From: Octopus sinensis
Taxonomy: Eukaryota
Assembly: GCF_006345805.1 (NCBI RefSeq)
Contig: NC_043026.1
Span: 6,820,001 to 6,884,000 of the forward strand
DNA length: 64,000 nucleotides
Direction of reading: 5' to 3'
Shown: one piece after another, positions 1 to 64,000 of the stretch
How positions within the stretch are numbered: position 1 is the first letter of the stretch
Layout: the number at the start of each line of letters is the position of its first letter
Notes under the pieces: generated by a model
Seen by the model: only the letters and a program-made list of their open reading frames with translations
What the model was told of the DNA's origin: nothing
Databases searched by the model: none
Translations under genes and position numbers: made by a program

Positions 1-71
1 CAATGACGACGCATGAGGTTAAAGCATGGTTGAAAAATGCTGTGGTAAAGACTGAGAGTATTGTAATCAAC
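1..71 (+). CDS. Putative exon of an unidentified plus-strand gene nested in a talin intron (5' end off-window)
   Basis: Open frame MTTHEVKAWLKNAVVKTESIVIN ending in phase 0 at donor AAC|gtaaga. Confidence 0.5.
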
Positions 72-389
72 GTAAGAACGGGATTGGGTTAAAAGTCGCA
101 ATAAGTAATTCATTAAAACACAGAAGATAGATGATTGGTGAAGAACGGAGAGAACCCTAGGGTATATAATTGAATTAAAAAAAAGCATGGGGGACACAGA
201 GAGCTGTGATAAATAAATAAATGAACAATAAATAAAAGAACATTCTGTCTGTGACTGAATTCCACCCTATGTGGAAATGAATAAAAATCAATCAATCAAT
301 CATTGATTAAACAGAGATCAGTACTCTACTGTTTTGCTGAAATGCAAAGATTCCATGCTAACATCATGCAAATTTTTTTAACTTTGCAG

Positions 390-472
390 ATCTGGATAAC
401 CCATGCTGACATCAGACAGGTAATAGAGAGTGCAAATGCAGACACACAAAACATATTCTACAAACGCCACAG
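390..472 (+). CDS. Putative exon of the nested plus-strand gene
   Basis: Acceptor ttttttaactttgcag; the only open frame is phase 0: IWITHADIRQVIESANADTQNIFYKRH(R); donor AG|gtatgc (phase 2); alternative donor CAG|gtaata at 419. Confidence 0.55.
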
Positions 473-572
473 GTATGCATTTGTTTGCAAGATTTCTTGA
501 TGATCATCGTTGGCAAAATGACCCTCCCTAGATACTGTATGTGTGTGTGTGTGTGTGGTGTGTGTGTGTGTG

Positions 573-661
<89 letters not shown>

Positions 662-1300
662 ATTTCCAATGACTGACACAAAACACCACTGCATGCTTTG
701 AAACTTTAAGTACCAAGGAATTTGAATGAAACTGTTTTGATCCATATATGTGTGTGTATGTATGTAAATATATATATATGTACATACATACATATATCTA
801 CATACACACATATGCATCTCTCTATCTATGCATACATGTCTATATACACACACATACATGCAAATTCAGTTGATATGCTTGAAACTGCTACTCAGTTTTT
901 CTCATTCACGTCTCATCCAACAACATAATTTATTCCAGATAAAAACCACCAATAATTTGATCGAGAATGAAATTTGTTGCCTGGTGACAAAAAAATAAAT
1001 AAATAAACAAACATTAGCTAAATCCTGATTAGCAAAACAAACTGTATCAACTTAGTGCCTTGAATAACTATAACTATACTCTAAAGTATGAATTGAGTAC
1101 TTTTTCTCTTTGCTGTTGAAAACATTATAAATACAAACAAGATATATATATATATATAATTGATTGCATATATACAGTGTTATGTGTTTTGCTTATATAC
1201 TGAATTTGCTGTGAAATAGCACCTGGAAAAGCTCCCAGCACAAAACTGGGTGCTAAAGAACACCTGGGAGTGACAGACCAGGTGAGACACCTCATTACAG

Positions 1301-1400
1301 AATCACAGAGAACCCTGGATACCGATATTTTGCCAATATTGAGGCTTATCAATACCGTGTACTCGGATCATCTCAAAAATGGATTCTACCTGGTCTATGA
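1301..1400 (+). CDS. Putative terminal coding exon of the nested plus-strand gene
   Basis: Acceptor ctcattacag, phase 2: ITENPGYRYFANIEAYQYRVLGSSQKWILPGL-TGA; AATAAA at 1468-1473; acceptor choice ambiguous (1258/1270/1276 also in phase). Confidence 0.5.
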
Positions 1401-1467
1401 CTTATATGCAAACAGATTAAAAACCATTTGCTGAGGTGTAGCAATTGTGAAAAGAAACTGAATTTCA

Positions 1468-1473
1468 AATAAA
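1468..1473 (+). promoter_or_regulatory. Candidate polyadenylation signal of the nested plus-strand gene
   Basis: AATAAA about 68 nt after the predicted stop; AT-rich genome makes chance occurrence possible. Confidence 0.35.
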
Positions 1474-1568
1474 AAGCAGGTCTAGTAACAAATATTATCG
1501 GTCACACACACACACTATGCGTTTTCTATGCCATATGTATATTCATTCTCTCTCTCTCTCTCTCTCTC

Positions 1569-1670
<102 letters not shown>

Positions 1671-1680
1671 TATATACTTT

Positions 1681-1854
1681 TTTAAAGCAGCAGAAAATTC
1701 AACAAAATCTGTTACTCTGAGTTTCACGTTGCCGTTCATCGGACAGTTTTTGCTAGAATGGAACCGATCGGTTCCAATCTAGCAAAAACTGTCCGATGAA
1801 CGGCAACAGGTAACTCAGAGTAACAGGTTTTGTTGATTTTTCTGCTGCTTTAAA
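1681..1854. repeat. Near-perfect palindrome, about 87-bp arms
   Basis: Centre GGAACCGA|TCGGTTCC at 1767/1768; a few mismatches. Confidence 0.88.
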
Positions 1855-1928
1855 TAAAGAATATTACTCTACCACTGGTATTTGAGTACTCTTTTTCCAC
1901 CTTGTTTCACATTTATGTGTTTACTCCG

Positions 1929-1980
<52 letters not shown>

Positions 1981-2280
1981 TATATTTTGTGAAATTTGAT
2001 TTAGTATTTCTAAATTGAATTTTTCCCTGTAAGTTAGGAATAGTATTCCCTCAAATTATTATTATTACATATTTATTATATTCATTACATATGCCCTTTA
2101 CATACATACATACATATATATACATACATGTTATATATATATTACATATGTTTTATGTAAATATACATACACACAATATATTACATATATCATATAATAT
2201 ATATATATATATATGTATACACGTTTATTATATATTACACATACACACATGTTCATGCATGGATGTATTTTATATATATA

Positions 2281-2327
<47 letters not shown>

Positions 2328-2771
2328 AAATATTCATATTTTTGGTGGAGGGTAGTGGTCATACTGGAGCACAGCTTCCGTTCCATTATGGCTTCCCTTT
2401 TTTACAATACTGACAGAAAATCTCATGATGCAAGAGTGCATACAAAAAGGGGACAAAAAAGGGGGCCAGAAGAGGTAAATTGAGGAAAATGTGGGGGCAA
2501 TGCATCTTCCTTAAAACTTTCATCTTTTTCTTCACAATAGAGAGAGAGAGGGAGAAAGAGAAGGAGTTCAAAGACAGACTGCAAGACATCAGGATGACAA
2601 ACATTATTATCGTTATTATTGTTATTTATTAATTACTTTTAGTTGGTTTTTTCTCCATTTTTTTGTTTCATTTTAAATCCAACAAGCATTATTAAATATA
2701 ATTAATATTAAGAAAAACATTTCCATATTGTTTTTCAAGGCATATATACACATTTATACTATATATATATA

Positions 2772-2806
<35 letters not shown>

Positions 2807-2836
2807 CCACACACACAATACATACATTTATATATA

Positions 2837-2884
<48 letters not shown>

Positions 2885-3696
2885 ATCACACACACACACA
2901 CACACACATATATACATATATACTCAAATATATGTATATATACTTGTATACAACATTATATACTCAAGCATACAAGAAAGAAAGAAAGAGGTGTATATAT
3001 AAATAGCACGAGTCGGAGAAAGACAGAGGTGTAGGTGGTGGACGACATGGAGGTGAGGGTGAAGGTGGTGGGCAGTGATGGTGGCGGTAGGAGGAGACAC
3101 ACATGTAAGAGGAGTAAGTGAACAATGCAGAGAGTGACAAACGGAAGTTCTGGTAGGGGTGGGAGGGAGAAAGAAAGAGGGAGGGAGGGAGGAACAAGGA
3201 GGGAGCGAGAGGGGAGGAGGGAGGTGGTTTATTAAAAAAAGAAAGAAAAAAAAAGAAACAAACAAAACTGAAACTAAACTAATAAAAACAAAACAAATAT
3301 AAATTAGGAACTCCAAACAAGGAAAATATATATATACATTGATTACGGGCAAACAAGGCAACCAATGGTTTCACGTAAAGAGATCTACACAATTGTTGAA
3401 GCATGCCTCATGGGAGTGTTGGTACACATCACCATTTAGGATCAGAATATTAGTGTGTATTTATGTATGTATGTATGCATATATATATATATACATATAT
3501 ACATGGCTATATCTAAATATCTACCTATCTACTTAGCTACCTACCTATCTATATACCATCATCATTATCATCATGAACATTGTAATCACCATCATCACCA
3601 ACACAATCTCTTGTAAATAGAGCACAAGGCCAGAAATTTTAGGGGAAAGGGGTCAGTCGATTATATTGACCCCATGTGCTTGACTGTCACTCTACA

Positions 3697-4152
3697 GTAA
3701 ATATTCTGCTCAATACCACAGATTTGCTTGTCAGTTGTTTGACCTCAACCAGTTGAGCATGTCCCTTAGTGGCTGACGATATGTGCATCTCTGATCACGA
3801 GCAGAAATAGTGGGGGAGCATCATAGCCATGTTTTGAGAAGAGTTCTTTGGGGGTTTGGATAATTCACCTTTAGAAACATGGGTGTTTTGTTCAACAACC
3901 TTAAACAACCCTTATTCAGGGACCTTTTGAGCGGGATGGGTTACTCGACCTGAAGAAAATTCAAACTGGGCCCCATCTGCAAGGTCATGCGCTGTTGGTA
4001 TGCGATCACCATGTCGTGCACATGTGGTTGTAATGCATGTGCCTAGTGTGCCCATATCAGATGGGTAGTCATGATGGGTATATTGGGCTTCGAATAATTG
4101 TACCCCAGTGTCACTTTGATGGCATATGCTGCTCTCTCACTCAATAATAATA
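3697..4152 (+). mobile_element. Interspersed repeat family E with (AAT)n tail; second copy 36270-36725
   Basis: About 450 bp closely similar to 36270-36725; retroposon-like tail. Confidence 0.7.
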
Positions 4153-4610
4153 ATGTATACAGGGAGTTTTTTTGCCCTAGGTGTTGGGAAGACACTTGGC
4201 AAGGAATGGAAACAAAACTGAAAGAAGACAATAATAATAATTCCAAACAAAACTAATTACAAAATTCCACACAAAAATGTTGATAATGACAATGGTGATG
4301 ATGAAAAACAAAACTCAACAACCAGTGATGTCAAAAGCAATAATTATAACCATGTGCTTAGTACAGCATTTACAATGGCAAGAGGGAAGGTGGGAGAGGA
4401 GGGAATGACTGGCAGCAGTAATACTAATAATAAAAAAAAACAACCGAAAATAAGTAAACAAACAAAAAGGAAGAGATAAAACAGGAATGGAGAAAGGAAG
4501 GAAAGAAGGCACAAAGACGGGAGGGGTAAAAAAAGGGAGGAGAGAGAACTGAAGTAGAGGAGGACAAAAGAGAGGTAGAGAGAGAGAGAGAGAGAGAGAT
4601 GAAATCTTAC

Positions 4611-4640
4611 CATGGCACGGCTGTTCCAGGAAGCGTAATA
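4611..4640 (-). CDS. TLN1: Candidate 30-nt alternative microexon of talin (YYASWNSRAM) at R7-R8 junction
   Basis: Acceptor cttcttaattcttctcttaag, exon TATTACGCTTCCTGGAACAGCCGTGCCATG, donor gtaaga; phase 0/0, no stop; unique complex sequence amid simple repeats. Confidence 0.75.
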
Positions 4641-5850
4641 CTTAAGAGAAGAATTAAGAAGTTTAATTAGAAGTTAGAGACTGCGAGGATTAAGATGACA
4701 GGGAACGGAACAGGACGAAACCGGTTGACTGACATTGACGTACAGGTTATATATATACACACACACATATATTACTACACATACAGAGATATAGGCACAA
4801 TTATACAAATACATAGACACACATATGTATACATATATATACAAACACACATATATTACTACACATACAGAGATATAGGCACAATTATACACATACATAG
4901 ACACACATATGTATACATATATATACAAACACATATACATAGAAATATATGTATATACATATACATACATATTTATTTATCGACACATAACTAGATATAC
5001 ATGTACACATATGCATAACTTTACATAATGTACAAATGTAACATCCATATAGACATATATACACATATGTATACATATACACACATGGTATACATATACA
5101 ATGACTTATTCCACAAATACATACATTACAAGAGAAATGGGTCGCTGGATTAAAACCCCTGCAAGCAGCACTTTAGCATAGCTGACTGCAAGCTTGGCAG
5201 AGTTTGTTTTATGTGTGTGTGTGTGTGTGTGTGTGTGTGGATCCTTGTCTTGTAAACAAGCATAAACGATATTCAAGTGGTGCTGTTTGTTTGCAGTCTT
5301 CTGCGTAAACATGTCCAGGCATTCAGCTGTTTAAGGCTGAAGGAATTGACGGCAATATTACCTGGCTTGGAAACAGGTGGCAGTTGGTGGTAGCAAGGGC
5401 ATCCAACATTATTGAACACGCACACTGGTAAAATTTCCACTTATTTCTTAATTTTATTTTCCTAAAATTTTTGTTGCATCTTGCAACTTTTTCAATAGTT
5501 TTGACTGTCCATTATTTACACTGTGTTCCCTTTTGTTTGTTTGTGCGCATGTGTGTGCCTATGCATGCATGTATGTAAGTGTGTGTGTAAGCATATGTAT
5601 CTATGTATGTGCATCTGTATGTATGTATTCTGCATATCCATGTGCTTGCATATCCATGTTTGTGTTTTTTATGTGTGTGTGTGTATGTATGCACCTCAGT
5701 CTCCTTGTGTGTGGATGTCTGAGTGTGTGTGTGTGTGTGTGTGCGCATGTGTGTGTTATGCAACTATGTACCGTGTTTGTATGTATGGATGTGCATCTCT
5801 ATATGTGTGGACACGTATCTCCATATGTGTCCTTGTGTGGAGTAAAGTGT

Positions 5851-6042
5851 GTGTGTGTGTATATATGGTCATGTGTGTCAGTCTCCATTTGCATATGTGT
5901 GATTGTCTGTTCTCATAACCTATGTACCTATCCGTCTCTATGTTGATCAACATAGAGACGGATAGGTACATAGGTTATGAGAACAGACAATCACACATAT
6001 GCAAATGGAGACTGACACACATGACCATATATACACACACAC
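5851..6042. repeat. Perfect spacer-less palindrome, about 96-bp arms
   Basis: Centre TGTTGA|TCAACA at 5946/5947; arms match base for base on reading. Confidence 0.9.
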
Positions 6043-6045
6043 TTC

Positions 6046-6078
<33 letters not shown>

Positions 6079-6726
6079 TCAAATAATAATAATAATAATA
6101 ATAATGGACTAGCCCGTTCTTAGACAATGTTTGAGGGTTTAACAATTTCTCACCAAACAACCACACAGAAGATGATTTGTTTATAGTGATCAAACGTTTG
6201 TGTAGACATAAGCTCATTCCTTCCATCAGATTGACATTACCTGTACAGGTGCAACTGGGTGCCACATGTCAGGTGTCAAAATGATCGCAGAGCAAAATGA
6301 AATGAAGTGCTTTGCTCAAGAACACAACGCAATGCCCGGTCTAGGAATCGAACCCTCGATCTCGCGATCATGAGTGCAACACCCTAACCACTAAACCAAA
6401 TGTGCACATGTATTTTCATACCTACCCAAAGGCTGGAAGAACGGACGTGTAATGGAATCGGAACTTCAGAGCCAACAACAAAAACAACACAAATATATAA
6501 AACAACAAAAACAACCACAACAACGAAAACATCAACCCCCGCCCCCCAACACACACACTTCTAACCCCTCAGCAAATAAAACAAAAAAAAAAAAGGAAAA
6601 GCAAAAAAAAAAAAAACATTAGACACTCTTGTATTGCCAATATTAATATTATTCCAGTTTAATTAAATATTTAATTAATGGATTAATGAATTAATTATGC
6701 AGGAAACTGTAAAAGACGAGTCTTAC

Positions 6727-6870
6727 CTCTGAGTGGGATCTTGCTGGATAAGTGAGGTTTTGACACGCTGTCTGGATCGCTTGGTTCGCTCGAGCGAACT
6801 GGGATTGGTCAACAAGACCAGCGTGTCCAGGCTCAGAGGCCGGGTCAGCGATACCAACCAAGTAGGCAGA
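6727..6870 (-). CDS. TLN1: Talin exon (R7, ends at R7-R8 linker)
   Basis: [48 protein letters not shown]; ctctag/gtaaga. Confidence 0.97.
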
Positions 6871-7833
6871 CTAGAGAGAAGAAAAACAGAAAGGTAATAA
6901 TTATAAAAAAAAAAAAATAATAATAAACATTGTGTACAGTGCTCAGGTGCACTACAACTCATCTAAAGTGTATATATAATCAGGTGTAGTTTCGGCGGAT
7001 TTCGGAAAGCATGAGGGACTTAAAGGATGCAGTGTCATGGCAGTCAACAACTGATGCAGGCAGTTTATTCCATGCTTCAGCAACTCTGAGCGTGAAAAAA
7101 TGTCTCCGAAAGTCATGGGAGCTGTATTGTTTTCTGACTTTGTAGGCATGTCCACGTGTGTTAGACACATGGAGATCAAAAAGGTGTTCAGTGTTGTTGT
7201 TGGTGAGGTGGTTGATAACTTTGTGGGTGTTTACCAAGTCTGTCGCCAGATGCCGGAGCTTCAGTGAATCCATGCCCAGGGATGTAGCCCAGTTACGTAG
7301 CTTTAACTCTCAAAAGTTAACTTGGTATTCGGTTACGAATAAATGAAAAGAATCCAAAGACTTCTTTCTTACCTGAGCAGCAGCTTCAGTCAGGCCATTA
7401 ATGGATGAGGAGAAGTTTCTGACGGCCTCGCAGAACCCATCCGTGTCAGCTTTCTTGGCATCATTTGATATTCCTGTCATGGCATCGCCAAGAGACTGCA
7501 GATTGGATGCGAGAGAGAGAAACAGAGATGAGACGAGGAATAAGGGAATGTAGTAAAGAACACACACACACACACACACATACATGAGGGGTTGGTGAAA
7601 GGTTCCTGGTCTTGGGTAAAAGAAAAAAGCAGGAGGATCAGTTAATTATGATTCTATTCAACATATTCCCTTCTCAGATCCACACACTTATTGCAGGGGA
7701 GGTCCTTCAGTTTTTCTAAGCCCTGTAAAAGAACCCAAGAACTTGGGCCTCCAACCAGGCCATTTGTGATACCCTTAAAACCAGGAACCTTTCAGCACCT
7801 TCATGTGTGTGTACGAGTATGAGTGTGTGTGTG

Positions 7834-7873
<40 letters not shown>

Positions 7874-10800
7874 AGAGAGAGAGAGAGTGATCCAAAAGTC
7901 AAAATGTATACAAATGCATGCTGTTTATATTAGATTTGAAAATCTCCATCTTGATTTCACTACATTTTGGCTGTTTTATGTTCACAACCATCCCATGATC
8001 ACTAGACCAGGGTAAGCACAAACACACACTAACTGTTTCATGCTTTGCTTTGCTTTTTTTTTGCGGGGGGGGGGGGGAAGAAATTACAGAATGAAAGAAT
8101 CAGGGAACGAGCAAAATCATAGAATGAAAGAATCATAGATTTGAAGAATCACAGAACCAAAGAACGGAGAGAGAAGAACATCCCAGAAAAGTAAACAGTA
8201 AAACAAATATGCCCAGCAAATTCTCGTGAAATAAGCGTGGAATCTAATTTAGATGCAAGGCCTCCACATTTTGAGGAGAGGGGTATACTTCATCATAGCG
8301 GTCCCTGAAGGATAAAAGGCAGTGTTGGCTCTTGCTAGGATTTGCACTCTCTTTGGAAAAACTCTGGTTAGTTATGACAAGGCATTAAAGAGGGAGCAGA
8401 CCAGATGGACACGCCTCGCAGTATTCAGTCAGTCATTTTTTTTATTCCTTTGTCTGTGGCCATGCTGGAGCACCGCCTTTTAGCCAAACAAATCGACCCT
8501 AGGACTTGTTCTTTGTAAACCTAGTACTTATTCTATCAATCTCTTTTGCCGAACTGCTAAATTATAGAGACATAAATACACCAACATTGGTTGTCAAGCG
8601 ATGGCAGAAGGCGGGGGGGGGGGGCAAACACACAACTATATAAATGACAGGCTTCCTTCAGTTTCCATCTACCAAATCCACTCACAAGGCTTTGGTTGAC
8701 CTGAAGCTATAATAGACACTAGCCCAAGGTGCTGTGCAGTGGGACTGAACCTGGAACCATGTGGTTGGTAAGCAAGCTACTTACCACACAGCCACTCCTG
8801 TTTGAAATATTTGCATTGTAAGTTCAAATCTTACCAGAGTCTGCTTCACCCGTTACCCTTCAGGGGCAGAAAGCAGATAAAATAAAAGACATATCCGATT
8901 GCATACAGAGTTTCGATATAATTGAATATACCCCTGCCCCTCAGAATTGAGGCCTTGTGAGCAAAGTTGATGGTTAGAAATCAGTATTAACACATCACAG
9001 AAATCAGATAGAGCGAAACATTTACACATCAAAATGGAGAGCAAAAAAAAAAAAAAAAATCCAAGAGATATTTTTTGTGAGAAGAAAAAAATATTTAGAA
9101 AGAAACAGAAAAGAGTAAGACTAAAACTATAAGAAAGTATATATATGTTGGATCCTGGGTGGGTAATTTTGCCAATAAAATACATGCACTGGTTGGATTT
9201 CACTTCATTTTAGTATTACTTGTTTACTCTTATATTACTATACTTCTGTAGAAATCCACTGTTTTTATTTCAGTTAAGTTTGAAAATAGAGAAATTAGTA
9301 AAATAACTCATTATTAAGCTAATGTTAATTAGTGAGGTTAATTAGAGAACTAACAAGTGTCACTAATTGAGGTACAAGATCAATAATTTCAAACAGAGAA
9401 GGATATGTCGATACTATTGACCCTTTCATTAATAAACAGGTACTATATTTCATGGGCCCCAGAACGTGAAAGGTATTCTTTCCTGGTAACCCCATAAACT
9501 TGATAGGGCCTGGTATGCAGAGCTTTCAGCTGGTAGCACTCACACCTGCAAATCCTTTGCACGTAACATACTGGGCCCTTAAAGGTTGAAAGGCAAAGCT
9601 GACGTTGGTGGGATTTCAATGCAGAATGTAGAGAACTGAGACAAATAACAATGGATTTCGACTGATGCTTGAATGATTCTGCTAAAGCACCGTGCTACGT
9701 GAATCTATGATGATATTACAATGTGAAATACAATCTAAACAGGGTCTTTTATTGGCAAAAATTTATTCTACTTCAAGAATTTTGCATAACAAATACGAAA
9801 CACACACACACATATCAAAACAACAGATTGAAAAATCATCATCATCATCATCATCATTTAGCGTCCGTTTTCCATGCTAGCATGGGTTGGACGGTTCAAC
9901 TGGGGTCTGGGAAGCCAGAAGGCTGCACCAGGCCAGTCAGATTTGGCAGTGTTTCTACGGCTGGATGCCCTTCCTAATGCCAACCACTCCGTGAGTGTAG
10001 TGGGTGCTTTTTACGTGCCACCTGCACAGGTGCCAGACAGAGCTGGCAAACGGCCACGAACGGATGGTATTTTTACGTGCCACTCCCCGTTACATATGTT
10101 TCGTAACCTAATAGGAGTTACATAGGTGTACATGTAGAAAAAAATTTAAGACATATAACTCCTATTAGGTAATGAAACGTGTGTAATGGGGAAATAAGAT
10201 ACAAATGTTTACAGTCTTCTGTTTTGATACATAATGACTCTGCAAGAAGTGTTCCCCTATTATCAACAAACATGTCTGCCTAATGTAAAATATAACACCT
10301 ACAAAAAGACTAGAATATACAGATGTACTTCATGAGGACACATCATGGAGCTTAACCCTGTCTATATATGCATATATATATATAGTTGACATTATATGAA
10401 TTTTATAAACTCATGAGAGAACTAGAACAATTCCCTTTTTGGAATACCCTAAATAACAAATATACTGGGTTGAAAATCCCTTTTGGATAGAAAGTGTCAA
10501 AAGCTGTCCACGGGACTCAAATCTGTGTCTCCTCTATCTATGTTCTTGAAGGTGCTCCCAAAAAATTAAAAAAAAGGAGCCATTTCATATTCTCCCAAAA
10601 ATTTATAAAATTTTTATGATGTCAATATACAATTCTTGCTGGTAAGAATTAATTTCCTAAAATGGCAAGAGAAATTCGAAGGAGTGTTTTGGTCCAATGG
10701 TAGAACATCTCTCATATCCACAGAGGAAATGGGTTCACCCTCAACAAGCAGTCTTTGAGTTTCTATCCAGAAGAAATCCTAAATCCAATACTTACATGCT

Positions 10801-11141
10801 ATTATTTACAGCTTTGTGAGGTGCTTCAAGGTATTTCAAAAAAGAACATACATAATATATATAGATATATATATATATAAATATATATTGTGCATTAAGG
10901 CTACCATTGGTTTCATGTTAAGAAAATATATTAACAATTCTTCAAGCCAATCACAGAAAAATTGGTGTCCATCTGCATTTTAATCCAAAATGGAGACAAA
11001 CACCAATTTTTCAATGTGACCAGCTTGAGGATTGCTAAGATATTTCCTTAACATGAAACCACTGATCGCCTTAATACACAAATAAAGGTTCATTATCCAT
11101 CAATGTGGAGCTCTGCACCCATTCTTATCGTCCAATATTTA

Positions 11142-11194
<53 letters not shown>

Positions 11195-11408
11195 TACCTA
11201 CATTGCTTCATGTCAAACAAATGAGTGAGAAGTTCTCAATACATGTTGCAGAAAATAGAGTCCTTTATTGAAACTGAAGTCGAGAGCATCTTGCAAAGTG
11301 AGTTTCACGCAAGAGCTCATCAGGTGAAACCCCTGATGCTCAGAGTGGTATGAAAGAAGACAAATCTTAGCTTCAGTTCAAATATAAAAAACCTACACAC
11401 ACACACAC

Positions 11409-11466
<58 letters not shown>

Positions 11467-11662
11467 ACATTGCTTCATGTCAAACAAATGAGTGAGAAGT
11501 TCTCAATACATGTTGCAGAAAATAGAGTCCTTTATTGAAACTGAAGTCGAGAGCATCTTGCAAAGTGAGTTTCACGCAAGAGCTCATCAGGTGAAACCCC
11601 TGATGCTCAGAGTGGTATGAAAGAAGACAAATTCTTAGCTTCAGTTCAAATATAAAAAACCT

Positions 11663-11703
<41 letters not shown>

Positions 11704-11932
11704 GCAAAAACTTAGATTCAGATGAATATGGTACTTAAGTTAAAGGCACCAGAATTTGGTATGGTATTATCCATATAAATCAAATGGGGTGATTATAATC
11801 AAAATAAGCAACAAGGATATCCAAGGTAGTGTAGTACAACCGTTTCATGCTACTTCATTTAATTGAACAATGCAAGTAGCATGAAACAATTGTACTACTC
11901 TACCTTTGGATATCCTTGTTGCTTATTTTGAT

Positions 11933-11967
<35 letters not shown>

Positions 11968-14900
11968 CACGAAAGGATGAGTGGAAAAGATATGAAGAGG
12001 ACAAATAGTAAAGAATACACAATCACTTGACATGCAACTAATAAAATATATATATACATATATATATATATTATATATATATATATATAATATATATATA
12101 TATATGTATGTATATTAAAAAAAATAATAAACAAACCAGTACAGATAATTTAGATAAAAGAAACAAAATTGATAATGTTGAAAATGAGAAAAAAAAAAAA
12201 AAACCCATTCCTATACACACAAGTGCGTTTACATACGTAAATATATATACATACATATGTAGATATATGTATGTAGAATTAGTGATCACCTTACAGGGAC
12301 TTACCTGGAGTTCCTTAGTGGAGACAGTCTGTACAGGGAAACAGAAGAGAAATAATGAGAGCGCGAACACAGCAGGTAAAGCTTAGAGGTCAAAGGCTGG
12401 AGGTCAGGGTCAAAGGTTAGAGTTTAGGGTCAAAGGTTAAAGTTCAAGTAGGCATGAAGCAGGATTGAAATTTAGCGCGGCGGACGATTAGCTTTTAACT
12501 GTTAGGAAAGTGTGGCTGTCGGGATGGTGGTCACGGTGGTTATTTAGCCCTGGGTCGTATTTGATACAGTAGACCTATGATGATCAAAAGTGTTCCAGCT
12601 GTGGCCATCCCGTCTTTATTCAGATATAGTATATCTAGGACTACTTTATCTAATGTGTCCTTTGCTGCTGTTGTTAAACCCCGGGTCAGTACTGATACAA
12701 CTGACCTATATAATCAAGGGTGTTCCAGCCATGATCATTGCGTTTTTTTATTCAGGCACAGTATATCTAGGACTACATTATATGATGTATCTTCATTTTT
12801 GTTTAACCCCAGGTTAGGATGAAAAAATGGCGTTCCAACTGGAAAATATGTTAACAATGGGCAAAACAGTCCAAATTCTTAAACTTAAAATGAAAACCTT
12901 TAAAGGTAATGGAAACAATAGGAATCTTCTTACATTCCGGACATGGCTCTCACTATCAACCAGCTGAAGTAAAGTTGGTACAAAACAGGCCCCTCACTGC
13001 TGTCAACCACAAAAGCCAAGTGTTTTTAGTGAAGACAGAGAGATTAGTGAGACAGATTAGCAAGTGGGATTAGGAAGAGAGTGATTAAGGACACAGATAT
13101 TAGCAGGAAAGAGAGGAGGAGAGATTAGCAAGAGAGAAAGCGGGAGAATTTGAGAGACAGAGCAAGAAAGAAAGAGATTAGTGTGAGAGAGAGATTAGCA
13201 AGAGAGCGAGAGGAAGAGAGATTAGTGAGTGAAAAGGAAAGGGATTAGTGAAAGAGAGATTAGCAAGAGAGATTAAAGACAAAGCATAGATTGTAAGAAA
13301 TAGCCAAAGCAGATAAAGCCGACCAGCTGGAGCAAATAGCCGATCAGAGGAGAGTAAGCTGATGATAAGTGGATGAGTGGACGATGATATACACAAGACA
13401 ATATGTACATACAGAGACAGGACAAACAGACAGACACAATATATATATATACCATAAATCCTCGAGTACAGTCCACTCATGAGTATAATACACAGGGGAT
13501 TTTTAGGGGGCTGTACTTCTGAAAAACCTAAACCTGGTGTATAATACGCACCCCTTCTCTAACTTGAGTCGTGTGTAATTAAGCCAGCAGCACCTAGTCA
13601 AGAAACACTTCAGTGCATGCGTAATACAAAATAATGGTGATGTTCTTAACTGTTATATGGGAATGTAAATATGTTTGCTAATTGTTTCTGTTACATGTTA
13701 TTCTGTGTTCTGAATACTTTTATTTTAATAAATGTTGCTTACTGCAAGTTATGGATGATTCTTTTATGAATTCATTGCTTTCAGGCTTAGCTGAAGGTAT
13801 TTTCGCACCCAACATCACAAAATGCGTCTGAATAAACATTGCTGGACAGCAAATAGAGACTCAGACATTGCTGAGAAAATATTTTTCATTTTTAACCTCG
13901 TGTATAATACGCACTAGGGATTTTGACCTTTAAATTTTGGGGAAAAAATGTGGATTATACTCAAGGATTCATGGTATATATATACATAGATGACATTTTT
14001 ATATATATAACATAAATATGTATATAAATAAAGTATATAAACCCTTGATATCTGCATGACTGACTCCAGACACTCGTAGTACGAGTGGTCGCTGACTGGT
14101 TCGTTGGGAACTTCGAGCAGGCTACGCATCATCTGGATTTGCCGCAAAGCATTATCGCATTCCTTTTGTCCTGGTGCTGATACGGTACAAATGTTTATGA
14201 GTTGGTTAATGCTGTCAGTTACTGCCCTGGCAGCTTGTGCAAGTAGGTTCTTCGCGTTTGGCGCGTTGGGGTCTGCTGACACAGACTTAGCCACGACAAG
14301 TAACTTGCTGGACACTGTGGACACACTTTTCAGTCCTCCGATTATCTGCATTTGGGTGTCACTGTCCTTCGTGACGCCAGCCATAACTAGACCGCTGTCC
14401 ACAAAGTCCTTGTAGGCGTGTCCATAACGGTTGGACGAGGAGGCAAGCTGCTGTGGAGTGCCGCGCGACGTGGTCACTATGTCGCTGGCTGCTTGGTTCA
14501 AATTCACGGCCGCTTGGTTCATTTCGCCCTGGGCCTCCTGGTATGATCTGTTGGTCTCTGGGATCTGAAGAAGAACGGACAAAACGTAGATGGTTAGAGG
14601 GATGGGAAACAGTAACACAATTAGGAATTTTGAAAGAAGTTTCTCTAAAACTGGTTTTTAAACATCAAATGGGTATTAGGCTCCACCAGATTGAAATAGT
14701 AATCAAAGGGTTCCATGGATAAGAAAGGGTTGAGGACCCCTGTTTTAGATGTATTGGTATGTATTGCAAGAAACAGCTGGGTTTCTTTCTCCAACATTTT
14801 ACATAATTCAACTTGCACGAGTAGATGTGGGAAAAAAAAAAATAGGGATTTCGAAAGAAGTTTCTATAAAACTAGTTTTTAAACATGATATGGCTTTGGG

Positions 14901-17900
14901 GGTCCACCAGGAAAAAATAATAATCAAAGGGTCCGTTGATAAAAAAAATGGTTGAGAACCATGTTTTGCATAGTTCAACCTACAGGGGTTAATGTGTGAA
15001 GGGCAAAACAGGAATTTTAAAGGAAGAATCTATAAAACCAGTTAGGGGGTCCACCAGATTGAAATAGAAATCAAAGGGTTCCATGGATAAGAAAGGGTTG
15101 AGGATCCCTGTTTTAGATGTATGTATTGGTATGTATGGCAAGAAACAGCTGGGTTTCTTTCTTGAACATTTTACAGAGTTCAATCTACACAAGTAAATGT
15201 GACTGGTTTTTAGTCATCGAATGGCTTTAGGGTCCACCAGAATAAAACTGTAACCAAAGGGACCCCATAGATAAAATCTGGTTGAGAAACCCTTAGATAT
15301 CGTATGTTAGGTCAATGAAAGTTATGACCGGTAAAAACCTTGTAAGACGCATCTAATAAAAGCATCTATTAGTTGAAGAAAAAGAAGGTGGTGATGGTGA
15401 TGGTGGTGTAGACAACTGACCTGTGAGGTTGAAAGAGCCTGGCTGGACTCTGTGATGCCTCGGATGGCATTATCAACATCTCTTTGACCAGGCAAACAGT
15501 TCAGGCAGTTGTTTAAGGCGTTGGACACACTTTTGGCTACCTGCAATGACAAACAGACAGACAGATGTTTAGAGAGAGAGAGAGACAAGAGAGAGATAAG
15601 CGAGAGGGAGAGACAGGAGAGGGGGAGAGAAAGGAGAGAGGAAGAGACGGGAGAGAGGAAGAGACGGGAGAGAGGAAGATAAAGGAGAGAGGAAGATAAA
15701 GGAGAGAGGAAGAGAAAGGAGAGAGGAAGAGAAAGGAGAGAGGAAGAGACAGGAGAGAGGAAGAGACAGGAGAGAGGAAGAGACAGGAGAGAGGAAGAGA
15801 CAGGAGAGAGGAAGAGACAGGAGAGAGGAAGAGACGGGAGAGAGGAAGAGACGGGAGAGAGGAAGAGACGGGAGAGAGGAAGAGACGGGAGAGAGGAAGA
15901 GACGGGAGAGAGGAAGAGACGGGAGAGAGGAAGAGACGGGAGAGAGGAAGATAAAGGAGAGAGAGGAAGATAAAGGAGAGAGGAAGATAAAGGAGAGAGG
16001 AAGATAAAGGAGAGAGGAAGATAAAGGAGAGATGAAGAGAAAGGAGAGAGGAAGAGAAAGGAGAGAGGAAGAGAAAGGAGAGAGGAAGAGACAGGAGAGA
16101 AGAAGAGACAGGAGAGAGGACGAGACACAAGAGAGAGTGATAGGAAAGAGAGAGAGACAAGGAGAGGGAGACAAGAAAGGGAGAGAAAAATGGGAGACAG
16201 GAGGGAGAGAGAGAGACAGGAGGGAAAGAGAGAGAGACAGGAGGGAAAGAGAGAGAGACAGGAGGGAGAGAGAGAGAAAGTGAGAGCAAGAGAAAGGAGA
16301 GAGAGCGAGAGAAAAGGGTTTGAAGTGTTACTTGAGCCAATCTCTGTTGCGTTTCTGGGTTCTTTGGAGTGTTGACAGCCTGTTTGGCTTCGTCCAATAA
16401 CAGTTTGGACTTCTCAATGATGTCACGAGCATTGTTGATGATTAGCTCTTGTAAGGCCTTCTCTTCTGTTGTGGCCGCAACGGCACGAACTGCAGAAGCA
16501 AACTTCCGCAAGGCGTTGGCGGTGTCACGAGCTGCCAAACTGGTGTGGTTTTCGTTACCCTGTTCACAAAAACACACAAAACCGAAGCATTAGAAAGTTG
16601 CATTTAAAAAAAAAGATTGCAAAAAAAATTTTTTAAATCACAACAGAAGACATTCATGCAAAATTTTTTAAATCACAACAGAAGACATTAGATCGACTCC
16701 AGTATGCAACTGGTACTTAATTTATCTATCGACCCCTAAACGATGAAAGGCAAAGTTGACCTCAGCGGAATTTCACCAAGCATTTCGCCCCGCATGCTAA
16801 CGTTTCTGTCAACTTGCTGCCTTCATAAGCTAGGAATATTGGCAGGAGAATGTCCTTGGCTGTTTAGGTTTTGCTTAGTGCACATTCTTGTTTGATTCAC
16901 TGTACCTTCTCTTGAAGGTTCCACTGTGTTTTGAACACACACACACACAAAAAGATAGGTTTATCAAAAAAATTTCTCAAAAATTCACAATTAAAATTCA
17001 CAGTCTAAATTTCTTAATTATTTCACATATTTAGAATTCTTGAATAAAAAGAAGAGAATGTTATCTTACCTGTACAGTGGCAGTCAAGAGCTGGGCCATA
17101 GAAGAGCCAACTGTTTTTGATGTGGAGCCAAGGAGAGACACTGCAGACTCCGCCTGAAGGAATACACGAAAGACAAAAAAATGGATTACTTAAGAAAAAC
17201 AATTTCTTCTAACACACTTGAGCTGGGTGGCAGGGTTAAAACTATACACAGGGTAACAAGGATATCAATTATTTTAAGAATCTTCTTGTACTAAATGCCA
17301 AAAGTTCAAATCGTCAGCTGAAAGCATATTAATGCCATCTCCACCCACATTTTGCATTGATCGCTCTCCTCACCAACCAAATTATCTCTTGCTCAACTTC
17401 ATTTTTTTTTCATTTATCTATGCATTACACCTGCCTCCTACATCCTCATCTTTGCAACCTACTCAAGGACACCACCACCTGCTGCTCCCTGTCATCCCTC
17501 CCCAGTTTACCATACTGCTATTATGATTCTGCTGCTTTTTATTCCACTCTTTATTCGTGCTGACAGTCATCTCCTACTCTCCCCTAGCTTCCAACCAACT
17601 TGTAAGTATCACAGATCATGCCATCAACACCCCTTATCCAGTGGTAGCATCTACCCCTCAGCCAAACGTAACCTCTACAGTTGTCACCTACTTTCCACCA
17701 TCTTCCCAAGTTATCATTCCCTAACACCTCTCTGTTAAATTCACAAAACCCTCACCCATTCCCATCCTCTACCCACCCATTCCCAACCGCTACCCATCCA
17801 CACTTCTCCTGTCTCAACTCAATTCTACTCACCCCCTACATTGTGAGTATGCCCTACTTTTATCTTTTCCCAGCTCCATCGGGCCTCTCCCATTTTCTCA

Positions 17901-19175
17901 AAGGCTCCAACAGCAATAAATTCGTTCTGACCCCTTTTCTCACACTCTAACCCAGACCTGGCCAACTCGAATTACACTGTGGCCCACTTTAATCACAGAA
18001 AGTTTTTTGAGGGCCAATTGGCATTAATTAACATTTCAGCCCCTCAACACCTAACATACAAAGCATCTCCTTAATCTCGTTTAGTCCGAGGAGGCCCTCT
18101 GTAGTCATGGAAACCATTTTAAAAATGGTATTGTGGGGTGGGTGTATGAGAGCAGATCTGGCCAGTTTGGACCTAAAACAGGTAGGATATTGGGGTTGGG
18201 ATACGGCCCCTTTAAATCTAAGGGGTTAATAAGGGCAAAGTCGGGGAGAAAATACATAGAATTATATATATATATGTTTGTGTATATCTGTATGTGTGTA
18301 TATATATATATATACAGGAGTGGCTGTGTGGTAAGTAGCTTGCTAACCAACCACATGGTTCCGGGTTCAGTCCCACTGCGTGGCATCTTGAGCAAGTGTC
18401 TTCTGCTATAGCCCCGGGCCGACCAATGCCTTGTGAGTGGATTTGGTAGACGGAAACTGAAAGAAGCCTGTCGTATATATGTATATATATATAAGTGTGT
18501 GTGTATATGTTTGTGTGTCTGTGTTTGTCACCTTAGCATTGCTTGACAGCTGATGCTGGTGTGTTTACGTCCCCGTCACTTAGAGGTTCAGCAAAAGAGA
18601 CCGATAGAATAAGTACTGGGCTTACAAACGAATAAGTCCCGGGGTCGATTTGCTCGACTAAAGGCGGTGCTCCAGCATGGCCGCAGTCAAATGACTGAAA
18701 CAAGTAAAAGAGTAAAAGAGTAAAAGAGAATGTTGAAAGCGAAAGAGAAAAGAGTAACTTACCGTTTCTCCTGGTAATGGAACTAATTTGCCATTCCTTG
18801 CTGTGTTGAGAATATCTTCAAGTTCAAGGTCAATGTGACTTAGTTCTTCAATAGCACTGTCGAGTTCGAGGTATCGGCACATATCGGTGGCCTAGGGGAG
18901 GGGGGAGGGGAGAAAAACAAACAGAAAAAAAAGACAGTGAAAAGGGGGGGAATTTCAATGGAGATGTGAGCATTCGGATATAGACGCAGACATGTAAAGA
19001 CATACATATGTAAATACATATACATACACACATATATATATATATATACAGACATGCACACACACACATATATACAGATATATACACACACACACACAGA
19101 TATATACACACACACACACAGATATATACACACACACACAGATATATACACACACACACACATATATACACACAC

Positions 19176-19207
<32 letters not shown>

Positions 19208-19788
19208 GATATATCACACACACACACACACACACACATATATACACACACACACACACATATATATACACACAACACACACACATATATACACACACAC
19301 ACACATAATATACACACACACACACACATATATATACACACACACATATATATATACACACACCATATATACACACACACACCATATATACACACACACA
19401 CACATATATACACACACACACACACATATATATACACACACACACACACACACCACACACACATATATATATATACACACACACATATATACATACACAC
19501 ATATATAGATATACACAACATACATATATAGATATACACAACATACATATATAGATATACACAAACATACATATATATATATATAGATATATATACACAC
19601 ACACACATATACACAAATTTTTATACACGAACACATATACACACAAACATATATATAAATATATACACACAAACATATATACAAATACAAACACACAAAC
19701 ATATATACAAATACACACACACAAACATATATACAAATACACACACACACATATATACAAATAGACACACACACACACATACAAATAG

Positions 19789-19819
<31 letters not shown>

Positions 19820-19925
19820 ATATATATACACAAATATAACTATACACAAACACACACACACACACAGATATACATATATATATACACACACACACACAAT
19901 TATATATATATATATATATACATAC

Positions 19926-19959
<34 letters not shown>

Positions 19960-20567
19960 TTCTAGCTATTGAACACATGCACACAACAAGAGAAAGAGAG
20001 ACTCACCTTTCCTGTACAAGATCGAAGTTCAGCAAGAGCTGAAGAGAGAGATTTGACACCGTTTGTGAGATTGAGGGCCGCCGAGGGATCTGTGACCGTT
20101 GGGAGTGCAGCGTTACTGGCATCTATCAATTTAGCACAGGGCTGTTGAGGGGAGACAAAAAAGGAAGAGGAAACAGGTGAAGGGGTCAATGGTTGGCACA
20201 TGTAGTTGGAACAGCAATGGATTTGAAACATGGTAAGGCAGAACATTGACAAAGACTGGCGGAGGTTCTCAGAGGCTGTGTGTACCTCAGACGATGAAAG
20301 ACATCTGCAACCCCTGCCAGCATGGAAGGAAGAAAGGGAAAAGAAACTGCTAAGAACTGAAGACGACAGAAAAAGAGAAAAAAAAGAGGAAAAGTTGAAT
20401 ATAGGCGCAGGAGTGGCTGTGTGGTAAGTAGCTTGTTTACCAACCACATGGTTCAGGTTCAGTCCCACTGCATGGAACTTTGGGCAAGTGTCTTCTGCTA
20501 TAGCCCTGGGCCGACCAATGCCTTGTGAGTGGATTTGGTAGACGGAAACTGAAAGAAGCCTGTCGTG

Positions 20568-20613
<46 letters not shown>

Positions 20614-21701
20614 TCCTCCTAGCATTGCTTGACAACCAATGCTGGTGTGTTTACGTCACCGTCACTTAGCGGTTTGGCAAAAGAGATCGATAGAATAAGT
20701 ACTGGGCTTACAAAGAATAAGTCTCGGAGCTGATTTGCTCCACTAAAGGCAGTGCTCCAGCATGGCTGCAGTTAAATGACTGAAACAAGTAAAAGAGTAA
20801 AGAGAAAGAGCATAGAAATTAAAAATTGATTGGATCATCCCCAGTATGCAACTGGTAGTTAATTTATCGACCCCGAAAGGTCAAAAGAAAAATTCGACCT
20901 TAGTGGAATTTGAACTCAGAACATAAAGACAGATGAAATATTGCTAAGCATTTCGCCCGGCGTGCTAACGTTTCTGCCAGCTCGCTGCCTTACACACATA
21001 TATATATAATGGTAATACAGCAGGAGAAAAAGGAAAAAAATTTAATTCTAGATGTTTACAGCTGTTTCATAATTTACTTTCAGTTACAGCATCCTAAATT
21101 TAAATGAGAGCCAGATTCCTAGCTGGAGAACTTACCAAGACTTCTGTTTGATTTTCTGAATCCCTTTTTCTATTCTGTGTGTGTGTGTGTGTGTAGTTCT
21201 GGTCAAAAGTTTGGAACTTATTTTTGGATATGTGACGTGCTAGCTTCTATTTATTAAAAGCAAGCAATTTGGTCTAGAACTAGATTTTTGATTTTGCCTA
21301 TTTTTTTCAAGATATTGAAACATTGGGTCAGTAATTAAGTAAGTATATCTCTATGTTGTGTGTATTTGAATCAAATTGTACTTGGGCAGAACAATTTCAA
21401 TTTTCAAAAAATGTTAAAGTCTTTAGGTCACAACTGTGTGTGTGTAAATATATATATGCCGGTGGCACGTAAAAACACCATCCGTTCGTGGCCGTTTGCC
21501 AGCTCTGTCTGGCACCTGTGCAGGTGGCATGTAAAAAGCACCCACTACACTCATGGAGTAGTTAGTGTTAGGAAGGGCATCCAGCCGTAGAAACACTGCC
21601 AAATCTGACTGGGCCTGATGAAGCCTTCCGGCTTCACAGACCCCAGTTAAACCGTCCAACCCATGCTAGCATGGAAAACGGATGCTAAATGATGATGATG
21701 A

Positions 21702-21735
<34 letters not shown>

Positions 21736-23700
21736 ACACGTATACATATTAATCCTTTTATATATATCTAACATAGAAGACAGAAAAGATTGTTGATGAG
21801 AATCAAGTTATATCTGCCATCGACCAAATAACTAAAAGCTAACCACTACACCAAGGTGACAACACAGCTTCAACCATCCAAATTAGAAGCTTTAACCCAA
21901 GATGTTGTGTGTGTGTTGAGAGAGAGAGAATACATACAGAAAGTTAAGATGTGCTAGATAAGTAGATAGACACAGAAATAATGGGGGGGGAGAGAGAGGT
22001 GTAAATCTATGAAAATTCCTCAAAGACAATTATGTTACCTGTATGAAATTCTGACAGGCATTGATTAGGTTTAACTGACTGGCAGGATTTTCAGGGTTTT
22101 GTGTTGTGGCTTTCACGCCTTGCACAATAGAAGACATTTGGTCTGATACAGCCTGGAAAAGAAAGAGATACCAGTAATTAGCATGGGAGTGGAAGGTAGG
22201 AATTTAATGAAAGGGGAGGGGGAGGGGGTGAGATTCTTGGGAGTGGGGGTGGTGTTGAGGCTGGTTGGGGATGGTGTGAGGTTGATGGTGGGTGGTATGA
22301 GGTTGGGGGGTGAGATCGTGTGGTAAGATTGAAGATTGGTGGGAGTGGGGTTAAGTCAGGGGTTGGAACAGGAGATGGTTGGGGGTGGGCGAGGGATAAT
22401 GTTGTAGGTGGGGTAAGGATGGGGGAGGTGTTGGTGAGAATGAGGTAAGGCAAATGGGTAAGATTGGTGGGATTGGGGCATGGTTGGGGGTGGTATTGAA
22501 ATGCGATTGGGGGTGGGCATCAAGATTAGCTTGAGGTAAGACAAGATTAGAGTTATGATGTATTAAGGTGAGATTATGGTGGTATCGAGGCTAAATTTAT
22601 GGTACTGAGGTGGAATCAGAAATGGCAATGCATTACAAGAACTTCTGAACCCCAAATAAATGCCTCTGTCCCACCCACACATTTATACAATTAGAACAAA
22701 AAAAAATAATTGCATTAATTAATCAATTAATTGGCTACAAAAGAAGACGAGAATAAAGACAGGTGACGTTACCTTGCATTCAAAGTGCAGATGCTGCTGA
22801 GATACAGAATTGGAGTTTGATTTGCCAGCTGTATTTGCTGCACTAATCAGGTGCACAGATGCGGCCGCAGTTTGCTTGGCTGCGTTCTGGGAAGAAGAAG
22901 AAGAGAGAGAAATGAGTTGGATATGGATTGAGTTGAAATAAACAGAAATTGATATCTTTATATATAAAACTGTGTGTGAGAGTCTGTCTACTCTGATTTA
23001 GATTCCTTACTCCCACATTTTGCGGTGCAGTTTAACCAAAAGCGGGTATCTTATAGCCGTGATTCATATCAAGCCCTTCTGGGTATTAGCGCGCGTCTAC
23101 GATGAGTCTACGATTTAAAAAAAATTTACCATAAATTTTTCCCATTTTTAATGCATTTTTGGCATAAGGGAAGTAACTCTCTAAAAATGTATTATTAAAT
23201 CTCAGAACGTAAAAAGCTACAGTAACACCCCCCCTTTGTGGTTAGCCATATTGAGATGGCTATTATACTTTACATCTCTAAAAATGCTTATATAGTTATT
23301 TCCCTTACAAACCCGAGCAACACCGGGCGATACTGCTAGTCTTTATATATAAAACTGTAGTTGTGTGAGTGTCTGTCTCCTACGATTTAGATTCCTAACT
23401 ACTCCCACATTTTGCAGTGCAGTTTAACCAAAACCGGGTATCTTATAGTCGTGATTCATATCGAGCCCTTCTGGGTATTAGCGCACATCTATGATGAGTC
23501 TACGATTTAAAAAAAAAATTACCATCATCTTTTTCCGTTTTTAATGCATTTTTTTGCTATTATATAAGGGAAGTAACTCTCTAAAAATGCTTATATAGTT
23601 ATTTCCCTTACAAACCTGAGCAACGCCGGGCGATACTGCTAGTTTATATATATCAGCACACATAATCATAATACATATACACACACATGTACACAAATAG

Positions 23701-23745
<45 letters not shown>

Positions 23746-25515
23746 CATATAGGAGCACGCTGGAACTCACATTTATGGATATCTTGGAGATACAATGGGC
23801 TAACATAAGTCAATGTTTACAAATACAGTGGGTTGATATCTAGGGGTACACTAAGTTAACATTTAAAGGTACACTGGGCTAACATAAGGATTTATTGAGG
23901 TAACATTTGGGTTTGGTAGACTAACAATGGGCTAAAATCTGGGGGACACAATGGGCTAACATCAAGGTAAATAGTGGGCTAACACCTGGGGGTTACAATG
24001 GGCTAACTTCAAAGAAAATACTGGGCTAATACCTAGAAATGCAATAGGTTAATGTTTACAAATACAGTGGGTTAACATCTAGGGGCACACTAGATTAACA
24101 TTTGGAGGTACACTGGGCTAACATCAAGGGGATACACTAGGGTAACATTTAGTGATACACTGGCATAATATCTAGAGATGTACTGGGCTAACACCTAGAA
24201 ATATAACTGGGGTAATGTTTTGAGATATAATCAGGGCTAACACAGGAAAGAAGGTTAATTTTATTTACTTCTAATCTGTTGATGAGTTTTTTCTTCAGGG
24301 CGTTGCTGGCAGCAGCATTGGTGGCTGAGCGAAGTTCTTCAGCTGCAATACGAAGGTTACCTTGCTGGCTGGAATCGTTCGGATTGGAGGCACATCCCTG
24401 AAGAAGAAGAAGATGGGAAGAAAACAGTTAAAAATCAGTTCAATTAAAGACAAACGGAGATTGACATCACATCAATCATGCACATGCGTATGAACGTATG
24501 TATGTGTGCATACGCGTGTTATGGAGTGGCTGTGTGGTAAGTAGCTTACTAACCAACCACATGGTTCCGGGTTCAGTCCCACTGCGTGGCATCTTGGGCA
24601 AGTGTCTTCTGCTATAGCCCCGGGCCAACCAATGCCTTGTGAGTGGATTTGGTAGACGGAAACTGAAAGAAGCCCGTCGCATATATGTATATATATATAT
24701 ATTGTGTGTGTGTGTGTGTGTTTATCGCCCTAGCATTGCTTGACAACCGATGCTGGTGTGTTTATGTCCCCGTCACTTAGCAGTTCAGCAAAAGAGACCG
24801 ATAGAATAAGTACTGGGCTTACAAAAAGAATAAGTCCCGGGGTCAAGTTGCTCGATTAAAGGCGGTGCTCCAGCATGGCCGCAGTCAAATGACTGAAAAG
24901 AGTAAAAGAGTATATACAAGCTAATTCAAAATGAATGGCACAATGCTGTTCGTTTGGTGGTGGTGGTGGTGGTCACGGATGGAAGAAGATGTACTCAACT
25001 TCATTAGGCAGTAAGACAGAGCCCTGCCACATTGGCATCACATACGTACACCATCACCTCAACCAGCCTCTTGTAAAACCAAAACAACACAAATTATAGG
25101 AAATGATACAAGTTTGTACTTTCACTTTCTGTTTCAGTATTTCAAGGATGGGACCCTTTCTTTATATTCAAAAATACAAACGAGGAGACCCTGCGTTCCC
25201 TTTTTGATAGAATGACAATAACAATAGCTTACTTTTGCAGCCTCCACCATTTTGGCTGTGGCATCTGCTAGTTGCTTAGCGGCAGCCAACAGTCTTTTCT
25301 GGATGTCCGTGTCTTGGTAGGACTCCGCTTGGGATCGAATGGCACAGACCAGTTGCGAAGTTGCCTGAAAGAGAAAGAGAAAGAAATTGAAACATAAGGA
25401 AAAATTTAGCAAAATAACTCATTATTAAGTTTGATGTTTGGAATGTAAATTAACGAGGAATTTTAATGGAAGAAGGTTTTAATACAGATCACTTTAAAAC
25501 GAAGTTTGTATTGCG

Positions 25516-25549
<34 letters not shown>

Positions 25550-28500
25550 ACATGAACATCGAAATAAATATCAATGGAAATAGTAGTTGTGATACCTGTG
25601 CCGGTGGCACATAAAAAGCACCATCCAAACGTGGCCGATGCCAGCGCCGCCCCGACTGGCTTCCATGCCGGTGGCACATAAAAAGCACCATCCGAATGTG
25701 GCCGATGCCAGTGCCGCCCCGACTGGCTTCTGTGCCGGTGGCACATAAAAAGCACCATTCGAACGTGGCCGATGCCAGCACCGCCCTGACTGGCTTCCAT
25801 GCCGGTGGCACATAAAAAGCACCATCCGAATGTGGCCGATGCCAGTGCTGCCCCGACTGGCTTCTGTGCCGGTGGCACATAAAAAGCACCATCCGAACGT
25901 GGCCGATGCCAGTGCTGCCCCGACTGGCTTCTGTGCCGGTGGCACATAAAAAGCACCATCCGAATGTGGTCGTTGCCAGTGCCACCTTGGCTGGCTTCCG
26001 TGCTGCTGGCACATTAAAAGCTCCAACCGATCGTGGCCGATGCTGGACCCCCCCCTGGTACCTGTGCAGGTGGCACATAAAAAGCACCATCCGAACGTGG
26101 CCGTTGCCAGCGTCGCCTAGGCTGGCTTCCGTGCCGCTGGCACGTTTAAAAGCTCCAACCGATCATGGCCGATGCCGGACACCCCTGGCACCTGTGCAGG
26201 TGGCACGTAAAAAGCACCCACTACACTCTCGGAGTGATTGGCGTTAGGAAGGGCATCCAGCTGTAGAAACTCTGCCAGATCAGACTGGAGCAGCCCCTGG
26301 CTTCCCAGACCCCGGTCGAACCGTCCAACCCGTGCTAGCACGGAAAACGGACGTTAAACGATGATGATGATGATGATGTGTGTGTGTGTGAGACATGTTA
26401 TGCCCATATAAGGATAGAATTTCTGGACGTTACCTGTGCCAACATTTTCGCTTGTTTCACCATCTCGTGCGCATCACCGACACTGCTGAAAAGTCGGTCT
26501 GTTGCTGTTAGTATGGTGTCAACAGCTTGTTCATTCTGGCCACCCTGGAATACAGAGATCATGACATTAAACAATGGGTACTCAATAGGGGTGCACATAG
26601 CTAGAGGGGTTTGTATGAAGGAAACCAATTAGAGGGACCCTGATGGATGGATCTGCAGGAAGAGAACTAGCTGGATGGGTCTGTATGAAGGAAACCAATT
26701 AGAGGGACCCTGATGGATGGATCTGCAGGAAGAGAACTAGCTGGCTGGGTCTGTATGAAGGGAACCAATTAGAGGGACCCTGATGGATGGATCTGCAGGA
26801 AGGGAACTAGCTGGATGGGTCTGTGTGAAGGGAACCAATTAGAGGGACCCTGATGGATGGATCTGCAGGAAGGGAACTAGCTGGATGGGTCTGTATGAAG
26901 GGAACCAATTAGAGGGATCTGCAGGAAGGGACCTGCCAGAAGGGCCTAAAAGAGGAACCCAGCTAGAGGGGTCTAAAAGAGGAGCTCAACTAGAGGGATC
27001 CAATAAGAGGAGTCAGCAAGACAGGACCCGGATAGAGGGATCTGCAGGAATGGGACCTAACTGGAAGGGTTTATATGATGGGACCCAGTTTGAGGGATCT
27101 GCAGGAAGGGACTTGCAAGAGGAGTCTAAAAGAGGAGCCCCCAGCTAGAGGAGTCTAAAGGAGGTGACCCAATTAGGGGGATTTACAGGAAGGAAGCCAG
27201 CTAGAGGGGACCCAGCTGGAGGGGACTAAAAGAGGAGCACAGCTGGAGGAGTTTAAAGGATGTGACCCAACTGGAGGAATTTACAAGAAGGAACCCCAGC
27301 TAGGGGGGTCTAAAAGATGGGACCCAGCTGGAGGAAATTACAGGAAAGGACTCATTAGAAGGGGCTAAAGTGTGTATGGGTGTGGAGGGCAGCTGGATGG
27401 GTCTATAAAAATTTTACTAATGTCTTATCTTTCTTTTTTTTTTTGGTGGTTCTGGGTCCCTGGTATTTGTAACTTTGAAAAACCACGGGCCCTTACAAGG
27501 GGTTTTTGACAATGGGGAAAGAGTAATACAAAAACAGATGCAAGCGAGGAATGAGAGAGAAAGAGTAGTAGTAGTAGTGGTAGTAGTAATGGTGGTGGTA
27601 ACAGTTACAGTAGTACCAATAGCTAAGGTCGTAGTAGTAGTGGTAGTAGTGTTGTAGAAGTAATAATGGAAGTTGTAGGGTAGTAGTGGTGGTAGTAGTA
27701 GTAGCGGTGGTGGTGGTGGTGGTAGCAGTAGTGATAATAGTGTGGTGATGATGCTGGTGGTGGTGGTGGTAGTGATAATAGTGTGGTGGTGATGCTGGTG
27801 GTGGTGGTAGTAGCAGTGGTGGTGGTAGTTGTGGTGGTGGTGGTAGTGGTGGTAGCAGTAGTGATAATAGTGTGGTGGTGATGCTGGTGGTGGTGGTAGT
27901 AGCAGTGGTGGTGGTAGTTGTGGTGGTGGTGGTAGTGGTGGTAGCAGTAGTGATAATAGTGTGGTGGTGATGCTGGTGGTAGTGGTGGTGGTAGTTGTGG
28001 TAGTAGTAGTAGTGGTGGTGGTGGTGGTAGCAGTAGTGATAATAGTGTGGTGGGGATGGCGATGTTGGTAGTGATAGTATTAGTAGTGGTAATAGTATTA
28101 GTAGTGGTGGTAGTAGTAGCAGCAATAGTTACGGTAGTGGTAGAAAAAACGGTAGTATTGGTACTGACCTCACCACTGCCTGTCCCCATCTTGACATGTT
28201 GAAGGAGATCATTAAGTGCCTTGGTAACTGCTGTTGCTGCTTCTCCTAAATCGCTCAGCAGATGCTCATCTTTGCAGGCAAACTGGAAACGAAAAAGAAA
28301 AACAAAAGGGTTTAACAGATTTAATAATAATCCCACCCACGAATGGATTATATGATCTGGCTACAAAGCTTCATTAACAGGTTTTATTGAGACATAACAT
28401 ATTAAACTTTCAGTTATGCTAGATGTGCGATATCTATAAGGTTATGAAATGCGTTACAATACAACGGTCTCCCAAATCATCAGGCTATCCCATGCAGGTC

Positions 28501-30187
28501 AGTATTTGATATCTTGTTAGACTGCATTTAACCGTGCTGGTGGCACGTAAAAAGCACCATCCGAATCGTGGCCGAAGCCAGTGCCGCCTCGACTGGCTGC
28601 CGTGCCGGTGGCACGTAAAAAGCACCATCCGAATCGTGGCCGAAGCCAGTGGCGCCTCGACTGGCTTCCGTGCCGGTGGCATGTAAAATGCACCAATCCG
28701 ACCGTGGCCGATGCCAGCCTCGCCTGGCACCAGTGCAGGTGGCACGTAAAAAGCACCCACTACACTCACGGAGTGGTTGGCATTAGGAAGGGCATCCAGC
28801 CGTAGAAACATTGCCAGATAAGACTGGAGCCTGGTGCAGCCTTCTGGCTTCCCAGATCCCCGGTCGAACCGTCCAACCCATGCTAGCATGGAGAACGGAT
28901 GTTAAACGACGATGATGATGAAGCAAACATCTCTTTAAGTGCTTTGTGGAAAAAGAATCCAACCAGCTAAATTGTTGAGTTTGTACCATGGAAATCCATA
29001 CATGTTGATCACTTCTTGTGATAAATACAATTTGTAAATCCAGGGTAGATCACCATTTATTTTCAGTGTTTTAATCAGAAAAGACTTCAGAACAAAAATA
29101 AATAAATAACTGATGCTGCATCTTCATTCTTGATGTTCCAAGGTCGTTGTAGCTGGGGATGGTTGTGGGGATAGATTCCCAAATACATAGAAAATATTCT
29201 CATAAGGTATGCGTTTCGAATAACCTCTGACAACCAAGACCACCAGCTCCTGGCCTGCTCAACGGCCAGATGTTAGCCTTTTTGGAACTGCTTCATAACT
29301 GGCAGGAATGTTTACAGATATATCTATACACACACACACACATTGAGTTCCAGACCAAATTCCAATTCTTACCATTGCAGCCTCAACGATTCCATCCACA
29401 GAATTTGCAACTTGTTTCGCTGCATCGAACAACTGGTCGCGGCAGGCTGGGTTACTGATTGTTGGTGCAACAACCTGAAAGAAAAAATAAAAGCAACAAT
29501 TGAAAAAGCAGGAACGGATGAAGCGGTGGGGGGGGGGCTGCACTCAATAAAAGTGATGACGATGATGATGATTGTTATGATAATGACAATGATAGTGATG
29601 ATGATGTGGAGGTGGTCATGGTGGGAACAATGAGGCACAGAGGATAATAATAATGACGATGATGATGTGGATAATTTATCTTTTAGTTCTAGCAAAGACG
29701 AAGTGATGGTCTTAAGTGGATTGGTATCAAAAGAATTTATCCCAGGTTAACCCACCCCCCTTTTTTTTAAAATCATATTTCTGCTAAAATCCTGCTTTTG
29801 TCTTAATTTCAAAAATAAAGAATTTAGTAAAATGAATTTGTCGTAATTAAAACGGTATTTGGAACATTAACTAACTTGGAATTTAGGTCACCTTTGGAAA
29901 AGGAAGCAGGAGTGTTGGTCACAGGTGGGTTGGTATCAAAAGGGTTAAAGATGATGATAATGACAATGTTGATGAGTTGTGAAATAAACAAAAGTATGAG
30001 AAGAAAAACAAAGAAAAAGGTAAAACAAACTTTGTAAAGGTGGAAGTTTGAAAGAGAGACAGGGGGGGAGAGAGTATGGGGAGAGAGGGGAGACAAGGGG
30101 ACAGGGAGAGGGGAGAGAGAGAGATTGGAGAGGGTGGAGAGAAAAATAGAGGGGAGAGAGGGAGAGAGAGAAGAGAGGAGAGAGAGG

Positions 30188-30247
<60 letters not shown>

Positions 30248-31552
30248 AGTCAAAGAGACAAAGGAGGAGAGAGGAAAAGAGAAAGTGTATAGATGTTACC
30301 TTGGCACAGGCAACAAGTTGAGATGTTGCCAGGGCACACTGGGTCGCCGAATTGATCACCTTGTTCTGAAGAGCCTGGTCTTCACACTTGCGAGACACAT
30401 CTTTGGCTTTCAGGACCAGTGCTGCCGTAGCGTTGGCAACAGCTTTTGCCAAGGCCAATAGAGTGTCCTGCATCACACACAAAGAAAAGTTTAAATACAC
30501 AGTTACATAAATATATATAGATAGATATATGTACATAGATATATTCTCCTGACGAAGGAAGCCTGTCTAGCTGGTCGCATAGCCTTAACTTTTTGCACAT
30601 TCCATCTGCTAATTATGAACATAAACAATTATTATGTAATCCTGAGCTACCAGAAACAGCTGTCGAGTTAAATTATATTATATATTGTTGCTATTATGTT
30701 AAACTGCCGTATGTCAAAATTTGGCCAAATGTGCTTTTTCAATATAACAATTAAAGAGATTTGAAATAAGGAATACTACTCATTCCATTTTCTCTTACTC
30801 ATCTATATATCCATATATATGTATAGACACACACACACATGAAAGACCAGTTATGACCAAGAAGCTATTCTCAAAGAACTCAAGATGGGGCTTCACATCA
30901 AGAATGTTTTAACATGGACTTGAAATGATTTGTTACAAATGGCCATATGTTTCCCTCCATACATGGAAGACACAGCCAGCAGTAACAAATAATTTTAACA
31001 GCATGCATGAGGTGTGTAAGCAATGTTTATATGGATGATGTTATTGTAGACTTACTTGGAAGGAATGGTCCAGTTCTCCACCTTCTGCGACACCCTTCAT
31101 AATGTCATGGCTAGCATCACCCACCTTGTGGGCAGCTGTCACTATATTCTGGTTCGGCTGAAAGCAAAACAGATATACACATATATTAAAATAGATAAAT
31201 CCCAATGGAGCTGGATTAAAAAAACAATTATACAAGATTAACGCTAGATTAAGACAAGCAATATTCAATGTAAAAAGAATGGAGCTTACCCCTCTTGTTC
31301 CTGGTTGCGCTGCATTGAGGAGATCAGAGAAGGCACCAGCTAGAAGCTTGGCAGCATCCAGTAACTTGTTACCACTGCCTTCCCCCTGCAGTGCGGCCAG
31401 CATACGAACATCGTGTGAAAACTCGTTCATGTTTGAAGAACTGAAAATGGCATCGTGGTCAGGGGAAGGAAAAAACAAAAGAAGACAATGTTAAAACATG
31501 GAGGAAAAATATAGTTTCTTTACACTGGAATAAAGGTGTGTGTAAGAGAGAG

Positions 31553-31593
<41 letters not shown>

Positions 31594-34500
31594 CTGGATG
31601 GCTGGATGTGAATTGTGGTTTTGAGTTCTGAAGATTGAGCAGAACCATTTGTCACATGGGATCATTACCAGCGTCGCCTTACTGGCACCTGTGCCGGTGG
31701 CATATGTAAAAAGATACGAGCGAGGTCATTGCCAGTACTGCCTGGCTGGCCCCCGTGCCGGTGGCACGTAAAAAACACCCACTAAACTCACGGAGTGGTT
31801 GGCGTTAGGAAGGGCATCCAGCTGTAGAAACTCTGCCAGATCAAGATTGAAGCCTGGTGCAGCCATCTGGTTCGCCAGCCCTCAGCCAAAATCATCCAAC
31901 CCATGCCAGCATGGAAAGCGGACATTAAACAATAATGATGATGAGGGGGCGTACCATTTCACTACAACACCAAGTATTACTGTACCTATACAAGCACACA
32001 CATAACCACACAAACATATATATATATATACACATTTACACACACTATTGTAAAGAGGTACAGCTTCAAACTGGAGTTGGCCCAATGATGATATTTTCAT
32101 TTGAGGCGACCTGGCAGCTGGCAGAATCGTTAGCACGCCGGCCGGAATGCCTAGCGGTATTTCGGCTGCTGTTACGTTCTGAGTTCAAATTCTGCCGAGG
32201 TCGACTTTGCCATTCATCCTTTCGGGGTCGATAAATTAAGTACCAGTTACACACCGGGGTCGATATAATCGACTTAATCCGTTTGTCTGTCCTTGTTTGT
32301 CCCCTCTGTGTTTAGCCCCTTGTGGGTAGTAAAGAAACAGATATTTTCATTTGAGAAGGGGAAGGAAGCTGTCCCAGAAGGGGGTGAAGATGGCAGGGGA
32401 CAAAACACAACCACTCACATTGTATGGATTGCAGCTCCGAGTGCTGTGGCATCGTGCTCTTCCTGGACATTAGTGAGACTCACAAGTTGTGCGGTAGCGG
32501 CCCCCATAGCTGACAACTGCGCGGTGACCTTTTGCTTCGAAAGATCTAACTCGTTCTCAGCCCATTTCTTTGAAGCCTGGAGGACATGAAGAATAAAGAA
32601 AAGAAACGGATAAGAAAAAACAAAAAAAAAAATAAACCACGAAGAAAAGATGATCAAAGAACGTGACATTGTAATACTTCGTGTAAAGTAAATATAACAA
32701 ATGAAAAATCCTTCAAGAATTCATAAAAATTCCTGGATCACTACCAAAATTTCATCATCTGTTCCTTGTGTCATTACAAACTTTTCCAGCAAGTTTCGTC
32801 AAATACCATTCACAACTTTTTGAGTTATTTTGCAGACAGACGGACAAACCAATGCCAATGAAAACATAACCTCCTTCCTTGGTGGAGGTAATTACAAAGG
32901 GAGACACTTGCTGCCGACCGCTCATCCTGGCGCAGCGCAATCACCACAGGAGCAAAGACAGCCGAGGAGAGATGGATTCAGTCAGCAGAACAGAAACGCC
33001 AGATGTGGAAAGCCAGAGCCACCTGCACCAATAGCACAGCCCCTACCCACTTCTGCACCACCTGTGGGAGGGGCTTCCTTGCCCGGATTGGCCTCACCAG
33101 CCACCTCCGGTCTCACAGCAGCAATTCCACCAAATGATGTCAATGGTCATCTTCGAACCTGAAGGACGAACATTATAATTACAAAGGTATGGAGCCTCAC
33201 CTGTAGGGAGTTTGTTGAGGGAGAGATTTGGCTGTTAGATTATGTAACATCAAGTGACTATACAGAAGCTCCCTCACTAGCTCATGTGGTCCCTATTTTA
33301 ACCCTTTAGCATTCAGGTTACTCTGCCAAATGTAACGCTTATCTATTCATCTTGTAGATTTGAGATTTCAATAATGAGATTATTTTTTAAAATGGCATTG
33401 TAGAGTAGGTATGAGAGGCCCAATCAGGCCAGTTTGAATATAAAACAAGAGATTTAGGTTAGATGTGGCCTGTTTAAAAGCCTAAAAGGGGTTAAATTTC
33501 CCTGGTGATGACACTCCTGTGGAAATGATCTCTGGCTCCCAAAACTGAACTAAAACCAACAGATTCAACTTAACCCTTTACTGTTCAGATTATTCTATCA
33601 AACATAATGCTTATTGATTTGAATTAATCATGCATTATCTCATATCTTCAAGATCTTGATGGTGTAATTACTTAATGTAGAATAACATTGTAGGGTAGGT
33701 GTGAGAGCCTGGATCTGGTCAGTTTGAACATAAAGCAGATGAAATATTTTGGCCGGATATGGCCGGTTTAAATACTAAAGGGTTAAATACCCAAAAAAGA
33801 AGCCAAATTGAAATTAATTCTTTCTGGAATTACTTACCGCATCAGAGCCAAGCTCAGGCAAATCAGCTTTTTTCGCAAGCTCAGTTCTAGCATAGTCAAT
33901 ATTATCCAACCCCTCCTTAATAGTGGTTAATAGGGCCTTCTGGGCCTTACTAAGGATAACTTCGCGGACACTCTGACTCTGAAATAGAGAAATGAGTTTA
34001 ACAGATCAGTACAAAACATGCAGATGGATCAGATACAAGTCAGATGAGAAAGTAACGGAATTGGTGCCATAAAGACAAAACTGCAACCCCAGATCAGTTC
34101 GGCATTTGAAGGTGTCCCCTTTTGAAGTCACAAACTTTATCCAGTGTCCTTTATCAACAAAAGAGCACCATACGAGTGTGGTTGTTGACAGAGCGGCTAA
34201 GTGGCATCTGTGCCAGTGGCACATAAAAGGGCACCATTCGAGTGTGATTGTTGCCAGAGTTGCCTTACTGGCACTTGTGCTCGTGCTAGCAGGGTGCCAA
34301 GAGCACCATCCGAGCGTGATCGTTGCCAGAGCAGCCAACTGGCTACCGTACCAGTGGCATGTAAAAGGGCACCCTTTGAGCGTGATCGTTACCATCGCCT
34401 TACTGGCACCTGTGCCGGTGGCATGTGTAAAAAGATTCGAGCGAGGTCGTTGCCAGTACCGCCTGACTGGCCCCTGTATGTGAAAAGCACCCACTACATT

Positions 34501-37500
34501 CATGGAGTGGTTGGCGTTAGGAAGGGCATCCAGCTGTAGAAACTCTGCCAGATCAAGATTGGGGCCTGGTGCAGCCATCTGGTTCACGAGCCCTCAGTCA
34601 AAATCGTCCAACCCATGCTAGCATGGAAAGCAGACATTAAACAATGATGATGATGATGATGCCAAAATGTATATGGAAGGCGGATGTTAAACGATGATGA
34701 TGATGATGATGTGGTCTCATTAATAATCTCCTTTTGAAGCCAGACATTTTATCCAGCCCCGTTTCCATTGACAGAAGCATTTCTGGAACTCCTTTTTTGG
34801 GGGAAACCAAGCAGCTGCCTTGCTGCATTCTCTTGGGTTCCTTCGATGTCTTGAAATCTTGTTCCTCTCAAGTCGGATTTGATTTTTGCCTTGGTTTCAG
34901 GGTCAAAGCCAAAGACCTAGGATTTGTTCCCTGTTACCACTGTTTTTGAAAATTTTTCATCTTCTTCAACACAATCAAGGAGATCCTGCATAGCTGAGCC
35001 CTAATCTTGGACCTCCTCAAAGTCTTGAAATCTTGTTGGAGGCCCTTCCACAGTGAAGACCGAACCTTGGCTTTGGGGGTCATAGCCATAGACCCACAAG
35101 TCATCGCGATTCATCACGACCATTTTCAAAAAGTTCTCGTCTGCCTTGACACAGTCATAGAGACCCTGCCATGCAGAAACCTGGTCTTCTTTTTGAGACA
35201 ACCACACTCTACACACTTTACTTCAAAGCATTGCTAAAAACCACAGAAGCAAGCAAGAACATTACAACTTTGTGTGCATATGCAACATACTTCAAGGTCA
35301 ATCTGTGCCAAGGGAGTTCACTCTGTGTATTTTAACTCTCTTGGAATAGCAACAATCCTGATACTTTTTGATCAGACCTAATGTAAATGTATCTGTTGAA
35401 TCCTTCAGGATATGATAATGATAATAATAATAACAATAATAATAATAATAATAAAATGCTCACCTGAACTGGAGCTTGTCCCGGGAACATAGGACTGGAG
35501 GTTTCACCAAATTCGGCACGACCAAATGTGCCGACAGAAATCGTGCCACCTTCAGGCATAGCATCACGGATGACAGCGGGAATAGCTACGTTGCCCGAAC
35601 TTGGGTGATCGACTTTAGAATCAACATGTTTAATGATAAAGGCTCTGAGGAAGGAAAAACAACAAAATATGGAGATTCGTTAGAGAAACAGGTGAGAGAG
35701 AGAGAGAGAGAGAGACTACAGATAGATATTATTCTTACTCTTTACTCTTTTACTTGTTTCAGTCAAATCGACCCCAGGACTTATTCTTTGTAAGCCCAGT
35801 ACTTATTCTATCGGTCTCTTTTGCCGAAGCAATGTTGGGGGGACAAACATATATATAAATACATATATACGACGGGCTTCTTTCAGTTTCCGTCTACCAA
35901 ATCCACTCACAAGGCTTTGGTCGGCCCGCGGCTATAGTAGAAGACACTTGCCCAAGGTGCCATGCAGTGGGACTGAACCCGGAACCATATGGTTCATAAG
36001 CAAGCTACTTACCACACAGCCACTCCTACATTCAGGGATGTAGCTAAACTGGCACCGTCTGGAGATGAGGGTTCCAGTTGATCAGATCAACAGAACAGAC
36101 TGCTTGTAAGATTAATGTACAACTGGTCGAGTACTCCACAGACACACATACCCTTAATGTAGTTCTGAGGGCTATAGTAGAATACACTTGTCCAAGGTGC
36201 CACGCAGAGGGACTGAACCTGGAACCATATGGTTCATAAGCAAGCTTTGGTAAAAAATTTGGGCAACAGCAAATATTCTGCTCAATACCACAGATTTGCT
36301 TGTCAGTTGTTTGACCTTAACCAGTTGATTATGTCCCTTGGTGGCTGACGATATGTGAATCTCTGACCATGAGCAGAAGTAGTGGGGGAGCATCATAGCC
36401 ATGTATTGAGAGGGATTTTTTGGGGTTTGAATAATTCACCTCTGGAAACATGGGTGGTTCTTTCAACATCCTCAAACAAACCTTATTCAGGGACATTTTG
36501 AGCGGGATGGATTACTCGACCAGAAGAAAATTCTAACTGGGACACCCCACCCTACAGGGTCATGCGCTGATAACCTTGATTTGAAGTAACCATGTTGCGT
36601 GCATATGGTTGTGATGCATGTGCCTGGTGTACTCTTATCAAACGGGTAGTCATGATGGGTATACTGGGCTTCGTATATTTGTACCCCAGTGTCACTTTGA
36701 TGCCATGTACTGCTCTCTCAATAATTATAACAATGATAATAATAATAATAATAAAAATAATAGTAATAATAATAATAATAATCCTACGTACTAAAGGCAC
36801 GAAGCCTGAAATTTTGTGGGGGTGGGCAAGTTGATTACGTTGACCCCAGAGTTTCACTGGTCCTTAATTCATCGACCCCGAAAGGATGAAAGGCAAACTT
36901 GATCTTGGCAGAATTTGAACTCAGAACATAAAGACAGACAAAATGCTGCTAAGCATTTTGCCCAGTGTGCTAACGATTCCGTCAGCTCCCCACCCATGAG
37001 CCTGCCAGCTCCCAGCTGACAATTTTGTCAGCTCCTAGCCTTAATGATAATAATAATTCATCTTTATATATAAAATTGAAGTTGTGTGTGTGAGACTCTG
37101 TCTCCTCCGATTTAGATTCTTAACTACCCCCACATTTTGCAGTGCAGTTTCACCAAAAGCGGGTATCTTATAGTCGTCATTCATATGGAGCCCTTCTGGG
37201 TATTAGCACGCGTCTACGATGAGTCTACGATTTAAAAAAAAATTTACCATCATTTTCCCGCATTTTTAATGATTTTTGCTCGGGTTATATAAGGGAAGTA
37301 ACTCTCTAAAAATGCTTATATAGTTATTTCCCTTACAAACCCGAGCAACGCCGGGCGATACTGCAAGTTTCAAAATAAAAAAAAGATTTTTCACTTACTG
37401 GGCAGGGGTGACCCTGTCTTCGTACATGGAGGACACCTCGTCACCTTCGATGCCCAAATGGTCTTTAGCCTTTTTCTGTAACAGAAACATAGAGAGTACA

Positions 37501-40500
37501 TAGAATGATGCTGCCGAGAGAGGTGATGAGGTGACGAAGAAAGGGACTTTAATTTAAAAAAAAAAAAAAAAAGACAACATACATCTGGGGTTTCACTTCA
37601 TATATTTGCACCCTTTTCTGCTCTAGCAGGGATTTGCTCTCAATGCAGGGCAAACCTGTTTCATTGATACTGATATCATTAATTAATGGTCCAATTAATG
37701 GTTCATTTAACAGATTGCTTTGTCTAAAACCTGAGAGCTTTTAACCATCTGCAGGGGTCACAAAGGTCCTCTTTACCATCACTATAAGAATGATAATCCT
37801 TTTTACTATAAGCACAAAGCCTGAAATTTTGAAGGAAGGGTCTAGTCGATTACATCGACCCCAGTGTTTCACTGGTACTTAATTCATCAACCCCAAAAGG
37901 ATGAAAGGTCATGTTGACCTCAGCAGAATTTGAACCCAGAACACAGCGATGGGTGAAATACTGCTAAGCATTTCGTCCAGTGTGCTAACGATTCTGCCAG
38001 CTTGCTTCCCTAATGATGATAAAAATAATAATCCTTTTTACTATAGGCACAAGAACTGAAATTTAGGGGAGGGGACTAGTCGATTGCATCGACCCCAGTG
38101 TGTAACTGGTACTTAATTTATCAACCCCGAAAGGATGAAAGGCAAAGTTGACCTCAGTAGAATTTTAACTCAGAACTTAGCAACAGGTGAAATAATAATA
38201 ATAATAATAATGAAATTATTGTACACAGTGCTCAGGTGCACCACAACCTGTCAAAAGTGTGTATAAAGCTTGTGCAGTAATGTACAAATGTCTGGGAAGT
38301 GAACAGTGTATGAGTCAGATACATGCTTGCATGTGTATGGAGGGGAGAAAATCAGGTGTAGTGTTAGCGAATCTCAGGAGTCATGGAAGTTTTGAACGAT
38401 GCAGTGCTCCGACAACCAACAACTGATGCCAGCAGTTTGTTCCATGCTTCAGCAACTCTTAGCGTGGAAAAATGTTTCCGAAAGTCATGGAAGGAGCTGT
38501 GCTGTTTTCTGACTTTGTAAACATGTCCACGGGTGTTAGACAGGTGGAGCTTGAAAATACTGTCAAGTATTTCGTCCAGTGATGATGATGATGGTGGTGA
38601 TGATAATGATGGTGGTGATGGTGATAATGATGGTGGTGATGGTGATAATGATGGTGGTGATGGTGATAATGATGGTGGTGATGATGATGATGATGCTGTT
38701 GAAAGGAAAAACAAAACTTACCTTTCTCATGATAATATCAATATATCCAGAAATGAGTTGTGAAATTTGCTCCCCCTCCGTCGTTTGAACTGAGTAATAT
38801 TCATTAGAATAGTCCCCTAAATCCTGCAAGGGAAAGGGGCCAACAGGAGGAAAAAGAAAAAAGAAAAAAATATGTTAATGAAATATCATTATGGTGGACT
38901 GGTGCCCTATCCAGGGGCAAATATGAAGCGAGGCAGGAATAAGACACACACAAAAATATCAAAGAAAAAGACTTACCAGGGTAAAACTATTCGGGGATGG
39001 TGCCCATCGCTTTAGTGCTGTGAGGGGCCACGTCATGATAATCTGTGGGAAAGAAATACAGGTTCAATGTTTCATTCAGGGAAATAACCATTCATTTAAT
39101 AATAATAATAATAATAATAGCAAATAATAATGATAGTAAAAGGGGCTGATTGCTACCTAACTCAGAGACCAGGAAACCCCAAAATGACTTGGAGCCAACT
39201 TGTACAAATACAAAGCAAAGGTCAACCATATAATAATAATGATAATAATATAAAGATTATATGCATATACATAATATGAGCAAATATAAAGATCTTGAAA
39301 TAGAAGTCAGCAAAATGTGGAACCTGAAGACTAAAACAATACCTGTTATCATCGGTGCCCTGGGAATGATAGCAAAAGGGGCTGATTGCTACCTAGCTTA
39401 GATACCAGGAAACCCCAAAATGGCAGAAATTCAAAAGGGAGCGCTCATGGGAACTGCTCATATCCTACGCAAAATACTTTCTATGTAATCTCAAGTTTTA
39501 AAACAAACATAATTTTCGTATGTTTTTTTTAGACATTCACTAGTACAACACAAAGTACAAAACCAAATACATGGCACCCTAGGCCTAACACCAACACGAA
39601 CTTCCAACCTGTTGTCTCTTGAGGTCTCTGGGTGAGACTTGGAGCCAACTTGTGCAAATGTAAGCCAAAAGTCAAACATATAATAATAATAATAATAATA
39701 ATAATCCTTTCTACTGAAGGAACAAGGCCTGAAACTTGAGGGGCTGGAGGGGAACTAGTCAGTTACATTGAACCCCAGTGTTTCACAATTTGGGAGTAAA
39801 ACCTTGCAAAAAAGTAATGCCCGGATTAGCTGTCATCTCCAAGACATTGAAAGAACTTCCTTCCAAAAGTTACCAAATGTTGGTCTGCAAGTTCTGAGCA
39901 GGATTCTTTGAAAGAAAAGGAGAGCTTCTTAGAAACTCTCAGTATGGATGGTCATAGGAAAAGAAAAAAGAGATTTACTCGTCTCTCATCTATTTAAAGC
40001 CAAGCACATCAAAGGTGGATAAAAGGGGCCGGGCCGAACCCGTGGACGTCTGTGAAAGCAAAGAGGTTAGAAAAGGAAGGGAGATGATTCACAGAATTAC
40101 GTCCCTTGAAACGCTGCACATTAAATTATATTTTTTTTTTCTTTCACTGCGTTACGTATCATTGACGTCATTGTTTTAAGGTCCACTTTTCTATGCTTGC
40201 ATGGGTCAGATGGAATTTGTTGCAGCAAATGTCCCACCTATTTCCAAGCAAGGTGATACCATCTGCGGGTGGCTACACATGTTTCCACAGAACAAAGGAC
40301 AAAGACGCTTGTTTAAAACTTCTGTCAAGACAAGAGAATAACACACACACACACATACGACGGGCTTCTTTCAGTTTCCGTCTACCAAATCCACTCACAA
40401 GGCTTTGGTCGGCCCGAGGCTATTGTAGAAAACACTTGCCCAAGGTGCCAGGCAGTGGGACTGAACCCAGAACCATGTGGTTAGGAAGCAAGCTTCTTAC

Positions 40501-42684
40501 CACACAACCACTCCTGCACCTGACAGGCATATTTCAGTTTCATCATCATCATCGTTTAACGTCCGCTTTCCATGCGAGCATGGGTTGGACGGTTCGACCA
40601 GGGATCTGGGAAGCCAGGAGGCTGCACCAGGCTCCGGTCTGATCTGGCAGTGTTTCTACAGCTGGATGCCCTTCCTAACACCAATTTCAGTTTCTGTCTA
40701 CCAAATCCATTCACAAGGATTACATCAACCCCAGTGCATAACTGGTACTTATTTTATCGACCCCAAAAGGATGAAAGGCAAAGTCGACCTCGGCGGAATT
40801 TGAACTCAGAACATAACGGCAGACGAAATACCTAAGCCAAGTCAACAATAATCCTTTCTGCTAAAGGCACAAGGTCTGAAATCAAGGGAGAGGGCAGGGA
40901 GGGGGATAGTCGATTACATTGACCCCCCCCAGTGTTCCACTGGTACTTATTTCACTGACTCTGACAGAATGAAAGGCAAAATCGACCCCGGCAGAATTTT
41001 AACTCAGAATGTAAAGACATGCCAGGCATGCTAACGATTCTGCCAGCTTGCTGCCTGAAACCAAAATCAATAATAGGAAGAAGAATATGTACTTCTTTAG
41101 TTTTTTCATCCATTCTGACAACACTTTCTTTGGTGATTCCAAGTAATCGAGGAACCAGTTTATTTTTTCCTTTCATTTTTTCCTGAAAAAAAAAACAAAG
41201 AATAAGATATTAATTTTTAATTACATTAATAATTAATATTTAACAGACTACTAATGTTAACAATAAACACTTAATGCTACTAACATAAATAAATTTAATT
41301 CATTAATAAATTATTATATAAACTCAATATGCATCTTAATTATGTAATTGTGGAGTTAATGATGTTTATCTGGATGAAACAGCTGTTGAAGAAAAACCAG
41401 ACTAAAAATGCAATTTATGCTGTTTTGCTTTTATTCTAAACATGTTGCTCTTGGTTGTTTGAGCTAATTATGTTTACTACAAGTAATAAATTTGGGAGAA
41501 TTTAACGAGCTGAGACTAATTATTATGGATTTAATTTTTTGATTTTGATCTTTCGACTTTGCCTTGTTTTAGTCATTAGACTGGGACATCATTTCAAGAA
41601 TTTCAGTTGAACAGAAAGACCCTCACCCCCAGGCTCGTGGGTGCTGGTGCCACGTAAAAAGCAAATCTGCCAGTGCTCTGTAAAAGCACCCAACACATTC
41701 TATAAAGTGGTTGGCATGTTAGGAAAGGCATCCAGCAGCAGAAACCATGCCACAACAGATATAGAGCCTGGGCAGCTCATGTCATACCGTCCAACCCATG
41801 CCAGCATGGAAAACAGATATTAAATGATGATGCCATGATGGGCTTCTTTCAGTTTCCATCTACCAAATCCAGTCACAAGGCTATATTAGAAGACACTTGC
41901 CCAATGTGCCATGCAATGGCACCGAACTTAAAACCACATGGATGTGAAGCAAGTGTCTTACCACACAGCCATGTTAGCACCAATCTATTTACCAATTCCC
42001 TCAAAATGGGATTTATATTGAGAAATTGTGGATCTGAGACGAAGAGACTCACCTTGACTAAGAAGAATGTGATTCCATACGTCTTGAGATTTCGGCAGCA
42101 TTGCGTATATTTCACTTTGGCTTCAACATCCAATAAACCATTCTGAGTTTTGTGTTCCTGGAAAACAGCAACAAGAAGAAGAAGATGAAGAAGGAATATG
42201 ATGACAATGGCAAACGGTAATTATAATTATATGCAAACGAAGAATTGAAATAATTAAACAATTGAATAACGAGGGAGTCTTGGCTACTATTTCTAGCAGA
42301 ACGAGTGACTACAAATGGCCCTTTTTTGTCAGTTCCATTTCGCAGACTGAGGAACAGAAGATTACGAAGAGGAATGGAATGGAATCTTGAAAGGGCCTAC
42401 TACTACTACTGCTGCTGCTACTACTACTAAAATACTAACAGAAATGGCAGTGAAGGAGAAGGGCTTGGGTGGGGTGGGGGTCTTCCCAAGCATCTGAATG
42501 AATGTAAGAAGAAGAAAGCCGATACCTCTCGCTCGTTCTTATTCAGAGAAAGACAGACAGACAGACAGAAGGCATGCAGACCTCTACCAACCACAGATAC
42601 ACCGAAATAAAGTGGTGGTGGGGGGGGGGGCATTCTTCACACACACACACACACACTAATATAAATAAATACATACATACATAT

Positions 42685-42725
<41 letters not shown>

Positions 42726-44168
42726 CATATATATATACATATATACATACATATATATATGCATACATACGTACGTACATACATACATACACATACATAT
42801 ATACATACGTACATATATACATTCATATATACATGCATACATATATACATACATGCATACATACATATATACATACATGCATACATACATATATACATAC
42901 ATGCATACATACATATATATATATATACATACACATACATATATATATATATCATCATCATCATATCCATCCATCCAAGCACTTCTACATCCATATATAC
43001 ATCCATCCACACACTACTTCTGCATATACACATACATACACTCCTAAATCTTGTAGATATACCCCTATCTCATGTAACACACACCCTTATTTCTTATACA
43101 TACAAATGCACCTCTACCCCTTATACACACGCATATATACAACCCCCATCTTTGATACTTATATATATATACGTACATATATATGTATATAGATGTGTGT
43201 ATATATATATATCTGTGTGTGTGTGTGTATGTGTGTATATATATATATATATATACATATATATCACCAATCTCTTATACATGCATGGCTATCCCTATCT
43301 CTGATTCATACACACACCCATTATATTTCACACACACCACACACACACACATACACACTCCTCCATTATATACATGTATATACACACTGTGCTAAAAGTG
43401 AGTTATATACCCAGAATAATAAACACAGTAGCTATGTTCCTTATGTTCATACCCCACCCCCATATATATATATACACACAAATACATATATGCATGTATA
43501 TACATATACACACACACACACACACACATGGAGTAATTCTTTTCTGCAGGAGTGATTATTTTTTGAAGAGTGTAGAATTTGGTGTGTATAATGTGTATAT
43601 ATATATATATGTGAATGGATGTGTTTACATGTTAAATATGTGTATGTGGACCATCAAGAGTGCGTGGGCATGCGTGTTTGTGCATGCATACGTGTGTGTG
43701 TGTGTGTGTGTTGGAGTGTGTGTGTGTGCATATGCAAGTGCTGGTATATATTTCTACATGCGTTTACGTGTGTTTGTATGTGCGTGTGTGTGTGTGTTTG
43801 TATGTGTGTGCGTGTGTGTGTGTGTTTGTATGTGCGTGTGTGTGTGTGTTTGTATGTGTGCGTGTGTGTGTGTTCACATCAAGACAATAACTCCACTGTT
43901 AAAGGAGACCCCCATCACCCCCCACCATAGGAGGGTCGGGTGTAGGGGGCTGGGACATACAGAGGGTGGTATGCAATACTGGCAGGGTGTGGTGTCGGCA
44001 TTTTCATTGCTCAGTCCACCCACTCAATGCATCGGCTTCTCACCACCACCACCAGTACTATCACAACAAGAGAGGCTGTGCATAGTCACTAAGGCTGCTA
44101 GAAATAACAGCTAAAACTCCCTCAAATTATAACTTATTCTTCTTACACTACATACACACACTCACACG

Positions 44169-44201
<33 letters not shown>

Positions 44202-47200
44202 ATATACTCTTTACTCTTTTACTTGTTTCAGTCATTTGACTGCGGCCATGCTGGAGCACCGCCTTTAATCGAGCAACTCAACCCCGGGACTTATTCTTTG
44301 TAAGCCCAGTACTTATTCTATCGGTCTCTTTTGCCGAACTGCTAAGTGACGGGGACGTAAACACACCAGCATCGGTTGTCAAGCAATGCTAGAGGGACAC
44401 ACACAAACACACACACGGATATATATATATATTTGCACACAGATATGTACATACATATACACATATATATATACACATATATATACACAATTACATATAT
44501 ACACATTCATATACAAATGTGTACACACACATATGCATACTTATAGACACACACACATATATGCATACATATACTCACACATAATGCATTCTTATATATA
44601 CACACACACACACATAGAGCTGTGTTAATGCACAAGAAATACGATGATGAGAGTACTCAATACATGCACCTGCCAGGTGGGTGTGGGTACAGGGTGGGTC
44701 CTTTCAATGGGAAATTGTCGAGGAATTCGGTTCGAAGTCTTGGGTGAAGACTTAAGATTTCTGAGACGTTCTTTGTGCTGTCAGATGATGACTTTCGCAC
44801 TGGGGAACCTCTTGAAAGACGGCTTTGTGCGAGGGTCGGTGGGGGGGGGGCATCGAGGAACACAGCCTCCGTTTATTATGGTTGAGCAAATAGGATCTTT
44901 TGTACCATTTAAGCATGTGTGTGTGTGTGCATGGTCTGTCTGTGTGTGCATGGTCTGTCTGTGTGTCCAGGACAGAGAAAGTGTGTATTTGAGAGAGAGT
45001 GAGAGAAATGTATATATGTATATTTATGTGTGTGTATATGTATAGTTGTGTGGTAAGAAGCTTGCTTCCCAACCACATGGTTCTGGGATCAATCCCACTC
45101 TGTGGTAACTTGGGCAAGTGTTTTGCATTATAGCCTTGGGCCAACCAAAGTCTTGTGGCTGAATTTGGCAGACGGAAACTAAAAGAAGCCTATATATATA
45201 TATATATATCATCATCATTTAACGTCCGTTCTCCATGCTAGCATGGGTATATATATATATATATATGCATATATTTGTGTGTCTGTGTTTGCCCCCTACA
45301 CCATCGCTTGACAACCGATGCTGGTGTGTTTACGTCCCCATAACTTAGCTGCTTGGCAAAAGGAGACTGATAGAATAAGTACTAGGCTTACAAAGACTAA
45401 GTCCTGGGTCGATTTCCTCGACTAAAGGCAGTGCTTCATCATGGCCACAGTCAAATGACAAACAAGTAAAAGAATAAAAGAATATATATATATATATATA
45501 TACGTTAGAGAGAGAAAGAGAAAGGGAGAGAGGTGGTTCAAGGCAGATTTGGCTGCTATTTCTACCAAGTCCGATTACCATCTAGCTGTCTCCTTAGTGA
45601 GCTCTGGTGGTGCTGAGATAGTGATGATGATGATGATGATGATGATGATGGGGTTGGTAGCAGCACAAATGGAGCTAGTAGTAGTAGCAGCATTACAGAT
45701 GTCTCTGTTCTCACTAGTATGCAGCAAGAAGAGGAAGGGGAGGAGGAGGAATAGAGGGGTGTGAGGATGTTGGTGGTGGTGGTGGTGGTGGAGGAGTACT
45801 AAATAGTAAACTAATTGTTCTTTGGAGCCGTTCAGGAAGTTGAGTGGTGCCACACCAAGGAGCCCCGGGGTAGGGAACTTTTTCTATAGGCGCTTGTCTG
45901 TCTGTCTGTCGCTAGTTCCTTCTTTAAAACAGCTGCTGCTGTTGTTGTTGTTGTTTAACCACAGGTCAGTCCTGGTCCATCAAACCATCTGTGTTTCGGC
46001 CAGGAACATCCCACATTTTATTCAGGCATAATCTACCTAGGACTACATCATCTAATGTGTCCTTCTTTCCTTGTTTAATCTCAGGTCGGTCTTGATCCAG
46101 GAAACCTATGATCAAAAGCATTCCAGCCATGACCATCCCATCTTGTGCTTAGATATAATACATGTAGGAATACATTATCTAATGTGCCCACTTTATACAC
46201 ATACACACACATATATATAGATATACACATATATACACACACACAGATATATACACATACATACACACTTACATATATATATACACATACATACACACTC
46301 ACATATAGATATACACACACACACACGCACTTGTCCCAGGACTTATTTGTTGTAAGTTTAGTATTTATTCTATTGGTCTCTTTTGCCGAACTGCTAAGTT
46401 ATGGGGGACGTAAACATACCAACATCAGTTGTCAACTGAAGGTAGTGGGGACAAACACCCACACACATAAATGTGTGTATGTGTATGAATATATATATAT
46501 ATATATATATAGACATGCAACGGGCTTCTTTTCAGTTTCTGCCTACCAAATCCACTCACAAGGCTTTGGTTAGCCTGAGGCCATAGTAAAAGACACTTTA
46601 CTCAAGGTGTCAAAGTACAGTGGGACTGAACCTGGAACCGTGTGGTCAGAAAACAAGCTTCTTACCACACAGCCATTCACGTGCCTAACTTTTCAAGACA
46701 GACATTTCTTAATTTCGAAATTGGAAATTCACCTCTCACACACACACACACACATATACACATATACATACACGTGTGTGATGGTCTTCTTAAAGTCCCC
46801 GGCTACCAAATGTGTTCGCAAAAAGATTTGGTGAAGCCAGGGCTATTGTAGAAGACACCCATGGAAGAACAAAAGGTGAATGTTAAAATGACGATGACCT
46901 GACCGTGATGATGGCAAAAGATGCTGGGTGAACGGAATTTAATGAAAGACAGAAGAATGCAGAGAAATTAAGCCAAACAATTAGGTCGTTCTTGATGGTA
47001 ACGATAGCTCCAATAAATAACGAGTCTGTAATGAAATGGTGTGCATATATGTATATAATATGTCTGAATATATATACATATATATGTATATAATATGTGT
47101 GAATGAGTGTGAGCACACACACACATATATATATATATATACATAATTATATATAGAAATATACAGACATACATTTTAACAAAGACTGTATATGTCTGTC

Positions 47201-50200
47201 ATATATACATACTTATACAAATATATATATATACACACACACACACACAAATACATTAACAAAGAATGTGTATGCCTCTCTCATATATACAGACACACAC
47301 TTATATTCAGATATATACATACTTATACAAATATATATGCACGCAAAAATACATTAAGAAAGTGTATATCTGTCTGTCAGTCATATACACACACATGCAT
47401 ATATACATACAGGTATATACAAATATATATATATACATCCATACATTCATTAACAAAGAATATACATATATATATACATACACATATTCCTTGAAGAATA
47501 TGTATGTGTCATATATACATACATACATACACACATACTTTAACAAAGACTGTATGTCTGTGTCTCTCTCTCGCACACACATGTCTTTGTGAATGTATGT
47601 AGATGTATACATTATTCTGAAAGACCAATCTACAGAAATATCGAAGGAGACAGAGAATAAGTGTTGAGAGATAACCATGTTTGTCTTCTTACAGAAACAG
47701 ACAGAGTTTGTATTCCTCCGCCCATCACACACACACACACACTTCCTATTGCTCTTGCCACACTAACCCAGACCCCCTGCCCCCACCCCCACCGTCCTCA
47801 ATCCCTCCCCCACATATTCACTAGTACCTCACTTATCACTATCCTCTTCATTGTAAGTCTCCACAATTGCTGCTCTGTTACCAACAGACACAAACGACAT
47901 CATTATGTAGGCAGTGTGCGTGTGTGTACATATGTGGATATATTGCTTTATTCATTTACGTGGTTCAGTCATGAGACTGTGGCCATGCTGGGGCACCACC
48001 TTCAAGAATTTTTAGTAAAAAAAAATTGACCCCACTACATATTTCTAAGGCCTGGTACTTATTCGTTGCTCTCTATTGCTGAGCTGCTAGGTTACGGGGA
48101 TGTAAACACACCAACACCGGTTGTCAAACAATGGTGGAGGTCAGACACACACCACAAACATACACATACGATGGGCTTCGTCCAGTTTCCAACTCAGTCG
48201 CGTGTCTGTGTTTCGCTTATTCTTTGTGTGTTTTACTACATAGTGTGTGTATAACAAACGAGAATGGTCCACTCACCTGAAATATCTTCTTTTCAATCCC
48301 TTTTATTTTGATATATTCTTTGGGGAGGAATTCTTTAAGTCTGGTGGAAGACAAGAAGAAGAACAACAACAATTACAAATATATCCACAACAACAACATA
48401 CATAAAACAAAACAAAAACCAAAGAACAGGCATTTAGAAGCACAATGAGAAGCTGTGGCTGCATGGTAAGAAGTTTACTTCCCAACCACATGCCTCCAGG
48501 TTCAGTCCCACTGCGTGGCACCTTGGGCAAATTTCTTCTATCATAGTCTCAGGCTTACCAAAGCCTTGAAAATAGATTTAGTACATGGAAACAGAAAGAA
48601 GCCCATTGTATGCATGTGTGTGTGTGTGTGGGGGGGGGTATATATATATATATATATATGTATGTATATATATATATACACTCACGGAGTGGTTGGCGTT
48701 AGGAAGGGCATCCAGCCATAGAAACATTGCCAGATCAGACTGGGCCTGGTGCAGCCTTCTGGCTTCCCAGACCCCAGTTGAACCGTCCAACCCATGCTAG
48801 CATGGACAGCGGACGCTAAATGATGATGATGATGGTGATATATATATATATATATATATATATCAATAATAAATCTCTGAGCGAGTTATAAAAAGTAGCT
48901 GCACGACATCGTGAAGTATATTTGCCACTTAAATGTGGCTAACCCTTAAGGGTTGATGCTACTGTAGCTTGTAGCCCCAGGAAGACATCTCCTCCAGCTG
49001 GCTATTGACACACTTTCTGTGCCCTATGAGTATTTGCAAAGGGCACAGAAAGTGTGTCAATAGCCAGCTGGAGGAGATGTCTTTGTGGGGCTACAAGCTA
49101 CAGTAGCATCAACCCTTAAGGGTTACCCAATGTAATCAACAAGCCCCCAGTTCTCCCTAAAAGACAATCCCTTTTCATCTCTCATAATTGTATGCATATT
49201 TAATATATCAAACTGGCCACTGATTAGCAAAGCATACAACATAAAGGGAGATAATCAAAATTATAATCCTCGAATGATTACTTCCCTTGCAGCCACTTAA
49301 TCTTTTGTCTTTGTGTTCATTTGTTATTGAACAAATATGCCGTTACGTTCTGAGTTCAAATTCCGCCGAGGTCGACTTTGCCTTTCATCCTCTCGGGGTC
49401 GATAAATTAAATACCAGTTATGCACTGGAGTCGATGTAATCAACTTAATCCGTTTGTCTGTCCTTATTTGTCCCCTTTGTGTTTAGCCTCTTGTGGGTAG
49501 TAAAGAAATAGGTATCATCTCTGCCATTTCGTTCCGAGTTCAAATTCTGCTGAGGTCGACTTTGCCTTTCATCCTTTCAAGGTCGATTATACAAGTACCA
49601 GTTACACACTGGGGACTATGTAACCAACTTAATCCGTTTGTCTGTCTTTGTTTGTCCCCTCTATGTTTAACCCCTGTGGGCAATAAAGACATAAGTATTA
49701 TTCAAACTGTGGTTGAATAATTGTGATGGTAGTTTTGCATGAAACCATGGGTAGCATATTAACACAATCTATTTGCAGAATAATAAATATGTACATAACA
49801 TCATCATCACTTAATGTCTGTATGCTGGCATGGGCTGGTCAGGAGTTTGACTGGAGTTGGCAAGTCAGAAGACTGCACCAAGCTCTACTGTCGGCTTTGG
49901 AATGGTTTCTATGACTGGATGCCCTTCCTAATGAAAATCAATTTACAGAGTGTATCAGGTGCTTTTATTTTTGTGGCACCAGCAGCAGTGAGGTTGCCAG
50001 GTAACTTGCAAGACAAAGAACCCTCAAATAGGAAAGGGAGTAGCATTGAGTAAGGTGGATTGTACCAGGTGATGATAAGTTTGAGTAGAAATAGAGAGAG
50101 ACAGTGAAAATGTGCTGAGGGAGAGGAGCGTAAGTAGAATGGTAGAGAGGACTGGAGAGGATGATTGAGGAGGGGATTCAAGAGAGTGCTGAAGGAGAGT

Positions 50201-51922
50201 GTGAGATAAAGGAGAGGTGAACAGAGCTGTGTATGGAGGAAGGAGTGGAATGATACGGGTGAGTTGGTGAGTTGGACTGCAGGAGCATTTGGTGGGGAAA
50301 GAGTAGCAGGGTGCATGACGAGATGTACTTAGATTCATTGGGGTGGGATGTGGCGAATGGATGACATAATCTCAGACACAAACACTGTCTGGAATAATAA
50401 AAATGGTACTCACTCTAAGAAGCCAGGTTTGTGTTTACTTTCTACATAATTACCAAACTGGATCTGACATTGAAGGCCTGCAAACTGTAGGGCTTCTGTT
50501 TGTGTGACTGGGTGGGTTCCATCTATGATACCATCACGGCACTGAAACACAAATATATATACACATATATATATATATATACATATATATACACATCACT
50601 ATATAAAAAAAAAAAGGTTTAGTTTGATTATTGCCAATTCTTTCAACAAGAGAATTTTTTTTCTGCAGACTAACTTTATTATTTTTGTGGTAAGTAGCTT
50701 GCTAACCAACCACATGGTTCCGGGTTCAGTCCCACTGCGTGGCACCATGGGCAAGTGTCTTCTACTATAGCCTCGGGCCGACCAATGCCTTGTGAGTGGA
50801 TTTGGTAGACGGAAACTGAAAGAAGCCCGTCGTATATATATGTATGTATATATATATATATATATATAATATATATATATAATATATATATATATAATAT
50901 ATATATATATATATGTGTGGTGTGTATGTGTGTGTGTGTGTATGTCTGTGTGTCTGTGTTTGTCCCCCCAACATTGCTTGACAACCGATGCTGGTGTGTT
51001 TACGTCCCCGTTACTTAGCGGTTCAGCAAAAGAGACCGATAGAATAAGTACTGGGCTTACAAAAGAATAAGTCCCGGGGTCGAGTTGCTCGATTAAAGGC
51101 GGTGCTCCAGCATGGCCACAGTCAAATGACTGAAACAAGTAAAAGAATAAAAAGAGTAAAAGAGTATAGTATTTCTGAACACAACCATCGACAACCATAA
51201 TAATATGTATATCATATAACATCGTTGTTTAACACTGTCCTGCCATGGTGGAATGGGTTGGATGGTTTGGCAGGAACTGGAAAGCCAGAAGACTTGATGC
51301 AAGCTCTACCGCCTTGTCTTGGCATGGTTTCCTATGGCTGGATGCCCTTCCTAATGCCAACCACTTTACAGAGTGTGCTGGGTGCATTCTACATGGCACC
51401 AACAGCAGTGAGGTTCCCAAGTAACTTGCAAGGTGAGGCCCCTCAACTGAAGCTTGGAGTAAGATTGAGGGAGATGGCTTTGTACCAGTTGACGAGGAGT
51501 CAGAGTATGAATAGAGTGACAGAAGCAGGGGCCTTGCAGTGGGAGACCCCTAACACCTGTATGCACACACAAAGAATCCTGCCTCACCAATGTATAAATG
51601 GTACTGCATCCCCCTACCCCCAATTCACACATGACACCCAGTCAACAACAGAGGTAACCAATGTGAGTTAAGACCACCAGACCAGTGCTGCCACCTACCT
51701 GCACATACAGCAACTGCAGCTGTACTGGATCCCGTGCATCAACGTTTTGATCGGAGAAGAAAAACTTCCGTCGAAGAAGCAAGATTTCATTGTGTTCGAT
51801 TCCTTGTTCTCTCAATGTCTTGGAATGGTCCAACCAATTTACTGAAAATACACCAATTACATACATTCAATACACATTCTATACATACATTCATACATAC
51901 ATACACACATACGCACACACAT

Positions 51923-51955
<33 letters not shown>

Positions 51956-52296
51956 TATATATATATTACGTTATAAAAAAGGGCTCAGTAAAATAATTTA
52001 CTTTACCACACACTGAACTTTTTAGAAATAGCAGCCAAAAATCTTAGCTATTTCCTCTACTATAGAAAAATCTCCCATTGTCTGGGAGATTTTTCTTATA
52101 GTAGAAGAAATAGCTAAGATTTTTTGGCTGCTATTTCTAAAAGTTCAGTGTGTGGTAAAGTAAATTTTTTTGCTGAACCCTAATTATATAAAGTAATGTT
52201 TTAAATATACCGTAAATGGTCCTCTTACATACTGAACACTACTTGGTAAAATTAATTAATAATTAATTAGTTTTACCCTTTTATTATTGATATACA

Positions 52297-52333
<37 letters not shown>

Positions 52334-52930
52334 AGAGAGAGAGAGAGATTATACATTGAATTATGGAAGTCATTAAAATGTAAGACTACTGAATTAAGGA
52401 ATATTTTTCCTTCTATTTATCCGGCTTTATTTCGCATGGATCTTTTGGTCCTCCAAAGTCTTCTTGGTTGTATAAATCAATCTACCTTTTTGGGGCTGTA
52501 AATTTTAGCCAGAAAAATTCAATGTGAATGCCAGAAAATACATTATCCATTTCCCAGAAAGTTACGAAGAAACAAATTTGGATGGCTTGGGATGCACAGT
52601 TGTGTACCTATGGCATTTTATTTTGCTGAGGTGCCAAAGACTTGATGAACCCTGTAGATGTCATAGTGGTGTTTCAGTGGTGGTGGTCAAAGTGGTTGTC
52701 GGTCAGTGCTTAGTTACAACTGTGTCAATGTGTAATTGTTATGAAATGCGTTAAAACCCCCAAAACCGAATGAAACTCACCATCATCATCTGTGTGTAGC
52801 TTTCGTCTCATCTCTTCGAGTTTTTTCTGGTCCTTAGCGATGGATTTGTCTCTCTTCAGGGTCATTGTTTTTTCTTTTTCCTCTTCCGGCAGCTCGCGTA
52901 CCAAAGAGTATTCTTCATGATTTGTAATTC
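6727..52930 (-). CDS. TLN1: Talin (talin-1/2, Drosophila rhea orthologue), partial multi-exon CDS: 30 exons, FERM F1-F3, linker, rod R1-R7(part); 5' and 3' ends outside window
   Basis: The spliced minus-strand translation is collinear with human talin (e.g. [69 protein letters not shown]). All introns are GT-AG and exon phases are mutually compatible; 4127 nt in total. Confidence 0.98.
6930..7295 (-). mobile_element. 3' fragment of CR1/L2-like LINE (reverse transcriptase C-terminus)
   Basis: ORF ...[46 protein letters not shown], the typical TRGH...FF..RV...WN.LP motif; second copy at 38218-38572. Confidence 0.85.
7373..7495 (-). CDS. TLN1: Talin exon (R7)
   Basis: [41 protein letters not shown]; ctgcag/gtaaga. 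Confidence 0.97.
8437..8800 (-). mobile_element. SINE family A copy, reverse orientation
   Basis: Reverse complement of family A (ends ...cttaccacacagccactcct). Confidence 0.8.
9838..10082 (-). mobile_element. Retroposon family B (gtggcacgtaaaaagcacc motif; ccatgctagcatgg...(GAT)n tail)
   Basis: Shared with 21457, 25595, 28532, 31660, 34186, 40540, 48680 and 53238 copies; (GAT)n tail is typical of RTE-mobilised elements (inference). Confidence 0.75.
10903..11074. repeat. Degenerate inverted repeat (MITE-like)
   Basis: ttaaggc...ggtttcatgttaag ... cttaacatgaaacc...gccttaa. Confidence 0.65.
11196..11670. repeat. Direct tandem duplication of an about 205-bp unit separated by (AT)n
   Basis: cctacattgcttcatgtcaaac... 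at 11196 and 11463; one-base indel difference seen. Confidence 0.9.
11793..11935. repeat. Imperfect inverted repeat (MITE-like)
   Basis: ataatcaaaataagcaacaaggatatcc...ggatatccttgttgcttattttgattat. Confidence 0.75.
12305..12328 (-). CDS. TLN1: Candidate 24-nt alternative microexon of talin (TVSTKELQ) in R7
   Basis: Acceptor ttatttctcttctgtttccctgtacag, exon ACTGTCTCCACTAAGGAACTCCAG, donor gtaagt; phase 0/0, no stop, lies in a phase-0 intron; upstream array of branch-point-like motifs. Confidence 0.75.
13450..13976. mobile_element. Non-autonomous TcMar/pogo-like DNA element with TIRs
   Basis: TACCATAAATCCTCGAGTACAGTCCA at left vs reverse complement TACCATGAATCCTTGAGTATAATCCA at right; TA flanks; internal repeated gtataatacgcac motif. 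Confidence 0.6.
14043..14564 (-). CDS. TLN1: Talin exon (R6-R7), 522 nt
   Basis: [12 protein letters not shown]...[45 protein letters not shown]; acceptor cttcag, weak donor gtttat. Confidence 0.96.
15421..15540 (-). CDS. TLN1: Talin exon (R5-R6)
   Basis: [40 protein letters not shown]; ttgcag/gtcagt. Confidence 0.97.
15600..16110. repeat. 17-bp purine-rich minisatellite (GGAGAGAGGAAGAGACA variants)
   Basis: About 28 tandem units in the intron between exons at 15540 and 16332. Confidence 0.9.
16332..16559 (-). CDS. TLN1: Talin exon (R5)
   Basis: [29 protein letters not shown]...[12 protein letters not shown]; gaacag/gtaaca. Confidence 0.97.
17070..17153 (-). CDS. TLN1: Talin exon (R5)
   Basis: [28 protein letters not shown]; cttcag/gtaaga. 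Confidence 0.95.
18316..18727 (+). mobile_element. tRNA-derived SINE family A (aggagtggctgtgtggtaag head)
   Basis: A/B-box-like head, internal (TA/TG)n, (AAGAGTA)n tail; many near-identical copies in window. Confidence 0.85.
18763..18891 (-). CDS. TLN1: Talin exon (R5)
   Basis: [43 protein letters not shown]; ccctag/gtaagt. Confidence 0.95.
19010..19960. repeat. Large compound (CA/TA)n microsatellite, representative of many similar tracts in the window
   Basis: About 950 bp of AC/AT dinucleotides; source of the spurious YI/CV ORFs. Confidence 0.95.
20007..20141 (-). CDS. TLN1: Talin exon (R4)
   Basis: [45 protein letters not shown]; caacag/gtgagt. Confidence 0.95.
20403..20805 (+). mobile_element. 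SINE family A copy
   Basis: Same sequence as 18316-18727. Confidence 0.85.
21457..21702 (+). mobile_element. Retroposon family B copy
   Basis: Same sequence and (GAT)n tail. Confidence 0.75.
22039..22152 (-). CDS. TLN1: Talin exon (R4)
   Basis: [38 protein letters not shown]; ttccag/gtaaca. Confidence 0.95.
22773..22886 (-). CDS. TLN1: Talin exon (R4)
   Basis: [38 protein letters not shown]; tcccag/gtaacg. Confidence 0.94.
22955..23339 (+). mobile_element. Non-autonomous Helitron-like element, copy 1 of a head-to-tail pair
   Basis: 5' TC(TTTATATATAAAA), subterminal GC hairpin cccgagcaacaccggg, 3' CTAG. Confidence 0.7.
23340..23642 (+). mobile_element. Non-autonomous Helitron-like element, copy 2 (shorter internal region)
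   Basis: Starts directly after the CTAG of copy 1; same termini. Confidence 0.7.
23790..24243. repeat. Degenerate about 22-bp minisatellite (tacactgggctaacatc core)
   Basis: Recurrent gggctaaca motif at short period. Confidence 0.7.
24269..24397 (-). CDS. TLN1: Talin exon (R3-R4)
   Basis: [43 protein letters not shown]; cttcag/gtaaat. Confidence 0.96.
24523..24911 (+). mobile_element. SINE family A copy
   Basis: Same sequence as 18316-18727. Confidence 0.85.
25233..25364 (-). CDS. TLN1: Talin exon (R3)
   Basis: [44 protein letters not shown]; tttcag/gtaagc. Confidence 0.97.
25595..26376 (+). mobile_element. Retroposon family B copy with about 10 tandem 63-67 bp units
   Basis: gtggcac anchors at 25604, 25671, 25738, 25805, 25872, 25939, 26006, 26070, 26137, 26200. 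Confidence 0.8.
26434..26544 (-). CDS. TLN1: Talin exon (R3)
   Basis: [37 protein letters not shown]; ttccag/gtaacg. Confidence 0.96.
26606..27410. repeat. 70-bp minisatellite (about 4.5 copies) decaying into shorter related subunits
   Basis: agagggaccc anchors at 26631, 26701, 26771, 26841, 26911. Confidence 0.88.
27560..28150. repeat. Compound (GTA/GTG)n trinucleotide repeat with higher-order units
   Basis: Repeating gtagcagtagtgataatagtgtggtg blocks. Confidence 0.88.
28169..28282 (-). CDS. TLN1: Talin exon (R2)
   Basis: [38 protein letters not shown]; ttccag/gtcagt. Confidence 0.95.
28532..28920 (+). mobile_element. Retroposon family B copy with about 3 tandem units
   Basis: Same unit and tail. 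Confidence 0.78.
29373..29474 (-). CDS. TLN1: Talin exon (R2)
   Basis: [34 protein letters not shown]; tttcag/gtaaga. Confidence 0.96.
30300..30467 (-). CDS. TLN1: Talin exon (R2)
   Basis: [56 protein letters not shown]; atgcag/gtaaca. Confidence 0.97.
31056..31157 (-). CDS. TLN1: Talin exon (R1)
   Basis: [34 protein letters not shown]; tttcag/gtaagt. Confidence 0.93.
31290..31440 (-). CDS. TLN1: Talin exon (R1)
   Basis: [50 protein letters not shown]; tttcag/gtaagc. Confidence 0.95.
32110..32338 (+). mobile_element. SINE family C with a central segment resembling the MetaSINE domain
   Basis: tRNA-like head followed by gcc(t/a)ttcatcctttcggggtcgataaattaagtacc; other copies at 49345-49690 and 63440-63668 (+), 16690, 20835, 36790, 37800-38190 and 40690-41055 (-). 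Confidence 0.72.
32419..32576 (-). CDS. TLN1: Talin exon (R1)
   Basis: [52 protein letters not shown](I); ctccag/gtgagt. Confidence 0.95.
32897..33173 (+). mobile_element. 3' fragment of RTE-clade LINE (C-terminal zinc-finger region)
   Basis: Translates [34 protein letters not shown]...[23 protein letters not shown]. Confidence 0.75.
33838..33978 (-). CDS. TLN1: Talin exon (linker-R1)
   Basis: [47 protein letters not shown]; tttcag/gtaagt. Confidence 0.93.
34186..34710 (+). mobile_element. Retroposon family B variant (ccattcgagcgtgatcgtt units); related copies 31660-31942 and 53238-53467
   Basis: Shared sequence and (GAT)n tail. Confidence 0.72.
34718..35396 (-). mobile_element. Internally deleted mariner (Tc1/mariner) transposon relic
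   Basis: TIR-like taCATTAGGTCTGATCAAAAAGTATCAGGA near 35367-35396; transposase remnants DENF..V.TG/..WVYGYDP and RFQDIE...FQKCF.QWK.GW.KC...KGDY. Confidence 0.75.
35464..35644 (-). CDS. TLN1: Talin exon (divergent linker)
   Basis: [60 protein letters not shown]; cf. human GSVALPAIMR; phase 2/0 fits neighbours; cctcag/gtgagc. Confidence 0.88.
35745..36028 (-). mobile_element. SINE family A copy, reverse orientation, internal deletions
   Basis: Reverse complement of family A. Confidence 0.8.
36270..36725 (+). mobile_element. Interspersed repeat family E copy
   Basis: Similarity to 3697-4152. Confidence 0.7.
37061..37367 (+). mobile_element. Non-autonomous Helitron-like element, copy 3
   Basis: Same sequence as 23340-23642; terminus mutated to CAAG. 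Confidence 0.65.
37399..37475 (-). CDS. TLN1: Talin exon (head-rod linker)
   Basis: [25 protein letters not shown](Q), cf. human KKSKDHFGLEGDEESTMLEDSVSP; ttacag/gtaagt. Confidence 0.95.
37800..38190 (-). mobile_element. Two tandem SINE family C copies, reverse orientation
   Basis: Repeated gtcgatt.catcgaccccagtg...ggatgaaagg.caa.gttgacctc. Confidence 0.7.
38218..38572 (-). mobile_element. 3' fragment of CR1/L2-like LINE, same family as 6930-7295
   Basis: [40 protein letters not shown]; shared tail tgtac(ac)agtgctcaggtgcac. Confidence 0.85.
38722..38823 (-). CDS. TLN1: Talin exon (F3 C-terminus)
   Basis: [34 protein letters not shown]; ttgcag/gtaagt. Confidence 0.97.
38977..39042 (-). CDS. 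TLN1: Talin exon (F3)
   Basis: [22 protein letters not shown]; ccacag/gtaagt. Confidence 0.95.
41093..41182 (-). CDS. TLN1: Talin exon (F3)
   Basis: [30 protein letters not shown], nearly identical to vertebrate F3; tttcag/gtacat. Confidence 0.97.
42053..42157 (-). CDS. TLN1: Talin exon (F2-F3)
   Basis: [35 protein letters not shown]; ttccag/gtgagt. Confidence 0.96.
45045..45482 (+). mobile_element. SINE family A copy (diverged, with short family-B tail insert)
   Basis: Similarity to 18316-18727. Confidence 0.75.
46335..46675 (-). mobile_element. SINE family A copy, reverse orientation
   Basis: Reverse complement of family A. Confidence 0.75.
48277..48340 (-). CDS. TLN1: Talin exon (F2)
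   Basis: [21 protein letters not shown]; caccag/gtgagt; phase 2/0. Confidence 0.95.
48940..49125. repeat. Inverted repeat, about 86-bp arms, 14-nt loop (MITE-like)
   Basis: Termini TAACCCTTAAGGGTT; loop atgagtatttgcaa. Confidence 0.85.
50414..50541 (-). CDS. TLN1: Talin exon (F2)
   Basis: [42 protein letters not shown](E); tttcag/gtgagt; missed by the ORF track. Confidence 0.96.
50688..51165 (+). mobile_element. SINE family A copy
   Basis: Same sequence as 18316-18727. Confidence 0.85.
51699..51841 (-). CDS. TLN1: Talin exon (F1-F2)
   Basis: [48 protein letters not shown]; tttcag/gtaggt. Confidence 0.97.
51980..52181. repeat. Inverted repeat, about 100-bp arms (MITE-like)
   Basis: ...aaaaatctccca ttgtc tgggagattttt...; partial relatives near 42290, 44090, 45550. 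Confidence 0.8.
52781..52930 (-). CDS. TLN1: Talin exon (F1 and F1 loop)
   Basis: (G)[49 protein letters not shown]; acceptor ctgcag, donor gtgagt; phase 1/1. Confidence 0.96.
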
Positions 52931-54174
52931 CTGCAGAACAAAGAAAAGAGAAGAGACACCATAAGAAAAAGCAAAATGACGGAGTGCGGGGACAAAAAGG
53001 GAAAGAAGATAAAGATGGTTAAACACTGAAGCAAAATATATGCAGGGCTTAATGAGCGGGGCTTGTGGGACATGCTGGAAATAAATGCCAAATGCCCAGC
53101 CCATTAAAGTATGTTCTGCCATAACCATTTGGAATCGACCTATTTGAATATGCCTCTGGTTCTGGGATACAAAGTGACTGAAACTAAAATCTTTCACCAA
53201 ATAAAGATTAAGAAGCTTTGAGAAACACGGTATGTAAAAGGGCACCATTCGAGCGTGATCGTTACCAGCATCACCTTACTGGCACCTGTGCCAGTGGCAT
53301 GTGTAAAAAGATTTGAGTGAGGTCATTGCCAGTACTGCCTAACTGGAAGGACATCCAGCTGTAGAAACTCTGCCAGATCAAGATTGGAGCCTGGTGCAGT
53401 CCTCAGTCAAAATCGTCCAACCCATGCTAGCATGGAAAGCAGACATTAAACGATGATGATAATGATGAAAGAATTTGTTTCTTTTTAACGATGAAACTCA
53501 AAGGAGATGAAGCTACAAAAAACAGCAGGTAAATATTGGGTTACAAAACCTCTTGGATAAAAGGAAGACTGGCTTTTTGTTGAAATTCCAAAAGAATTTT
53601 TAATCTAAGATCTTCACCCTATTATTTAGAACTTTATTCAAGTGCTATTTAAAAAAAAGAAAATTAAAACCATCCATCAAGATTTTATTTTAATTTATGC
53701 TACAAACACCAGATTAATAAGGATAGAGTTATTCTACTAAATTCTTCATCATTTTGGAAATTAATTAAAACAAAGGCAGGTGATTTCAACACAAATAGGG
53801 TAACAAAAGGGTTAAAAGGATCTAATTAAAAACCTTCTCTCAAAATTTCATCTTAATTTATCTTAAAGGTTCATTAACAAAAAGGTTAAATATCTACTTT
53901 ACCAGGACTAAACTGGGGTTAACCCTTTTGATACCAATCCACCAGAGACCACCACTCCTGGTTCTATGATATAAATTTCCTATTTTAATGTGATCTAAAT
54001 AAAAAACTTCTATCAAAAATTCCATGTTAATCTATGATCCAAACAACGGATTAATAATGACAAATTTATTTGACTGAATTCTTCGTTATTTCTAAAACTA
54101 ATTGAACCAAAGGCTCTGCATTTTAGCAGAAATAGGGTAACAGAGAAACAAAGCACAAAAAAATCATAAATTAG

Positions 54175-54540
54175 ATAATGTAGCCCTAGAGACACTGTGT
54201 CTGGATAGAAGATGGGATGGTCATGGTTGGAACATCCTTGATCCTAGACCTGTTGGATCAGGGCTGACCTAAGGCTAAACAACAAGGAGGGGGCACATTA
54301 AATGATGTAGCCCCAGATAGACCATGTCTGAATAAAAGATGGGATGGTCATGGTTGGAACAACTTTGATCCTAGGTCTGTTGGATCAGGGCTGACCTAAG
54401 GCTAAGCAACAAGGAGGGACACATTAAATGACGTAGCCCCAGATAGACTATGTCTGAATAAAAGGTGGGATGGTCATGGTGAGGGCAGCCGTGATCATTT
54501 GTCTGCTGCTGCATCAGGACTGACCTTGGGCTAAATAGCA
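54175..54540. repeat. 126-bp tandem repeat (about 3 copies); inverted relatives at 12577-12830 and 46015-46170
   Basis: gatgtagccc anchors at about 54178, 54304, 54430. Confidence 0.8.
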
Positions 54541-55137
54541 AAATGTGTTCTCATAAACACCCCTGCAATAACCCACACATACAGACTGGTAGATAACACA
54601 CACAAACACTTGTACATACATGTACACACACACACTATTACCACCTCTTCCTTTCCCTCTCTTTACCAAATACCACCCTTATGAACAGAGAGGGAGGAAG
54701 GTGTGTGTGTGTGTGAAGAAAGAGAACAGGGGAAGGAGGTGGTAAAAAGTCAAGGGGGAGGGGGAAGAGAGAGAATGGGGAGTGAGTGAAGAAGAGAGGA
54801 ACAGTGAGAAAGAGGGAGGGGGAAAGGGAAAAGGGAGAAAGAGAAAAAGGAGGGAGACCCCCCCATACAAAGATGGGGGAAGAGAGAAGGAAAGGGGTAG
54901 GGAATTAGGAGTGGGAATCTGGGGGTGGGGTGAAGGTGGGAGAGGGTGGATGTGGGGGATGCCAGGAAAAAAGAGAGAGTGCTTGTGATGGGAGGGAACG
55001 ATCATCACTCTTCCTCCCATGACGATCACCACCACATCAACAGTAACAATTAGAATGTTATCAACAGAGATTGAGACAAAATGGTGATTACCCCCCTCAA
55101 CACACACACAAACACTACATATGTGTGAGTGTGTGTG

Positions 55138-55186
<49 letters not shown>

Positions 55187-55289
55187 TATACACACAATAT
55201 ATATATGTAGAGATATACACACTTATATACACATTCATATGTAGTTACACACACACACATATAGGTATCTATCTCTACATCTATCTATC

Positions 55290-55320
<31 letters not shown>

Positions 55321-55419
55321 CTACATACGCATACATATCTACACATCACACACATACCTACGCATCTTACACACACACATATCTACACATCATACAAACA
55401 TACACATACATATCTACAT

Positions 55420-55455
<36 letters not shown>

Positions 55456-56141
55456 GCACATACACACACAAGCACAGCTAGATAAGGCTGGTTTATATGC
55501 AAATGGGTTTAAAACAGGACACAGAGATGGTGCTCCAGTATGGTCTGGATCTAATATGCCCAATTTCACACACACACAACATGAAATTAATTTTCCAAAG
55601 CCCCTCCCATCGACCTAAAACCACCACCACCACCACCACAGGAGCCCTGATCCCCCACTCCCACCTCCCTACCAAAATTAATTACATTTAATTAATGCCA
55701 TGGCAGGCAGCCCATTGCCAAAACGGGAGGAACCTTCCTTCCTTTGTTACCAACAGCAAAATAGATCTAAGTCAACCGACACACAGATAGCAATGAAGCA
55801 CACACACACACATATACGTGCATGTGTGTATACATATATACACGTCTTTTATCTTTTACTTGTTTCAGGCATTGGACTGCGGCCATGCTGGGGCACTACC
55901 TTCAACTATTTTAGTTGACAAATTGACCCCCATCCCCAATACTTTATTCTTTTTTTAAAGCCTGGTACTTACTATATCGGTTTCTTTTGTTGAACCACTA
56001 GGAGGTTATGGGGATATAAACACACCAACATCATCATTGTTCGACCGTGGTTGAGACAATGGAATTTACCATGCTACGCCAGACTTCACGGTCCATCATG
56101 GCATTACACACCAACACTAGCTGTGATGGGGGAATTCCCTT

Positions 56142-56247
56142 CCATATCAGCTAACTCTGATGAGCGTAAAGTTATATAATCGGTTTGTTACCTAATACAG
56201 CATTGTATTCTTTATGCGAAACCAATTGATAAGACCAGCTGCGATGG
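56142..56247 (+). ncRNA. Type I hammerhead ribozyme-like motif (probably repeat/Penelope-associated; one mismatch in stem III)
   Basis: CTGATGA 56157-63; stem II GCGTAAAG/CTTTATGC (8 bp); GAAA 56218-21; stem III CC-AATT-GA; TA cleavage site 56230-31; stem I CT/AG + CAGCT/AGCTG + CCAT/ATGG. Confidence 0.72.
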
Positions 56248-56271
56248 CTATTCAATACTATACATTTCAGG

Positions 56272-56309
<38 letters not shown>

Positions 56310-57340
56310 GCATAGTGGTTAGGGTGTTGCACTCATGATTGTGAGATTGTGGGTTCGATTCCCAGACCAGGTCCCGCGTTGTGTTCTTGAGCAAAGCACT
56401 TCATTTCACGTTGCTCTGCAATCATTTCGACACCTGACATGTGGCACCCTGTTGCACCTGTACAGGTAATGTTGATTTGATGGAGGGAGTGAGCTTATGT
56501 CTACATACAAACGACTTGATCCCTATAAACAAGTCATCTGTGTGGTAGTTCAGTGCTTCTTTCAGTTTCCTTTGGACAAATCCACTCACAAGGATTTGGC
56601 TGGCCAGAGGCTACAGTAGAATGCATTTGCCCAACGGGGGCCACACAGCGGGGCTGGACCCCAAACAATATGGCTACTACATCGTATATAAATGTGTGAG
56701 TGTGCGTTTTTTTTCCAGTGCTTGCAATAGCCAGTTATTTTGGTTAAACCATCGTATCTCCATCTGCTTCAGATGCAAAAAATATCAAAAACTGTCAAAG
56801 TGTAGGACAATGGTTTTGCTATGGAATGGTGAAACTATTTTTCCGTTTACTGAAAAAAAGCAACGTTTTGGACTTACGAGACTTTTGCAGAATAGCAATC
56901 GTACATATATATTTATAAATAGTCAATGTGAGGATGTTTTATCCTCATCAGGTATCATTATATCCAAAATTTCACTGGTTTAACCCTTTCATTACCAACC
57001 CGGCTGAAACCGGCTCTGGCTCTGTTGTACAAATGTCTTGTTTTCATAAGTCTTGAATTAAAATCTTCCACCAAACCTTAGTCACAATTTATGTTCCTAA
57101 CACTAGCTGAATGATAACGAAGTTATTTTACTAAATTCTTTGTTATATTTAAGATTAATTGAAAGAAACACAGAGCATCTCAAAATAAATACAGTAATGA
57201 AAGGGTTAATTGCTAACACCATTGAGGAAAATCTCTTTGATATATATGGGATTATCATAAGTATAAATATGATTAAAGAAGCAGAATGGAGACTTGGTAA
57301 GCATGGGAAATTAATTTATTAACATACTGCCAAAACAAAG

Positions 57341-57378
<38 letters not shown>

Positions 57379-57533
57379 CACACACACAACTCTGTAGACA
57401 GGAGGAATGTGAAACGTCTGGTCTAGGAATTGAAACTGTGATTTTATGACCACAAGTCCAACATGCCTCCACCACACACAAACACACAGATATGTGTATG
57501 TATATATATATATATACACACACACATATGTAT

Positions 57534-57587
<54 letters not shown>

Positions 57588-58223
57588 TATGTATGTATGT
57601 ATGTATACACACACATGTATATACACATGCAGATGTACAGAGAGAGAAAGAGGGAGAGAGAGAAGAGACAGTCATTGGCCTAAATCTCTAGTCATAGCCC
57701 CTCCACCCTCTACAGAGACAGAGGACGCAGTGCAGTCGGTGGTAATTGGGCACCAATTTAATATAACCTTTATGATTAGATTCCACACGCTCCCTCCCCG
57801 CCCCACTTCAGTTCGGATCCTCCCTCCCCCCTCGACCCACACCCAACCCCACCCCACAGCATCAATTAGAGACTCCCAGCCCACACCCCACCCCTTACCC
57901 AGCATCCTTTCTTTCCCCGGGACTCCGTTCCTCGGTGAGTTTTTTTAAAGGTCACTCTTCCACATTCAGCACACACACACACACACACACATGTATATGC
58001 AGATATGCATATACATGTGTGTATATGCATAGAAGAGCATGTGTACGTGTATATATAACCAGCCCACCCACTTACAAGTACATACATCCACAAATGTCTT
58101 TTAGCTTTTAGTTGTTTCAGCCATTAGACTGTGGCCATGCTGGAGCACCTTTTTTTTTTATGTCTTAAGTCTGGTATTTATTCTGCCAAGCTGCTAAGTC
58201 ATATGGACATAAATACACCAACA

Positions 58224-58390
58224 CAGGCGCAGGAGTGGCTGTGTGGTAAGTAGCTTGCTAACCAACCACATGGTTCCGGGTTCAGTCCCACTGTGTGGCA
58301 CCTTGGGCAAGTGTCTTCTACTATAGCCCCGGGCCGACCAATGCCTTGTGAGTGGATTTGGTAGACGGAAACTGAAAGAAGCCTGTCGTA

Positions 58391-58445
<55 letters not shown>

Positions 58446-58632
58446 TTGTCCCCCTAGCATTGCTTGACAACCGATGCTGGTGTGTTTACGTCCCCGTCAC
58501 TTAGCGGTTTGGCAAAAGAGACCGATAGAATAAGTACTGGGCTTACAAAGAATAAGTCCCGGGATCGATTTGCTCGACTAAAGGCGGTGCTCCAGCATGG
58601 CCGTAGTCAAATGACTGAAACAAGTAAAAGAG
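58224..58632 (+). mobile_element. SINE family A copy
   Basis: Same sequence as 18316-18727. Confidence 0.85.
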
Positions 58633-59159
58633 AGAGTAACACTGGTTGTCAAGCAGTGGTGGAGACAAACACAGATTCACACACACACGATGGGCTTCTT
58701 TTCAGCTTCCATGTATCAAATCCATTCACAAGGATTTGATCGGCCCAAAGCTATAGAAGACACTATCTATCTATCTATATCACCATCATTGTTTAATGTC
58801 TGCTTTCTCAGTTTGATTGAGGGCTGGCAAGCCAGAAGGCTGCACCGGGCTCCAGTCTGATCTGGCAAGGTTTCTACAGCTGGATGCCCTTCCAAATGCC
58901 AACCACTCCGTGAATGTAGTGGGTACTTTTTACGTGCCACCAGCACAGGAGCCAGTCACACTTGAATAGTGCTTTTCACATGTCACCAGCATGGGAGCCA
59001 CTCAGGGCATACTGGCATTATGATGGGGTGCTGAAAGGTTCCTGGCTTTTAGAGTATCGGGAAAGGTCTGGTTGGAGGCCCAACCTTCCAGGTTCTTTTA
59101 GAGGGCTTAGAAAAACTGAAGGACCACTGCAATAAGTGTGTGAATCTGAGAGGGGAATA

Positions 59160-59581
59160 CTCTCTTTACTCTTTTACTTGTTTAAGTCATTTGACTGCGG
59201 CCATGCTAAAGCACCGCCTTTAATCGGAACTTATTCTTTTGTACGCCCAGTACTTATTCTATTGGTCTCTTTTGCCAAACCGCTAAGTAACGGGGACATA
59301 AACACACCAGCTTCGGTTGTCAAGCAATGCTAGGGGGACAAACACAGACACACAAACATATACACACACATACACATATATATACATATATACATATATA
59401 TATATTATATATATATATACGACAGGCTTTTTTCAGTTTCCGTCTACTAAATCCACTCACAAGGCTTTGGTCGGCCAGGGGCTATAGTAGAAGACACTTG
59501 CCCAAGGTGCCATGCAGTGGAACAGAACCCAAAACCAAGTGGTTGGTAAGAAAGCTACTAACCACACAGCCACTCCTGCGT
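59160..59581 (-). mobile_element. SINE family A copy, reverse orientation
   Basis: Reverse complement of family A. Confidence 0.82.
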
Positions 59582-61629
59582 CTATATTGAATAGAATCAT
59601 AATTAACTGATCCTCCTGGATTTTCTTTTACCCAAAGCCAGGGAATTTTCAGCACCCCTTCATATGCTTTCTTTAAAGGTTTCAAAAAAGGGTTTGTGTA
59701 GTCACAAGAATTTACAAACATCCTCTGAGCGTTATCCTTGTTGTCCTACATTGAACATGTAGAACACCCATAATGTAGCAACTGAAAGGTGAAAGGGTCA
59801 CATCAGCAATGCGTCTCTATTAATTTCATTGGTATCCAATCCACCAGAAAGAAAAAGGCCTTGTTAATCTCATGATAGTTGTAAATGAGTATCACCATCA
59901 TACAAGCAGTGTAGTTTGTTTCCAATATCCCATGGAAACATGTCTGGCCATGGAGGAAATATCACCTTGCTTGGAAACAGGTGAGGCTTGGTAACAGAAA
60001 GGGCATCCAACTGCAAAAAGTCATTGGCCTCAATCTTTAGTCATAGCCCCTTCACCCTCTACAGAGACAGAGGATGCAGTAGAGTCAATGAATTGTCTGA
60101 CCCATGCAAGCATGGACAAGTGGACATCAAAATTACACACACACACACACCATACATATATGGAGATTTGTACATGGTAAATAGACCCGCTAGAAATAAC
60201 AACCAAATCTTTCTCCAATCACACCTTATCTCCTTAAGCCTGCACAATGTAGTCCTAGATATGCCTCAATTAACTTTGAAACCAGCCATATCTGGCCCAA
60301 ACATTCTACCTGCTGTATGTCTGAACTAACCAGATCTGGCTTCTCCCACCTACCCTAAAATGTCCTTTAAACAAATAAATTACCACATCATTGAAAGCTC
60401 AAAGCTACAAGATTAATTAAAAAACAATGTGAATAAATAAGCATGCTAGAGGGTTAAACAAGGTAGTCATGGAAGGAATGTACCAAATTTAATGACTGGT
60501 GAATAAGGATTGATGTAGGAATAACAAAAAAAAAACAAAAAAAAAAGATCTAAAAAAACCCAACAACTACTACCATCATACCACTACATGACACCCCCAC
60601 CACTACTGCAACACAACAACATCACCAATGTCAGAATCCTACTACCATCACACCTCATTCCTATAACACACCAGTGTCACTACCACCACCACCACCATCA
60701 TTATCTCCCCACCATCACCATACCAACATCCTCACCATCACATGCAGGCTACCACCACACACCTCATTCCCACATCAAACCAGTATCACTCTCACCACCA
60801 CCACCACCACCACTGCAACATACCAATGCTCTTACCACCCTGCTCCTCCGACCCTACCACCACCACACACTATCCAATAATTCCTCAACAACAATATATT
60901 ATATTTCCCATCCAACAACAACAAAAAACAACACATGGTCCACACACACACACACACATTGGATATTAATTAGATTGTCTGTTGGGGAGATTAATTCTAC
61001 AGACATACTACTACTACTACTGCTGCTACTGCTTCTAACACCACAACTACTAATTCTATTGCTACATTACCAACACCACCTTTCCTATAACAGCTACTAC
61101 TACTACTACTACTACACAGCTGTCACTACTATGGTCTTACTACCACTACTACAACCACTACCAATACTACCACTACTAATACAACTACCACCACCACCAC
61201 CAATACTACTACTACTACAATATTAATCACCCCCATCTCCACCTGGGGCCTTGGATACCTTTAGTGGACCCTATTCTGTTTCAAGCAGTTTGGACAAATT
61301 TCTGGTGCAAAGATCCCGCTCACCCACTCTGTCCTTCCTACCAGTCTCAAAACCCCTGTTAAGGGCCATGGATGCTGTCAAACCCTCTGGCTAAAGGACA
61401 TAAAAATCTAACTGCAACCATCACAATATCAACTGCTGCCACCACTAGTTGCAAGCATCCTCAAAGGGCCCTATAAAGGGCTGCAAGCATTGCCTTCCCT
61501 CCTGACTAACAGAAAATCCTTACTCTTTGTGATGGTCCTTATTAACCCTTAAGCGTTTCGATTACTCAGTCAAATGTAATTCTTGTTTATTCACATCGTT
61601 TTCAATTAATTATTATTTTGTGATTTCGT

Positions 61630-62010
61630 GGAGGCGCAATGGCCCAGTGGTTAGGGTAGCAGACTCACGGTTGTAGGATCGCGGTTTCGATTCCCAGACC
61701 GGGCGTTGTGAGTGTTTATTGAGCGAAAACACCTAAAGCTCCACGAGGCTCCTGCAGGGGCTGGTGGTGATCCCTGCTGTACTCTTTCACCACAACTTTC
61801 TCTCACTCTTACTTCCTGTTTCTGTTGTACCTGTATTTCAAAGGGCCAGCCTTGTCACTCTCTGTGTCACGCTGAATATCCCCGAGAACTACGTTAAGGG
61901 TATACGTGTCTCTGGAATGCTCAGCCACTTGCATGTTAATTCCACGAGCAGGCTGTTCCATTGATCGTATCAGCTGGGACCCTCGTCATAGTAACCGACG
62001 GAGTGCTCCT
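61630..62010 (+). mobile_element. tRNA-derived SINE family D; related heads at about 56300-56540 (+) and 6170-6395 (-)
   Basis: A box tggcccagtggtt and B box ggtttcgattcc followed by a non-tRNA body. Confidence 0.65.
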
Positions 62011-63242
62011 AAATTTTGTGATTTCAAAATTTCGATGATGTGATTGTTAATTTATAGAATGGCATTACAAGGTAGGTGTGAGAGGCTGGATCTGACCAGT
62101 GTGACCATAAAACAAGTAGAATATCAGAGCCCGATCTGGCTGGTTAACATGCTAAAGGATTAAAGAGAGTAGGGAGTTTGTTGAGGTGAAATTAGGCTGT
62201 GACATGTGTAAGGTCAAGTGACTAAATAGAAACTCCTTCACTGGTTCATCTGGCCCCTATTTTAACCCTTTAGCATTCAGATTACTTTGTCAAATCTAAT
62301 CCTTATTTATTCACATTGTTTTGGATTAACCACGGATTATCTCATAGCTTTGAGATTGCAAGGATGGGATTGTTTATTTTAAGATTGACATTGCAGGGCA
62401 GGGCAGGTGTAAAAAGGTTGAGGCCTGTAAAACAGGTACCAGTGGTATATGGAGGAATGGGGATGAGGGGGGTGGAAATAACTGAGGGATTTAAATGTAT
62501 TTGTTATTGGGTAGTTATTATGCATCATGCGCACACACACACACAAACACGAGGCTTCTGTACAGTTTCCATTCACCAATTACATTGACAAGGTATTGGC
62601 CACCATGGGGTTGTTGGGAGGTGGGGGTGCAGGGCAGCTAAAATAAAGTTTCTGCAACCTGGGATTGAACCTGGAACAATAGGCTTACATACTGAATGCT
62701 GAAACCAGAAGGTGTCCCATTCCTATATATGCATGTGTGTACATATCTTCTCTTTTACATGTTTCAGTCATTGGACTGTGGCCAAGCTGTGGCACTGCCT
62801 TGAAGGGTTTAGTAAAATAAAAAAATCACCTCCAGTACTTAAGCAGAAACAACTGTAAGCTACTGAAGTTCAATAGTACACCCGAGCACCATATGCAATA
62901 AGTTCATTCCATATATATATATATATATATATTACACACACACATGTATGTATGTATATATATATATATATAACGGGAAGGTTTACGAAAATAAACAAAA
63001 GACGAAGGCAGGTGGAGTACAAACAAGCAAATGTATTAGTATGGCGCTCAGGAATAGAAATAGAACAAGTCCTTCACATTTTGAGCCTACGCTCTTCGAC
63101 AGAAAGATACACAGAAAAGAAACAAGGAGAGAAAAAAATGCGTGTAGGAGCTAACGGTCTATCATGGCATTCTGACTTCAGGTAATATATATGTATATAA
63201 ATTACCTGTTCATTTGTCATTTATTTAATTTCATGCATCTGC

Positions 63243-63275
<33 letters not shown>

Positions 63276-63439
63276 CTTATATATATATACATATATGTAA
63301 TAAATTTTTGTGTCAGTGTTTCTATCTTCAGAAAAGGTGGATGCCCCTTCCTGAAGCCAATCACTTTATAGAGTGCCACGGGGCGCTTTTATGTGACACC
63401 GCACAGGCACTTTCATATGGTACTATTACATGACACTAG

Positions 63440-63668
63440 GGCAGCGAGCTGGCAGAAATGTTAGAACACCAGGCGAAATGCTTAGTGGTATTTCGTCTGC
63501 CGTTATGTTCAGAGTTCAAATTCCACCGAGGTCGACTTTGCCTTTCATCCTTTCAGGGTCGATAAATTAAGCACCAGTTAAGCTCTGGGGTCGATATAAT
63601 CGACTTAATCCCTTTGTCTGTCCTTGTTTGTCCCCTCTGTGTTTAGCCCCTTGTGGGCAATAAAGAAA
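63440..63668 (+). mobile_element. SINE family C copy
   Basis: Same sequence as 32110-32338. Confidence 0.72.
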
Positions 63669-64000
63669 TAACTATTACATGACACTGCACAGGTGCTATC
63701 ATGTGGCCCTGCACAGCTGCTTTTACATGGTCACCACCACAAGTGCTTGACACCCCCAGGAGTGCACACTCCAAATCTTGGTACAAATACATGTGTTTAT
63801 AGTTATGTTTCCAACCAGGGTTCTGCCAGTACAGTCCAGGGGTTCTGCAAGAAGTTACAAAAATGCTAAAATCGACAGTAATTTTTAATTCTCCTGTGCA
63901 GATATGTGTGCATAAGACAATTAAATTATTGCACAGGGGTTCCTCGAGCCAGTGGAATGTTTCCTTGGGGTTCCGCTTCAGCAAAAAGTTTGAAAAGCAC

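What the first reader, a model, noticed from the sequence alone, without database searches (positions are those of the whole stretch)
4611..4640. 30-nt in-frame microexon (YYASWNSRAM) exactly at the talin R7-R8 junction
Seen: a strong polypyrimidine/AG acceptor with CTAAC/CTAAT branch-like motifs, a gtaaga donor, 10 codons with no stop, phase 0/0, right after the exon ending ...[11 protein letters not shown]. Established: R8 is a four-helix bundle inserted into a loop of R7, binds LD motifs (DLC1, RIAM, paxillin) and is mechanically shielded by R7. Inference: a 10-residue aromatic-rich insert in the R7-R8 linker could retune R8 orientation, ligand access or mechanosensing in a tissue-specific (e.g. 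neural or muscle) isoform. I have an unverified recollection of a similar YYASWN-type insert in predicted arthropod talin isoforms; if true, it would indicate a deeply conserved protostome microexon.
Basis: partly seen in the sequence, partly recalled or inferred. Interest (0 to 1): 0.78.

Follow-up and report, generated by a model that had tools for sequence, protein, structure and literature searches.

The report
Conserved in-frame microexon in talin R8
A 30-base mini-exon hidden in an intron of an invertebrate talin gene is real and kept by selection in many distant species. It would add 5-10 amino acids inside the R8 domain, next to the pocket that binds LD-motif partners, not at the R7-R8 joint, and no transcript containing it has yet been seen.

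Summary
The sequence is as described. On the minus strand, window 4640..4611 reads ag|TATTACGCTTCCTGGAACAGCCGTGCCATG|gtaaga (YYASWNSRAM), 2,086 nt downstream of the talin exon ending ...[11 protein letters not shown].

It is not a chance ORF. The same intron in other animals' contigs holds an orthologous ag|3n|gt mini-exon:
- A close relative has the identical peptide, with 5 of 5 nucleotide changes synonymous.
- Seven further 30-nt versions read YY[ASM][STA]xxxR[AS]x. One is in a disrupted Pacific oyster talin copy.
- At least 16 loci carry a 15-nt version, [DE]YR[AGS]x.
- Tyr-2 and the Arg are invariant, and the Arg uses both CGN and AGG codons.
- The motif is about 35 times commoner in this intron than on control strands.

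The position claim is wrong. The insert falls between talin-1 Q1490 and V1491, in the first turn of R8 helix alpha2. That is about 30 residues past the R7-R8 linker and two residues before L1492 of the LD-recognition box.

Every spliced talin I could find skips it, so it is probably an alternative cassette. Inclusion is unproven. I found no arthropod YYASWN isoform.

Verdict: a new, unannotated member of a known kind (conserved microexon). Its likely role, tuning LD-motif binding, is inferred.

The parts
7373..7495 (-). Talin exon N-1, the R7 helices before the R8 insertion ([15 protein letters not shown]...TEAAAQ)
   Evidence: Searches give the boundaries cag|TCT...CAG|gtaaga. It aligns to talin-1 residues of about 1401-1442.
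6727..6870 (-). Talin exon N: end of R7 alpha3, the R7-to-R8 linker strand, R8 helix alpha1 and the alpha1-alpha2 loop. It ends ...[11 protein letters not shown] in phase 0.
   Evidence: The last residue aligns to talin-1 Q1490. The exon boundary is conserved in all loci examined.
4641..6726 (-). Intron between exon N and the microexon (2,086 nt)
   Evidence: It cannot be aligned with the related contig L001 outside the exons.
4666..4677 (-). Two branch-point-like CUAAY motifs: CTAAC at 4677..4673 and CTAAT at 4670..4666, at -37 and -30 from the acceptor
   Evidence: L001 keeps a CTAAC at -29. CUAAY is used as the Drosophila branch-point consensus and is reported strong at eMIC-dependent exons in PMC8797185.
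4641..4665 (-). Pyrimidine-rich tract and AG acceptor (taaacttcttaattcttctcttaag). 16 of the 20 bases before the AG are pyrimidines, and the AG-free zone is 38 nt.
4611..4640 (-). The 30-nt microexon, YYASWNSRAM, phase 0/0
   Evidence: Orthologues are listed.
4605..4610 (-). 5' splice site gtaaga
   Evidence: The 30-nt and 15-nt orthologues have gtaag in all but two (gtaggt in L008, gtatgt in L034); the 21-nt exon of L017/L019 has gtgagt.
4577..4598 (-). (CT)n run starting 13 nt after the donor. It could be a pyrimidine-tract-protein binding site or just one of the window's many microsatellites.
   Evidence: It is not conserved in L001, so it carries little weight.
1..4604 (-). First part of the downstream intron. 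The next constitutive exon (R8 alpha2-alpha3, VLSAAT...) is not in the window.
   Evidence: tblastn with the next-exon peptide found nothing in the window.

Best explanation
This is a genuine protein-coding cassette microexon of talin, most likely alternatively included. It lies in the phase-0 intron that separates the exon for R8 helix alpha1 from the exon for R8 helices alpha2-alpha3. When included, it inserts 10 residues (5 in other lineages) between the residues equivalent to talin-1 Q1490 and V1491. That point is at the tip of R8 farthest from R7, in the first turn of helix alpha2. Two features are fixed across all versions. A Tyr is always the second residue. An Arg is always third from the end, which is four residues before L1492. 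L1492, together with V1540, K1541, I1543 and K1544, forms the LD-recognition box. Inferred mechanism: the last 3-4 inserted residues become the new first turn of alpha2. This puts the Arg one helical turn above L1492 on the ligand-binding face, while the Tyr-containing part lengthens the alpha1-alpha2 loop beside the groove. That would change the affinity or selectivity of R8 for acidic LD-motif helices (RIAM, DLC1, paxillin-type and Caskin-type ligands), and perhaps R8 stability, in the cells that include the exon. Shown here: the sequence, its coding-level conservation, its position in the fold, and the existence of transcripts that skip it. Inferred: inclusion itself, tissue specificity and the effect on ligand binding.
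For: Anatomy is confirmed. Talin identity and residue mapping come, cross-checked with residues named in PMC4938799 and the mammalian fragment P0059. Coding-level conservation is strong. Window and L001 share an identical peptide, with 5 of 5 differences synonymous, while the intron around it is unalignable. 30-nt orthologues occur in L003, L004-6, L008 (M. gigas), L014/16, L015 and L034. 15-nt orthologues DYRAV/DYRGT/EYRAA/EYRAV/EYRSA occur in L007, L013/L020 and about 25 further loci. MAFFT aligns DY-----RAV with YYASWNSRAM, leaving Tyr and Arg invariant. The Arg is encoded by CGT, CGA, CGG and AGG, and all lengths are multiples of 3 (15, 21, 30). The motif is enriched 35-fold over control strands. 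The lineages are distant: the window's 179-aa exon is 71% identical to Pecten, 54% to amphioxus and 50-53% to the EYRA-type loci. Skipping is real elsewhere. Full-length talin cDNA-like contigs L030, L064 and L066, and the spliced proteins of Pecten, Elysia and others, join ...QQQ directly to VLSAAT. On structure, helix alpha2 starts at Q1488 in a low-confidence model. An amphioxus isoform carries a 10-residue insert at exactly this junction. It models (pLDDT 87.6) with an intact R7R8 fold, a disordered loop, and the last 4 inserted residues joining alpha2. That model matches solved R7R8 structures at TM 0.82-0.88. L1492 is part of the LD-recognition box. The 3' splice-site architecture fits regulated microexons: the AG-free zone has a median of 45 nt against 23 nt for the neighbouring constitutive exon (p=0.003, loci not independent). 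UGC lies at -9 to -20 in all EYRA-type loci, and the window has two CUAAY motifs. PMC8797185 describes these features.
Against: No transcript or protein containing the microexon was found in any search, so inclusion is inferred from conservation alone. The window itself lacks a UGC near the acceptor and has a good pyrimidine tract, so its regulation may differ from the 15-nt versions. The only named species with a 30-nt orthologue is the oyster, and that copy of the gene is disrupted. Elysia, a named gastropod, shows only a weak CYRAV candidate with a poor donor, in an intron with assembly gaps. Most supporting contigs are unnamed, so how deep the conservation goes taxonomically is only estimated from protein divergence. 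The ligand-binding effect rests on helical geometry and on an analogy with the amphioxus model.
Confidence: 0.7

Rival explanations
1. It is a constitutive coding exon in this lineage, always included, and simply missed by annotation. It would then be a fixed lineage-specific R8 loop extension rather than a regulated switch.
For: The window's acceptor and donor look strong (16 of 20 pyrimidines, gtaaga). Microexons are often missed by gene predictors. No transcript data exist for the source species.
Against: Every spliced talin sequence recovered from related taxa skips this position, including three full-length cDNA-like contigs. The long AG-free zones and conserved flanking intronic elements in the 15-nt group are typical of regulated exons.
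Confidence: 0.12
2. It is a conserved non-coding intronic element, such as a decoy or pseudo-exon, a splicing regulator or a recursive-splicing site, that is never translated.
For: No protein or transcript containing it was found. It lies in a long intron.
Against: Substitutions follow the codon pattern. Window versus L001 shows 5 of 5 synonymous changes, and the Arg switches between the CGN and AGG codon families. Lengths are always multiples of three with no stop codon. Conservation stops at the ag and gt boundaries. The exon does not begin with GT, so it is not an AG|GTAAGT recursive site.
Confidence: 0.08
3. The exon is real and included, but it does not act through LD-motif binding. The invariant Tyr (preceded by D, E or Y) would be a regulated phosphorylation site. 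Alternatively, the longer alpha1-alpha2 loop would change R8 unfolding force or exposure of the vinculin-binding helix.
For: The Tyr is as invariant as the Arg. Acid-Tyr contexts are common kinase targets (general knowledge). R8 solubility is sensitive to surface mutations (PMC4938799).
Against: Nothing here tests phosphorylation or mechanics. The fixed spacing of the Arg from L1492, in both the 5- and 10-residue versions, points to the binding face.
Confidence: 0.2
4. It is a chance open reading frame flanked by chance AG and GT.
For: Short ORFs with AG/GT are common in AT-rich, pyrimidine-rich introns.
Against: There is orthologous conservation in at least 10 distinct lineages at the same intron position, and 35-fold enrichment over controls.
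Confidence: 0.01

Closest known systems
TLN1 exon 17b (human talin-1 cassette exon; Gallego-Paez et al. 2023, PMC9997659)
   Same: It is an unannotated, in-frame, short cassette exon inside the talin rod that changes the properties of a helical bundle.
   Different: Exon 17b is 51 nt (17 residues), lies between exons 17 and 18, not in R8 (I recall the R1-R2 region; not checked here), is reported from human data (other species not checked here), and is unrelated in sequence. The present exon is 15-30 nt, lies in R8 alpha2 and is seen only in invertebrates so far.
Neural microexons dependent on the SRRM3/4 or Srrm234 eMIC domain (PMC8797185)
   Same: Both are 30 nt or shorter, in-frame, conserved at the coding level and inserted into a surface loop or helix end of an interaction domain. 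Both have a long AG-free zone and CUAAY branch points. The 15-nt orthologues have UGC close to the acceptor.
   Different: The window's own acceptor region has no UGC within 60 nt and has a good pyrimidine tract. Neural specificity and eMIC dependence are untested. No paper in the held library links talin to microexons.
Branchiostoma lanceolatum talin-1-like isoform X16 (XP_066270434.1)
   Same: It is a predicted isoform with a 10-residue insert at exactly the same junction (SQAQ|VRAGKTSTVT|VLSAAT). The model keeps the R7R8 fold.
   Different: The sequence is unrelated and lacks the Tyr...Arg signature. It starts with Val-Arg, as a read-through of a gtaaga donor would, so it is probably an alternative 5' splice site and not a cassette exon. 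It is a predicted isoform only.
Tln2 alternative coding exons (43/44 skipping, 54b; Debrand et al. 2009, PMC2702505)
   Same: Both involve tissue-related alternative splicing of talin coding exons.
   Different: The Tln2 events affect other parts of the rod and C-terminus. None is reported at the R8 alpha1/alpha2 junction.

Membership tests
Talin (host gene), R7R8 region | Sequence similarity to solved talin R7R8 structures | tested here: met
   4w8p, 2x0c and 6r9t at E 5e-24 to 2e-22. Query residues 3-94 align to talin-1 1399-1490 without gaps; talin exons run along the window's minus strand from about 52955 to 6721.
   The insert falls between Q1490 and V1491. The linker (about 1449-1463) is inside exon N. 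Helix alpha1 is 1464-1481 and alpha2 starts at 1488.
Conserved alternative cassette microexon | Length of 30 nt or less, a multiple of three, with no stop codon and canonical AG/GT boundaries | tested here: met
   Orthologues are 15, 21 or 30 nt.
Conserved alternative cassette microexon | Orthologous exon at the same intron position under coding-level constraint | tested here: met
Conserved alternative cassette microexon | Skipped isoform observed | tested here: met
   Seen in related taxa only: L030, L064 and L066 cDNA-like contigs, and spliced proteins of Pecten, Elysia and others. Not tested for the source species.
Conserved alternative cassette microexon | Included isoform observed in RNA or protein | tested here: inconclusive
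   No protein with the insert was found in three collection searches. These collections cluster isoforms together and hold few invertebrate transcripts. No RNA-seq tool was available.
eMIC/SRRM4-dependent neural microexon | UGC motif close to the 3' splice site | tested here: not met
   The window has no TGC in -60..-1, and neither does L001. The feature is met in all 14 EYRA-type loci (-9 to -20) and in L007 and L015.
eMIC/SRRM4-dependent neural microexon | Long AG-exclusion zone, CUAAY branch point, UCUC-rich tract | tested here: met
   Window: AG-free zone of 38 nt, CTAAC and CTAAT at -37 and -30, and a ttcttctctt tract. Across loci the median is 45 nt against 23 nt.
eMIC/SRRM4-dependent neural microexon | Neuron-restricted inclusion that depends on Srrm234 | not testable with these tools
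   This needs tissue RNA-seq and perturbation of the factor.
Recursive splice site / RS-exon | AG immediately followed by a reconstituted GTAAGT at the exon start | tested here: not met
   The exons start TAT, GAG, GAC or ACG.

The most novel reading that the evidence does not exclude
The 15-nt ([DE]YRAx) and 30-nt (YYxxxxxRxx) exons are one ancient microexon that dates at least to the common ancestor of molluscs and the other lineages found here. On this reading it is a splicing-controlled switch that adds an Arg and a Tyr to the LD-recognition box of talin R8. It would re-tune which LD-motif partners (RIAM, DLC1/RhoGAP, paxillin, Caskin) talin recruits in particular tissues such as neurons or muscle. 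That would be a regulatory layer of integrin adhesion with no described counterpart in vertebrates.
Probability: 0.35. Interest if true: 0.75.

Novelty: new member of a known kind. Interest (0 to 1): 0.58.

Why it matters
Talin R8 is the hub where RIAM, DLC1, paxillin, CDK1, Caskin2 and other LD-motif ligands compete. Solved complexes of several of these appear. In animals, talin-1 was long thought to be a single isoform; exon 17b changed that only in 2023 (PMC9997659). A conserved cassette that edits the first turn of helix alpha2, two residues from L1492 of the LD-recognition box, would be a natural experiment in re-tuning that hub. It makes a concrete, cheap prediction: the affinities of R7R8 with and without EYRAA or YYASWNSRAM for LD peptides should differ. 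It would also add a cytoskeletal adhesion gene to the short list of microexons conserved across distant invertebrate lineages. If RNA data show no inclusion, what remains is an unusually well-conserved intronic element that still needs an explanation.

Tried and rejected
1. I looked for the next constitutive exon in window 1..4610. It is not there, so the 3' junction cannot be closed inside the window.

2. I searched three protein collections for any isoform carrying the insert: a 104-aa query, junction profiles A1 and A4, and an exhaustive phmmer search of 1.84 billion representatives. None was found. These are weak negatives, because isoforms are collapsed into clusters.

3. Literature searches found no talin microexon described. 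Only exon 17b and the Tln2 events are known. Searches for accession numbers, made to name the unnamed contigs, found nothing.

4. Cluster look-ups named only Pecten, Elysia, Plakobranchus, Biomphalaria, Magallana and Branchiostoma. The source species and most supporting contigs remain unnamed. My recollection that the Ga0056/Ga0126/Ga0209 contigs come from gutless-oligochaete symbiosis metagenomes is unverified.

5. Contig look-ups for bat TLN2 and Pecten isoform X5 failed.

6. The Elysia intron showed only a weak CYRAV candidate with a gtttcc donor, and the intron has 1.1 kb of gaps. I scored this as inconclusive.

I modelled the amphioxus natural insert instead.

8. Rfam found nothing in the window. 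Pfam found nothing in the 109-aa intronic ORF.

9. I rejected the chance-ORF reading, the recursive-splice-site reading, and the R7-R8 hinge-retuning reading. The last fails on position.

Full report
**1. What is in the window**

On the minus strand the window carries about two thirds of a talin gene, with exons from roughly 52955 down to 6721. The relevant exons are as follows.
- Exon N-1 is 7495..7373.
- Exon N is 6870..6727 ([48 protein letters not shown], donor gtaaga).
- 2,086 nt further on lies the reported element, 4640..4611: ttcttaattcttctcttaag|TATTACGCTTCCTGGAACAGCCGTGCCATG|gtaaga, encoding YYASWNSRAM.
- CTAAC and CTAAT sit at -37 and -30 from the acceptor, and the AG-free zone is 38 nt.

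The next constitutive exon is not in the window. The intron therefore runs at least 4.6 kb further, off the low end.

**2. It is not a chance ORF**

A contig from a related species (L001) has flanking exons 77-80% identical in DNA, and its exon N is 92% identical in protein. It carries ag|TATTATGCTTCATGGAATAGCCGAGCTATG|gtaag about 2.4 kb after its exon N. The peptide is identical, and all five differences are synonymous third-position changes. The rest of the intron does not align at all.

I then collected 70 loci that contain exon N and scanned the intron after it. Orthologous mini-exons appear at the same place, as tabulated below.

| Type | Peptide | Loci |
|---|---|---|
| 30 nt | YYATESLRAM | L003 |
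| 30 nt | YYATGNVRSM | L004-6 |
| 30 nt | YYMAESCRSM | L008 (Magallana gigas) |
| 30 nt | YYASWVYRSL | L014/16 |
| 30 nt | YYSTWMCRSS | L015 |
| 30 nt | YYSTWTARSM | L034 |
| 15 nt | DYRAV | L013/L020 |
| 15 nt | DYRGT | L007 |
| 15 nt | EYRAA / EYRAV / EYRSA | about 25 loci, 14 with distinct flanks |

- MAFFT aligns DY-----RAV with YYASWNSRAM. The second-position Tyr and the Arg third from the end are invariant.
- The Arg is written CGT, CGA, CGG or AGG.
- The search pattern hits 35 times in 143 kb of this intron, and in 34 of 46 loci that have at least 600 nt of it. It hits 4 times in 570 kb of control strands, and once in the whole window, at the microexon.
- One lineage (L017/L019) instead has a conserved 21-nt exon, TE[EA]SLMH, in the same intron.
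- Loci with very short introns here (48-480 nt: arthropod-like, vertebrate-like and one other group) have no such exon.

**3. How far apart the carriers are**

The window's talin is closest to bivalve talin among named proteins. Its 179-aa exon is 71% identical to Pecten maximus, 54% to amphioxus and 40% to a fish-like talin. The EYRA-type loci are only 50-53% identical to the window in that exon, about as far as amphioxus. So the [DEY]Y...R signature spans deep divergences.

Most contigs are unnamed. The only named carrier of a 30-nt form is the oyster, and that oyster copy is disrupted by a 4.1-kb poly-A-tailed insertion and a stop codon. Elysia is inconclusive.

**4. Where the insert goes in the protein**

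Exon N aligns without gaps to talin-1 1399-1490. The numbering is confirmed because it places R1523, K1530, V1540, K1541, I1543 and K1544 exactly where PMC4938799 names them.
- The R7-R8 linker is encoded in the middle of exon N.
- The exon then encodes R8 helix alpha1 (1464-1481) and the GEPGCT-type loop.
- Helix alpha2 starts at Q1488 in a low-confidence single-sequence model.

The insert therefore falls between Q1490 and V1491, in the first turn of alpha2 at the tip of R8 away from R7. The next exon begins V-L, and that Leu is L1492. PMC4938799 describes L1492 as forming the LD-recognition box with V1540, K1541, I1543 and K1544. The better reading is an edit of the LD-binding end of R8.

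**5. Is it tolerated structurally?**

However, amphioxus talin-1-like isoform X16 has an unrelated 10-residue insert at exactly this junction. With a small alignment it models at pLDDT 87.6.
- R7 and R8 are intact.
- Residues 130-139 are disordered.
- The last four inserted residues form the start of alpha2.
- The model superposes on solved R7R8 complexes at TM 0.82-0.88.

By analogy (inference), the ...RAM or ...RAA end of the microexon would become the first turn of alpha2. This would place the invariant Arg at i-4 from L1492 on the ligand face. The Tyr-bearing part would lengthen the alpha1-alpha2 loop.

**6. Alternative or constitutive?**

All spliced talins I recovered join ...QQQ directly to VLSAAT. 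These include three full-length cDNA-like contigs (ORFs of about 2,560 aa) and the proteins of Pecten and Elysia (named) and other, unnamed talin proteins. No sequence with the insert was found.

The 3' splice sites have long AG-free zones: a median of 45 nt against 23 nt for exon N (p=0.003, loci not independent). The 15-nt group has a conserved UGC at about -13, a weak pyrimidine tract and a conserved GU-rich element downstream. These features are described for eMIC-dependent neural microexons (PMC8797185). The window's own acceptor lacks UGC and looks stronger.

I conclude that it is probably an alternative cassette, possibly neural. Inclusion and tissue pattern remain to be shown.

**7. 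Comparison with what is known**

The nearest precedents are these.
- TLN1 exon 17b (51 nt, between exons 17 and 18; PMC9997659).
- The Tln2 coding-exon events (PMC2702505).
- The general class of conserved neural microexons.
- The amphioxus X16 insert.

No paper in the held library links talin with microexons. I found no arthropod YYASWN isoform.

**8. Verdict**

This is a real, conserved and apparently unannotated coding microexon: a new member of a known kind. Confidence that it is a functional coding cassette is about 0.7. The LD-binding mechanism is a reasoned inference, at about one in three. Interest is moderate to high for talin and adhesion specialists, because the prediction is sharp and cheap to test.

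Noticed in passing
L017:11140-11160 and L019:1666-1686: In one lineage (exon N ...ACQNLINPASTQQQ) the same intron holds a different conserved 21-nt exon, ag|ACGGAGGAGAGTCTGATGCAT|gtgagt (TEESLMH / TEASLMH). It has no Tyr...Arg signature. This intron may be a recurrent site for small cassettes.
   Followed up: partly
P0058 (Branchiostoma lanceolatum talin-1-like isoform X16, XP_066270434.1), residues around SQAQ|VRAGKTSTVT|VLSAAT: A predicted amphioxus isoform has a 10-residue insert at exactly the same junction. It begins Val-Arg, as a read-through of a gtaaga donor would, so it is probably an alternative 5' splice site.
   Followed up: partly
L008:20228-24411 (Magallana gigas OY970745.1): This oyster copy of exon N is split by a 4.1-kb insertion ending in poly-A, and its last Gln codon is TAG. 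It looks like a disrupted partial talin copy, annotated as 98-132 aa 'talin-2-like' proteins. It still keeps a microexon-like YYMAESCRSM.
   Followed up: partly
L005/L006:1342-2067: There is a tandem array of at least six units of about 147 bp. Each unit is the 3' part of a talin exon plus its gtaag donor, directly after the real exon at 994-1185.
   Followed up: no
L007:12003-12420: Three tandem partial copies of the 3' end of the R8 alpha2-alpha3 exon (GKRHFVQS...ANLVKAIK) lie just after the real exon.
   Followed up: no
window, whole; e.g. 4577-4598, 4770-4950: The window is very dense in perfect dinucleotide microsatellites (AT, AC/GT, AG/CT). They make up 5% of all bases in runs of 6 or more units. 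GC content is 40%.
   Followed up: partly
window 6983-7309 (minus strand): A 109-aa open frame (...[18 protein letters not shown]...) lies in the intron between exon N-1 and exon N. It has no Pfam hit. From memory it resembles the tail of a retroelement ORF.
   Followed up: partly
window about 20626-20652, 44359-44385, 50975-51001, 58461-58487: The same short peptide-coding stretch (KHTSIGCQA) recurs at four places on both strands. It is presumably a dispersed repeat.
   Followed up: no
EYRA-type loci, e.g. L025:3094-3133, L053:1635-1674: A conserved element downstream of the 15-nt exon (gtaagaca...gtcagtctg[ct]ctgtgtg) accompanies the conserved upstream ttgcac(a/g)c. Both are candidates for splicing-regulator binding sites.
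   Followed up: no

What the first reader, a model, noticed from the sequence alone, without database searches (positions are those of the whole stretch)
12305..12328. 24-nt microexon (TVSTKELQ) inserts into the KANK-binding helix of talin R7
Seen: a canonical acceptor and gtaagt donor around 8 in-frame codons between ...[13 protein letters not shown] and SLGDAM..., and the upstream constitutive donor is weak (gtttat). Established: in mammalian talin-1 the segment SY1389FGCLDSVMENSK1401VLG1404EAM is R7 helix 29, part of the KANK KN-motif binding groove, and G1404L abolishes KANK binding. The octopus insertion point aligns to K1401/V1402, two residues before the G1404 equivalent. Inference: inclusion (about two helical turns) would displace the groove and act as a splice switch for talin-KANK coupling, and so for microtubule capture at adhesions. 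I know of no description of such an isoform in molluscs.
Basis: partly seen in the sequence, partly recalled or inferred. Interest (0 to 1): 0.82.

Follow-up and report, generated by a model that had tools for sequence, protein, structure and literature searches.

The report
Candidate 24-nt talin R7 microexon
A 24-base, in-frame mini-exon with near-perfect splice signals sits in a talin gene intron, where it would add eight amino acids to the helix that binds KANK; the sequence is real and unlikely to be chance, but nothing available here could show that the cell uses it.

Summary
On the minus strand, 12328-12305 reads ACTGTCTCCACTAAGGAACTCCAG (TVSTKELQ). It has a polypyrimidine tract, CAG acceptor and CAG|gtaagt donor, inside a phase-0 intron between talin exons ending ...SVMQISR (14043, donor AGG|gtttat) and starting SLGDAM... 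(7495). An ungapped alignment to mouse talin-1 puts the insertion between K1401 and V1402. The helix-29 KANK-groove residues Y1389, S1400, K1401 (R here), G1404 and S1411 are conserved.

It is the only such candidate on either strand of the window. Markov nulls expect 0.01-0.05 per 64 kb. Its donor is the best in the gene, and the upstream donor is the weakest of about 24. The exon lies in unique sequence.

Usage could not be tested: no cephalopod genome, transcript or protein was reachable. There is no counterpart in the homologous oyster intron. Of 123 talins spanning the junction, 114 have no indel nearby and none has an 8-residue insert. Scallop RefSeq isoform X5 does carry a 2-residue insert exactly there.

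Best reading (about 0.5): a lineage-restricted alternative cassette microexon that breaks or re-registers R7 helix 29, disturbing the KANK groove and probably R7 stability. A chance pseudo-exon remains a serious rival (about 0.35).

The parts
14043..14564 (-). Upstream constitutive talin exon (522 nt, 174 codons: IPETNRSY...[13 protein letters not shown]). It encodes the end of R6, R7 helix 28 and the N-terminal half of helix 29, up to the K1401 equivalent.
   Evidence: Translation. Ungapped phmmer alignment to talin-1 1229-1401. tblastn with scallop and amphioxus talins, and splice-site context.
14037..14042 (-). Weak 5' splice site of the upstream exon (AGG|gtttat).
   Evidence: It has no purine at +3 and no G at +5, and is the weakest of about 24 talin donors in the window.
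12383..12444 (-). Three copies of a 20-nt tandem repeat (ACTCTAACCTTTGACCCTAA on the gene strand), 55-116 nt upstream of the candidate acceptor. It carries CTAAC/CTGAC/TTGAC branch-point-like motifs.
   Evidence: Tandem Repeats Finder. Motif scan. Any role is unknown.
12329..12379 (-). 3' splice-site region of the candidate exon: a 51-nt AG-free zone, a branch-point-like CTCAT with its A at -28, a pyrimidine tract (14 of 17 Y at -20..-4) and a CAG acceptor.
12305..12328 (-). Candidate cassette microexon, 24 nt, ACT GTC TCC ACT AAG GAA CTC CAG = TVSTKELQ. It is phase 0-0 with no stop, and 50% GC against 36% for the intron.
   Evidence: Unique sequence within the window.
12299..12304 (-). 5' splice site of the candidate exon, CAG|gtaagt (9 of 9 consensus positions).
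   Evidence: This is the only CAGGTAAGT on either strand of the window. The other four sense-strand AGGTRAGT sites are all real talin donors (42054, 38723, 20008, 48278).
7373..7495 (-). Downstream constitutive talin exon (123 nt: [15 protein letters not shown]...TEAAAQ). It encodes the C-terminal half of helix 29 from the V1402 equivalent, including G1404 and S1411, and helix 30.

Best explanation
The 24-nt segment is most likely a genuine, lineage-restricted, alternatively spliced cassette microexon of the talin gene.

Shown: it has a complete and strong set of splicing signals and preserves the reading frame. It lies in an ancient phase-0 intron that splits R7 helix 29 between the K1401 and V1402 equivalents. 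The helix-29 residues that build the KANK KN-motif groove are all conserved in the flanking exons.

Inferred: when included, the eight polar residues TVSTKELQ cannot be absorbed silently in the middle of a bundle helix whose length is invariant across animals. There are two options.
- The helix continues. The C-terminal half is then shifted by about 12 Angstrom and rotated by about 80 degrees. S would take the place of G1404, E the place of M1407 and L the place of S1411.
- The insert loops out next to K1401. STKE also looks like a helix N-capping box.

Either way the S1400/G1404/S1411 pockets that face helix 36 are no longer contiguous. KN-motif binding should be weakened or lost, and the R7 bundle is probably destabilised. 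That would also lower its unfolding force and loosen its protection of R8. The insert also creates an RxxS/SxxE motif (R-T-V-S, S-T-K-E), a possible phosphorylation site.

Whether, where and how much the exon is included is not known.
For: - Exact sequence, frame and splice sites.
- Talin identity and residue mapping, with conservation of Y1389, S1400, K1401 (R), G1404 and S1411.
- Role of those residues and of G1404L in KANK binding (PMC4995097; PMC10281804).
- Only candidate of its quality on both strands of the window.
- Expected 0.01-0.05 per 64 kb under Markov nulls.
- The donor is the best in the gene, and four of the five sense-strand AGGTRAGT sites are proven talin donors, with none on the antisense strand.
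- Branch-point-like motif at -28 and a 51-nt AG-exclusion zone.
- Unique, non-repeat sequence and a local GC rise. No Rfam RNA in the intron.
- The intron position is conserved in oyster, two other invertebrate loci and vertebrate talin-2 fragments.
- A RefSeq scallop isoform has an insert at exactly this junction.
- Precedent for an in-frame cassette exon inserted in a talin rod helix that changes mechanics and ligand binding (TLN1 exon 17b, PMC9997659).
Against: - There is no transcript evidence of any kind.
- There is no cross-species conservation evidence. The homologous 6.7-kb oyster intron has no comparable candidate. The only candidate in a third invertebrate locus is unrelated in sequence and not significant.
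- None of 123 talins spanning the junction has an 8-residue insert, and 114 have no indel within 10 residues. This argues that the helix length is under strong constraint and that an insert here would be damaging.
- About one AGGTRAGT site per strand per 64 kb is expected by chance, so the donor alone is not remarkable.
- The thresholds of the chance test were partly chosen after seeing the candidate.
- No UGC motif lies close to the acceptor (the nearest is at -46) and no GCAUG lies downstream, so there is no hallmark of the known neural microexon regulators.
- The structural consequences are reasoned from homology, not modelled.
Confidence: 0.5

Rival explanations
1. It is a chance pseudo-exon. 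A consensus donor happens to lie 24 nt downstream of a pyrimidine-rich AG in a 6.5-kb AT-rich intron. It is in frame by luck and is never included, or only at noise level.
For: About one AGGTRAGT per strand per 64 kb is expected by chance, and the whole configuration is expected 0.01-0.05 times per window. That is small but not negligible for a reader scanning many windows. No conservation was found in oyster or in the other invertebrate locus. No talin among 123 has an 8-residue insert here. A mid-helix insert in a conserved bundle looks deleterious. No regulator motifs lie nearby. Very short exons are intrinsically hard to define without dedicated enhancers (general knowledge).
Against: It is the single best donor in the gene, combined with a full acceptor (branch point, tract, 51-nt AG-free zone). 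It is frame-preserving and stop-free in the one frame that matters. The sequence is unique. There are no decoys of similar quality on the antisense strand. A scallop isoform shows that this junction can carry an insert.
Confidence: 0.35
2. It is a real cassette exon, but its main effect is not KANK-specific. It acts like TLN1 exon 17b, weakening the R7 bundle. This would lower the unfolding force, expose the R7 vinculin-binding helix and release R8. Alternatively it adds a phospho-regulated site (RTVS/STKE). Loss of KANK binding would be only a by-product.
For: Exon 17b inserts 17 residues in the first helix of R2 and lowers the force needed to open R1-R2, with enhanced vinculin binding (PMC9997659). 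Bouchet et al. note that R7 mechanostability protects R8. The invariant helix length across 114 of 123 talins implies a packing constraint. The insert sequence has RxxS and SxxE motifs (motif knowledge from memory).
Against: The insertion lies within three residues of G1404 and next to K1401, residues directly implicated in KN binding. A direct effect on KANK is therefore hard to avoid. No stability or phosphorylation data exist.
Confidence: 0.25
3. It is a constitutive exon in this lineage. Every talin molecule of this animal carries TVSTKELQ, and the skipping form is the rare one.
For: Both of the microexon's own splice sites are much stronger than the upstream donor it would compete with.
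Against: All KANK-groove residues around the junction are conserved as in talins that lack the insert. No other talin carries such an insert.
Confidence: 0.05

Closest known systems
TLN1 exon 17b (human talin-1 51-nt cassette exon; Gallego-Paez et al. 2023, PMC9997659)
   Same: An unannotated, in-frame cassette exon in a talin gene. It inserts residues into a helix of a rod bundle and changes the mechanics and ligand binding of that switch domain.
   Different: Exon 17b is 51 nt (17 residues), lies at the start of the first R2 helix next to the R1-R2 linker, is vertebrate, and has been shown experimentally. The present candidate is 24 nt, lies in the middle of R7 helix 29 inside a mapped ligand groove, is in an invertebrate, and is unverified.
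Engineered talin-1 G1404L mutant (Bouchet et al. 2016, PMC4995097)
   Same: It perturbs the same few residues of helix 29 and uncouples talin from KANK1 and cortical microtubule stabilising complexes without abolishing adhesion. It is the functional analogue of what inclusion might do.
   Different: It is a point mutation that keeps the helix intact. The microexon would add two helical turns or a loop, with probable effects on the whole bundle.
Pecten maximus talin-1-like isoform X5 (XP_033725564.1)
   Same: A mollusc talin model with extra residues (NK) exactly between the K1401 and V1402 equivalents, that is, at the same exon junction.
   Different: It has only 2 residues, with no sequence similarity to TVSTKELQ. 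Its genomic origin (6-nt exon or shifted splice site) and its RNA support could not be examined.
Animal frame-preserving microexons (3-27 nt) that tune protein-interaction surfaces, including the SRRM4/eMIC neural programme (from memory: Irimia et al. 2014; Torres-Mendez et al. 2019)
   Same: Length, multiple of three, strong splice sites, polar or charged peptide, and location in a cytoskeletal adaptor at a binding surface.
   Different: The nearest UGC is at -46, not adjacent to the acceptor. Tissue specificity and conservation are unknown. It lies in mid-helix rather than in a surface loop.

Membership tests
Talin rod domain R7, helix 29 (KANK-binding face) | Sequence homology to talin R6-R7 with colinear alignment. 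| tested here: met
   phmmer against PDB 6r9t: E = 9e-77, ungapped over residues 1229-1442. Pfam talin domains are present on homologues.
Talin rod domain R7, helix 29 (KANK-binding face) | Helix-29 groove residues Y1389, S1400, K1401, G1404 and S1411 are present. | tested here: met
   They read Y, S, R, G and S at the aligned positions. Their roles are taken from PMC4995097.
Talin rod domain R7, helix 29 (KANK-binding face) | Helix-36 partner residues (W1630, S1637, S1641, R1652) and a KANK orthologue with a KN motif in the same organism. | not testable with these tools
   The window ends at the residue 1490 equivalent. No genome of the source organism was reachable.
Alternative cassette microexon | Length of 27 nt or less, multiple of 3, open in the frame set by the flanking exons. 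| tested here: met
   24 nt, phase 0-0, no stop.
Alternative cassette microexon | Functional-looking 3' and 5' splice sites. | tested here: met
   CAG acceptor, 14 of 17 pyrimidines, CTCAT at -28, 51-nt AG-free zone, CAG|gtaagt donor. Rarity was tested.
Alternative cassette microexon | Inclusion and skipping junctions are both seen in RNA. | not testable with these tools
   No transcript or protein of the source organism is in the searchable collections.
Alternative cassette microexon | Conservation of the exon and flanking intron in related species. | tested here: inconclusive
   Absent from the homologous oyster intron. Only an unrelated weak candidate exists in L003. No cephalopod relative was available, so the relevant comparison was not possible.
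SRRM4/eMIC-dependent neural microexon | UGC motif close upstream of the 3' splice site (criterion from memory). | tested here: not met
   The only UGC within 52 nt is at -46 to -44. There is no GCAUG in the 100 nt downstream.
Recursive splice site / RS-exon | The acceptor AG is immediately followed by GTRAGT, so that a 5' splice site is regenerated. | tested here: not met
   The acceptor is followed by ACTGTC. The upstream exon end AGG plus ACT does not make a GT donor.
Exonised transposable element | The exon and its splice sites lie inside an interspersed repeat. | tested here: not met
   Self-BLAST shows that 12276-12538 has no other copy in the window. The repeats lie at 12539-12817 and in the TA/CATA microsatellite at 12230-12275. 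The test is limited to this 64-kb window.

The most novel reading that the evidence does not exclude
Cephalopods (or octopods) have evolved a tissue-regulated microexon that splits the KANK-binding helix of talin R7. It would give the animal a splice-controlled way to uncouple integrin adhesions from KANK and cortical microtubule capture without touching integrin, actin or vinculin functions. This would be a natural counterpart of the engineered G1404L mutant. The same exon junction may be a recurrent site of isoform variation in molluscs, as the scallop NK insert hints.
Probability: 0.2. Interest if true: 0.7.

Novelty: new member of a known kind. Interest (0 to 1): 0.42.

Why it matters
Talin is the central force-bearing adaptor of integrin adhesions. 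Each rod bundle is a mechanical switch with its own ligands. How cells choose between talin's ligands is mostly explained by force and phosphorylation. Splicing has only recently entered the picture, with TLN1 exon 17b.

A natural isoform that specifically removes or retunes the KANK site would show that the adhesion-microtubule link can be set at the RNA level. It would also provide a physiological analogue of the G1404L tool mutant. If the exon is not used, the finding is only a well-formed decoy.

Tried and rejected
1. Looking for the inclusion isoform or any protein of the source organism. The search for homologous proteins was run with the insert-containing R6-R7 segment and with the FERM exons. 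The best hits were about 70-74% identical, with no cephalopod. The tool returned nothing longer than 433 aa, although longer talins sharing more words are in the collection.
2. Exact look-up of the 234-aa read-through ORF of the upstream exon: not on record.
3. Degenerate DNA pattern of the microexon plus donor in metagenome contigs: 0 hits.
For the same reason the two isoforms could not be modelled with structure prediction, and I did not try another route.
5. Look-up of the scallop isoform's locus, to see how NK arises: not on record.
6. Homologous introns. Oyster L001 has no candidate. L003 has only a weak unrelated 24-nt candidate. The L005-L012 contigs stop before the relevant exon.
7. 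Rfam scan of the intron: nothing, so a structured RNA gene was rejected.
8. Recursive splice site, exonised repeat and a gene on the opposite strand were all rejected.
9. Literature: no paper combines talin with microexons, and none on octopus microexons mentions talin.

Full report
WHAT IS IN THE SEQUENCE

The gene runs on the minus strand. At 12328-12305 the sequence is ACT GTC TCC ACT AAG GAA CTC CAG, which translates to TVSTKELQ. It is preceded by ...gcgctctcattatttctcttctgtttccctgtacag and followed by gtaagtccctg.

The upstream exon is 14564-14043 (522 nt). It ends ...[20 protein letters not shown] and is followed by gtttat. The downstream exon is 7495-7373. It starts [15 protein letters not shown] after ...caatctgcag. 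Both junctions fall between codons, so including the 24 nt keeps the frame and introduces no stop.

GENE IDENTITY AND RESIDUE MAPPING

The two flanking exons joined without the insert align to mouse and human talin-1 (PDB 6r9t and 8vdo). E-values are about 1e-76, and there is a single ungapped stretch, query 2-215 against residues 1229-1442. That fixes R as K1401, S as V1402 and G as G1404.

The helix-29 residues that Bouchet et al. identify as shaping the KANK groove are Y1389, S1400, G1404 and S1411, plus K1401 of the proposed LD-recognition box. Here they read Y, S, G, S and R. The literature statements were checked:
- The KN motif binds between helices 29 and 36 (alpha2 and alpha5 of R7, or alpha2 and alpha9 of R7R8).
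- G1404L and W1630A abolish binding.
- G1404L talin supports adhesion but disperses KANK1 and disorganises microtubules (PMC4995097).
- In the crystal structure, the KN L43 side chain sits next to G1404 (PMC10281804).

tblastn with scallop and amphioxus talins shows that the window holds about 27 talin exons, from the FERM F1 loop to the start of R8. R8 and R7 helices 35-36 lie outside the window.

IS IT MORE THAN CHANCE?

- Within the 6547-nt intron (36% GC), this is the only short (3-60 nt) AG...GTAAGT pair with a pyrimidine-rich upstream tract, whatever the frame.
- Over both strands of the whole window there are four such pairs. This is the only one that preserves the frame and is open, and the only one with AG before GTAAGT.
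- CAGGTAAGT occurs once in 128 kb.
- AGGTRAGT occurs five times on the sense strand and never on the antisense strand. The other four (42054, 38723, 20008, 48278) are all genuine talin donors.
- Sequences simulated from order-1, -3 and -5 Markov models of the gene strand give 0.0075-0.01 candidates per 64 kb with thresholds matched to the candidate. With looser thresholds (AGGTRAGT, tract at least 0.7, 3-51 nt) they give 0.054. About one AGGTRAGT per strand is expected by chance.
- The acceptor has the full anatomy: CAG, 14 of 17 pyrimidines at -20..-4, a yUnAy motif (CTCAT) with its A at -28, and a 51-nt AG-free zone.
- Compared with the gene's real exons, the candidate's donor is the best and its acceptor is typical. 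The upstream donor AGG|gtttat is clearly the weakest.

The configuration is thus unlikely by chance (roughly p = 0.01-0.05 per window). The thresholds were partly set after the fact, and the first stage scans many windows.

SURROUNDINGS

- The exon and about 230 nt around it (12276-12538) have no other copy in the window.
- An interspersed dimeric repeat lies at 12539-12817, with copies near 54166-54476 and 45942-46189.
- A TA/CATA microsatellite starts 30 nt downstream.
- A 3 x 20-nt tandem repeat at 12383-12444 carries CTAAC, CTGAC and TTGAC motifs.
- GC content rises to 46-50% at the exon, against 2-32% just downstream.
- No Rfam family matches the intron.
- The acceptor is not followed by GT, so this is not a recursive splice site.
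- The nearest UGC is at -46 and there is no GCAUG downstream, so the usual neural or RBFOX signatures are missing.

COMPARATIVE EVIDENCE

The phase-0 intron after the K1401 codon is old. Read-through ORFs or mapped exons show it in oyster (P0001; L001), in two unidentified invertebrate assemblies (L002, L003) and in vertebrate talin-2 fragments. Some lineages have lost or moved it (P0050; P0007, P0010 and P0016, which break after LLGE or VLGK).

The 6.7-kb oyster intron contains no in-frame open candidate with a GTRAG donor and a pyrimidine tract. The 1.3-kb L003 intron contains one 24-nt candidate (FPIHIHLK, AAG|gtaaga). It is unrelated in sequence and is expected by chance at about 0.2.

An exhaustive HMMER search of 1.84 billion cluster representatives with a talin R6-R8 fragment, pooled with the earlier hits, gave 123 sequences spanning the junction. 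Of these, 114 have no net indel within 10 residues, and none has an 8-residue insert. The one clean exception is P0077, Pecten maximus talin-1-like isoform X5 (XP_033725564.1). It reads ...SVMEKSK-NK-ALGEAM..., a 2-residue insert exactly at the junction.

Two conclusions follow. The length of helix 29 is under strong constraint, so an insert here is a drastic change. At least one mollusc annotation nevertheless carries an isoform with extra residues at this very junction.

WHAT COULD NOT BE DONE

- No cephalopod genome, transcript or protein could be reached.
- The protein word-index search never returned anything longer than 433 aa.
- The scallop locus was not on record.
The best matches here are bivalve talins at about 70% identity.

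MECHANISM (INFERENCE)

Helix 29 runs at least from Y1389 to S1411, so the insert is mid-helix. Two outcomes are possible.

- Continuous helix. Eight residues add about 12 Angstrom and rotate everything downstream by 80 degrees (800 mod 360). In the positions of V1402-G1409 the bundle would see T-V-S-T-K-E-L-Q: S for G1404 and E for M1407. In the positions of I1410 and S1411 it would see S and L, placing a leucine where a small pocket residue is needed. This is the same logic by which G1404L blocks binding.
- Loop-out. TVST has poor helix propensity and S-T-K-E resembles an N-capping box. The insert would then form a bulge next to K1401, directly on the KN-binding face.

In both cases the S1400/G1404/S1411 pockets facing helix 36 are disrupted. 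Loss of core contacts should also weaken the five-helix bundle. R7 mechanostability protects R8, and TLN1 exon 17b lowers the opening force of R1-R2 and enhances vinculin binding. A general mechanosensitivity effect is therefore as plausible as a specific KANK switch. The peptide also creates RxxS and SxxE motifs.

COMPARISON AND NOVELTY

In kind this is a frame-preserving cassette microexon at a protein-interaction surface. It would be a second example of a cassette exon inside a talin rod helix, after exon 17b. It is not a member of the neural SRRM4-type class by the one motif criterion testable here. It is not a recursive site and not an exonised repeat. No paper in the searched library links talin to microexons or reports such an isoform. 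If real, it is a new member of a known kind, at a functionally interesting position.

VERDICT

- Probability that the exon is genuinely spliced at a meaningful level: about 0.5.
- Probability that it acts as a physiological talin-KANK switch: about 0.2.
- Chance pseudo-exon: about 0.35.
- Interest is 0.42 as it stands, rising to about 0.7 if RNA-seq and cephalopod conservation confirm it.

Noticed in passing
window 14043-14564 (minus strand); L003 9114-10125; L005 1446-2984: The 522-nt exon covering the end of R6 and the first half of R7 is a single exon here. In other invertebrate talin loci it is split by introns after ...AQAAR and after ...RQIQ/E. This suggests two intron losses in this lineage.
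   Followed up: partly
window 12383-12444: A 3 x 20-nt tandem repeat (ACTCTAACCTTTGACCCTAA on the gene strand) lies 55-116 nt upstream of the candidate acceptor. It is rich in CTAAC, CTGAC and TTGAC branch-point-like or STAR-protein-like motifs. Its role is unknown.
   Followed up: no
window 12539-12817, 45942-46189, 54166-54476: A dimeric interspersed repeat family (about 72-78% identity between copies) occurs in talin introns. One copy ends about 210 nt upstream of the microexon.
   Followed up: partly
window 12305-12313 (minus strand): An internal AG (ctaag|GAACTCCAG) could serve as an alternative acceptor. It would give a 9-nt ELQ version of the exon with the same donor.
   Followed up: no
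window 12934-12963 (minus strand): A second, weaker in-frame open candidate of 30 nt ([10 protein letters not shown]; acceptor cttcag, donor AAT|gtaaga) lies in the same intron, 600 nt upstream of the microexon.
   Followed up: no
P0077 (Pecten maximus talin-1-like isoform X5, XP_033725564.1), residues about 850-860: This RefSeq scallop isoform has NK inserted exactly between the K1401 and V1402 equivalents (SVMEKSK-NK-ALGEAM). It is the only clean insert at this junction among 123 talins.
   Followed up: partly
L003 11774-11797 (ENA ERZ21849168 contig_20827): The homologous intron of an unidentified invertebrate talin also holds a 24-nt in-frame open candidate (FPIHIHLK, ttgattag|...AAG|gtaaga). 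It is unrelated in sequence and not statistically significant.
   Followed up: partly
window 14037-14042 and the other donors listed: The donor AGG|gtttat is an outlier among about 24 talin donors in the window, most of which are gtaag, gtgag or gtaac types. It has neither a +3 purine nor a +5 G. How this large exon is defined is unclear.
   Followed up: partly
tool behaviour: In two searches search for homologous proteins returned no protein longer than 433 aa. Talins of 465-2590 aa sharing more 5-mers with the query are present in the collection. Full-length eukaryotic proteins therefore seem to be invisible to that tool.
   Followed up: partly
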